Shown: piece after piece, positions 1 through 64,000 of the stretch
Numbering within the stretch: the stretch's first letter is position 1
How the letters are laid out: each line of letters begins with the position of its first letter
Origin: Monocercomonoides exilis PA203
Taxonomy: Eukaryota; Protista; Preaxostyla
Assembly (NCBI GenBank): GCA_001643675.2
Contig: LSRY02000028.1
Location: 1,054,001-1,118,000 of the forward strand
DNA length: 64,000 nt
Reading direction: 5' to 3'
Notes under the pieces: generated by a model
What the model was told of the DNA's origin: nothing
Databases searched by the model: none
What the model saw: the letters and a program-made list of their open reading frames with translations, nothing else
Program-made: the position numbers and the translations under genes

Positions 1-2971
1 TACATCTGTTCCATTTCATTCTTCTGCCATCTGTCCGTCTCCTACTTCTTCCTCCTCTTCCTCTTCATCGTCATCATCTTCCTCTTCCATTTCACAAGCA
101 CATCATAACCTCATTTCAGATCATTTCACACAATCCAATTCTCCTTCTTCATCAAACATTTCTCCTTCGCCTTTGAATAGCAACTGTTCTGACTCATCAG
201 CCATCTCACCTTCCACCACTTCATCTTCTTCAGTCAAAAGGAAAACCACAAAACAAGAACTTGATCAACACAGTAATAAACATCATAAATCCTCATCATC
301 TTCTTTGTTTCCAGCAGTTTTCCCTTCGACTTTAGTGGCCTCGCCGTATTTTTCTCCCTTTTCTCATCTTGTTGCCTCGTTCACACATTCTTTTTCATCC
401 TCTTCAAATCCTTTCAGTTGCACTTTCTCGTTTCTCTTCCCTTTCATTTCATCAACTTTTTTCTCTTATAAGAATCCTCAGCCAACCACACCGCTTGTTA
501 AGTCTAAGCACAGCTCTTTTGCATCGTCTCAAAAGGAATCCAACAAAAAAGGAAGGAACGGACGAATTGGAAGAGAGCATAAGAAAGAATCACACATCAC
601 TTCAACAGCTTCTCAACCACTGCAAATACCATCAACACAAACTTCTTCATCTTCTTCAACGATAACAGCTTCATCGTCGTCATCATCATCGAATCAATCT
701 TCATCATCATCATCTTCTTCTTCTTCTTCTGATTCACACAACAAAAAGAAGCAGTTGCCTCATCCTCGGACTCGGCACACACAGGCACACGCATCGTCGC
801 TCATCACATTTTTCAATTCGTTGTCTTCACTCTCTTTGGACTCTATTCGCTCATTCATGTCTCTCTTGCTGTCTGCTCTCGCTTTGTCTCATGAAAATGG
901 AATTGTATGCGGTTACTGAATTTTCATGATATACTTGAATTACAACGATGAATTCATGTTATTTCCATATGAGCCAAATTGATTTTCATTTTCTATTCCT
1001 TATTAAAACGACGATTTTGTGTATTTTAATATTTATTTATTTATTTTCATGTTTTCTATTAATGTTGCATATTTCTACATTTCCTTTTAGATTCATCGTG
1101 ATATAAAGCCAGATAACATCCTCTATTCAGAAGATCCAATCGAAGGATTAGACGAAGAACTCTTCAAGACAATGCAGAAGAAGCAATCACTTGACACTCA
1201 CACTCGCCACACGAAGGGAATTAAGCATTTGGATAATCAAAGAAAGAAGAAGAAGAAGAAGAAGAAATTGAACTCAAGCAAAGCAGATATCGGAGAAAAA
1301 GATTTACCTTCAATTAGGCCTTTAACTGACATGAATGATGAACATTTAAGCAGAAAACTATCATCTCATTCAGAAGCTCTTCGTCAGTTCAATGACAAAG
1401 TTGAAGAAGGCAAGTGCAATGAAAGTGTATGCGATTGTGTTGAAGACTTCAAAAAAGTGAAAATAAAAATGAAGAAAAAGAACACAATGAAAAAATTTAA
1501 AGAGAAAAAAAGGAAGAACTCTTATTTTGGTGAAAGTCAAGTCTCTGAGGAAGATGAATGTTACAAAGAGATTGAAAGAGAAAACACATTTGAAACACAC
1601 AAAAAGAGGAGAAATTTGTTTGATTTTAGCAATGATTCAATGACTTTGGGGGACGAACAAGAGAATCTTCAAACAAATTGTGCAGATTTAGAAGCGAATG
1701 ATTTTGGAGACTATGAAAAGAATCTGGCTGAAATGTGTGATGCAATTGGGAGTTATTTGAAGGGAAAAAAGAACTTGAAGCAACTTTATGGCAGTGTTGT
1801 ATTGTCTAAATATGATCATGTTTGGAGCAACACTCAAAAAAAGGAAAGAGAAAGAAAGAAAAACATTCAAAAAATAGAAGACAAAAAAGCAGAGGAAGCA
1901 AAAGAGAAAGAAGAGAAAGGAATTGTAAAAGACGATTTGTCTTCTGAAAAGACAAAAATTGATTCCAGACAATTTATGCTGATTGACTGGGGGTTGAGTG
2001 ATATCGTTGGTGAGTCCTTAGTTAAGCAAAGGTATTTTTGATTGTTCATTTGAAATGAAAGTGCTCTTTTTACATGTTTATATTTTTGGATGAAGATGAG
2101 TGAATTTTATATTTTTCATTAATTTTGAAAAATATATTCGCATTTATTTCATAAAAAATTGTTGAAGTTTTGTTTTCTAACGAACGCTCAATTCCTTTTT
2201 TATTTATTTATTTATTTATCTTCCATTCATTTTATTGATTTTCTCCTAGTCTCTCGTCAAATGTAGGGACACGAGGCCTGCGCAGCTTGGAAGTGCTTGT
2301 GAGTTCCTTTGCTTTGTCTACGCAGTCTGATGTGTTTGGGGCTGGCTTGCTTTTACTCACGCTGCTCTGCTCAAGCTTCATTTTCCGGAGAGAAAGAGAA
2401 AAGGAGATCGCATTTGCAAGAGCAGGGAAAATTGAAGGCGAAGAGAAAGAGAAAGAGAAAGAGATGGAAGGAATTAGAGAAAAGGCAAAAGAGAAGGCAA
2501 GAGAAAAAGACGGAGTTTTAGAAATTGAAGAGATTGTTATGATGATGATGGTTTTTGGCTCAGAGCCCGTAAAAAAAGCTGCAAGTGATATGGGTTTGCT
2601 TGAAATTTGATATTTATGAATGTTTTCTAATCTCATTGCTTTTTCGTTCCTTTCTATGAAAATGTTTGAATATTTTCATTCAGGAAAAGAAATCATAACA
2701 GATATTTACATACCTCCGATGGACCTGAGAGAGCTTTGCAACACGTATGAAATGCTTTTATTTTATTTTATTTTATTTTATTTTATTTATATGCATCTAT
2801 GTTTGTTTTCAACAATGATGAAAAAGATTGTTTCCTTCTCGTCCATTTGAGATAAATGACGATCTTCATGAATTTCTAATATCTCTTCTAACTTTGTCGC
2901 CTCACACACGTCCAACTGCTTCTGAAGCCACATTTCATCCATTTCTCACATCACAACAAAAATTTAATTAA
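1..2971 (+). CDS. CDC7: Cdc7-like (DDK catalytic subunit) Ser/Thr kinase, 5'-partial, multi-exon
   Basis: Frame-consistent GT-AG introns at 905-1090, 2032-2249, 2594-2683 and 2745-2826 give: IRSFMSLLLSALALSHENGI|IHRDIKPDNILY...FMLIDWGLSD...VGTRGLRSLEVL...QSDVFGAGLLLLTLL...VFGSEPVKKAASDMG|KEIITDIYIPPMDLRELCNT|...LLTLSPHTRPTASEATFHPFL*, stop at 2969-2971. The C-lobe segments (FGS.PV.KAA..G, DLRELC) resemble Cdc7. The N-lobe lies upstream of the window. Confidence 0.75.
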
Positions 2972-3096
2972 ATTATTTGTAAAATGTTTTCATATCAGAA
3001 AAAAATCTGAACCCATATTGTCCTTTCATTTCATTTGAAAATTTCAAACTGCATTATCAAAGAAAGAAACAGTTCAAAAACCTATAACTTATTCTA

Positions 3097-4333
3097 ATGA
3101 TAACAGAAAGAGCTCGTTTAACGTCTATGTCTTCAATTAATCCATTGAAAGAAGAATTATCTGTTTGCTGTTTTATAGAATTTTTTATTCTGTTTTAAGT
3201 CATTTTTTATTTAAAATTCCTTGATCCATGCTGGACACATTACTTGAAGAGAATGACTATTCCTTCAACAAGCACAATGAGACTTGCTTCTGTCTCAGGA
3301 AGTTCATCTGTTAATGAACAGTTAATTGCTAAAACCGCGCAAGATAAAGACACTTTGGACAGCTACGGAAAGTTACAAGCACAAATAATAAAACAGCCAA
3401 CATCAACATTCGTAATTCCACAATTTATCATTCCGCCAGATGAAAAAGTCGAAAGCTGGGATTTTAAAGAAGGAAACATACAAATGGATTGCTTTCGATA
3501 CGTTGGAGAAGTATTTCAGTATTATTCTGAATTGGAAGTTTGTTTCTAACGAAAATTTTTTGTTTATTTCACTTTAATTACTTTTTTCTAAATAGAAAAA
3601 GATATTCATCAGAACGAATTACATTGATCTTCAAAAGGGTTTCACAGCAGACGATAGAGAAGCTGTTATAGATCTTCTAGTTCAAATTCATTACGCATTT
3701 AAGGCAGCAAAATTGAACTTGAATCCAGATTCTTTATATCTTGCAGTTAATATGATTGATAGATTTTTGAGTCTTTCTTCTCTATCAAAACAAAAGCTTC
3801 CATTATTGGCAATTGCATGCTTGTATATAGCATGCAAGTTTGAAGAGACACAATACCCCAGCGCAGTGCATCTGAAAAGTTTAACAAAAGCCTTTCCTTC
3901 ACTGACTGATCTTTATGTAATGGAACGTCTTGTGCTTGATAAATTGAGATTCAAGCTTGGCCTCCCAACAGCTTTTACTTTCCTCAAACGATTTTCAATA
4001 ATAGCAGAATTGGATCAATCCCTGGGGCTGTCGGCACGGTACATCTGCGAGCAGACTTTATCAAGCTACCACATCTCCACTTCGTATCTTCCGTCAATGG
4101 TGGCAGCATCTTCTGTTGCTTTGTCACTGCTCATCCACAACAAAAGACCATGGTCAGCTACTCTTGCATTCTACACGGGATATGAATGGGAGCAGATGAG
4201 GCATTGCCTCACGGACATCGTTGAGTTGTTGAAAAAGGCACCAAATCTGAGATACAAGTCAACATATCTGAAATATGCAGAGAGATTATATTTGAACATT
4301 TCAGAGCATGTGGTTAGCTGCTTGTCAACTTAG
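3097..4333 (+). CDS. Cyclin, A/B (mitotic) type
   Basis: YVGEVFQYYSELE|KKIFIRTNYIDLQKGFTADDREAVIDLLVQIH...LYLAVNMIDRFLS...LLAIACLYIACKFEE...MERLVLDKLRFKLGLPTAFTFLKRF...YLPSMVAASSVAL gives both cyclin-box folds. Intron at 3538-3595. The start codon and first intron are uncertain. Confidence 0.9.
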
Positions 4334-4733
4334 TTGAATTGAGCTTTTCAGATTTTTTTTCCCACGTCACATTTCACTTTTTGTTTCACTCATTTTTCGA
4401 AATGATATTGTTCTCATATTTTATTCCATGTCAAGTTCACGTCACTTTAACATTAGATAGATCCTCTTTTCTTGCAACTTTCAATATAACAAGAGAAAGA
4501 AATAACCTGTTTTCTAAATTGTGATTTAAGCACTAAGAATTCGAAGTGAACAAAGAATTAAGTGAAAAGATTGGGTAGAGATAGCAGAAATAGTCGAGAT
4601 TGAGCAGTAATGATTAAAGGATAATTACAAATAAACATGTGAATTGATTACATTAAAATATAGTTTAAACAAAAACAAAAAAATGTTGCAATGTGTAATA
4701 AAATAAAAAGAAGCCAATGTGAAGCATAAGAGG

Positions 4734-7700
4734 TTAGTAATCAAGAGCGCAGAAGAGAGCAACAGAACGCTTGATCCAGTGAGATTCAACAGTGTCTGAA
4801 GGAATATCAAGTGAGATGACGTAGTTTGTTGAGTGCCCAGTTGTGGACAGTGTTCCTTGCCTTGTCAATATCTTGTAGATGGGGCAGTTGTATGACCCTT
4901 CTGTTGGTGGAACTCTGTTCTCCACTGGATTCAGATGGATGATAGGGAATGTTGTGTACAGCTCTTTCGGACGGGATTCAGTCAGAACATGTGCTTCGTG
5001 ATCCCATCTAGCTCCTTCCAAGAACAGTCCATACACAAGACATCCATCTGCTGGCCTTTCTGTAACTTCCTCAGGATTCTTGTAATCATCTCTTATGATT
5101 GCTTCAAATGATATCTTATCAATTGGAATTTTGTATTTCCGTGCAAAGTTCTGAAGGTTTCCGGTAAGAAAAGCTTGAGGGAAGAATAATCCAGAAATCC
5201 AATACACTGCTGGAGGTCCGTTTTCTATCCACTTCGCCAGGAACGCGCATCTCTGTGCAAGATCTTCCACCCACACAGACAAAGGCTTCAATGAAGGATA
5301 GGCAGGCTTTTCCCACAGTTTGGGTATTTGATTGATAAATAATGAATTAGACATGGCTTCAAGCTCTGCACTCATCACCACCTTTCCTGCAAGTGCCTTT
5401 ATCATATCATCCAGCGAAGTGTGGATAACTTTCAGAAGTCTGTTGTATCGAATGATTTCTTGCACGAGCACAGTGTTCATTGACTCTTCGTACAACGTTG
5501 GATATTTCTTTTGTGCCTCTTCTAAATTGAACATGTGTGGGACTTTCTCTCCAATAAACTCCACTTTCTCCTGAATGATTTCTTCTCTTGTCTGTCCAGA
5601 AGATCCGCTTGCTGTGCTTGGCTGAAGAGAAAGCAGATTATCAAATAAATCATTTGTATCCTTCATGGCACAGGTGATATCTGCATTCTCATGCAACCCA
5701 AAGACTTCGGGATATGCATTCAGATCATAGCTCTGAATCACTTGAATGTAGCCCTTCAAATCTTCGCAGTCGACAGATGTGTACTTTCCTGAAGGTGAGA
5801 AAGTGTATCCTTCTTGTAGCACATCTGGGCAAATGAATCTCTCGAGCAATGTTGAAAGCAGCCTTCTGTCCAAGAAATCAGTGACACGACCACCATAGTT
5901 GATTTCTCCAAACAGGAATGAAAGCACGCGATATGGTACTTCGATAGATGTCTCTAAGAACAGGCGCAGCTGTTTAATGCACACGTTCAGATCATCCACA
6001 GTGAATTCATATCTGATATTCCATCCCAATGCACCAAACTTTCTTCTCTCTTGAATGACTGCATGGAAGAAGGAAAGAGAGAATAGAAGCATTCTCAAAA
6101 CGCTTGGATCGTGTTGATCTCCCACAGGTGATATAACTGAAGGATCAAATGACTCGTATGTTCTCAGAAGATTTGCCTGAAGTCCCTTTGGTGGTTCATT
6201 TGTCATTTTGATACCTGACTGCAAGATCGACACCGGGAATTTCTCTGATGGCTGAGAAGTGAGCCACAGACGGAAGTCTCGATGAACAGATTCAGGTTTC
6301 CAGTTCTCCACAATACGTTCGAGCTCAGGCATCCACGAAGCATACAAATCGCAGTTTTGAAGAAGAACCCAGAAACCGTTTTCAGTTGCTTCATTAATGT
6401 ATTGCTCAGCTTTTACACCTTGTCCTTGCCCCAAAGAAAGAGAGTGGAGTTTCTTTGTCATCCTCATTTCAACTGCAAATTGATCGAGATCCTTTGCAGG
6501 GTTTGTACCAGGTGAGATGATGAAAATAAGAGGTCTCATTGAATTGGAGTCGCGATATGACTTAGCCAAGTTGAAGTTTGGAGGTTGCACATATTTCTTT
6601 CCAAAGTTCTCCTGTACAAAGTCTTGCACGCCTTCAGTGATCTTATCAGAACGCAAACATTTCAGCACAAGCAGTTTTTGGAACTGGTTCAGATCGTTCC
6701 ATCTGCCTGGGAGCGGCTCGCGATGCGCCTGTGAAGAGTCGAAGATCACTCGCCACGAATCTGGATCTGCAGCAAAGTCTTTGTCTAAGTCAGTAAATGC
6801 AGGAAGCTCTGCCAGTGCCTGTATGTCGATCCATGAACGTGACGTGAGCCAATCTTCTGCTGGATTTGGTTGAGGATTGGCAACAGTGGAACGACCGATA
6901 AGGAAACGATATTCTTGCTGGTCGATTTTGCCCTCATATGTCAAGATTCTCATGATCATCAAGAAGGAGAACATCAGCTTGTGCCTTGCAAACAGCGAAC
7001 GGCAGACATTCTGATACAGAAGATAAGTGAAGTTGTCCATCAGATTGTTCAAACGAGTGGCAAAGTCCTGCGATTGCTCTGTCTCCTCAATTGATTGCCT
7101 GTAAAGATCCATAAACCACTGCAGCGAATTCTGATACATAGGATCGATTGAAGACAGATCAGCAACACAGAAGAACAGAAGAGATCCTCTAACAGCCATT
7201 GGTCTGTATGTGTTTCTTGTTTCATCAATCTGCTGTTCAGTTTCTTCTGCTTCTTTAACCTTGACTTCAATGTCTGTACTCATCTTCTTTGATTCTGAAA
7301 GGGTATTAATAAGTGTCTCATCTTCCAATGGATTTGCTGTTTCGGACAATAGTTTCAAGATCTGATCCTCCAATTCCTTCAACTTAGCTCTCATCTTTGC
7401 GTTGCTTGACATCAGACTGTTCTTCGATTCTTCCAAATCTGGTCTCTCTTGTACAACAACAGTTGCAAGAAGCTGATCTTCCAATCCACTCTGTGTCACA
7501 GTGAAGTTGAGAAGTGTTACTTTAACACTTGTTTCTGGAGCGTATTTGGGATTAGGCAGTTTTGTTGTCATGTACAATTTGAAGTTGTTGTTGTAAGGCA
7601 GAAGTGTATCGCCAAGTTTCATCACCTCAGATCCCTTGTGCATAAAAGTAGATCTGGTAAGTACAGGCTCAAGTGCAGGATCGAGTTCTTCACCAACGCT

Positions 7701-10700
7701 TTCAATAAGAACAGGTCTTCCAAATCGAATAGCTGTTTCAAGAGTTCTCATGAAGTTATCTTCTGTCTGTTTCACAATGTCCAGCTTTCCTTTCTCCATT
7801 CTTCTGATCCACTTATTTGCTTGTCCTTGTGGATCAATCATCAAAGGCCATCTTCGTGCGTTGATCATAATCAGACCATTCTCAACTGACAGATTATCAG
7901 ATGGCAGACCGTCAAGTCCCCATTGTCTAACACGCACATGATCGGAGAACGTTGTTTGGATAGAAGCGTTTGCACTGAATGGGAAGTTCATCTTTGTCAG
8001 AGCTTCTTTCCACTGCGCGATAATGTCAGATCTGAACTGCGAAGTGAATGGTCCAAGGTAGCAAATGGTACCAGAGGATATCAGAACATCACCCACCACA
8101 TTGTGCTCCAAAAGTTCGATATCCTTCATCTCCTTTGTCCATCTTGTGCATTCGCCACCCAAACCTTGAGTCAATCTGAACGCACGATCTCTTTGTGTGA
8201 CGCAGTTCTGCACTTGGTTCTGGAGGGATTCTTTCTTGTCAACAGCTGCTTGGAACTTGGCTTCAAGCAATCTGATGTTCTCTTCGAGTTTTGAGAGTGA
8301 ATCTTGCTTTTCTTTCAGTGTCTTCAACACAGCAGCAAGTTCAGTTTCAGCTTTTGCGACAAGTTCTTGTTTTGGCTTGACATCAAGGAATGTGAAATAG
8401 AAGCTGTACAAAGCACGAATCCAGATACAGATAGACATGCAAGCTTTACTACCCTTTGCCACCTTTTCTGGAATAAACTCTTCGTTCTGAATGTAAGGCT
8501 CAATCTTCTGGATCATCTTAGGATCTAAATGCTCCTTGTCGAAGTTAAGCATAGAATCCATAAGTTCACGAGGATGAGACACAAGACCACGAGCAGGTCC
8601 CATGTAATCATCTTTCTTTTGATTTGGATGGTCAGGATCAGGCACTTTTTCAGGTGGTTTTCCCATCACAATACACAATGCAGCCAACACAAGTTGCACA
8701 CCTTTTCCTGGTGCCTTGTATCCTCCGACTTCTGCAATATCACGAGGATCCAGCTTCTCGAGTGACTTCTCTGCATTTCTCAGAATTGGCAGTGCTTTCT
8801 CGAGAAGTGCAGTGGCTTCGTCTTTCATCTTCTGGCACTGTTCTGCCTGAGCTGACACTTCTTGCTCTTCTTTCTTCACGACTGTCCTCTGTTCGCTGGC
8901 ATCCTTCTGATCGTTCTGGATCTGCTTCATCATTTCGTCCACTTCAATTGTCATTTTCTCCAGCTGAGGTTGCACTTCCTTCAGGCGAGCATCATTCCTC
9001 ACAACTTCTTCTGTGGCTCTGGTGATCTTTTCCACACCCTGTGACAATCTGTTCTTCATAACTTTAAGTTCTTCTCGCTTCTTTTTCAGCAAAGTTCTTA
9101 AAGTTGTGATCAATTCTAAATAGCTCAGTGGCGTCACATGATTTGTTCTCTTCAGCTCCTTCAAAAATCTTGTATTTGCCTTTTCGACTGACTGATGAAT
9201 CATCACACACATCTCGATCACTTTATCTGTCAAATCCTCTGCTTGGTGATGAATTGAATTCTTAATCTCTCCTTCTTCGTCTTTTTCTCCTTCATCAAAT
9301 TCTTTCTGCTCAAAGTCCACATCATCCAATTTCACTCTTGCGACAGCTCTCAAAGCCTCATCTGGCCATGGATCGAACCAATCGATGGTGCAGCAGGTGA
9401 CAAGAGCAGGATACATTCTCAGTCTGTTTCTGAATGCATCGCCAAATGGTGACATGCAAAGCACAATGTGGATGTTTCCTCTGATTCTCTTCACGAAATG
9501 AGAGAAGAGATTAATTTTTGTAGGAATAATTCCAAGTGATTGGGCAATGGGTCTCATTGTTGAATATATCGTCTCCATTTCTTGTGGATCCCACACATTA
9601 GGCACATCACCTGAATTAAGCATGTTGTTGATATCCTCCAAAAATGATTCTTGAACAAGCTGTGTGTCTGAGAATAGAAATACTGTTGGCTCGGCTTCAA
9701 GTCCTGCTCCTTTCATAATCTCCTTTAAGCTTTTATGCCACTCAAATCTGTTGAAGCCCTTCTTAATTTCAATGCAGCGAAGGTTGAAGTCTGCGATATG
9801 AGCAGCTAAACGAGTAAGAGATTGTCTTCCTGATCCTCCAACACCAAGAAGCAAAGCATTTCCGTATGGTTGTCTGATAATTCTTGCGATTCTCAGTAAA
9901 TGCATAATTGCATTTTGGAAAAGCACAAGTTCAAGTGAGCCTCCCTTTTGAGCGTCTCTGTAATCTTCCAATGCATCGTCGAGTACTTTCTTAAGCTTCT
10001 CAATATCTGTAATTTGTACGTATGGCTTAGTGTCGCTGCTTGATGATGACAGAATATCTCCGAACATCATGTTCTCGCTGGCGCCAACACCTTCCCATGT
10101 AACACTGAAGTGCTTCTTGAGTTGACCTCGCAGAAGTTGCTGGAACCATTCTCTGTCTTTCGTGTCTTTCGTGGAAGTGACCAAACGATCAGCAAACACT
10201 CGAGTTGTCTCGTGAAGCCACATACGGATGACTTGTGCAGAATCAGAAAGAGATTTCACGTCGCCTGAAAGAATTCCTTGGAACACTTTGCTCAGATCAC
10301 GAAGGTTGAAGGTGTAGTGAGATTTTTGTGGAGTTGGCAAAAGTTCTCTCATAATTGTGTGATAAACTTCGACAGTGGCATTGACAATTGGATCTGTCAG
10401 CCCACGAATTACATCTGGGAACTGATTGAAGAATGAACCCAGAATTGTTGAGAAGATCATCTTTTCACTGCTTTCTTCAAGATCTGTGAAGTAGATGTGG
10501 TTAAAGTGACGAAGGAACCTGTTAGTCACAGGATTACGACCTCCTCCTGGTGGTCCCATAGCTCCCACAAGCTGCACATCTTCAATCTTGAAGAATGGAA
10601 TAGAAGTGGAGTCCTTCTTAACATACCACCCGCCATGATCAACAAACTGCCTCAAAAGTTCAATTGGTGGTTGTGCTCCGTAGATTTCAAGCTTAGGCAT

Positions 10701-13700
10701 GTTCAGATCATCCACAAAGATCACAAACTTTGAGCCGGGTGGAGCTCCTACAATTCCGCTACGACGTCTTTCGAATTTGTCATCGAGTTGGCGCTGAGTA
10801 GCAGTCGCTGATGTTTGTGCAGAAAATGTCATTGGAATAGGAATGTATTCGCTTGGAGCTTGTTTGAAAAGATACTGTTCAAGTGTAACAGTCTTTGCTG
10901 TTCCTGTTGAACCGATCGCAAGAACATGCTTTGATTTTCTAACAAGTAAATCGATGATGTGTGTGTTACGCACCGAATCAACTGTTGGGACAATCATTTC
11001 AGTGAACTGAGTCTTTGGCTTAATAACATACTCATCAATCGTATCCATCCAGGGCATCCACACTTTCTCCTTTTGGTTGTATACAAAGTCGTACAATGTG
11101 TAAATTGCAGGAATCTTTGGATTTGGTTCAAATGAACCTTTGATTGGTTGATCTTCGTCTGGTTGTTCGAGTGAAGCATCAACAAACTTTCCGAACTTCT
11201 GCTTCAGAATATTCATCACGAATCCATTGAATTTCTTTCTTCCTTCAACGTTTGTCGTAGCACCAACGGACCACACCAGCGCAAATACAAACAAGTAAAG
11301 CAGACACTCTCCCATATCATCCAGCTTCTGTTGAGTTGGCATAGTCTCTCCCTTCACTTCTTCTGGCAGATATGGAACAAACAACGCTTCGAGCATGTTA
11401 AAGAGAGAATCACATATATTTGAATCCACTGTAGGAACAGCTTCAGAGCAATGATGACGTAAGAATTCAAGAGAATCAGACAAAAACGAATCAAAGAGCG
11501 TTTGAAGTGTTTCGATGTGTGGTGCGAACATTTCTTTCTGTGTTTGAAGCCAATGATAAACGCGAGCAGAATGAGGAACTGTAGAAGAAGGCTCCAAATA
11601 AACCATACCGCAACGCGAAACTGTGGCAGGTGAAGCAACACGCAAATCTTCGACCTCAAAGATCATGTTCATTGCAGGAGTCAATGGAATAACTTCTCCT
11701 GATGCAAGGCACAGCTTCTTAGAATCATCAAGCACCGTGTTCATATCTTCAATCCAGACAGCATCGACTGGTCCATCGCAGATGATCCAGTGTTTGTCTG
11801 AAGACTCGTCTCTCACGCATTCTCTCATGATAAGTGTAAGCACACCATTTTTCCAGTCATTTGTTGCTGCATCGTATGTTCCATACAGATCACCATATGG
11901 AATTGACTTTGGATTCAGCTTGTGCATTATGACAGTTTCGTATCCTTCAACTCCTCTCTTCTTTAATGTTGTCATTGCTGTGCTCAGAACACTCAGGCAA
12001 CTGGATTTCCCTCCACCAGTTGGACCGACAAGCATCAAACCATGTCGAAGCACAGTTGTTTCGTAAAGTTGCAGACATTTTGTGATGAATGTATCTAATG
12101 TCTGTAATCCCTTTTGCACTGTTGTCTCTTTGATTGCTGTGCTCAAATCACCATAATCAACAACCATTGGCTCCACACCTGGGAACAGATCAGAAACAAT
12201 ACCTTTGAAAAGTGGAATATCGTCTGCAAGGAATTTGGGAATGTTTGTGTCTCTCAAAGCACGAAGCAAAAGCAGCTCTTCAGAAACATCTGGGAATTCG
12301 TGTTTCAAATTACCAGCAGCAGAAATAACAGTGTTGACAGCTCTCATACCAAAATCATAATGATCCTGTGAAGAAAGCTGTTCTGAAGAAAGCTTGAATG
12401 TGGCAACCATTTTCTTTGAAAGTGCAAATCCTTCTTTGAACCCAAATGAGAACAGACGAATTTCAGCGATTAGAGCATAATCTGGGATCATCACAGCCAC
12501 TGGACGGAACAGCGCTTTCAAGTTATCAGGAAGCTCTGTTCTTCCTGCATAACCAGGGTTCATAGTGATGAAGATAGAAAGGGTAGGAACAAGAGGAATA
12601 TCATCATCTTCGAAATGAAAATGCTCTAAGCCATCCATGACAGCATTCTGGATGGTTGCAATCTGTTGAGCAATCACAGACAGCACTTCAATATCAATTC
12701 TGTTGAACTCATCAAAGCAAGACCATGCACCAGTCATCGCCAGACCCTTAAAGAACTTGCTCATAGCTGTCACTTTCAGAGATTCAGAGCAGTTGAACAC
12801 GACACACTTCACGGCAACAGCCTTCGCCAGATCTTTTGTTGTTTCTGTCTTTCCTGTTCCGGCTGGCCCAGCTGGAGCTCCTCCCAAATGAAGGTTGATA
12901 GCACCCATCAGAGTCATGTAAAGCTTATCTGTTAGTGGAGTAATCACCAAACGAGTTGTGTTTCCGAGATATTCGTATTGGTACATAATATCTGTCTGCA
13001 TCATCTTCACATGCACATCATCTTCTTCCCAATAATATCTGAATTGTGAAATCCAATCGAAGTCTGTGACAGCTTCAACTTTGTTCTCTACCAATCTGGT
13101 TGTCACATCACGTGCATGCACATCAATTGTGATAAGTGCTCCAAGTGTGAGTCTCTGAAGATCTGTAAGATTTCCTCTCACAAGATCAGTCAAATCGTTT
13201 AATTGTCCCTTCAATTTTGTCAATAGTTTGTCAACTTCTTCGTATCCTCCCTGTTCAATGGACCTCTCCACTTCCTGCGTCCAGTAAATCTGCCCAACGC
13301 ACAAAACGACCTGTCCTGGCCATCTTCCAACCCAATCTTTTCTTGGACGCACATTGTAATCTGCCAGTGACTGCACAATCTGATCTCTCACGGCTGTGAA
13401 CATGCATCCTTCGAGTTCCTTCAGCCACTGCTCCACATTTCCTTCTGGATAAATACCCTCAACGAACTCCACTCTTTCTTTCTCCTTTGAAATCATTGCT
13501 GTGATCTCCATATCTGGCTGGAATGTGACAGATTTAATGGCTTCAAAGCATGTACCCAGATAAGGTTGCACACGAGTGGGATCTTTTGTCTGAGACAGAA
13601 TATCAAGCAACTCATCTGAAGACAAGAAATAAAATCGAGGGAATGCTTTTCTTTTTGTCTCCAAATATGATTCCAATCCATTTGCAACAGATTCCAGCAC

Positions 13701-16700
13701 TGCAAACATCTCCTGGAATGATGATAGAAGATTCTCAGGTGCGCAAAACTCCAACACGCCTGGTTTTGAATGTGCCTGATTCATCAGTCTTCTCCATGTT
13801 CTGTCAACACCCTGGAATCTTTTGTATTCAACAGGAAGTTGACGCTGGATATCTTCTGATGAAAAGATGGGCTCTAAGTATATCCATCTCTTCTGACATT
13901 TCAACCACTCTTCAATGATAAGTGAAACACGTTGCAGAAGATTCAGCCACTTCTCAATTGCATCTTTATGTGGTTCTTTGAATGGTGAGAAAGACATGGC
14001 TTGTGTTCTCAGAAGATGCATATCCAACCTCTCTTGAATCTCAGCAGCGCCATACATAACGTATGTCTTTGTGGCTTTGTATTCTTTGATCTCAAAGATA
14101 ATTGTCTCCCATTCTTTCTTCATCTCCATCAGTGCCTCTTCCAGACCATACTCTTTAGCTGCAACATCTGCAATCTTCAGTACCACGTCCTCTTTGCCCT
14201 GAAGATCCAGATTCAACATGTCATTCAGAGTTGTTCCTTTCTTTGGCCTGATGTCCATTCCTGTCTCATTCTGTATCTGCTTCCAATGTCTGTCTTTCAT
14301 GCCAGGATTCCTCAATGCCAGCACCAGTGGCATATGCGGTGCCAGTTCGTCCATCTGCTCTTTCACCAAATGTGCCACGCCAAGTGGTTCAGGTACTTCT
14401 CTGAAGATCTTTGTGCAACGCTGCATGGAAGAGATCGCCTTTGTAAGCTGGCTGTCCATTTGCACTGCATCCAATTCAGTAAACTCGGACTCCTTCCAGT
14501 CGACCTTCCAATGAGACCACGAGTTGGCTGTTGTCCAAAGCAAATAAAAGCCTTCAAACTTCTTTGAAGTGGATGATAATTCCTGATACTCTGTGATCTC
14601 TCTTCCCAAAAGTCCTTCGTTCATGTTAAACTCCTTTTGACGCTTCTTCATATCTTCAAGCTGCAAATTGATCTTCGTAACTTCATTGAATACCTCGTTC
14701 ACCTTCCCAAAGTCTGAATGGCGTGTCAGTCTGGACACCATAATTGTCACATCCTGCAGCTGCCTTGCAAACTTCTCTTGTGATGTGCTCAGCTGCTCCT
14801 CGAAGATCTTCTGGTATCTCTCCAGATTGGCGTCTGCATCCACACTCTCGCTCATAATCTGCTTCGCCCAGCCATATCCTGCCCAGTGCTTCTTGAACTC
14901 CTCGTCAGTGAACGTGTGTTCAAACTGCTCAAGTGTGTCGTATGTCTCCTTCATCGCATCTAGCTCTGGCTGAAGCGCATTCAACTCCTTCGGAATCGTC
15001 GCCAGAAACTCTCTTTTCTGCACAAGTTCTTCAGGATTGCGAGGCCTTTCGTTCATCTTCTGCTGAATGGCTTGGTACTTTTCAGACAGCTGAGACGCCT
15101 GCTGCATCACTCTGTGTCCCAGCGCCTGGATAAGAGACTTGGAAATCTCTTGGTATTTCTTCGTCAACATCTGCTTGATTTTCACACAGGACACAAGGAA
15201 TAGCCCCAAGTTCATCTCATTCGGAATAAGTGTGTCGACTTCTTTTGCTTTTTCCTGATATTCTCGAATGAGCTGGGCTATTTCATATGGAGATCTTCCA
15301 TCACCGCTCATTTCCTGTGCAAATGCTCTTGGCTCAATCATCAGAATGTCATGCAATGGTACAAATGTGTTCACATAATCTTGCAAAGGCTCAATTGATC
15401 TCCTCAGTGCGTTTCTCAGTCTCTCCACTCGAGCCTTCGCATATTCGTCTTCTGGATCAAGCACAACCAGATAGATGTTTGTTGGTAGCTGCTTTCTCCT
15501 CTCCTTTGCGCTCTTCTCAGCGTTGTTGCTTTGCCCAGCACTTTCATTGTTTTCTGCCTTTGATTTGTCCTCCAATTCATCCACTGCATCTCTTCCGTCT
15601 CCACCAGATGCGCCGGATGCAGCGTTGACTGCCGAAAGCACAGCAGAAACAGTCTTTTGGACAGACGAATCTTTCTTTACTTTAAACAGTTTGGGCATCA
15701 GCTGTGTCTCCAAATGGAGGAATTCCTGGCACGACTCGAGTGCTGTGTCAAACAAAGCAAGAGGAACATCGAGGAACTTGTTGAATGGGATGTGTGTGTG
15801 AATGGAGTCCTTCGGTGTCCATTCGATGTCGACTGAGAGAAGAGGAGTGGGAAGTGGAGGAGGTGCAATCATGTCCCTCAACAGCATCTCAGCTGTTACA
15901 GGCTCTCTCGGTTGCTCCTCTGGCACAGACGAATATGGAGATGAAGACGGGCTGACTGCTACAGATGAACGGTTTTCGTTCCATTCACCTTCGTTCATCT
16001 CAGTCATGCCTTCGTCTGCCTCGTTCCAGCGCTGCTCTTCCATCTGCTCGTCGATTCCAGCATCGTTTCCGTTTTGTGGATAAAACGCATCGCCTCTTTG
16101 CTGCTTCATCTGCTGCTTCTTCACAGCAAGTATCATCTTTGCTATTGATCGCTTCATTGGCTTGCGGCAGAACGTGACTGTCACATCATTCATATCTCTC
16201 ACCTCAACATATGCAGGTGTCAGTGCTTCGAAAAAGGCTGCGTATTCTTCCACACTCGCCTGCATCATCGAACGCAGTGCGTCTTGCATCATAAATGTTA
16301 CAGTGTTGAAGAACTTCTTCAGCTTGCTCACTTCATACACATCCTGGTTGTCCTCGTTCAGGTTGAACCATCCTTTGCCCACTGTCTGCAATGCGCTGGA
16401 GACACCCTGTTTCAGCGATTCCATCCAGCGGTCAGTCAGAAACGACACCATTGCAGAGCATGTTTGTGTCTGCATGCCAGACAGATCTTCGAGTCTGATT
16501 GTCTTCCCGCTCAAAACAGAAGTGCAGAACAGCCGCATATCTACAATCTTGTTGCACTCCGCACGGATGTGGTACAATGCAACAATCACCTGCGGCTTTG
16601 TGAGGAATGACTGTTTGATAAGTTCGTTCTTGGCATCCTGCATGTTGTGTGCAGGGCATGGCACAGTGCCTTGATCAGGTGGAGGCAGAGTCTCAGCGAG

Positions 16701-18913
16701 TGGAGGCAGCTCAATGCCTTCAAACATATAAGCATGTGCATCATCTCTCCTCATCTGATCGAAAACAAGGCGGTTCATTGATTTGCAGTGGTTCTGTGTT
16801 ACCTCTCTGAGGAACGGTGTGGTGTCCATGTGAGCGAGCTTCTGCCGTCTGAGAAGAGGCGGCTCGAAATGCTCTTCATCGTCATCGTCATCATCCTCGT
16901 TGTTGTCTCTGTCTCTCTCCAGCAGCCCACCTCCACCGAATGCGCCGTCAGCTCCTGCACCGAATGCCGCTCCTCCGGCAGCGCCTTCAACACCCGCAGC
17001 ACTTGCATCAGCCAGCCCTCCCAGTGAAATGCCTTCTCCGCCAAGCGTCTGCTTCTTGTGCAGCTGTGTAAAGTTCGATAGTGTTGCCATGTCCATAATG
17101 TTCTCCAGGCTCTTTTGCGACGGAAGTTCGATATCTTCTGTCGGCATCGAGTCCAAACAGAGCGAGTATTTCAGCTGCAGCGCTGCCTCCCTCCTGCGCT
17201 GGTGTGCCTGCAGCACTCGCATTGCAAAGCGCTCGGGGTCTTCAGATAGGAACATCACGTGGATGCGGGGCAGCACACTCCGCTGGTTGTCTCCCCATCG
17301 CACTTGGAAGTACTCATGTGTATACGATGGCTCCTTTGAGAACTTCTTGCGGCGCTGCTTCTGTTTGTTCTGCTGCTGCTGTTGCTGCTCGTACATCTCC
17401 GCCCGCATCCGCTTGATCTTGTCCATCAGCTCATACGGATCAGGTGGTGGCTTCTCAGGTGCCTGTGATAGAACAAGCGAGCCATCCTGGCTGACTTCGA
17501 TTCCTCGTGCTTTCGCCTCTCTTTCCAGCTGCTCCCGCTCTTTCTCCTTCATCCGCACAAGTCCAATCACTTCGCATGGCTCCCATTTGGCTGTCCCGTC
17601 TTTGTGAAACCTCGCAGCTCGCCCAGGAATTGGCACAGGTGCTTCAACATAAGTAGAGAACTTCATCTCTGGCTCATCATTCAGCTCAATAAGTTTCACT
17701 GCTGCTTTTCCCGCTTCTGCGTCAACCTCTCCGTCTTCTCTCTCCATCCCCATTCCTCCACCCATTCCGCTTCCTGACCCTCTCAAAATTGGCCGTCCTT
17801 CCTCGTCAAACTCAAATTCCTCGTCTGCCCCACCGGCAAACGCTTCTTCATCAAACTCCTCTTCGTCGAATTCGTCTTCTTCTTCATTCTCTCCTTCTTC
17901 CTCTTCTTCATCTCCCTCAGCCATAATCCGTGAAATGAACTCGTTTTCTTCGTCTTCGCTCAAATCTTCATCATCGATAGCTTCTTCCTCATCGTCTTCA
18001 TTGACATGGTGATGTGCTCTTCTCCTTCGTCGTCTTTCCTCTCTTTTCTTTTCTCTCATCCTCTCCCTTTTACTTTTCTTCTTTTTCAAGTCAATTTTCA
18101 TTCCTAGATTGATCCAATCAATTGGTTTGCGAACGTCCATATCTGTGTTGTCAAAAAGCTCCAAATTCAGGAAACTGCTCAAGTCACCTTGATCCGGTGC
18201 TTCGGAATAATCGATACCAACAAGTTTTAAAAGCTGTTCAATATCCAAGCTTGCATATCTTCGCTTAGCTCTTTCAACATAAATTTTTCTTGGCATTTTT
18301 CCTGGTCCTGGATTGTATTCTGCAAATACTTTAGGTTCAAGAACCTCGGGCGGATAAACAAGAGCAATTTCTTCAGCCAGAGGAAGAGCCGACTCAACCA
18401 CTGGCTTAGAAATTGCATCAATGTTTGGAAGAGCTCGAGTTACAACTGGAAGTTTTGACGCCGGTTGAGCAATCACTTCTGGTGTTGTTGCAGCAACTGA
18501 CGAAACAGGAAGACCAGTTGAAGAAATTCCAGGAACAAATTGTATTGCAGAACGGTGACCAGGATACTGGGATCGGGCCGTTGCATCTAGAGGTTGTCCA
18601 CCTCCACTTGTAACAAAATCTGAATAAAATCCTTTTTGTCTTGCGCGGATTTGTGGCTCAGAAGTCAAAGATGGACCCTATTTAAATAATAAATGATATT
18701 TTCACATATTTTTGCATTGACAATATTTCAAAAGAAACGTTTAATCGAGCTCATACCGTAACTTGCCTATTTGACTTTCCAGCAGTGGGAAAACCCACAT
18801 ATTCAATACGTCCCTTTCTCTTTTGATCAGACTGTTTTCAAAAAGGATTGACAAAATAATGCGATGACAAAAAATAAATGCATAAATAAAAAAATAGCTT
18901 CTCGTCAAACCAT
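4734..18913 (-). CDS. DNAH1: Axonemal inner-arm dynein heavy chain, DNAH1-like
   Basis: A 4644-codon ORF with four P-loops (GPAGTGKT, GPTGGGKS, GSTGTAKT, GVGGSGRQ), [23 protein letters not shown], a stalk coiled coil, AAA5/6 and C-terminal HWIKRSVALFCALDY. The N-terminal PGKMPRKIYVERAKRRYASLDIEQLL and LELFDNTDMDVRKPIDWINLG match the DNAH1 clade. Predicted 5' exons: ATG at 18913-18911, then 18831-18757, then one exon from 18677 to the stop. Confidence 0.95.
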
Positions 18914-19060
18914 GAAGTGTTTGAAGTTCAAAGGGAGAAAAAAGAAATTAACGTTTCTAGATCAAACCCATTTGTTACAACAAAAATGTTAAAAATTCAA
19001 CAAAAAGTGAAATACTTCATTGAAGTGAAATTATTAAAAATGCTTTTATTATAAATGTTT

Positions 19061-21266
19061 TCAACTAATTTTTCCACCAACAGCACTCCTCTGGGTTGAA
19101 ATGGCGCTATTTTGAAATTCTCCAACAACAGATGAAGAGATCAAAGGTGGCTGCTTCTTTGGTGCTTTTCCTGTTAATGTGACTTGCGGATCGTAATCTG
19201 GGCCACCATAGAACGACGCATTTGGATTAACTTTTGGGACAACAATTCGCAAAACTAAATAAAAATAATATTATTTATTTTCATTATAAGAATTTCATTG
19301 ATTGTGTCATACCACCAGTGGCTTCGCTTCTTGTGCCTTCTGCTTGATCAGAAAAGACTTCAAATGGGAACTTCAATTGAAGTGCTTTTCCTTTGATCAT
19401 AATCTGTTTGTGTGTTTGTAATAAAATATAAAATAATATGAAAAATTATTGACAGACAATAAATGAAGTAGAATATGAATAATGTTGATAAAAAGGCAAT
19501 TGAAATAATCAAATGAAACAAACCAGAATGTGATCAGGATGAACTTGTGTGTCAATAAGAGATGTGTCTAAAAATCTTCCCACTTTCACTTCGAGTGTGA
19601 TCGTTCCAGGCGGAGAATTCTCATAAAAGCGGAAGGGCTGAAGAAAAATATATATGAATGAAAAATGAATATTGTTAATATGACAATTTGAAAATAGAAA
19701 TATGAAAGAATTATGAAAGTGCGAAAAATAAAATCCATTAAAAATTAAGAAGTCAATAAATATAGCACACCCATCCGCCTTCATTTTTCTGAATGATCGT
19801 TCCATCTTCACGAACCAATCTCTGTCAAGTTCAATTCAAATATAAAAAGAGAGAGAGAAATTAAATGCAAATTTATTAAATAAAGAAAAGGAGAAAACAT
19901 ATAAATGTATAAGAAATGGATGAAGAAACCTTTCTTCTGTTTTCTTCCTCTTCCTCTTCCATTTTCTTCTTCAGCTTCTTTTTGCTTGTTTCTTCGTCTT
20001 CCTCTTCTCTCTTTCGCATCAGCTCATGATGAGCAGACAGTCTCACTTCGGGTGTGTACTTGAAACTAAAGAATGCATTCGGTTAAAAAAGAAGAGAGAA
20101 AGCCATTCAGAAGAGAATTGATTCATATAAGATATTTTTTATTATTGTTCAGTTTGAAATTCGATATCGTTTAAAATTGAACAAACATATCTCCTGCTTC
20201 CTCCAATTCAGGCATATCATCATCGTCTTCGTCTTCGTTGTCATCCTCTTTTTTTCCTTCCTTTCTCTCTGCTTTCTTTTCTTTCTTTTCTTTTCTTTGC
20301 TCTTTTTGTTCAATTTTCTCTTCCTCTTCCTCTTCAATATCTTTTTGCCATTTCGATTCTTTTAATTTCTTTTTCTCGTCACTTTGCTTTTTCTCCTCTT
20401 TTTCTTCTTTTTCTTCTTCAATATCATCTTTCTTACTGCCTTCTATTTCCTCTTCTTTTAAAATTTCTCTTTTGAGCTTCTCTCTCAGTTTTTCTTTTTC
20501 TTCTTTCTCTCTCCTTTCTTTCATCTCAAGTTCTCGTTGATCTTTAGCTCTTGCAGCATCAAATTTAGCTAATCCAATGGATTGCTGCTTTTCAATTTCT
20601 TCTCTTAACTGAGCCTTATCTTGTTGTGCTCTCAAACGTTCTGTGACAGATACTTCCTCTCCATCTAGTTCTCTCAATTGTGGAATAACACTAATCACAA
20701 ATGCACGATAATTTGTGTATTCAGTGCAAGGATTACCAGTAAGATATCTAAATTGTTATGTGGTTCTAAAAATAAATTAATTTATTCAACAGCAAATATT
20801 CAAACAATATTGAAAAGCGAGGATTCTGTGAAAGGCTTTCTACACTTGTCAGCTCCACAACAAAATTACATGTCAAATCAAGCTTTTGGAGTGATTCGCA
20901 TCGTTCAAGATTTTCCACTCTTGTTATAAGATTTAACGCTAAATTTAAATATTCAAGATTTTTAAGTTTATGTAAGTTTTCTACAAATAGTTTAAGTAAT
21001 CATTAAGTTTAAAATAATTATAAAAATTAATGTACCTATTTTTGGAATAAGATTATTTTGCATTAATAGAATTCTTAATTTTGGACATAAACTTCCTATA
21101 ACCTCTATTTTTTCTAAATCTTGTTGATGAAGTGCTATTTCCTCCTATAGTTTTTTGATAAAAAAGAAAATAAAAATATGCAAAACAATGATAAAACCAG
21201 TGTAGATAGTTGCCCTTCATTATGTTCACTACGTTTCCTCAAAAGGTCCTCTGTAATTCTGGGCAT
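19061..21266 (-). CDS. DNAAF11: Dynein axonemal assembly factor 11 (LRRC6/tilB), multi-exon
   Basis: The spliced product begins [23 protein letters not shown]|[14 protein letters not shown]...[11 protein letters not shown]|[40 protein letters not shown]...[32 protein letters not shown], followed by a coiled coil, YTPEVR and a C-terminal CS-like domain ([24 protein letters not shown]|[10 protein letters not shown]...RSEATG). These are diagnostic LRRC6 motifs. Confidence 0.92.
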
Positions 21267-21361
21267 TTAATTTATCAAATTTATTATATTCTTAATGATC
21301 TTTTCAAAAAAAATTAAATGTAACCATAATTTACAGCAAAAAAGAATTACCGGTTTTGAAA
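21267..21361. promoter_or_regulatory. Putative compact bidirectional promoter between DNAAF11 and copine
   Basis: The two divergent ATGs (21266 on minus, 21362 on plus) are separated by only 95 AT-rich bases. Confidence 0.55.
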
Positions 21362-24326
21362 ATGTCTGAACCCGTTGCTACAGGCTCATTGAGTCCTTCT
21401 TCTCCAACTCAAAATTCAAAAGATGATGCAGAATCAAATATGAGATTTGAGATTCATGTTAACTGCGAAGATTTACCGAGTGGTTTGAAATTTTTTATTT
21501 GATATGTATATTTTCAAATTTTTCTATTAGAATCAAACCCTGCTCATAATGCATTTAAAGTTATACTTCATGTGCCTGTTGGAGAAGGTTTTCATTTAAA
21601 TCTGGAATTGTTGACTTTAAGTTTCATTTTAATTTTTCAAAAGGAGATGATGAAGAATGGATACCCGTACGTCAATCAGAAACAATACAAGGAACCACTT
21701 CACCTCACTTCACAACCCAATTTTTTGTTGATTATTTGATGGGAAATTCGTATGATTATTCGTTTAAATGTTATTTCATTATTTTTTTTTTTTACAGGCA
21801 ACGTCTTTTATTTAATGTGTATCGAATAACAGATATAACTCACGAATCTGATCCAAAATCTCAAGAGTGGATCGGATCTATGATCATTGAGCTTATCGAC
21901 CTTATTAGATCACCTACAAGAAGAATCATTTCGCCTCTTGTAAGTCCTGATGACGAAGATATGACTTGCACAATGGAACTTGTTGCTGATGAAGTGAAGT
22001 CTTTCGGAATAAATGTAACTATTAGTTTAACATATACACTTTTAATTAAGCCAAAGGATTGCAATCGGATTTTCTTATCACTTATGAAAACGAGAGGTAA
22101 TAAATTTTTTTATAAAAAACATATAATATATTTCGTGTTGCTTCTGTGTTCTTGTTTGTTTGTTTTAATGATGATTAGATGACGGATCTCATACGATTAT
22201 TGCTTCTTCCGACTTGATTGATCCAAATTCAACTCACAGTTTTGGACCGATAGTGGTTTGTATCTTTTTGAATTTCCTTTTTTATTCATAAATCTACAAA
22301 ATTATGCAATTTTCAATAACACTTATATGCATTCATTGAATATAACTTATTGTTTCAATGTATTTTTTAGGCTCCATTTGGCCGTCTGTGCGAAGGAGAT
22401 TATGACAGACCGATACGATTGATGGTTACTTCAGTCTCATCTCGTGGAGAGAAAACAGATTTTGCATTCAATGATGTGACATTACGCCAACTGAATACCC
22501 TTCTTGCACAGAAGAAGAAGAAAATAGCTTCACTTGTTGAGCTGTATTCATATTCACCTGACATGGAGACTTCACAAAAGGCCCCGTCATCATCTTCTTC
22601 TTCTGCATCTGCCTCGTCTATGAGCAGCAAAGGAAGCGCTTCTGAGCAAGCAAAGATCCACATTGCAGAGGAAGAAGGCCGGATTCCAGTGACTTCAACT
22701 GCATCATCCTCAAACACCTCCTCTTCTTCAGGTGCTGCTCCGACAGTCATTCCGCGCAAAACAGGAATGAAAGTGGTGGGCAGGCTGCGTCTGGACGATG
22801 TCACCCAGAAGCAAAGATACTCATTCCTCGACTACATTCTTGCAGGCTGCGATATTCAGACGATGTTTGCCATCGACTTCACTGCTTCAAATGGTGATCC
22901 ATCCAAGCCGCACTCGCTGCACACGACGAACTGGGCAGAGAATGAGTACATCCAAGTCATCCGTGCCATGGAGATTGTCTCGAACTACGACTCTGATGAC
23001 ATCTACCCGGCCTTTGGCTTCGGTGCGTGGATACCTGGGAAGAACTGTGTGTCCCACTGCTTCCCTCTGAACTTCAACCCCTCTGATCCCTGTGTCCCTG
23101 GCATCGATGGGGTGGTGAAGGCGTATCAATATGCACTGGAGAATGTGAAGCTGCATGGTCCAACCATCTTCTCACAAGTGTTGGAGGTGGCTGCGAAGCT
23201 CTCTCCACACAACTGGCCAGGGGGACATTTTGACTACACAATTCTTTTGATTCTGACAGATGGCAATGTGACTGACCTGCAGACGACGGTGGACTGCCTT
23301 GTGGAGTTTTCAGAGCTGCCTCTGTCTGTCATCATTGTTGGAGTGGGCGATGAGGACTTCTCACAAATGCGCATTTTGGACTCGCAGATGATTCCGATTG
23401 TGTCTTCGAAGGGGCTTGCGATGAAGCGGGACACAGTGCACTTTCTTGCCTTCAACGACTACGCCAACCGTCCGATGGAAGAGCTGGCGCGTGTCATTCT
23501 CGAACGCATCCCGTCTCAAGTCGAAGCGTATTTCCAGTCGAGAGGGCTGACCCCTGCTGAGTCTATTCTCTATCAGGGACAGCACGCACAGGCATCGTCT
23601 CTGTTAGGCATTCCTTCAGCACAGCTTCCCCCTCAGCCTCAACTCCAGCCACAACCTCAGCTGCAGCCTCAGCCACAGGCACCAAAACGATCACCAACTG
23701 TTAGTGCGAGCAGTGGGAGTCAAGGAATTGTGAGTTCTAATCAATCTTCTGCTTCTAATGATTCGTCTTCAGCTTCGTCATCATCTTCTTCTTCTTCTTC
23801 TTCTTCTTCAACAGTTGATTCATCATCAGCATCTTCTTCTTCTGCTTCTGTTTCTGCTGCAGATGAATCTTCTTCAAATACTCCTCAAAATGAGACCAAA
23901 AAAGATGATGAAAAAGAAGGCACATCAGCTGAGCCTGAATCCCAACAAGATGCTTCGGCTGTTGATAATGCAGCTTTATCTCAACAGGCAGAAGCAGTTT
24001 CTGCTTCATCTTCTGATGCTTCTGATTCTTCTTTGCCGAAAGAGAGTGCAGAATCAATGCCTTCTTCTTCGTCGTCTTCTTCTTCTTCTCTTGCTGTTGA
24101 AGACAAATCAACCATTTCATCTGATTCAACTGACAACACAGCAAGTTCTTCTGACTCCAACAACTCTGAAATGAATGCCTCATCTGTAAATGAAATGAAG
24201 CCTGCAATTGAATCAGGCAGTGAAGTTTTAGAGCCATCAGTGGCAACAGGCGCTGAAAATGAGGGAAGTTCAGTGTCTGCCGCTTCAAATGCAAATGAAA
24301 CTCAAAACACTGATCATGTTGAATAA
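21362..24326 (+). CDS. Copine (divergent C2 domains plus vWA domain, Ser-rich tail)
   Basis: The last exon carries copine vWA motifs: SFLDYILAGC, AIDFTASNGDPSKPHSLH, YDSDDIYPAFGFGA, GPTIFSQV, YTILLILTDGNVTD, LPLSVIIVGVG, RDTVHF. Several short 5' exons encode C2-like sequence (FEIHVNCEDL, SETIQGTTSPHFTTQFFVDY, QRLLFNVY). Confidence 0.9.
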
Positions 24327-26212
24327 TGTTATACTGTAAAGACAATTAGCTGTCAGATACATAGTCTTTGATGGCTTTTCAAAAAAATAATTTTTTTTAA
24401 TTTTTTCCTTGTTTGTATTCTTTGTATTTGAATCAAATGTTTTTAAAATAAGTTATATTTTTTCTTTGGTATTATTAAACATTGATTTTATAATTTTATT
24501 TTTGAGCAATTCAATTCTTTTTATATTTTTATTTTTAATGAAAATAATTCAAATTTTAAATAAAGCCTGGAAGAAATCAAATTTTTCCTATTTTAATCTC
24601 ATAAAATATATTCTCATTTTGAATTAGCAAATATTTCATTATTATGAATTCACCAACATTCATGTTAATAAAAAGAGTTTCTTTTTAAACTCAAATTCAT
24701 TTATGAAATAACAGACAAGTTTTTCAAAAGATTCATTAAAAGAAATTAAATGAAAAAAAGTTTATATAAATGATTATATGGGGAAAAATACGATCTTTCA
24801 AGCTTTTTTTGCACAAGGCATTGAAAAACTGCTTTTCTCATAACTTTATTTCACTTTCTCAGATTTCAGAATAAATCTGATTTTCACATCTGCAAACAGG
24901 CATCAGTGAAATCATAACATGAAGTTTTGTGTCATTCCGCCTATGTCAAAAAATGGACCTATTTTAATTGTGTTTTTTGTACTCAGAAAATCAATGAAAA
25001 GTGCATAATTTATCAATGAAAATGCCTGAAGTGAAATATTTTTCCCCATATTTTTTGAACTTGAAAATAAAAAAAATTTTTATAATTTGTTTTTTGCACA
25101 CATTTGAGAAATTTTCTTGTATATATTTTTTTTCTCTGCATTGATAATTTGGTTTTTCTTTTTTAATTTTTGAAATGAATGAAATTATGGAAATTGGAAA
25201 TTTTTTTGATTGCAAAGAGCGTGGTATTTTTTTTTTTGATGAAAAAATTCGATTGAGGAATGAATTTTCAAGTGCAGTCAAAACCGGATATAATCACATC
25301 GATAATAATCAACATCGTTAATTGTCACATTTTTTGATGCACCGACATTTTTTCACTTGTTTTTCATTCATTTTCCATCGCATATAATCACAAGGCTGAA
25401 AATACAAAATCACATTTATTATTATTAATATGGGTGATTTTTTCAATGAAAAATTGATTTTTTGATCAAAAATCTCAATTTTTCTCTTTTTCAAAAATGT
25501 GCTCAAATAAGTCAAAATAATGTGTTTTTATGATCAAAATTAATTTTGTAAGTGAAAAATATGTTTTTGTGAAGAATTTTCAAAAATGGAAAAATTATCA
25601 CATAATTAATTACGACAGATAATTATTTATTTTTCTGTTTTAATTATCATCGTATATTGTCACAATCGGATGTTGTCACAAAAAGTTGTGCAAAAACAAA
25701 TGTGATTAATCTGATTTAGACTGTGAAAGAAATCACTGTTTTATCGGAAAAAGTTTTATAACAAAGTGCTCAACAATAATTGTAAAGATTAATGAAGAAA
25801 TGCCAACACTATTTTATGGAAAGTTGAACAAATTCCTGATTGAAATATAAAGAAAAGATCAGTTAAAATGTTGATATCACATTCAAGTGTTCATTTCACA
25901 GAATAAAAAACTCTCTTTATATTTTAATAATTTATGAAAGAATTGTCAAATGTGTTGTTCTTTTTGAAAAGTCTCAAACTTTTCATTTTTTGTTGATTTA
26001 TTATTTTAATAAATATTTTGATTATTGAAATTTTTAAAGATAATTTGCACCAGAACAAATCATTTTAATATAATGTTGCCACTACAAAAAGACTTTCATT
26101 TCGATAAAAAAATGAAAGTTAGAAAAATAAAATTTCGTATTCAAAATGATTAATTAAATAAGAGCAGACAATAAAACAACAGCCACAAAACTTCTGAAAT
26201 ACAAAAAAAAGG

Positions 26213-26661
26213 CTCTTTATCAAACATTTCTCTTTTCTTATTATGACAAAAAACACTAAATATCAAACAAAACACCGGATTAGATCGATTTCACTATAAC
26301 CGCAAAAGGAATAATTCTGACAATTTTCCTCAAAATATATCTCATCAATTCAAGCTCATTTGATATACAAAACTTTCAAAATAGCTTCATTTGTGCTCAG
26401 AAAAAATTAATGATTGATATCCCGGAGAAATAGGATTTTGAGTTTCTCCGAGATTTTGAAAAAATAATTTTTTCTGAGCACAAATGAAGCTATTTTGAAA
26501 GTTTTGTATATCAAATGAGCTTGAATTGATGAGATATATTTTGAGGAAAATTGTCAGAATTATTCCTTTTGCGGTTATAGTGAAATCGATCTAATCCGGT
26601 GTTTTGTTTGATATTTAGTGTTTTTTGTCATAATAAGAAAAGAGAAATGTTTAATAAAGAG
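26213..26661. repeat. Long near-perfect inverted repeat (foldback palindrome)
   Basis: Arms 26213-26409 and 26465-26661 (197 bp each) are reverse complements, with a single mismatch seen (26221/26653). The 55-bp spacer contains a further 12-bp stem (26419-26430/26443-26454, one mismatch). Confidence 0.95.
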
Positions 26662-27152
26662 GTTTTATAATAATAACCATAATTATTATTTTGTTCATGA
26701 TTTTAATAAAAATAATTATCGAAAGGAATGTCAGTCAACAAATATAAGTTAATTATAGTAATCCTGTTATTTGGTTCATAAAAATTAACATTTTAATTTT
26801 TTCTCTCAGAAAATAAAAATATGATTAACTTACATGCTTTTACATAAAATAAACTGATTACAATTGAACTTGAAAAAATAATCAGCAAAAAAACTGTTAT
26901 TCATTAGTTGCAAAGCAACACAGGAAAACATGAAAAAATAAATAACCAATAAACAATCTATGCAAATTAGGATAAAGCTTAACATAAACAAATTGTCAGT
27001 AAACTATGTACATAAAAAGCATGGAATGAAATATTCGAAATTATGAATTTCAGAAACATGAAATGAGAAGAAACAAAAGGTTAAAAAGGTTTGAAAAGAA
27101 AGAAAATACTACTCATAAATTAATATTAAATAAAAAAGAGCTCCAATGGAAC

Positions 27153-28763
27153 TCACTTCAGTGCTGCACTAACGGCCATAGACAACATGCAACCCGAAAA
27201 TATTCCAATGTTCAAGCAGAGAGACATAAACGATCCATTCATGGCTCTGTCTGCATCGTCAGTGAGTCCATTTCCAGCATTGGCCATAATCATTGTTCCG
27301 TGATATCCATTCGTAATAGAAAAGAGGGAGTAAATAAGAATAACCACCCACAAATTCTGAAATGCTTTTACATATACGCATAAGAAAAGGAAAACAACCA
27401 AAACCTACAATTCACGCACACAAAATGAGTGTTTAAAAAAACAAAAAATAAATCAAAAATCAAAATAACGATTGCAAACAATTCTGCAAGCTGAAACAAT
27501 ATTCATCATCATAGGGCCATTGTATAACTTTATGCAGTTCGGGAACCACCTTGTAATAAAATCCCAAACAGTGAATATATTTTGTTTGATGTACTATATA
27601 AAATATATAACAGAATGTGAAGAGATATAATGATAATGAAAAATTGATATTAAAGAAAATAATTAAACTTTAATAAAAGTCAACAAACCCACCAAAGTGA
27701 CAATCCCCATTCATCTGTAAATAATCCTTGCTGTGGAGGTATGTGCAAGATTACAGTTGGAAAAACTATCAATGTCCACGCATAGCAATGAAACACAGCA
27801 AATCCCCAAGGAGCCTGCTTTTTCGCAATGCGAATAAGATCCAATACAAATCCTTTCAATTGTTGCATAACTGTTTTCTTAGGTACTGGTTCAGGTTCCG
27901 GTTCATCATCATCATTAACACCTTCATATGACATCCTGTCCTTATTACGCAAAAGAGGATACTCTTCATCAGTCTTAGCATTACTAAGATTCCTACGATT
28001 CAGGATAAACTTTGAATATGGTATTTTTTTTAGCGCCAAAATTGATATAAATGCAATTATGTTTATAACTGCAGCGAACATAAAGAAAGAAATCCCAACA
28101 GCATTTGTATTATCCCCTTGAATGCAAAGATGCAACACAAGCGGAACAAGACTGATCAATCCAACCACTCCTTGGCCAAGCATAACCCCTTGAGTGCATC
28201 GAGAGGAAAAAACACCACCCATTCCAAATCCTGCTGTATTTAACAGACCAGTACATATCCCACAAATGAAGCATATGATCATCACTAAAGCCAATGATCC
28301 TGCACTTCCTTTCATTGTTGTGCAAATTATTGGGAGAATAATCATCATTAACGTGTTTATAGCAATAGGAATACATAAAACATAAAAATAATTCATCCTG
28401 GCGCTTAACGCTGTTGCGATAAACATAACTGGAAGACAACCAGCGTTATATACAGAAGTTATATACGACATTTCTGTTCCTTTTGGAAGGCTTTTCATAA
28501 AAAAGTCAGACTTAGAAAATATAACAAATAAAAATTTTAATTCATAGAAACATTCAATTTTATTTTGTGCCAAAACTTTCAAAAAGCAAATAAAAACACA
28601 CAGCGCTCAGGATGCTGTTCCAAGAGCAAAGCATTGCCATTCCAATAAAAACAAAGATAATATAAACAATATTGTACTAATTTAAAGATTGTGAAATTAA
28701 GAACTTCAAAAGAATATAAACTTTATCTTTTGGCTCTTCAATAACCTGTTCTTCAGTCTTCAT
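27153..28763 (-). CDS. Equilibrative nucleoside transporter (ENT/SLC29 family), multi-exon
   Basis: MKTEEQVIEEPKDK|YNIVYIIFVFIGMAMLCSWNSILSA|SDFF..., TQGVMLGQGVVG, WTLIVFPTV, and LFSITNGYHGTMIMANAG...NGSFMSLCLNIGIFSGCMLS match ENT TM1, TM5, TM7 and TM10-11 patterns, with a large loop between TM6 and TM7. Confidence 0.88.
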
Positions 28764-29380
28764 TTTGATTAAATGTTGAATAAATTAATTAAGCATTAGA
28801 TCAAGAATTATAAAAATACAACATTCACTGTTCCAACAAACTAAATGAAGGGTATTGTTGCAAAAATGCAAATCCGGATACGTAACGCAGTCAAATACAT
28901 TTGATTAAACAAAAAATTTGATTCATGTGAGACTTTCGGATTTTCTTAAAAAACTGTGGTTATAATTGGGAAATTGCATTTTTATCTTTCAAAATCTGGA
29001 AAAATAAACATTACATACGATGTTTTACATATGTTCTACTATTCGATACCGGAATATGTGCAAAATAGAAAATAAAAATTTCATCAAATAAACTAATATT
29101 TATCGATTCAAAGCAAAATTTCAAACAGTTTTTTGAGAAACATAACTTTGAAAATAAATCACAAAACGAAAACAAAAATGCACTCGAATATCTAATATAC
29201 AATCAAGAAAAATGCGAATTTGAAAGGAGATAATACAAACAACATTGTTGTTTTAGGCAAAACTAATGTGATGCCCAGACAGTAAGTGCACTTTTGATGT
29301 TGCATCGCAATCCATCAATATACCGACTTCTGTCTCATGCAGAATGAAATAAATTTTATAATACGATGAATAGACATTCT

Positions 29381-29842
29381 TCAAGACATATCAATAATAA
29401 CAGGATGCCCTGTTGAAGTGGAAAGTGGAGCATCCTCTTTTTTCTTCATTGAAGGATGGAAAAGTGGATGAGGATCGAGCCATATGGCAATCGCAAAAAT
29501 AGACAATGCTATCATAAAAGAAAGTGCGTGAATAATGTATGTCATTGCACTCGCTCTTACAGATGGATCAAAGAAAGCTGAATCAAATAATTTTTATAAT
29601 AACTTGAAATTGAAATTAGTACATACTTAAAAGTCCAAATAATGAAGACAATAGTGAAAACAACATGGATAAGAATGAAACTCCTTTATGGCTTGGTCGT
29701 TTGTACAGTCCCCAAAGAATATTAATCATTCTAAAATAATAATAATAATAATTATAATATTTAAAAAAAGAGGGAATTGGAGCAATGACCACGCAAACTT
29801 TGTGATTTGAAGAAGCGGATTTAAGCTATACAAATATGCTAC

Positions 29843-29880
<38 letters not shown>

Positions 29881-30258
29881 TTAATTAATGTGTAAATAAT
29901 CTTTGACAAACGTTTTGACAAAGGAAATAAAATAGAAATTCCAAGAGGATAAATAGGCAAAGTCCACATGATCAATAATTCAGGTTTCACTTTGCTCCGT
30001 AGAAATGCCAATCTTTTTTAGAAAAAAATGTGAAGAAAATTCTACAAAAAAAAAAAATACACAAACTGAAACGCAATAACGCAAAACTGCACGATTCCAT
30101 TTATTCCAGTTATATAAATGTATGTTGATCCTTAACAACAGTTTATGCAAAAAAACAGTTTCAAAGATGAACAAACTATCATCTGATGGAAGTCCAGCAA
30201 GCATGCAAGAAAATGCTGAAATTGATAAAAAAACGTTCAAAACACTTCCACTTTCCAT
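29381..30258 (-). CDS. Small multi-pass membrane protein, weakly PQ-loop/MPDU1-like
   Basis: Manually spliced exons give MESGSVLNVFLSISAFSCMLAGL...ALAFLRSKVKPELLIMWTLPIYPLGISILFPLSK|PYLYSLNPLLQITK|MINILWGLYKRPSHKGVSFLSMLFSLLSSLFGLL|...YIIHALSFMIALSIFAIAIWLD...*, with several hydrophobic helices. The family assignment is tentative because no PQ dipeptide is present. Confidence 0.5.
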
Positions 30259-30559
30259 ATTTTTCAATTTATGATTAAGTCTTATTTGGGGAAGTTGTCT
30301 GATAAAATGAAAATAATAAAAATTAAAATATTTTGTTAATGAAATAAATCAAACAAAATCATGGAAAATATCGATGAGCAATAAGAGAAAATCGCAAAAG
30401 CTCTTGATGTTATAGATGGAGAAACCATCAATTCTTTATTATGGACCAGAATAAGCTAAATCAATCCTTATTCTTGATCCAATAAATACTTAAATATTCA
30501 CAAATATTAAGAAATGGGAAAGGGATAACTTCTACTTGAATTTTTATCTGTTCCTGGGG

Positions 30560-33500
30560 ATGGAACAAACATATATGTCCATGAAATCTACAAACGAACA
30601 GGACGATCAATATCCTTTGCTTGAAGAAGAGGAAACTGCCTTATTTGAAGCCAAATGCGAGGATTTGAAACGAGCAATAACTGATGTTCAAAAAGAACGT
30701 TTTATTCGAACACTTCGAACCCACTGCTGTAACCGTATTTTTGATTTAGGGGAATGCGGCATTGGACCTGTTGCTATGATGATTGTTGAAGAAATTCTTT
30801 TGAGATATCCCCAGTATTCTGTTTTGAAATTATGTGTGCTATTATTTTCATGACTTCAAAATTATCATGTTATTTAATTTGTATTATTGCACAGCTTCCA
30901 ATATGTTAAAGGACCAAGGAGTACTTTACTTAGCATCACTTTTTCGAAGAGGAGGTTCTTCAATTGTCAGTCTTGATTTAAGAAGCAATGACATTGGTCC
31001 ACTTGGAGCTGGAGAATTATTCTTGTCTTTGATGGGAAATTGCACACTTTGCCATATTGATCTTTCCAGCGTTGCTGGAGCAAATCGCAATCACATCGGC
31101 TCTGCTGCAACGACATTTGCAGAATTTCTTGTGCAAAACCAAGTTCTCACTTCAATAAACCTTGAATCGAATTCAATCGCTCTTGAGGGCTTGACATCTA
31201 TTGTGCATGCATTGGCATGCTACAATACAACATTGACTGAATTGGAATTGTCCTCAAACTCATTTGGTGCGGATGGAGCGACTCTGATTGGAGCACTGCT
31301 GCCAAACACACAGCTTAAAATACTAGGATTTAGCAGAAATGATATCGGTGATCGAGGCGTTATAGAAATTGCTCGAGGTTTGTTTGAGCCTCCAGAGGAA
31401 GTACTAATGGCAATTGAAAAGAAGAGACAAGAAGCCAAAGAAAAAAGAAAGAAAGAAAGAGAAAGATTGGGATTGCCAGAAAGAGATGATGATGACTCAG
31501 ATGACTGGGATGAAGACATTCATGAAGAAGAAGACGAGGACGATGCAATCGACGAAGGCACTGAGGAGAAAAAGCCCAAAGACGAGCGCGAAATGCGCAG
31601 AAGGAAGCTGAGAGCCAAGCAAGCAGCACAGAGAGGAAGGGCTCGTGGAAGTGGAAGGCGAGGCGGAGGAAGGATGAACGGTGGAGCGACAGGACGAGGC
31701 GGCGGGGCAGCAGGAGCAAACATGGAGACGACGGTGGGTGTGATGAATGCGCTTGCGATGCCTGATGCCCGGACGAGTGTTCCGCAGTACATGGGAGATG
31801 GAGGGGCAATGAACTCTTCGGCGATGATTTCGTCGATGATGATGATGGGTACTGCTCCTGCCAGCAGAGGCAGAATGGCACCCCAATCCACAGCAAGACA
31901 GCGGATAGCAGCAGCAAAAGCAGACATTATCAGAGCACAGAAATTGAGGGAAAAACAATCACCTCGCAAAAAAGACGCCAGATCACCCGAACGTCCTGCA
32001 GCTTTCCTTGGAGCTTCCTCGCAGTCAGAGCAAATAGCTCCAGGACAGGAAATATCTGGGCAGATTTCACCGTCTGCAGCAGCAGCATCTGCTTCGCCTA
32101 CTCAGTCTCCTTCGCAATCACCATCACAGGCACAGAGCAGAAGAGAGTCAGCTGTTTTGGAGGGAAATGGAAATGGTAATGGAAATGGAGGCTTTCCAGC
32201 TGTTGCGTCGATGGAGGGGGAAGGATTCAGAGGATATGAAAATGAGAGAGAAAGATCGGCAAGTGGGCAGGAGATGGACTGGGAGGAGAGGAGGAGGAGA
32301 GAGCAGGAGATGGAAGAGGAAGTGAGAGAGACAGAAGAAGAGATGATGCAGCTGGATGTGCTGGGGACACTGGCAGATCCAGCAGCAATGGATCATTCGA
32401 AGGCGAGCGAAGAAAAAGAGATGAAAGATTTGGAGGAGCTGTTCAATTCGCTTGTGCCACCGCTGCCTGCCGACAGAAAGAAGCAGAAGAAGCCTCGCTT
32501 GAAGAGGAAGATCCAGGGTGTGTTTGCGCTTAATCCGCGCGGAGAGAGAGTGTGTGATGTGATTGCAGAGGCGACTGAGCCAGTGGCTGAAGACGACGAT
32601 GAAGAAGACACCGAAGACGAAGATCTCGAAGCGAAAGGCACGTGCAGACTGGAGCAGATCACTCTTTCGTCCAACAACATCACCGAAAAGGGGGCGAAAG
32701 TGCTTGCAGTGTCGCTGATGAAGAACAGGTTCCTGACGCATTTGGATGTGTCGCACAACAAGCTGGGCACACTTGGTGGGCAGGCAGTGGCTGAGATGAT
32801 CGCGACGAACGAGGTGATGGTGAGTCTTGTGCTGACTGACTGCAAAATCGGGTCTGTTGGCGGGATGCACATTGGGCGGGCGCTGTCGAAGAACAGATGC
32901 CTGCAGAAGTTGGATCTGAGCTCAAATGCGATTCTGGATGAAGGAGCACTGGCAGTGTCAGAGGGGATTGCACAGAACGGGGAGTGCCAGCTGGTTGAGC
33001 TGGACTTGTCCACCAATGGCATCACAGACAGAGGCGGGTCGGCGCTGGCGAATGCGCTTTCGAAGAACACGTCGGTGCGGAAGATAGCGCTGCTGTCGAA
33101 TGAGTTTGAGAACGAGACAGTGAGTGCGTTCATTTCGTGTCTGCGGACGAATTCTGTGCTGACGTGCATCGACCTCCGCTTCAACAACTCAGCGCACATT
33201 TTGGTGATGGCGATGGAGAAGCTGATTGCAGAGAATGTGAAGCTGCGGAAGGAGGGGCACCCAGCCAGACTTGCATCGCAATTGCAAGCGCTGAGGGCAG
33301 ATGTGGAGAGAGAGATGGACATGCTGCAGAAGAAGAGGGACAGCGAGGACACGCTCAGGGCGAAGTGCGAAGAGCTGATCAGAATTCGGCAGGAGCTGGA
33401 GGATGTGAAGAAGAAGTGTGCAGACGACGAGAATGCGCTGCTGAATGAGATCGATTCCAATGCGAAGCTGATGATTTCGCTCTCTGAAGAGACACAAACA

Positions 33501-34364
33501 ACAGCTGCTGCTGCGTCGAAGGAGAGGGCAGACGGAGATTTCAGGAGCAGGCAGCTGATGACAAAAGCAGGGCGAGTTGGGCAGCAGAGGAACGAGGCAG
33601 AGAAGAGGAGGATCAGATGGTTTAGAGAGCTGGAGAATGAAGGGATTGACGAAGAGGAGGAGGAAGGAGAAGAGAAAGAGGAGAAGGAAGAAAAGAAGGA
33701 TGGAGGGAATGCAGGTGAGGGTGAAAAGGGACAGACAACAGGTGCATCAGATGGGAAAGAAGGAGAAGGAGAAGCAAAAGAAGCAAAAGAAGGAGAAGGC
33801 GAGAAAGCAGAGAAAGAGAGCGGAAATGAAGGAGAAGAGTCAGCATCTTCTTCTACTTCTCCATCATCAGCCACTCCAGATGGTACGATTACAATACCAG
33901 AAGGCGAAGAAGGAGCAAAAACAGACAACGAAAAAACCGAAAGCGGAGAAGAGAAGAAAGAAGAAGGCGAGGCGAAAGGAGAAGATGGAGAAGATGAGAA
34001 GCAGCCGCACCTCACCATTGCCCACATCCACCGGCTGCGGGAGCAGTATGAAGAGGAGATGGTTCACTCACGGGCGATGCTGGTGTCTATCAAAGAGTGG
34101 ACGACTGCCCAACAGCTCGCCTTCAAAACAGCCAAAGCCACAAAGAAATGGGAGCCTGGCCCACCTCTTCCATTCGACTTCCTTCCTGAAGAAGAGAAAA
34201 AAGCTATCCAGGCAGCGAATGCTGAGGCGGAGCGGAAGAAGAAAGCAGACGAACTCAAAATGCTGCTCGGAGGTTCGGCCACTCCTGATGCTAACCCCAA
34301 AAGCAAAGCAAAAGCAAAACGCGCATCTTCAAAGGCAAAGGCAAAGGCTTCTTCAGGAAAATGA
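30560..34364 (+). CDS. RNI-type leucine-rich repeat protein (NLRC3-like repeats) with low-complexity insertion and C-terminal coiled coil
   Basis: 28-residue repeats (SLDLRSNDIGPLGAGEL, ELELSSNSFGADGATLI, HLDVSHNKLGTLGGQAV, KLDLSSNAILDEGALAV, ELDLSTNGITDRGGSAL). One intron ending at about 30894. Start taken at the first in-frame ATG. Confidence 0.85.
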
Positions 34365-35199
34365 TCTCATTCACGAAAATTTTTTATGTAATATCTTTAG
34401 TTCTTTTCTGTTTTTTTTTACACATTTCTCCCGCATTCATTCACTGATTCATTCAAGCTCATTTTCTACTTCATTTCTTCACTTCACAATGATTTACACA
34501 CTTCTGAAATTTTTTTAGTTAATAATCCAGATATTATGGGACACATTGATCGCTTCTTTATTTGATCTATTCTCATGGGCGACCTTATGACAATTTTCAT
34601 CGGTTCCATGATTTTTCTTGGAATCGCAATTGTAGCAACATTATTTATTGGAGTAACTAAACACAAACAGTCTGATTTTTTATGCACTTTTTTTTCATAT
34701 TTAATATTTCTTTTTTTAATCACTACTAATTGTTTATTCACATATGAATCAACAATGACGTTTTCTAAGAATCTATTTGGTGTATGTTTGGGGGACAGCA
34801 TTTTGCGCTTGGTTCTTTTGGTTCTTGATTTTCATTGCGCAGATGAATCCTTTGATAGAACCTATCCCAAAGACTGAGTAGCCGCTTCACATTCGGAAAA
34901 CAAGTAATGCAGCATAGGATTCGATGGCTTTGTCAAAATTCGTATTTTGCACTTCACTTTCATTATTCATTCGTGAAATCATTACTCTAACTTTTCAACA
35001 TGATTTTCTCTCGCTTTATAATTGCATTCTTTCATATAGACTTTCGACATGTCAAATAGATAACATTTACAAACAAATGTTCTGTAATTTTTGTTAAAAT
35101 TGTGATTAAAGAGAGAAGTCATTTTCATCTTTTTTTAAACTTATAAGTTCATTTTTTGAGAATCATTCTGGCATAAAGAAAATAATTTTTAAAAATGGA

Positions 35200-38100
35200 A
35201 TGTATTTAAATTCTCGTAAAGTTGTTAAATCTCAAAATAAAGGATTTTTCATGAAATCAGATCTATCCCACGTTGAAATATCAAAAGAAAATGTAAATCT
35301 ACAGATTTTTTTTCCTTTGACGTTCTGATGCTTGTTAAGCTTCTTCTCAACGTTATTATTTGCGTTTTTATTATTTATTCTCAAATTGGCGTTGATGAAT
35401 TACCTACAGTTGTTTGTTACTTTGAAAAATTTGATATTTTCATTTCGCAATTTTGTTTTATAAGGGCTCATGCCTGTTTATTGCGCAAGACCTAACGCCT
35501 GGTAATCCGACTTTTTCATTTGTAAATCAGGTTTTTGCCAGACATGACATGACGCTTGATTTATATCCAGTTTCACTTCATGAGTTTGCAATTTTTCAAT
35601 AAATTTTTATGAAAAAATCAGTTAATCTCTTTTTTCATTCCAAACTTTTATTCAGGCTCGATGCATTATTGCAGCATTATGCTTCGGGAATATTTCCATT
35701 TGACAGTGTTGTGATTGATGGAGGACTTTTATCATTGCCTTCTCACCTCTATTCTCAACTCGCCCCATTGGTCCAGCAGAACAGCATTCCAGTCATTTCA
35801 CTCGGAGTGAACCCTGCTAATGTACAACATTTCCTTCCGTTGAAATTGTCTGAAAGAAGAGATCAGAAAGGATCCGCAAGCGTTTTCTTTGATGAAAGCA
35901 TAATAGAAGATTTGATTTGTCCTCCAAAGCGCATATCAACTTCAAATGGGGAAAATGCATCAGAGGATGCTTTTTGTTCGTTGCGTAGAGATAAAACTCG
36001 CGAGAAAGAAAATTGTGTTTTGATGAGTGGAATAGAAGAGTTCTGGCCTTCGGTGCTTTCTACAAGCGGAATAAATGAAAATGCACATGTGCTGCCATAT
36101 GCACATTTCATTTGTATGACCCCTTTATTTCTTTATCTTTTTTTCGTTATCGTCATCATAATTGAAATTATTAATTCTTTTATTTGTTTGGAAATGCCTT
36201 TCATCATATTTAATAATGTTTCATCCACTTGACAAATGAAATCTTCAGATAAAACAAACGTAGCACCAACTTCTCTTTCCAACGAACCAATTGCTGCAGC
36301 GCTTGTTGTTCATCGCCAGCCTCTCTTCCCTTTGTCCTCATCTTCACCTTCCTCTCATTCTGCATATCAACCTTCAAACTCTGATCCCTTTCTGATTGAA
36401 GAAGTGTGTATGTTCTATTCGCCTTCTGATGAGCCGTCGCTGGCGGAGTGGCAAGCGATGTCTGTGGCTGAGCGGTGGATGCTGGGAAGGATGAAGAACA
36501 GCCCAAGAGTTATGGCAAAAGTGGGGCAGCGCAATGAAATGTGGAAGGAGATGCAGAAGATGATTGTGGAGAAGATGTCAGCTGAAAGCGGACACAGTGG
36601 AGGAGCTGGTGGAAGCAATGGAATTGCAGAGGAATTTGAATTTGAAGGTGTGCAGGAAATTGAGAATACAAGAAGAATTAATATTTTATTTGGAATATTT
36701 ACCAAAGAAACCAAATTAGAGTTTATATCTTTTATTATTTAACAAGAATCATTTCTTTTCATCTTTATCTCTTTTATATTATTTTTTCCCCCTCATTGTA
36801 ATTCCTTAATCCCCCAGCGCTTCCATTCCCCCCACCCCCAGTTCCAATCCCCTTCTCTCTCCAGTCACGCTCTGTCCTTCTTGTCGATCTCCTTCTCCCG
36901 CAACACCGCTCATCCAGCACATCCCTCTCTCTTCTGAAGGACATCCTGGAAGGGCTGCGGAGGCAGTCATTTGAAGTCGAGATGGTCGATGGATGGGGGC
37001 TGAGTGCAGGCGACATCGAAGACGCTGTTGTCTCGCCGTTTGTTGCCTCGTTTGGGAATGCTGGGCTGACTCCGCTGGCTGAAGAGGTGGCTGTGACTGC
37101 AATTGTGCTCATCAAAGACACGGTGTGTGTATATGTATGTGTGTGCATGTGAATATGTATGTGTTAGTATTGTAGAAGGAGGAAGATATTTGGGAATTTG
37201 GAGGGAGATGGAAGATTGCTGTGAGTGATTGAGAACATCAATATGAATATTTTATAATTGTTATTTGCATTCAATTAATGTTATTCCAATGAATATATTT
37301 ATCATTTCCTTTGCAGAGCACAGCTGAAATGCCTGAAGTGATAGAGAAAGAAGAAGAGCTGAAGATGATGTGCGCCTTTCACGGCATCAAACTAGTCATC
37401 TTCGACACAGAATGTGAGGGAAACAAGGAAGATCCTCAAATGTCTTCTTCTTCTTCTTCCTCTTCTTCTTCTTCATTTCCTCCTCTTTCTGATAGCGACC
37501 TCGTCGACTTCATCCAATCTGCCTCATCTTCCTCTTCGTCTTCTCTTCAGAAGCAGCCAGATCTCCCTCACACTCTCTTCCCACTCACTCTGCTGCCATC
37601 CACAGCTGCCTTAGGCACATCCCTCGAAGCATCTCTTTTTGTGCACATTCCAATTTCTACTATTCAATCTCTTTCTCCAAATAAAACTCCTTCTTCTTCC
37701 TCTTCTCCTTCTCATTCTTCTGCTTCTTCTTCTCCATCATCCTCTGAATCCCTCCCTCTTTTCCCCACCTTCTTCTCTTCTCCTCCTTTCGTCTCGTCTG
37801 TCTCATGCACTCTTCCTTCCTCTTTCATCACTGACGCTGTTGAAGCACAAAAAAGAGGAGAAAAACCTTCTTTCAACTTGGAAACAGCCGCATTTCCTGT
37901 TCCTCTTGTTCTTGTGCCTCATTCACACCCTCCTCCTTCTTCCTCTTCTTCCTCTTCTTCTTCTCGCTATCGATCATCCAAGTCATCCAACCAACCACAA
38001 TCCACTCCTTATCTCCACTTCGATGCAGACAGCGACGTCTTTCGTGTTCAGTCTGCTGTCACGTTGGAGTCTCCTTTTGTCCTTCGTGTTGGCATCTCCT

Positions 38101-38827
38101 CTTCTGTCGCTGGTGTCTTTGCTCCTTCTCAACTGCCTCCTCCTCCTTCTCCTCCTTCTCCTTCAAAATCTTCTTCAAAATCTTCTTCTTCTCCCCCTCC
38201 TCCTCCCATCCTCTTCACCTCCTCCTCCCTCCCCACACCCATCTCCTTCCATTCCCTTTGGATTCACTGGCTCAGCAACGATATTTCCAGCCTTTCTCTT
38301 TCAATTCCTCCGCACCCATCTTCTTTTTCTGAAGTTTCTCCGACAAAATTCCCCGCTCCGGCGCCTTTGATGTCTTCTCCCTTCTCTCAGAAAGGAATCG
38401 TCTTCAAAAAGGGCTCTGATAAATCAACCTCTTCTTCTTCTTCTTCCTCTTCCTCTTCTTCCTCTCCTCCCATTCAATCACCCTTTTCTCCTCCTCCCTC
38501 ATTCATCCAACAGCCTTCTTTCCCTCAGCCTCAGCTGATGTGTGTGGGAGGGTTTGTCTTTGATCCTCTGCCAATTCTTCCCTTTTCAATAACAGTTGGC
38601 AATCTTACTCGTCCTCCTCCGCCTGATGGAAGAGAAGAAGGAGAAAGAGAAAGAGAAGGAGAAGAAGATAGCTATGCTGAATGGAGTGAGAGGCAGGAGA
38701 GGATTAATGAAAGAGAAAGAGAAGGAGAAAGAAACAAGAAGAAGAGAGGAGAAAGAGGAGAAAGAGAAGAAGAAGAGAACAAAACAGATTATTATTTGCA
38801 TCCACCTTCTTCTGAAGGAAAACCACC

Positions 38828-38862
<35 letters not shown>

Positions 38863-40219
38863 ACAATCAGCATATTCGTCATCCTTCTCCATCATCATCA
38901 TCAACAACAACAGAAGGAAGAGAAGAAGGAAGAGTAAAGACAATGACCCAATCGTCGATGCAGCCAAGTGTGTGGAATAAGAACGAAGAGCTGCCCATTC
39001 AGCTGTACAACATCTATTCCCTTTCTGCTCCTCCTCCTTCTTCTCCCTTTGTGTCCTTCAAATACATCGGGATGTTCATTCACCATCCTTCGCTTCCTCC
39101 TTCGTTTTATTCTGACTCATCTTCTCCTTCACCTTCATCTTCATCTTCATCTTCATATTCTTCTTCTTCTTCTTCTCTTCCCTTTTCTGAACTGTATCCT
39201 TCCACTCCTCTTCCTTCACCTGATCTCAAACAAACAATTCTTCTCTCTTTTGCTTCTTCTCTGCTGCTTCGCCCAATGCTGGCTGTTGATTCCTTTTCAC
39301 TCGACCCTTCTTCTTCTTCTCCCTCCTCCTCCTCTTCTTCTCTTTCTACTCTATCTTTATCATTTGATGCCTCTTCTTCTCCATCTTCTCCTTCTCCTTC
39401 TTCTTCCTCTTCTCTTTCTCTTTCTCCTTCTTCTCTTTCATCCCTCAGCTATTTTTCACCTGATGTGTCTGAATTGCTTCTCTCTTCTTCTCTTTTCACT
39501 CATTCTCTCTTTGCACCCAATGGCTTCATTGATGAAACACTCCCAAATCTTCCTCTTTTCAACTGGAATGCAAGAAACTTGGAGAAAAGAAGAGGAATTG
39601 CGAAGAAGGAGGAAGGTAATAGAGAAGAAGAAGAAGAAGACGAAAAATTTAATGATGGGATGAATAAACAGAAGAAGAGGATGATTAATATGAGATTGCA
39701 TAACCAAAGAGCATCATTTGATTATTTTCCTTCTTCTTCTTCTTCTCATTCATCATCATCTTCTTCTCCACTATTTCTGAAGAGGAGAGAAAGAGAAAGA
39801 GAAAGAGAAAGAGAGCAAAAGAGAGAGAAGGCAAATGCAACGCCTTTGTCTTCTGAATTTGTTGTCCATCCAACAGCGCCTCTTTCTCCTTCCTCTTCAT
39901 CTGACATCAGACGCATCGAAAATGACAGATTTGACACTCTTGTTGGCTCTCCTTCTCCTCCTCCTCCTCATCCTTCTTCTTCTTCCTTTTCTTCAAAACA
40001 TTCTTCTTCTTCTCCTTCACCTCCATCATCATCATCATCTTCTTCTTCTCCTTCGTCATCTTCTTCTCTTCTTCCTCCAAAAAGCATTCCAGTTGAGCAG
40101 AAGGCATTTGACCCAATTTTGGAGCAGATCAACCAGCACAGAAAACAAACAGGGCAACCTCCTCTTTCTTCTCTTCCTGTTTATTCTGCTAATGATCAAT
40201 CATTCACTCCTCCTTCTCC

Positions 40220-40258
<39 letters not shown>

Positions 40259-42617
40259 TTCTTCTTCTTCTTCTTCTCCTTCTCCTTCTTCTTCTGATGT
40301 TCCATTTGAGCTGAATGACTTTGCCAAACTTGCCTTCTCTTTCTCTTCTTCTGATTCTTCTCCTTTTCTCGACGGTGCTGCTGCTCAGCTGTCTCTTTTA
40401 GCTTCTTCTTCTTCTCCTTCCTCTTCTCATTCTTCTTCTTCTTCTTCTTCTTCTTTTTATCCTTCTTCTTCTTCCTCTTCTTCTCCATTCTCTTATTCTG
40501 TTCCTTCTCCTTTCGATGCACTCACGTTCACTCATCGCTCTTCTTTTATTTCTCCATTCGATCTTCTTTCTTCTTCTTCTTCTTCTCCTTCTCCTTCTTC
40601 TCATAAAACTCCTCCTCCTTCCTCTCCTTCTTCTTCTTCTTCTTTGGAATCTTCTTTCTTCTTTGACGATGAATTGGGTGATACTTTCATATCTCTCTAC
40701 AATTTAATAGCATCTTCTATATCTTCTTCTCCTTCTTCTTCCTCTTCTTCTTCCTCTTCCTCCTCCTCTTCCTCTTTCCCCCCTCTTTCTCTTCCTTCTT
40801 CTTCTGTCAGATTTCTTGTCGATTCCATCACCAATCCAAATGCTGACTATTCATTCCTCACAATGCTCTCTTCCTCTTTCCCTTTCCCTTTCCCTTCTTC
40901 TCCTTCCTCTTCTTCTTTCCCCTTCTCTTTCTCTTCTCTTCCTCTCTTCTCCTCCTTCCACTCTTCTCTTCGCCTTCTCCATCGCTCCATCGAATCTGCC
41001 GCTCAAAATTCCTCAACTCGCCCGCCGGCAAAGCCGCTTGCACCGTTTTCAGATGAAAGTTGTGTGAAAATGATGATTGAAGAGCTGAAGGAAGAGAGGA
41101 GGGAGAGAGAGGCAGAGGAAAGAGTGAAAGAAAGGGAGAAAGATAAAGAAGAAGAAGAAGATTTAATTGAAGAAGAAGATGATTATGATGATTTTGATGA
41201 TGATGAGTATGAAGATGATAAAAGAAGATATCCATCAGGCAATGCATCGACTCACAAGACATATTATTCTGCTCTCAGAAATGAGGGAAGGAAAACTCGT
41301 TCAACTTTCACATCAACAACAACATCATCATCTTCTTCTTCTTTTCCCACTCCTTTATCTTCATCTCCAACAACATCAACATCATCATCTTCCTCTTCTT
41401 CTCTTCCTCTTCTCTCCAACGAAGAGCTTCTTCAGAAGACGCTCAAGAAAATAGCAAGACAATCTTCTGTTTCTGCTGCCTCACTCAACAAAATGGGGCA
41501 GCAGCAGACGCCTTCCAAAAGATCGTATTATTCTTCTTATACACCTCCTTCTCATTCTTCTTCTCCTTCTTCTCCTTCTTCCTTATCTCCAACTTCTTAT
41601 CCATCACGTGCATCTAAACAGGCTCAACAGAAGAGCCGAAATCCTTCTTCTTCTTCTTCTTCTTCTTCTTCTTCTTCTTCTTCTGCTTATCCTTCTTCTT
41701 CTTATCCCTCTTCTGCTTATCCATCATCACGTGCATATCCACCTTCTCTCTCAAAACCTCAGCCAATTCCCACTCGAAGCAAGTCCACTCAACAGCAGCC
41801 ATCTCAGCACTCATCCACTCGCTCTGCATCAACACAGCCATCTGCTTCTTCTTCTTCTTCTTCTTCTTATCCTTCTCCTTCTTCTGCTCAAAGTTATGCT
41901 TCTTCCTCTCGTCTTTCTCCTTATTCCCCTCCATCTCCTCCATCTTCTCCTCCATCCTCATCTTCATCAACATCAGCATCATCTTCTTCTTCGTCTCGTT
42001 CTCTTCCTCCGCCACAGCCACTTCAGCCAGGCGAAAAGCCTCAGTTTTCTTCGGCTGCCTTCCAAAGAATGTTTTCTTCTCCTTCTCCTTCGCCTTCTTC
42101 ACCTTCACCTCCATCATCGTTTTCTTCATCCTCTTCTTCAATCACTTCATCATCTGATTTGGAGGCACTCAGAAAGAGACAGGCTGAGCTGATGAGACAG
42201 TTGGCAGATGCAGACGGAGCAGGCACTCGCAGCACATTCCCTTCATCTTCTGCATCATCATCGTCTTCTTCTTCATCTTCTTCATCTGCCAATCCAACAT
42301 ATCCACCACAGACATCAATGAGCACTGAAGAAATGCTGAAGCGGCTGAGCGAGATGAAGAGGCAGATTGCAGCTAAGGAGGCAGAAGGAAAAGAAGCAGA
42401 AACAGCTTTCAGAACTGATCGTGCTACTCAATATCAAACAGATAAATATGAACATTCCACTTCATTGGAAAAGAAAACACAACAGGAACTAAATAAAGTC
42501 AAAGGAGGAAAATCATCTACAAAACCGACAACCAGATCAGGTTCACCTTTTGAATCTTTATTTTTGTCAACTGTAATCTCGAGAGAGGGTATTGATATTG
42601 TTGTATCATTTGAATAA
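35200..42617 (+). CDS. Large hypothetical Ser/Pro-rich protein, multi-exon, with an N-terminal hydrophobic segment
   Basis: ORFs 35609-36232, 36236-36742 and 37311-42617 can be joined by GT-AG introns. An early exon encodes LLLNVIICVFIIYSQI (possible anchor). The remainder is poly-Ser encoded by (TCT/TCA)n, interspersed with short globular-looking blocks. No family recognised and exon boundaries are uncertain. Confidence 0.55.
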
Positions 42618-43302
42618 TGCTTACAAATCGATAAATCATTGTTCAATTTTTCTAAATACTTGATGAAATGAATATTGCGGAAAGATTCTCGAATACTTAT
42701 TTTGAATTTTTTTTTCTTTTGAAAATTTTCAATATCATATTCTTTATAATATTAGCAAATTTCTTAACATCACTTCACTTTTTTCTAACTCAGATTTTCT
42801 TGTTCTGAATCTGTATTTTTTGGAAAGATTGAAAAAATTGCAAAAGAATGATTTTCAAATAAGTTTAAAGCTTTCTTAAAACAATTCGAAACGATTATGT
42901 GCGAAATACACAATGAAATTTTGTTGTTATTTGAATAAACCATCATTTTGAACAAAACACATTAAAGGATAATTTCAACAGATTGTTTAAAAAATATAAC
43001 AATTACAACTGTTTCAAGCTGAAATAAAAATTTATATCAATAAAAACTATAACAATAGAATATTCGCCATGAAGCAAATATAAAAATATTCTCTATAAAT
43101 CTTTTACACATTTGATTTCACTTCTCAAATTCTTCCCAACAGCTACCTTTTGAAAAAAACAAAGGCACAATCAAAAAGTTTTGTTTACTCACCAGAATAC
43201 ATGAAGTTTCAAATTTCTTTTCAATGAAAAAAATAAATTAAAATCTCAACAATCAGATTTTCAATTGTGGTTATTACCATTATTTATTACATGAGAATAA
43301 TG

Positions 43303-43310
43303 TATAAATA
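43303..43310 (+). promoter_or_regulatory. TATA box (TATAAATA) about 30 nt upstream of the structured GC-rich island
   Basis: Canonical TATA sequence at snRNA-promoter-like spacing from position 43337. The AT-rich background makes a chance match possible. Confidence 0.4.
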
Positions 43311-43336
43311 TGATAATGATCAAAAAATAATTTTAT

Positions 43337-43569
43337 GGACCGTGCAAAGCTCTCTGCTTCGTAAGAGGCAGAATAGTTTTCACTGCTGTGGAGCACTCGA
43401 AAATGGTGTACAGTCCTGGCAAACTGTCCGAGAAAAAGCCTGTAAAAGGTTGTTTTTCGTGAATTTCGAGTTCTGATTAACTCCTTTTGCACTGCGAATG
43501 CAGATTCCAGCTCGTTGACGAGAGGCTATGCCTCCGTTACGTTGGGGACTAACCCTGCATTTTACAGCT
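43337..43569 (+). ncRNA. Candidate structured non-coding RNA of about 230 nt (identity unresolved; contains the telomere-template-like CTAACCCT)
   Basis: About 47% GC against 14-20% in the immediate flanks (manual count). Several stems whose G-U pairs work only on the plus strand, including TCTGCTTC-GTAA-GAGGCAGA with a GNRA loop. No convincing ORF. Confidence 0.6.
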
Positions 43570-44914
43570 ATCAATTAGAAATATCTGTTAATATAAGTTA
43601 ATAAAATGTTTTAAGATATAATTAATTTGAAAAAAAAAATCAAAAATATGTTAGAAAGAAATAAAATGAAAATGCAGCGAAATATTCCTTCATTTGAAAA
43701 AAGTGCTTAATTTTTGAAAAAAAAACATTTTAAAATACTTTCATTTCTTGAATTGAGAGCGATGGTAGTTTCAATAACCTGAAAAAGATAAAATTTACGA
43801 ATTATTATACTGATTGGAGTGGTTCAATAGCTCATTGAGAATGTTTTCTTTTATTCCAGATGATTATTTTTCGCTCAAATGATAATTTCCTTCAACAACG
43901 ATGAGTTTGAGATCAATGTTTTGACACAGATAACATTCAAACATTTTTCTGTCATTTTTATTTCAAATAGGAGTTTGACTTGGATTTAAAAACTGCTTCA
44001 ATTGAAGAAAATTACAATAAAATATCAGAACTTTGAGAAGAAAAATGTTTATGTTTCGTGTTGGGAGAGAGAAAACGAGGAGCAGCAAAAGCAAATTTGA
44101 AAAACATAAAAAAGCACCAGGAAATGATCAGAAAAGTCAAAAGAAACTTGAGAAAGAAGGAAAAGATGAGAAAAAGAATAATCAAGCAATAATTTGTTTG
44201 CTTGAAAGATGATATTTCTGCAGATTATTTTGTGAATTTAATAAATGGAAGTGCATCTAATGCGAGCGCAATTTTTGCTATGACAGATTTCCTTGAAAAG
44301 TCTGATGGGGGTGGTTACAAATTCTCAAAGCGTTTTGCGGTTCAACAATAATTATAAAAATATAGGCTAACTTTCTTGTTTTCTCTCGATTGTTTAATTT
44401 GATGCTCAATGATCTTCCAACACAGGTGAATGCACATTTGCCAATTGCACGTCAAATAAAACAAAAAAATCTTTTAAATATTATATTAAAAGTTGTACAA
44501 AGAGTTTTTTGAATGAATCTGCATTTATCTGAACCCTCAAATAAGTCGGTTTAAGAGTAATTCAGCGTTCGCTTCAGCTTTATATTTCTTTATTTGAAGC
44601 GAGCAATAAAGAGATTTTTTGTATCACATTTTTCAATGTTAAGTATTCAATGAATGATAACATTTCAAAAGAAACTATCAAAAAAGTATTTTCAAAAAAG
44701 TTAAAATTCAATGAATATTGCGAACATAATATAAAAACAATACATAATGTTTCAAAACAAGAAAGTATTTCTCAACAAGAAAGGAAAATCAATTTTTTGA
44801 TAAATCATAATATAAAACTGAAATAAGCCAAATATTTTAAATAATAATAATAATTTTTTTTTAAAAGTCGAATAAATCCTGCATTTCTTTAATTCAAATG
44901 CATTCACCACAGCT

Positions 44915-46483
44915 TTAGCACAACGGAATGAAGGTGTCAGACAGCGTTTTTTGAAACCATGGCTTCTCAACTCGACTTAATGCGTGCATCACAACAGAAA
45001 ACCCGCGAGCTTTGTTGCAGACCGCAATAACAACATGATCTGGCAGCTGAGAAAAATAGGCGTGCTGCTGTTTTCCATTGTAAAAATAGGCGCACAATTT
45101 CTTGTGCATGTCAATTTCCAGAGTGACAGCCATTCCCTTCTGAATAGGGTCGTTGTCGGCCACATGCTGCCCATTGCGCACCCACACGTTTCCATACAAG
45201 TTCACATGGCCTCCTTTCACATTGTCTACCCACTGATTTCGCGGAAGGCTAATCGCTTCTGAGGATGCAATCCCAATCCCGTAATCTGCGCCACTTCCGT
45301 GAACACTCAGCGTGCAGTGCCAAATTCCCTCTTTGATCACCATCGTGCTCAAAAGAGTCCAAACACCCGCTGAATTCCATGTGACCCTTGTATCGTTCCA
45401 ATCACTTGTCAGATGCACATCAACTGAGCGTACATCCCACGGCTTTGTTACTTCAATTTCTTCACATATTTCTTTAACTTTTTCTTTTTCCTTTTCTTTT
45501 CCTTTTTCAGAATCATCAGCTTTTTTGGATATTTCTTTTGAGTTTTCAGTTTTCTCAATGCTTGGACGAGTCGATGAAGAAGCAGGCTCATAATCATCAA
45601 CTCTTGGTTCAGGAGAACAAGCTCTGCATTCTTCAGCATCGGGCTTTTTCTCGTTCATGTTTATCGCAAAAGAACCAGAAGATCTGCTAGGATGAGTTAT
45701 ATTTGAATCAAGTTTGAAATTTATTTGATCCAAAAGCGCGTTTGCAGTTTTGCTCACGGCTATGGATGGATCCGCGCAAAGTGTTTTCACAAGTTGTTTG
45801 ATCTGATCCAAATTGACAAAAGTTGCTCCATTAGACACAAGCGTGCACAAAAGATCCATCATCGTTGCTTTAACTTCAACTGGAGCTGGCCTTAGACCGC
45901 TGCTGCTGCTGGCTGGGCAGGTCAATAAATTATATTCTTCACAATAACATGACGGAATATTTCCCAAAATTATTGTAACTGAACGAAATATCTCCAACGA
46001 GCATATGGCTCTTGTAACATGAGGGATAGTTTCTGCCAATATTTTGAGTCCTCGAAAGCCAGCTATCATATGAGAAGATAATTTTGTCTTAATGTAACAA
46101 GTTTGATCATTAAAAATGTTTTTGTAAAATGATAAAGCGATTTTTCTTTAATAAAAAATGCTTCACACTTTTATAAGTTCCTCGAAAGTGTTTATCAATT
46201 CCTTCATTTGACTCATTAATTCATTTGCGTTTTCGACTTGATCAATGCTCTTTTCATCGAAGGCATGTTTTATAATATTCAATGTTTTTGGCTCCGCATT
46301 TTTCGTTAACTCCATTGCGAATTTCATAAATGCGCCAAATTGCAATTCTTTAGACATTTCGTTTGAGTTGCTATCTTTTTTCGCTTCTATTAATAAATTT
46401 TATCAATGAAATCGTTTTCATAAAACAAACAAATTTCATTCAAAGAATTCAATATTCAAACCATCTCCAACATTGAAAGACAT
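44915..46483 (-). CDS. Protein with a helical (ARM/HEAT-like) N-terminus and C-terminal SPRY/B30.2-like domain
   Basis: The C-terminus TMVIKEGIWHCTLSVHGSGADYGIGIASSE...GMAVTLEIDMHKKLCAYFYNGKQQHAYFSQLPDHVVIAV has the SPRY beta-sandwich pattern. Upstream exons at about 46170-46386 and ATG at 46483. Confidence 0.7.
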
Positions 46484-46652
46484 CTGTTCAAGTGGAAGAT
46501 TTGTGGAAAACTCAAAAAAATAAAATGGGCGCTAAAAAAATATGATCATCTTCAACACAACTTGTTTCGGCCCATATTAAAAATTATAAATTTAATAACT
46601 AAAAGCAAAATTAAACATATTGGACCAATTCCAGATTGAAATACATAGAACT

Positions 46653-48191
46653 ATGGACAGTGAGTTTTTTACTGGTTCTAATTTGTTGCTATCCTTTTTT
46701 AATAAATTTTATGTTGCTATTTCGTTTTATTTAGAAACTTTGGCTAATATTGCAGAAAAAACTACTGCTGAAAAACTCAAGCTGTTGGAAGAATCAAAAG
46801 TTGAAATAGAAATTGCTTCTTTTCATTGTTTACTGAGATCACTCAACGGAACAATATGCAATTCACTTGTTGGGATTTTACAGGATCCTCTAGCAGATCA
46901 AAAGCTTAAACAACAATGCTTGGATGTAATCTTCTTACTTGGATTGAGAGGATTTTTTGGGGTTTATATTGATTTTAAAAATCCATTTTTTGATCGATTC
47001 GATGAAGCTGGATTAAGTGTTGCACTTTTGGATATACTAAAAAATTCAGTTGCTGATAATTCATCGACTGTATACCGTCTCGCTGGATTCTGTATGCTTC
47101 ATTTGAATAAGGTTAGAATATTCGATGAAATCAATGCTCCATCAATTTTGAAGTTTATTCAGACCGAGTCATTATTTATGCAAAACAACAAGAATTACAA
47201 ATCTTTACTGAGCTTAATTATTGGAATTCAATGCATTATGGAAGAACCCTTTAGTTACCCTTTTTTTGAAAGCGCTGAAATGAAAACGATTATGAATCAG
47301 TTAGTATCACAATATTTTATTTTTCTAAAAGAAGAAAAAGGATTTTGGAGAAATATCATAATTTCAGAGCTTCAGGTCATCTTTTCGATTATGATGCCAG
47401 AAGAAATAGTTTGCCAGGATAAAAAGAATCAACATTTTGATACATGCGCTGAGATTATTGAAGAAGAATTGGAGTATATGAAAATAAATTCATCTGTAAT
47501 TCAAAGTTCCGAAGGAATTATTGCAAAAGAAGAAAAAGAGCATTTTAAAGATGACAAAACAGAATGGAAAATTAAGAATGAAGCTGCTTTACAAATAACA
47601 ACAGCTATAGATGAAGACGATAATTTCGACGTTAGGAGTCCTTTCATTGATATCCTCAGAGCAGAGAGACAGAAAGGCTGGATCATTCGATCAGTCTTTG
47701 ATGGACTGTGGAGCCTCATCTTCAAGCAAAATGAACTCAGAACGCTTCTGATGGAACACGAAAAAATGTGGTCATTTATGGAATTTTTTACGGGCAATGC
47801 TTTTAATGGTGCGTTGCTGCGTCCAATATCATATATTATTATGTGGTATATTTTAGAGAGAATGGAAGCGAAAGATTTTTGTCCCGTGACAGATAAGCCC
47901 TTTCATTTGCTTCTGGAGATGATTTGCGGAAGATACAAAACAAACGGAATGGAGCGGAATCCGCATATGATCGAAGGCGTCTCCGTCACAATTGGTTCTC
48001 TGTTTGGTACATATACTACATATACTGAAAAGAATGAATATGATTTAAACGTTCGCAAAGTTCGTAAAGAATTGAAGGAAATGTTCGAAGAAGCAGGCGT
48101 TGAAGCCGAATTCGTTGCCTGTTTGCACATGAAATGGCATGCCATATCAATTCAAGTGGAAAAAACATTTTTGAAGCTTGGCAGGTTTTAG
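46653..48191 (+). CDS. Hypothetical helical-repeat-like protein
   Basis: About a 500-codon ORF with amphipathic helical character. ATG GAC A|GTGAGT...TTTAG defines a likely 75-nt intron at 46660-46734. Confidence 0.65.
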   Translation: MDSEFFTGSNLLLSFFNKFYVAISFYLETLANIAEKTTAEKLKLLEESKVEIEIASFHCLLRSLNGTICNSLVGILQDPLADQKLKQQCLDVIFLLGLRGFFGVYIDFKNPFFDRFDEAGLSVALLDILKNSVADNSSTVYRLAGFCMLHLNKVRIFDEINAPSILKFIQTESLFMQNNKNYKSLLSLIIGIQCIMEEPFSYPFFESAEMKTIMNQLVSQYFIFLKEEKGFWRNIIISELQVIFSIMMPEEIVCQDKKNQHFDTCAEIIEEELEYMKINSSVIQSSEGIIAKEEKEHFKDDKTEWKIKNEAALQITTAIDEDDNFDVRSPFIDILRAERQKGWIIRSVFDGLWSLIFKQNELRTLLMEHEKMWSFMEFFTGNAFNGALLRPISYIIMWYILERMEAKDFCPVTDKPFHLLLEMICGRYKTNGMERNPHMIEGVSVTIGSLFGTYTTYTEKNEYDLNVRKVRKELKEMFEEAGVEAEFVACLHMKWHAISIQVEKTFLKLGRF

Positions 48192-48964
48192 CAGAATAAG
48201 TTGATGATGCGAATCTTAGATTTTCTTGTGCTATCATAACTGAATAATTATAAAGAAATTCCCGATTAGAAGAAAGATGCAAATATTTTTTTAACTTGCA
48301 TTTTTAAAATCAATATTGCTTGCGGTTATCTTTGCATGCCCAAAGCTCATCATTTTCCTTTGAAAGGTCTTTGTTGTTATTTCAGTTTTGATTAATAATT
48401 GATAAAGTATTTTAATCTGTAATGTTTAAATCCGATGTTTGAATTAAAGTCCAAAGTTTTCCATTTTTCTTTGTGAAGAGATTATCTTTTTGTATGTTTC
48501 TCTGTTGTTATTTTTTTTTTGAAAAGAACCGGATTGCTTTTTCTTTTGTGCATTATCTTCATTGCCTGTTTTGTGCTTATGGTTTCATGCCTTTTAACAT
48601 TTATGCAGGAGATTTATTCAGGCATTTACAACATTTTGCCTCATTTTATTGAGAATGGAATAGTTGACGATTCAATGGATTTTTATTTCACATAAATGAA
48701 TTTCTATTTATAGCAATGTTTCATATCTCGAAAATAGCATAAAAAAGTTAAAGAATCAGAAGTGTTTCAAGACAGATGACGAAAATGACGTGATGATTTG
48801 AAAACAAGAAAAAGAATGACTCTTTTTCTGCTAATTATTCGCTCTTTCCAAGAAGAGGAGGAATTGAAGAAGTGAATGTGGCAAATCAACATTTACATTA
48901 AAAAAAAAAACATAAAAATTTGAAGTGGAGAAATAACATTATTAACAATATTTTGCACATTCAT

Positions 48965-51900
48965 TCACATAAATGAGCTGCTGCCCTCAGCTTCTTTAAG
49001 CTTTGACTCAATCGCTAAAACCTTCGAATTCAAGTCCAACAGTTCTGCCCCAACAGCCTCGCATTCTTCATATTTCTCTTCATCCATCAACACCTGCATC
49101 TTGTTCTCTAACTCTTCAATTTGCTCCCTCTTCTTCGTCAATTCCTCGTGAAGTGCACTCAAATCCTGTGCTCCGTTTAATTCATCGCTCTTCTGCCCTT
49201 CTTTTCCTTCTTCTTCGGTAGAGTTAAGACCAAACGGATCATCGTCTTCATCTCCAGCCAATGTTGCATTCGCATCCTGGCCTTTTGATTCTTTCTGTTC
49301 GTCTTCAATAAACCCAAATCCGTCCATGTTATCGTCATCGCCTGCTTCTTTCTTTTCTTCGCCTTCTCCTTTGAACAGTCCAAATGCATCTTCCTCTTCT
49401 TCCTTTTCGGCTTTGTCTTCAAAACTCATCAGCCCAAACGCATCTTCCTCCTCTTCCGCCTTCTGCTGTTGTGTGTTGTTTTGATCGGCTTCATTGACTC
49501 CGCTTGGAATATGCTGATCATTGCCGTCTCCAACTGTTTGGAAACCTCCTGCATTGTTTTCATCCATCAGGCCAAATGGATCATCATCAGCGGTATTTTC
49601 TGTATTGCTCTCTCCGCTTGCTTTCTTCTCATCCTCTTTTTGCTCCTCTTTGTCGTCTTCAATGAAGTCAAATCCAAGTTCTTCTTCCTCTTTCCCAACT
49701 TCTGAAGGCTTGTCAGTTTCATCACTCTTTTCATCCTTGTCTTCTTTCTCTTTCTCTTTTTCATCAGAACTAAACAACCCAAAAGCGTCATTTTCATCTG
49801 CATTCAGAAGTCCAAATGCATCTTCTTCTTTTCCTTCTTCTTTTCCTTCTTCTTTTTCTTCACTCTTCTTCTCTTTCTCTTCAACATTACCATCTTCCTT
49901 GTTCGTATTGTCTGTTGTGTCATTATCTTCCAAAATAAAGTCGAATCCATCTTCTTTGCTTTCTTCTTCTTTTGTTTCCTTTGTTTCCTTATCTTCCATT
50001 TCCTCAAATGCTTTCAAGATATCATCGCCATCTTGACTTTGCTGCTGCTGTTGCTGTGCAGTTTCTTCTTTCGCTTCATCTTCAATAAAATCAAAACCTT
50101 CCTCTTCTTTACCTTCTTTGTCTTCTTTGCCTTCCTCCAATCCAAATGCATCTTCAATATCCTCTTCCTTTTTCTCTTTTGCTTCGTCATTGTTTTCTTC
50201 ATTGCTTCCATCCAAAATAAAATCAAATCCGCTTTCTTCTTCTTTTGTTTCCTTTTTGTGCTCTTTCTCTGCACTGTCTTCTTTCTCTGTCTCATTCTCT
50301 TTTTCCTTCAAAGCATCAAAAGTGTTGCTCGTATCATTTTCATTGCTGTCAAATTGAAGAAGTTCATCTTCAATACTCGCATGTTGTGTGCTATCTTCAG
50401 CCTTCTTTTCTTCTTCTTCTTTATCTTCTTTCTCTTTTCCTTCTTTTGACGTTTGTATTTCTGCATTATCTTCACTTTTCTCTTTTGCATCAGCAACCAG
50501 AGAATCCTGTTTTTCTGAGTCTTTTGCAGAAGCAGATGAGGCTGAAGAAGGAGAAAGCGAACTGAGAAAATCTTCCAGTGGAATTGGCTGTGTGGAAGGA
50601 GAAGCTGAGGGAAGAGATGGAGAAGCAGAGGGACTAAAAGGAGAAGACGAAGGAGAGGGCCAGGGAGAGTAGACAGAAGGCAGTGGGGGAGAAGGAGAAG
50701 GAGAGGAAGAGGAAGAAGAAAGAGACGAAGCAGAGGGACTGGAATTTAAGATAGGAGAAGAAGAGAAAGAGGCAGGTGAAGATGGCTGGGATGTGGTTGT
50801 GGAAGATGGAGAGTGGAAGAGCTGAAGCAGATCATCCGACGAAGAAGAAGGCGAACCAGCCGAATGGACTGCAGAAGAAGACTCAGAAGGTGTTTGTGTC
50901 GAAAGCAAGCTGCTGCTTCCAAACAGCTCTTCAAACGAGTCCTTCTCCTTTTTCTGTTCGTTTTCTGCTCCAATCATTGCAAAGCCTTCATCTTCGATTT
51001 TTTCATCGTCGTCTTCGTCTTCTTCCTTCGGTTTGTATTCACCCAGCTCTTTCTCTTCATTCAGAAGTTCACTTCTGATTTTTCTTCTGTATTCATCCAG
51101 CAAAAAGATGCTTTCCTTCTTTCTTTCCTCGTCTTTCTTCTCTTCTTCTTTAAGTGTCTTCTCTTCTTCTGCAATTGCATCCATCAGACTTTTCTCCAAG
51201 TCAACTAACTTCTTCTTCACTTCTGCCATCCTCTTTGCGATGTTTGCTCTTTCTTCTGCCCATTTTCCTCCATTTCCACTTCCTCTCTCTATTTTGGACT
51301 TGTTTGGCTTGTTAAGTTTCATTCCTTTGAGTCCACTATCATCATCATCATCATCATCTTCTTCTTCTTCTTCTTCTGTTTCGTCTTTGAAGCTCTCCGC
51401 CTCCATCTTTCTCTCTTCCTGTTCGTTTATACCTTCCTCTTCAACTCCATCTGCACCTTTGCTTTTCCACTGTTGATGTAGTCTTTTGATTCTGCTGCTC
51501 AGTTCATCTCTCTCTTCCCTCGACTCATTCACTTCATTCTCGCAATTCTCAATCAACGTCTCAAAAATCTTTTCGTTTGTCAAATTGTATTCGTACTCGT
51601 CTTCATCATCACCTTCATCTTCTGCTTCGTCTTCTCCTTTTGACCTTCCAAAACGATATTTTGGTCCCCAAACCCTCGAAGAAGACGTTGCAGCAACGGT
51701 GTTTGTATCAAAAGTGAGATAACTGTCAAGTTGCTGGCTGGTCAATGGCTTTGGATTCCTTTCCTTCAAAGACATTTTTAATGTTTTGCCAATCTTGTTG
51801 ATGTTCTTTCTATTTCTAACCATTCTTTTCATAATATTCTCAATCTTGTCCATCTGACCTTTCAGGAAATTGAGCATACGAATATGCTTCTTAATGTTCT

Positions 51901-54613
51901 TTTCTTTTCTCCTCTTCCACCTTCTCTTTATTCCCAGCAGCTGCGCCGACAGCAAAAGCCTGTTTCTCCTTTCCTTCTCAATCAGCCCTTCGATCTCCTT
52001 CACTCTCTCATTCCCCTTTCCGACCTCTTCCCACCCGCTCTTCTCCATCTCCTCTATTCCTCTCCGCATCCCTTCGATTTCGCTCAGCCGCGCTGCACTT
52101 TCGTCAACCTCCTTTCGCATCGCTTTGATTGCCTCAGAAATCCTTTTGGCTGCTTTGAAGTCACGTGCAGTCGCTGCTGCCTTCTTCTCCACTTCCATCT
52201 GGGACAGTCTTGTTTCGATGTTCTGCAGAAGGAATGTCGAGTGCAGAGAAAGAGAAGACGATGCCGTGGGCGGAGGAGAAGGAGAAGGAGAAGTAGCAGA
52301 CGGAGAAGAAGAGGAAGAAGAAGAAGCAAGCAAATTGCTCAGCTTCGATTTTATCTGCTTTTCTTCGCTGTCCAACTCATCCAGCTTTTCCTGAATGTTG
52401 TCTCTTTCTTTCTCCTTCCGTTCGCTTTCCATCCGAATTTCCTCTGCCGCCTGGTTGATCTCCTCTTCGGCTCTTTCTCTCTCAGAAATCAGACGCAGCT
52501 GCTTCTCTTCTTCTTCGCCTTCTTCTTTCAAAGCAGAACACGACGACGACAGAAAGATCGCTTCACACTCCACCACAAGCACACTCCCAACCTCCAGCGA
52601 CGTCTTTGCTTTGCCTTCGATTTCCCTCAGCTTCCGCGAATGCAACTGGAGTTTGCGCAGCTGCTGCTTCACCCGCAGCTCGTTCTGCATCGCTTTCTCC
52701 TCGTCTTTCCTTCGCTCTTTCGCTTTCTTCTCCTCCTCAAACTTCTGCTCCTCCAGCCGCACTTCGCTCGCTGCCTCGCCAATCTGCTTGTCCAACTGCC
52801 GCATCTCCTCCAGCAGAAGCGCCAAACTCTGCTTTATCCGCTCCAATTCTCTTTGCTTTTCGTCCACTTTCCCCTGCAACACACTCTTCTTTGAGTACAG
52901 CTTCGCCTCCTTCTTCTTCACATAAACACAGCTCTGCTCAATCTTCTCGTTAAGAAGCTCTATTTCAACCTCTGCCCGTGCAAGGTTTCTCGATCGCTTG
53001 TCTTCGTCCTTCTTCAATGTCTCCATCATCAACTGAATATCTCTGGTTGTTTTCCTGTTCCTTGTAATTTTTGTCTTTTCTGTTCGTTCTTCTTTCTCAT
53101 TGCTGATAACCTCATCATCATCCTCTTCAAGTTCATCTTCACCCTCTTCACCCTCTTCTTGCATCTCTTCCCACTCTCTCCCTCCTTCCAGTGCATCGCG
53201 AGACTCTTCCTTCCTTCTCTCTGCCTGCCGCAGCATTCGCATCCCCATCGTCTCCATCTTCGTTTGGATCGAGTCCTGCACAAGCTCTTCCGACCTCCGC
53301 ATCTGCATCTCCTCTACATCCAGCGCGCATCTTTCTTTCTCTCTTTTCCGCTCTTCTTGCTCAATCGCTCTTTCAGTCTTCGTCAGCTCAGCCATCTCTG
53401 CTGTCAGCTTTTCGCCGAGCTCGTAGTCTTCTTCCTCCAGTGCTTTGTTTTCCTCTTGTTCTATTTCCTTCTTCCTTTGCCGGATTTCTTGCAGTATTTC
53501 ATCGTTGCTTTTTCTGTTTTGATTTTTCACATTTTCTTCATTGCTTGCAGCATCGCCATTGGATTGGAAATTATAACCCTGATTTTCCATAAGAAGCGAT
53601 TTACGACTAATTTTTAATTGCAATTTTCTTACTGCTGTTGCTTTAAAAGAATCTTGCGCTTCTCTCAGCAAAGTCTCTACTCCTTTCACGATCTCGTTAA
53701 CTTTCTTTTCTTTTCCTTTCCGTTTTTCATAATTAAAAGTTTCATCTATTGGTTTTTGTAGGTTCACCTTTCTTGATTCAAATCTTTGATCTTTAAAATT
53801 CTCTTGAATTTGCTTATTTTCATAGACAGAAAGCTGCAAATTAAAGTTTGATTTTTCTTTGTCTGAAAGCTCTTCAGCACTTCGCTTTGAACTTTTGTCT
53901 ATATGAACCTCCGCAAGAACATTAATAACTGGTGGAGTTTGAAGCATTTGAGATTCTGCATAATTGTCATCCAATTTTGTTGCAGAGCTATCAATGACGG
54001 TAAAAGATGGTGGTGAAACAAGCGAAATATCATTCTGCTTTATGCTGGGAGTGGGCGTTAAATGAGGAGATGTTGAGGCTATTGAAGGTGCTTCATGGGA
54101 TAAAATGTTGGAGCGGTCCTGATTTTGTAATTCAGTTATGTTCTCTTCTTTTATTTTTAATTTTTCCACATTTTCATCTTGAAGTTGAAGTGAATGTTCA
54201 GGTGTTGCAGGATGCATAGCAATTACAGCAGAAATCTGCTTTACTGATTCTGTATTGTTTTGACTTAATCCAACATTTCCTGTAGTTTGTGGAATTCTTG
54301 AAACGCTACGAACGGACGATACTTTTTGCTTTGGTGAAGGCTGTTCAACATCTCTTTGTGTTCCGGGTCGAAACTTTGGAGCATTTCTCCTTCTTACGTT
54401 TGCAGAAGGTAATTCGTTTGCCTTTTGTCTTTGGGAGACGGTTGTTTGTACCCTTGAAATTCCCTGCTTTATGCCAGGTTGTGGAGAAAAAGAAATGGAT
54501 TCTTTCTGCTCCCCCTCTTCTGACAATTATGAAAAAAAAAGTTAGTAAAACAATTTATTTATAAATTGCAAATTAAGATATTAAATCAAACCAATGAAAT
54601 CAAATGCAGACAT
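48965..54613 (-). CDS. Large coiled-coil/acidic protein with UVR-like motifs and repeated FDFI/AFGL/DPFGL motifs
   Basis: An 1853-codon ORF plus a first exon (ATG at 54613; intron 54591-54520) giving MSAFDFIEEGEQ. UVR-like helical hairpins: ENKALEEEDYELGEKL, EKKAAATARDFKAAKRISEAI, MQVLMDEEKYEECEAVGAEL. Confidence 0.8.
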
Positions 54614-54804
54614 AATTATAGCAGCAAATTACGCATGATCTTTTACATAAATTATTTTGAAACCATCAAAAAAGAAACCTAACACAATATCATCACCAAA
54701 AATTTGTCAACACAATTAAGTCATTCCTTTTCTGCAAGTTTATTCCTCAATGGAATTATCTTTCTCTTCTTCTATCTCTTCTTCTTGTTTAAAAAATAAG
54801 TGAG

Positions 54805-54844
<40 letters not shown>

Positions 54845-54980
54845 AAAAATAATGATATTAATGATAATTAAGCCTGGGTGACGTGAAGAAAAAATTTTGT
54901 CACGTCCGTCACCAAATTTCCACTTCGTTAAATAATAAAATAAAATTAAATAAAATAAAATAAAATTAAATAAAATAAAA
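54805..54980. repeat. (TAAA)n and (TAAAA)n microsatellites flanking a TGACGT-containing palindromic motif
   Basis: (TAAA) about 9-10 times at 54805-54843; imperfect (TAAAA)n at 54934-54980. Confidence 0.9.
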
Positions 54981-55388
54981 AGATTTCAATTATTTCAAAA
55001 GCAATGGTTGTAAAAAATATGAAAAAAAGGATTAATTTAACATGTTTTTGAAAACAGTCATTTGATCAATATGTCCTACAATAATAAGATTGTTTTAAAC
55101 AAATCAAATCATTCTATTGTACCATTCAAAAAAAAGACACAAAATCTCGATGGAATGAATGAACATTGGTATGATCATGAAGATTTTTTTGATTGCATTG
55201 TTTCAAAACATGTCTTTCAACTTGTTTTTGTTCAATAAAATAAATAACAGCCGAGTTGTCTTCCATTTATTATGAAATCGTAAAAACTCGGAAATTGAAC
55301 ACCACATGATAATGTTGTTGTGTAAAGTTGTAAATGTTTTTGGTTTTTTATCCATTGCAATTGTTTTTTTTCAATTTTATCGTATAAA

Positions 55389-55991
55389 TGCTTTTTGAAC
55401 TGGAAGATTGCAATGAGGAAGATCATAAATAGAAAATCGAAAAAATAAATGAAACAATTGTGAAATGAATTAAAATGAATAGAAATCAATTTATTCAATC
55501 GATATGTTCGAAAATCAGAATAAAATGATAGAAAATGAGAAACTTTTGTTGGGAAATGCCACTTGGCTACTAAAGCATGTTGGATGTTGCAAGGAATTGA
55601 AATGCTTTGCATGCTGTTCTTTTGAAAAATCATTATCGAACAAAAGAATGAAAGAGATGATAATTGATGAAAATGAGAAGAAAAAAGATGAAATGAATGA
55701 AAAACTTTTGACTGATCTTTGTTATTGTTTTGTTTTGCTGGGTGATGATAACGTTTTTGGTGAAATTCTTTCAATCAATGAAACAAACCTTTTGAAAGTT
55801 GCGTTGAAGAAAACTGAAAGGAAAAAAAGCAAACGACATAGCGTAAATGGTATAGCTTTTGTTGAACAGCTTTGAAAATCAATTTTGAGTTTTTTTTGTG
55901 CAATTTTTTAAGAGAAACTGGGTTTTATTTCTTTTTTCATTAGAAAATGTGAGAGGAACTGTTTTAAAATGAAATCAAAGAGATTATCCAA
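55389..55991 (+). pseudogene. Decayed copy of the highly expanded oxymonad hypothetical family (...LLKHVG.CK...MIIDENEKK..KNEKLL.DLC...LLKVALKK...)
   Basis: LLFELEDCNEEDHK*KIEKIN..., then LLKHVGCCKELKC...MKEMIIDENEKKKDEMNEKLLTDLCYCFVLL...LLKVALKK, then NEIKEIIQ. Contains stops and frameshifts and ends at the MITE. Family recognised from memory of Monocercomonoides proteins. Confidence 0.7.
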
Positions 55992-55993
55992 TA

Positions 55994-56241
55994 GAGATAT
56001 AGTATATCAGCTATGGATCCATCTCGATTAGGTCAATCAAAATTATAGATTTATGAATATCTGGTGGTTGTTATCATCTTGTATAATAAGTTTGAATAGG
56101 CAATGGAAATAAGATAGAGGTCGAGAGTTATTGCTGATACTCTTAGGGGTTATCATGATTAGATATTCAGTGATGTTCTATAAAGATGGAGTTATTGATA
56201 TGTGTAATCAAGATATATCTATAGCTGATATACCATATCTC
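55994..56241. mobile_element. MITE, 248 bp, TA-flanked (Tc1/mariner-Stowaway-like)
   Basis: Terminal inverted repeats GAGATATAGTATATCAGCTATGGAT... and ...ATCTATAGCTGATATACCATATCTC (37 bp with 5 mismatches; 2 mismatches in the outer 25). TA on both sides at 55992-55993 and 56242-56243. Non-coding interior. Confidence 0.75.
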
Positions 56242-56843
56242 TAAGGAGGAGAATTAGCTAAAAGATTAACTGAAAGATTAACTGGAAGATTTGTTAAATG
56301 TGTTCAAGTTGGTAAATTAATGGTGAAATTGTGTGAAAATTGGTGTTTTCGTTGATGAAATACATGAGTTGAACATGTGTTGAATGTGTTGATGTGTTGA
56401 ACGTTGGTATTATCGTTGATGGAAATAACAGGTGGAATTGTGTCGAAGATTGTAAATTAGTGGTGACAATTGGTGGTGACAATTGATGAAATCGTTGATG
56501 TTTCCGTTGGTGTGATCGTTGGTCGAAATCGTAAATGAAAATAATTGATTTTGTTTTTTTGTTTTTTAATAAATGGGTCGGAAGAAGATATACGCAACTG
56601 TGGAAGAAGCTAAAGAGTCTCAACAGAAACAAATAAAACAGTTTCAGGAAAAACGAAAGGAAGAAACTAAGTATTACAACGAACATGCATCTGAAAAACA
56701 GAATAAGTTGATTAAGATATTGGGAGAAAGCTTATCGAAAGTGACGAGTTGATGGATGAGTTGATGGAAAAAGTTAATGGTTAAGGCGAATGTGTTTGTT
56801 TTTGGTTGATTTGGCAGTTAATGTGCAAATTGATGAAATAAAA

Positions 56844-59800
56844 GGCATAGGTCTATTTTGCACCAGTATGGAAAGGCTTTTTTTAATTTCATTATTAACA
56901 TATTATAAATGCTAATAATTATTAAAAACAAACTGCTGATGGAAAAAGTTGAAATTCTTCCATCAAAAACTTGATATTTTTTCTTTTTTTCTCAACCCAT
57001 AATATTTTCTTTCAGATCGCAAAGAATTAAAAATTCAATTTCCTAGCTTAACATAGTTCAGGACAACTTCACAATGCAATATTCAAAGAGATTATAATAT
57101 TATTATTGTTTGGATAATCGAATTTTCACATTTATTGTTTATAATGAAGTAATTTTTAACTAAATTATTTCTTTAATTAATCAATAGTCTTTGCAAAATA
57201 TGGGATTTTAGTTTTTATAATTTATCGAAAGACACTATTTATAAAGGTTAATGTTTAATTTATTGTGAAAAACAGTTTACAAAGAAATAATAATAATTGG
57301 AACATTTATTATTTTTGTTTTTTCATTCTGTGATAAACATTGAATTTATATGAAAGATAGAAATAGTTGCTGCTTTTGACAGAAGTTAATTGTTTGCATT
57401 GGGAGAGTGAGAATGGCGAAATTGGAATTTTGCAAGAAAAGATGAAGAGAATGGAAGAGAGGAACACATTGAGAGAAGATATGTAAGGAATGGATCTATT
57501 TGACAAGATAGTGGAATTATAGAGGAAATAAAAGAAGAAGAAGAGATGAACAGTTGGAATTCGGCTTGAAGATGTCTTGTTAGTTGAAGGAAAGCAGGAA
57601 ATCAGCTGAACAGATCTTTTCATGTACAGTTTTTCTGGGAAGAAAGAATGGCAGTGCAGAAGGAAGGGAGGAGGAACGTGTAATGCATTGGGAAAAAAGG
57701 TTATGTATTTTTGAGCTTTGTTTTTGTGTTGAATTTTGAAGATATGTTTTGGAAAAAAAAGAAATATAAGAAGAAGAAAGAGATGTAATATTCAAATGAT
57801 AGAGGTCGTAATGTGTTTGAGTGTGAAAAATCCGTATTCTGCAGAAATGTTGGAATAACATTTGGCGTGCATTTTGGTGATGGTGGAAGAAGAAGAAGCT
57901 GCACATTTCGGAGTTGAAACAATTGAAAAAGCAGGCAGAACGAAGAGAAAAGAGAGAATGATGAGCAGGAGTTTATGGGAAGTGAAATCGATGAAAGAGA
58001 ATGCACTTTTAAAGTCAGCAAACAAAGATGAGGATATTTTCTAAGAGCACAAGCCTCATGGAGCAGCAGCTGGAGTCGAAGACGAAATATACGAGAGAGC
58101 AGGGGCAATTTATTTTTAAATGGCGAGAAATAATAATCGAAGGAGATACAAAGGATTGGAAGTGTGAAGTCTGTTGGTTCGAGAGAAAGAAGAGGAGGAA
58201 GAAAAGATGGAAAGTGAAGGAAAACGATCATTTGAAAGATGCGACGTTGGAACGGATGACAATCAACTCAAAAATCCACAATAATTGTGAAGTTTTTTGT
58301 AAATGACTTTCAAATTTTGTTTTTTCTATTTTTAATTCACTTTATTTATCACTTTTTTCAATCCATCTTCTTTTTTTGTTCTTATCCAATCAGAAATCAT
58401 CTAATTCATCTCAGGTTTTTCATATTCTTCATTTTGTTGTAAGTTTGCAGAAAACTCGACAAATACAAGGCATTTCTTTTTTTTTTTTTTTTTTTTTTTT
58501 TGTTTTGCCTTTGAAAAATTTTCATTTCTCAATTTTTGAAGTATTTTTTTGTTTTGAAAAAAGAGATCAGGAAAAGTTCAATGAATGAATTGCGCACATA
58601 TGTTATTTGAAATGAAAAACGAAAAACGTGTAGAAAAAGAATTTGTAACGTGGAGCAGACATAATGCACTGGACTCTCTGAGGGATGCTACTCAATTTTT
58701 GATGTGGTACGACTGCTGAGCCTCTGGGCTGACTTGGAAATGGGGCAGCGATTTATCGGTCACATGGCTGTACCTGTGCATAGAATAGGTTTGCGGTGCT
58801 TCTTTCTAAGCGCTGTGCCTGCAAAGTGTTGTGCGTTGGCCGTATGAGCGTGCTTGTTGGGCAACTTGGTGTCGGTGGGCATCACAGTTTCCTTTCAAAA
58901 TGTTATCTAATCTGCCATGCTTTTGGAGGTGTGCCATTTTATTTGCCTCTCGAGGGAGCTGTTGAAGTGTTGCACCTTTTTTATATTCTTTTTTCTGTAT
59001 TTTATTTTTCAACATGGTGCAGCTGGGGATGTTTTGCAACAGAAGAATTTTTCTATGATCCGGGTTCCTGGATGAACCAAAACGGCTGGGAAGGGGATGG
59101 AAGCAATGGAAACGGAGATTGGGAGGGGTGTAAGGAGGAGATGAAGAGCTGCAGCAGAATTTTATTTTTTTATCTCAACGGCAGTTATTGTCTGTCCTGG
59201 TAGAGCCAGCACAAATACGGATGATTTCATTGGATGCTCTCCTTCAGACCTGGGATTTGCCGCTATTTCAGCCAGCAAAAATATTTCGACTCAAAAAGAC
59301 ATCACAAACACATTTATCGACGAACTTCCTATTCCGTTGTCGAAGTCGAAGAAAGAAAACTCGTCTAAATCACACTCACTGCTTTCCCTCTCCCTGTTAT
59401 TACTATCTTCTTTTCCCCAACATTGATTGTTGTCCCTTCGCTCGCATGCTTCCCACCCAGCACTGTGATTGTCGAGCTCAGCTGCGCCATGCTCGACCCC
59501 ACTGCATGCCCCACAGTCTTACAAGGTGCTGACTCGCTCATCCTACACAGATTGCTCGCATCATCCCCACCCACTCCAACATACCGATCTTTCATCCCTT
59601 CCTTCAACCAATCCTTCTTTTCTGTATGCTGATATTTCCAACTTCCTGATTGTAAATATTCATAGCACACCCTATAATTATCGCTATTCGTCGTATACGA
59701 TTCATAGAACGGGTTTCCCGATTAGAAGAGATTGTTAGCATCTCGAAAATACACATCGTGGCCATATGGAGTGGAAGCGTTGCAACTGCAATCGTGGAAG

Positions 59801-60534
59801 AAGAAGAAATAGCAATAAATGTTGTTGCTTGGAGCTGTTGTTTGATAAGGTTCAAAATCCAATCCTCCACCTCTTGCTGTTGCGTTGCACGAAATAAACT
59901 GTACACTTCTCATATTGAATTTATCAGGAACACAGTAGCAACGCATCCCTCCTCCATAAGAACCAGAAAGAGAGCGTGAAGAGAATGAGTACTCAAACAA
60001 GAAAGCTCTTCCTCCACTAAAACTGTCTTTTCTTATTCAGTAAAATCAAAAAAAAAAAAAAAATAAATAAAAAATAAAAAACAGTTTGAGAGAATATTAA
60101 AAACCAATTTTGAACAAAAACTCATAAATCTTCAATACTTCGTTGTGCTATATATTATTTAAACATGATTTCATTTTCGATTCTTATGAAAACATTAAAT
60201 GCACGAATATAGTTATTTTGTGAAAAGAACAACATACGAATGGTTTATTGAATACATTAGGAAACGTTAGATAAATATAAATGATTAAGATGAAAATCAC
60301 ACAAACGAAATTAATTGAAATTCTTTGCAGAGTTAAAATTTGAATTTTTAATTCTTTGCGATCTGAAAGAAAATATTATGGGTTGAGAAAAAAATAAAAG
60401 ATATCATGTTTTTGATGGAAGAATTTCAACCTTTTCCATCAGCAGTTTGTTTTCAATAATTATAAGAATTAATTATATATAAATTTTATTTATCAATAAC
60501 TCTTTTCCAAACTGGTGCAAAATAGACCTATGCC
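56844..60534. mobile_element. 3.7-kb unit bounded by ~200-bp diverged inverted repeats (Mutator/foldback-like, non-autonomous)
   Basis: The left arm (~56844-57041) starts GGCATAGGTCTATTTTGCACCAGT and the right arm (~60337-60534) ends ACTGGTGCAAAATAGACCTATGCC. Shared internal block AAACAAACTGCTGATGGAAAA...CTCAACCCATAATATTTTCTTTCAGATCGCAAAGAATTAAAAATTCA. No target-site duplication is visible. Confidence 0.6.
59335..60031 (-). pseudogene. Internal fragment of an expanded oxymonad surface-protein family (beta-helix/adhesin-like) with in-frame stops
   Basis: One frame: ...GSYGGGMRCY...RGGGLDFEP...HDVYFRDANNLF*SGNPFYESYTTNSDNYRVCY...HTEKKDWLKEGMKDRYVGVGGDDASNLCRMSESAPCKTVGHAV...GRGKAVSVI*TSFLSSTSTT. 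Stops at 59722-59724 and 59365-59367; both ends missing. Confidence 0.75.
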
Positions 60535-61315
60535 CAGATTCCAAGGCATTACAGTGTCCTTCATAAAGTTTTGCAGAAAGCAAAATGTGAAAAATCCAGA
60601 TGAAGAATTTGAACAAACTCATCAGAAAAGGCTGTACTGTTGATTTTGAAGAAAAACAAATTGTGGATGTTACACTGCGATTCAAGGAATATTCACACAT
60701 CTGTCTTGTTTGTTTTCTTTTGTCCAGTGAATATGTGGAATGAAATTTATTTATGGAACAAATGATGCAACATCCACTTCTGCTTTCTTCATTTTGTTCC
60801 ATATCAATAAATTTGCGCAAGATGTGTGTGGGTCAGGAAAAAGAAGGAAGTGATGCAACTCTTCAATAAAATACTTTATTCAATCGATTGTTGTGAGAAA
60901 CGACACGACAAACGCATGATAAGTGAAAAATGAACAGACAATTCAAGTCTGAAAATTTCATCATTTGTCCATTGAAAGTGATAAAAGTGTTGTTTGTCAC
61001 TTTCGAGCAGTTGGCCTTGGCAATGTTTCGACTATCGGATGAGAAAAAAAATCTTCTACAACCTATGCGACAAAAGAAGAGGTTGATGATTGTTTTTCAG
61101 TTTTTTGGAATTTAAGATTGTTTTCATTAAATGTGAAGTCTTTCTTCAACATTCATTAAAACTGTCCAACGGAGTGTTTTCTTGATATTGATCATCAAAT
61201 CTAAGAATATGATTCCTTGCAAATGAATTCTCTGAAAATGGGACAAAATATTTGACTTCAGACATTTTCATTGAAAAAATATGTGCTTTTCATTAAACCT
61301 GTATGACGTAATGAC

Positions 61316-61371
61316 CACTGACGTGAAAATTTTCGATTCTGACGGACTCATCAAAAATATTCACGTCAGTG
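61316..61371. repeat. Short inverted repeat with two TGACGTGA motifs
   Basis: CACTGACGTGAAAATTTT (61316-61333) and AAAATATTCACGTCAGTG (61354-61371), one mismatch. Confidence 0.85.
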
Positions 61372-62915
61372 ATTTTTTTTTAAAGTTTAAATATTTCGTG
61401 AAAGCATAAAAAAATATTATATTATAATTTATCTCATTTTTTAGTTCATTATTTGCACAAGAAAATCAAAAAGTTTTTTCCTCTCACAAAACATCATTTT
61501 AAAAAAATTAAATGGGATACTGACGAAAAGGCAAAAAAGGAATTTCGGATCGTAGGTGACGGTCATTACCATCAGGGCAAGTCAGTATTTCAATGTTGAT
61601 CAAAAAATTGAAATAAATTTTAATTGTTGAAAAAGTTGCATTTAGCAATGTAAAAGATGAAATGAAACGGAATGATGAAGTATTTTTTTGCACTTTCATA
61701 AAGTTATATTGGTGGAAATCAAAATTGAACGCATGCAATTAGAACGCACGTAGAAAACTTGACCTCAAGGAAATTCAACAATTCATCCAGAACGAAATAT
61801 CATCAGGATATGGTAAGCTTGTTTCAAAAGAGAAATTTTATTGCAGTTTTTTTATTGACAAGCTCACAAAATTTACAAAAATGTCCAAAGCCAGCCATCA
61901 AAAATTTCACTCTTAATTGTTTATCTTCATCTCTTTGTTACACTTACAAATATATTGTAGATTTGGCTTCGACAAATTCCTCTTCAAAAAAAAAATGTTA
62001 TTTTCGTTTTTATTTTCATTCATCTTTCTTTCCCGACAACGTTGATAAACTAATTTCAATATCTTCAATCAATTTGGAGCGTTCGCCTTCTTCATCTTTA
62101 TCTCTAGAAAAATTGGGATCAATTTTTCAAAAACGCCAACTGGACATAACGACTGAAGAATTGTTCTTCAAAAACGAGTGATAAAAGAAATTTCGTTGGA
62201 TGAAACAAGCATTCAACAAATGTTCTTGAGAATGAGGATTGCGAAATGGACGAGTTATTTATCACCGTGATAACTGAAAGATGTTCAGAAATATTCCGTA
62301 AGCATTTTCATCGAATGAAGATAATCGCTGGATACTTTTATCACTTAATAGAATATGTTATTTCTCTCTTGGCGCAACGGAAGATTAGGGCCGAATCATT
62401 GTTGGAATGAGTGAAATATAATGTGCATAAAGATTCTTCATGAAAGTTTTGATTGTGAATTTATTACTGATTAAAACTTTTTCTTATTGTTGACATACGC
62501 ATTACAAAATATTTCGTTTTTTTCAATATCTCATTTAAAATCTGGGAAATAAACTAAAGACATTTTGAAGCTCATTTGATTTTTATTGTTTTTTTAAAAA
62601 AATACTGTGCAATTCATCTCTTAATATTAGGAAAAAAATTAACGTATTATATTTCGCTGCGTTTATTAACGTAAATCATAGAAACCTTGCGAAATGAAAC
62701 AGTTATATGGTTTATTCATTCATCTTCTTTTGAATCTTTTCTCCTAATTCTAATTCTTTTCTTGTTTCTTTATTAATATCGTTTGCGTCATTCTTTTTCC
62801 CATCATCCTTACAGATTGTTCTTCCCCTTGATCCGCTTGAAATAGGTTTCATTTGGGTTTTCCTTTCATATCTACCAACACATTTCGATCTCGAAGTTTT
62901 CACTTTTCTCTCTAT

Positions 62916-64000
62916 CTAATTCTTCGATTCTTCTTTGCTCATATCACATACAGTGAATTTGGTGTTGCTCTCTGAAAAGGAGTTGGCAGGGGCAGATGAG
63001 GCGAATGAGATGCACCCGCCATTGGTGGCAGTCTGTTGGCTGAGCAGTTCTGAGTTGATGTTGGTGATGGTGCAGTTGGCGAGGGAGAGGGAGAGGGCAG
63101 GGGAGGTGGCAGAGGAGAGGACACAGTTGGCTGGAGTGGCTGTGGAGGTGATGTCGGTGATGTTGGAGGAGTTGAGGGTGAGGGGTGCTGTGAGGGAGGT
63201 GAGGTGGAAGATGCTTTGGCTGTTGAGGGCGAGACTGGTGATTGCTGTGTGGTTGAGGGCGAGGGAGCCAGCAGTGAGAAAGAAGAGGGGAGTTGTGATT
63301 GACAATGAAGATGGGGTTGTTCCGGTGATGGTGGTTGTGTTGAGGTTGAGGGAAGGGGAGTTTTCAGAGAGGTGGAAGAGGACGGGAGTGATGGGATTTG
63401 TGGAGTTGTGGGCGATGGCGAGGGCAGAGACTGTGAGGGAACCCTGAGTCTGTTGGAAGAGGGCAGACGAGACAGATGGATCTGGTGAAGAAGATGTTGA
63501 TGTTGATGAGGATGACGATGAAAATGATGAATATGATGATGATGACTGTGATGACTGTGAATGCGAGTTTGGTGGTTGGGGAATGCCACTGGAGGCGATG
63601 GTGGTGGCAGTTGTGCCTTTTCCAGTGATTTTTGTGTCAACCGCGCTGAAGGTGAGTGTTTGAAGAGGAACAAATATTGAGGTGAGGAGCGTGAGGGAGG
63701 CGTCTTGGAGGATAGTGAAGCCATTGAGTGCATATTCGATGGTAGCACATGGTGTCTGTTGGGGTCTGCCACAGGCATCAGCATTAGTTACATTGCTGAA
63801 AACAATTTTGTTCTGTGTGATGAGAGGTAGCCATCCATTGAACACCGCATTGTCAGCTGTATTGTTATTCCACACTCTTTGTGTTATAGTTGTTGTTAAT
63901 CCACAGTGATTGAATGGTGATTGGATGATAGCATTGCCACTGAAAAATACATCATTCCCTCTTCCATTTTCTGCTGTATTTCCATCGAAGAAACAGAATG
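62916..64000 (-). CDS. Ser/Thr-rich beta-helix/adhesin-like surface-protein family member, 5'-partial and apparently 3'-truncated
   Basis: Open frame from near the window edge: ADACGRPQQTPCATIEYAL, LTVSALAIAHNS, LNLNTTTITG, LSLANCTITNI, TNGGCISF. The sequence switches abruptly to AT-rich, unrelated sequence and stops. May be a pseudogene. Confidence 0.6.
   Translation of the reverse strand, partial: FCFFDGNTAENGRGNDVFFSGNAIIQSPFNHCGLTTTITQRVWNNNTADNAVFNGWLPLITQNKIVFSNVTNADACGRPQQTPCATIEYALNGFTILQDASLTLLTSIFVPLQTLTFSAVDTKITGKGTTATTIASSGIPQPPNSHSQSSQSSSSYSSFSSSSSSTSTSSSPDPSVSSALFQQTQGSLTVSALAIAHNSTNPITPVLFHLSENSPSLNLNTTTITGTTPSSLSITTPLFFLTAGSLALNHTAITSLALNSQSIFHLTSLTAPLTLNSSNITDITSTATPANCVLSSATSPALSLSLANCTITNINSELLSQQTATNGGCISFASSAPANSFSESNTKFTVCDMSKEESKN

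Follow-up and report, generated by a model that had tools for sequence, protein, structure and literature searches.

The island at positions 43337-43569 of the window (the whole 64,000-nucleotide stretch of Monocercomonoides exilis DNA analysed here) is a real, previously unannotated, non-coding RNA gene. On balance, we favour the view that its product is a divergent U17/snR30-type H/ACA snoRNA, the M. exilis counterpart of SNORA73, with an m2 position that reads like a telomere template. An earlier note, prepared from the letters of the window, had described the island as an orphan gene for a structured, plus-strand RNA and had suggested that it might encode a telomerase RNA. The first part of that description is supported, including by expression data, and the locus is single-copy. 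The second part is not. Note that H/ACA RNA was not among the alternatives considered at that stage. The gene body, on the plus strand, covers approximately 233 nt (43337..43569). This extent is drawn from base composition, RNA contigs, copy number, the fold z-score and a covariance-model match, and both ends are predicted.

The sharply bounded island of ~47% G+C, reported previously, was borne out by a composition count. The G+C fraction is 0.472 (47.2%) over 43337-43569, against 0.23 and 0.217 (22-23%) in the two 300-nt flanks. The sequence is found once in the M. exilis genome (82.3 Mb, 101 contigs), at G000:C23:1097337-1097569. Upstream, the claimed TATAAATA is present on the plus strand at 43303-43310, 26 nt before 43337. 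Judged by its sequence and spacing, this is a putative TATA box for an independent ncRNA gene, probably one transcribed by Pol II. In the MRP RNA gene of M. exilis, TATAAAA is located 29 nt ahead of the RNA start and the spacing here is comparable (~26-29 nt). The two loci also resemble each other in being unannotated, TATA-preceded, GC-richer ncRNA genes in AT-rich DNA. The downstream neighbour is identical to MONOS_1189, for which a homologue search returned the self match alone, and the other neighbouring genes have no informative domains. Since the neighbouring genes are lineage-specific, the synteny route to orthologues failed. We found no ncRNA annotation for M. exilis in two genome papers, term searches of which found no mention of snoRNAs, snRNAs or telomerase RNA.

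The island yields an abundant, discrete and unspliced RNA. This is apparent from four random-primed metatranscriptome runs, belonging to one independent study, that gave contigs 100% identical to the window. The RNA contigs cover 43388-43555, 43322-43555, 43344-43558 and 43344-43511, with mean k-mer depths of 294, 249, 272 and 650 respectively. In the flanks, depth is 0, apart from one 5.7x contig (43555-43743). The earlier note had proposed RNA-seq as a check for a discrete transcript of ~230 nt, and contigs at 249-650x, against 0-6x in the flanks, agree with its expectation. This difference in depth also fits an abundant snoRNA. No joints were seen in the contigs over the island in any of the four runs. 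Note that such contigs give neither the strand nor the exact ends of the RNA. They stop at 43555-43558, leaving 11-14 nt before the island end at 43569, and two of them begin 7 nt downstream of 43337. The distal strand of the 3' basal stem, and the ACA box, both described below, are mostly or wholly beyond these contig ends. The RNA contigs run through an internal T5 run (43453-57). Conversely, a T5 run marks the end of the genuine M. exilis MRP RNA gene. Because the RNA reads through its internal T5, unlike the MRP RNA gene, the locus is probably transcribed by Pol II and not by Pol III.

The RNA folds more stably than expected in one orientation. For the plus strand, the minimum free energy (MFE) is -79.5 kcal/mol (z = -3.65) and 0 of 200 shuffles were as good. 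The minus-strand fold (z = -1.47) is no better than chance. This supports the plus-strand assignment made previously. All of the sequence words in the earlier description were found where stated, to within 1-2 nt, and every helix proposed is fully complementary. The hairpin UCUGCUUC/GAGGCAGA, which we refer to as hairpin A, has 8/8 pairs and a GUAA loop. For the junction helices, the values are 5/5 (GCACU/GGUGU), 5/5 (ACAGU/ACUGU) and 3/3 (UGG/CCG). The remaining helices are GAGUU/AACUC (5/5), CUCG/CGAG (4/4), GAGGC/GCCUC (5/5), UUCCAGC/GUUGGGG (7/7, with 3 G-U pairs) and GAAUUU/AGAUUC (6/6). These counts describe complementarity, which is not the same as a formed helix, and our folding is single-sequence thermodynamics. 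The distinction matters for the long-range pairing of CUGUAAAA with UUUUACAG. While all 8 of its 8 positions are complementary, as claimed, the ensemble pair probability of the helix is ~0, because CUGUAAAAGG either pairs locally with CCUUUUGCA (43483-43491) or sits in the loop of an alternative hairpin (43429-43459).

Our preferred classification derives from a covariance-model search. At Rfam gathering thresholds, there is no match in the whole 64-kb window. At permissive thresholds, SNORA73 (U17/snR30, RF00045) is the sole family, among 4,227, to register on the RNA at E<=10. The search is of the type that the earlier note had recommended. The plus-strand match extends from 43461 to 43569 and has a score of 17.2 bits, with E = 0.035 for a 401-nt query and 0.022 for a 256-nt query, both corrected for 4,227 families. 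The score is far under the gathering threshold of 74, which is a difference from the known family. At E<=10, no telomerase, U3, RNase P/MRP or SRP model registered on the RNA, and neither did any other H/ACA family.

The U17/snR30 family includes yeast snR30, human U17 and homologues from Tetrahymena and T. brucei. Non-yeast U17s are 203-240 nt in length and carry an H box and an internal hairpin between their two 5' stems and the 3' hairpin (PMC7601244). The RNA studied here, at 233 nt, matches them in size and, with a candidate H box, in multi-hairpin layout. Its variable 5' domain (43336..43430, plus strand) consists of hairpin A (43342-43383, capped by GUAA), a further region of stem at 43389-43427 and a possible closing helix. 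Hairpin A is present in both the MFE and the centroid structures. The closing helix would be formed by UGGAC (43336-40) and GUCCG (43426-30), which are complementary at 5/5 positions and pair with an ensemble probability of ~0.05. Directly following the 5' domain is AGAAAA (43431..43436, plus strand), a candidate box H and one of only two sites in the RNA to match ANANNA. Note that AGAAAA competes with the alternative hairpin CGAGAAA/UUUUUCG (43429-43459, probability ~0.7), which would bury it.

An internal hairpin (43441..43491, plus strand), in which UGUAAAAGG/CCUUUUGCA closes GAGUU/AACUC and its neighbours, is predicted by both the free MFE and the H/ACA-constrained folds. It is placed like the small internal hairpin of human U17 (PMC7601244). 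Beyond this, the last 73 nt comprise an H/ACA-type 3' hairpin (43497..43561, plus strand), which aligns to the conserved 3' hairpin of SNORA73, and its tail. Here, a basal stem is formed by AAUGCAG (43497-503) and CUGCAUU (43555-61), followed by an internal loop, an irregular 12-bp upper stem (43513-43541) and a UAU loop. The basal stem is 7/7 Watson-Crick, with pair probabilities of 0.54-0.63, and the hairpin alone has a free energy of -23.6 kcal/mol. With the whole RNA constrained to the H/ACA fold, the free energy is only 4 kcal/mol above the MFE of -79.5, and holding m1 and m2 open adds another 1.4. The RNA is predicted to end with an ACA box (43564-66), 2 nt after the basal stem, and the 3-nt tail GCU (43564..43569 in total, plus strand). 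This mature 3' end is proposed from the sequence and from the covariance model, which ends at 43569.

In the family, the elements m1 and m2 contact 18S rRNA. The covariance-model alignment places an m1-like element, AGAUUCCAG, at 43502..43510 of the plus strand, on the 5' side of the 3' hairpin, where its internal loop begins. Compared to the family consensus, AUAUUCCUA, 6/9 positions are identical and the AUUCC core is kept. The same alignment places the m2 equivalent, UAACCCU (43550-43556), within CUAACCCU (43549..43556, plus strand), the octamer previously claimed as a telomerase template. Hence, the octamer has a simpler explanation, because it coincides with the m2 position of a U17/snR30-type 3' hairpin. 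The m2 equivalent is identical to AAACCAU at 5/7 positions and keeps the AACC core, on the 3' strand of the loop base; it does not match the full consensus. The A to C change in m2 is compensated, inside the basal stem of the RNA, by a U to G change in m1. The m1 element is known to vary in T. brucei, C. elegans and Tetrahymena. By contrast, m2 does not vary in the species described so far: it is AAACCAU in each of the 14 listed by a review of the family (PMC7601244), and in T. brucei and Tetrahymena. Positioning of the elements is as expected. The m1/m2 element is invariantly seven nt ahead of the ACA, and a 2-nt shortening abolishes function (Fayet-Lebaron et al., PMC2664660); here, m2 and ACA are separated by exactly 7 nt (GCAUUUU). 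From the top of the internal loop, after UCC/GGA, to the ACA is 15 nt, and the H/ACA rule is 14-16 nt (PMC7601244). As in U17/snR30, the ACA is 3 nt from the predicted end.

We compared these elements with the 18S rRNA of the same organism. A genome search with a 530-loop word identified 25 rDNA copies, and a word from the 18S 5'-end primer occurred at three genome loci, none of them rDNA. The M. exilis 18S keeps canonical rm1 (UGGAAUAAU) and rm2 (UUGGUUU), separated by a 159-nt insertion. Note that the two sites are ~30 nt apart in yeast. The insertion folds as a self-contained domain of three hairpins, with its closing helix beside rm1 and rm2, which are thereby juxtaposed. The m1-like element is complementary to rm1 in expansion segment 6 (ES6), as in U17/snR30 RNAs. 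Six base pairs (AUUCCA/UGGAAU), plus GCU/AGC across a 1-nt bulge, give a duplex of -10.1 kcal/mol with the organism's own rm1 (L035 ~5400). Among 2,000 shuffles, 1.05% were as good, and the site ranks 35 of 2,989 18S windows. The pairing differs from that of known family members in being shifted by one base and extended by GCU/AGC. In addition, part of m1 can pair within the hairpin, with GUUGGGG (probability 0.15-0.55). Pairing of m2 with rm2 is less convincing. In the canonical register there are 4 Watson-Crick base pairs (AACC/GGUU), compared to 5-6 in the family, because m2 deviates while rm2 is unchanged. The best m2/rm2 duplex, which is rich in G-U pairs, is -6.3 kcal/mol and 12.6% of shuffles were as good. 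When the RNA was scanned for helices and duplexes with 10 kb of pre-rRNA, only G-U-rich helices emerged. For the 3' loop strand, the best duplex with 18S did not exceed shuffled controls (22/60 as good). The canonical geometry of a pseudouridylation guide is absent from the 3' hairpin, because the 5' loop strand is too short when UCC/GGA forms.

If the RNA is a U17/snR30-type snoRNA, then a TATA-driven, independently transcribed gene would produce an abundant box H/ACA-type RNA of ~233 nt. From 5' to 3', a variable domain of two stems would be followed by AGAAAA as candidate H box, then by a small internal hairpin, the conserved 3' hairpin and an ACA 3 nt from the end. By analogy with what is established for snR30/U17 in yeast and human, the RNA would have Cbf5/dyskerin, Nop10, Nhp2 and Gar1 as protein partners, and would not direct pseudouridylation. 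Instead, it may dock on ES6 of nascent 18S rRNA through both strands of the 3' hairpin at the foot of its internal loop. In this arrangement, m1 AUUCCA(GCU) would pair with rm1 UGGAAU, and m2 AACC with rm2 GGUU. Such docking would keep ES6 in a different conformation and thereby allow the early cleavages releasing 18S to proceed.

The strongest competing explanation, which we consider less probable but plausible, is a structured ncRNA of another or unknown class. For instance, the RNA could be a lineage-specific H/ACA-like RNA, or an orphan nuclear RNA, with its resemblance to SNORA73 due to chance or to generic hairpin-ACA geometry. The SNORA73 match is weak. In a genome-wide scan with the same model, a 15.8-bit match had E = 4.3, and a match of 17.2 bits is expected by chance ~1-2 times per genome. 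That scan scored 29 of 1,723 candidates, did not return the studied locus, and leaves room for a better U17 elsewhere. We treated the 15.8-bit match (C7:647824-647981) as noise; it has an ordinary G+C content of 43-50%, forms no island and gave no E<=1 in a local scan. We also looked for the canonical U17 3' hairpin pattern (ATTCC..AAACCAT-7 nt-ACA). The genome contains 12 matches and, of the 8 loci scanned (one representative of a 5-copy repeat and the other seven), none scored on SNORA73. No orthologue was retrieved. A metagenome scan for orthologues gave one match, CETH01082657.1, that we rejected as a chance occurrence since nothing aligned outside the pattern. The m2/rm2 complementarity that is not above chance, the predicted status of both the H box and the mature 3' end, and the 3' loop strand with no 18S target better than shuffles, are also consistent with another class of RNA. 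Against this, the chance that any Rfam family reaches such a score within an independently defined, expressed, 233-nt RNA is ~2-3%. Furthermore, several features played no part in finding the match: the 7-nt spacing of m2 and ACA, the m1/rm1 pairing (p~0.01) and the coincidence of the match end with the island boundary. That no other H/ACA family registers at E<=10, and that the geometry of a canonical pseudouridylation guide is missing, argue in the same direction. Two further classes, suggested by the earlier note, have next to nothing in their favour. An RNase MRP or RNase P RNA might be read from the six-base, P4-like complementarity of AGUCCU (43412-17) and GGGACU (43544-49), and from a 5' end that may loosely resemble that of human MRP RNA. 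However, no RNase_MRP or RNaseP model matches at E<=10, and the RNA has neither CR-I and CR-V nor a T5 terminator right after its 3' end. All of these are found in the canonical MRP RNA of M. exilis, at G000:C11:710531-710826 (CR-I GGGGAAAGUCC, CR-V ACGGGGCUUAC; 31.3 bits, genome-wide E 8.6e-6), the presence of which excludes MRP for the studied locus. A divergent U3 snoRNA is equally hard to credit. While GACCGUGC and GGCAGAAU loosely resemble boxes A' and A, nothing else does. There is no UGAUGA anywhere in the RNA, the single CUGA (43473) is internal and far from the 3' end, and no U3 family matches at E<=10. Hence, the C/D boxes needed for this assignment are absent.

The telomerase reading, in which CUAACCCU templates TTAGGG, is unlikely in our view. 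The model supposes that UUCCAGC/GUUGGGG is a boundary helix, that a U-rich pseudoknot is 5' of the template, and that the core is circularly permuted and closed by CUGUAAAA/UUUUACAG. Some of its premises hold. The telomere repeat of M. exilis, assumed to be TTAGGG, is confirmed as such in the genome. Furthermore, the complementarity of CTAACCCT, present at 43549-43556, extends over more than one telomere repeat, and neither strand of the 64-kb window (128 kb counted) has another octamer of telomere type. The 7-bp helix ends 1 nt 5' of the octamer, and we estimate the chance of a telomere-type octamer in an RNA of such size and composition at ~2%. An 8-nt stretch complementary to TTAGGG, with a helix ahead of it, recalls vertebrate and other telomerase RNAs, and the hairpin-ACA ending is like the 3' domain of vertebrate telomerase RNA. 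A 2025 review makes no mention of a metamonad telomerase RNA. The permuted core, however, is not supported. Its free energy, -69.2 kcal/mol, falls short of the MFE (-79.5) by 10.3 and of the H/ACA model by 6.3, and it depends on the ring-closing helix with a probability of ~0. The 7-bp basal stem takes in the final two bases of the template (probability ~0.6). To our knowledge, all telomerase RNAs have the template 5' of the pseudoknot, and never inside an H/ACA hairpin. Here, the octamer lies partly in the loop of the terminal hairpin and partly in its basal stem, we found no supported pseudoknot, and, with only 13 nt 3' of the template, there is no room for a 3' core element. No telomerase Rfam model registers at E<=10. 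For a telomerase RNA from outside the ciliates, 250-650x is a high depth, and this counts against the assignment. The telomeres themselves provide a more specific argument. They contain a variant, CCCTAG-TTTGAA on the C strand, that is fixed and occurs at least 143 times, at dozens of contig or chromosome ends. The simplest origin for this variant would be copying from telomerase RNA. If telomerase does write it, the true RNA needs CUAGUUUGAA adjoining the template, and the studied RNA has GUUGGGGA there. Hence, on the assumption that telomerase writes the variant, CCCTAG-TTTGAA cannot be copied from the studied RNA. In addition, the read-through product predicted from the studied locus is absent from the genome. 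A search, with a 5' flank filter, for a non-telomeric copy of the variant complement (BCCCTAGTTTGAACCCTAA) gave 0 genome matches, which is uninformative. A modified version of the idea, that we consider a shade more doubtful again, is a dyskerin-scaffolded metamonad telomerase RNA. Such an RNA would be without precedent. Its terminal hairpin, of H/ACA type, would hold the template in the internal loop, 3' of all the other core elements, and the molecule might derive from, or double as, a U17/snR30-like snoRNA.

The U17/snR30 interpretation, if correct, has consequences beyond this locus. A review of snR30/U17 names no metamonad homologue (PMC7601244). An oxymonad U17/snR30 would widen the range of the one H/ACA snoRNA that is essential and non-modifying, to include an amitochondriate lineage of deep divergence. 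In addition, the 'invariant' m2 element would be shown to drift without a compensating change in 18S rRNA, while docking relied on a lengthened m1/rm1 helix across the 159-nt ES6 insertion. If so, M. exilis would offer a natural experiment on the chaperoning of ES6 by snR30. With respect to telomerase, a telomere-like octamer in an RNA island is insufficient for identification and, in this case, coincides with a known rRNA-docking motif. The telomere variant CCCTAG-TTTGAA is a sharper probe for the real telomerase RNA of this organism.

The ncRNA gene at window 43337-43569 (+) is flanked by two convergent genes, whose 3' ends face it. Upstream is a 1768-aa ORF (37311-42617, +), for which Saf4/Yju2 was the only match, and sub-threshold. 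Downstream is a 384-aa ORF (44915-46069, -), part of MONOS_1189 (470 aa), which matched only itself among the 5.8 billion proteins searched. A further ORF lies at 46620-48191 (+). The flanking ORFs are lineage-specific. Note that a separate RNA contig of low depth (5.7x), from one run, covers window 43555-43743, starting exactly where the high-depth contig over the ncRNA gene ends (43555). This end point is common to two RNA runs, and the boundary may be a processing site, 3'-end heterogeneity or a de Bruijn graph artefact.

The 18S rRNA (L035:4091-~7000, on contig C6 from 1840090 onward) has an AU-rich ES6 insertion of ~159 nt (L035 ~5410-5560), separating rm1 from rm2, the docking motifs for snR30. 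The insertion is predicted to fold as three hairpins, with closing helix AAUAAAAU/GUUUUAUU. The genome has 25 rDNA copies, most subtelomeric, within ~10-45 kb of a contig end. Five sites on contig C5 (L016-L020, between 342638 and 1030168) matched the search string for the canonical U17 3' hairpin. These were false positives, belonging to a dispersed repeat family with a near-identical, CT-rich 47-mer in common (ATTCCTCC...CCCAAACCATTCGCTTCACA).

A canonical M. exilis RNase MRP RNA gene lies on the forward strand of contig C11 (710531-710826; L015:1501-1796; RF00030, 31.3 bits, E 8.6e-6 genome-wide). The M. exilis genome papers examined make no mention of ncRNAs. CR-I is GGGGAAAGUCC and CR-V is ACGGGGCUUAC; TATAAAA precedes the RNA start by 29 nt, and the RNA 3' end is immediately followed by a T5 terminator.

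Contig ends carry the telomere repeat (TTAGGG)n (e.g. L029-L034; C1:2709693-2711169, C2:1928679). The arrays contain a fixed variant, two repeat lengths long, reading CCCTAG-TTTGAA on the C strand (TTCAAA-CTAGGG on the G strand), at no fewer than 143 sites across dozens of different contig ends. The variant is probably read-through templated by telomerase. The true M. exilis telomerase RNA is thus expected to contain CUAGUUUGAACCCUAA, and the variant provides a precise probe for it.
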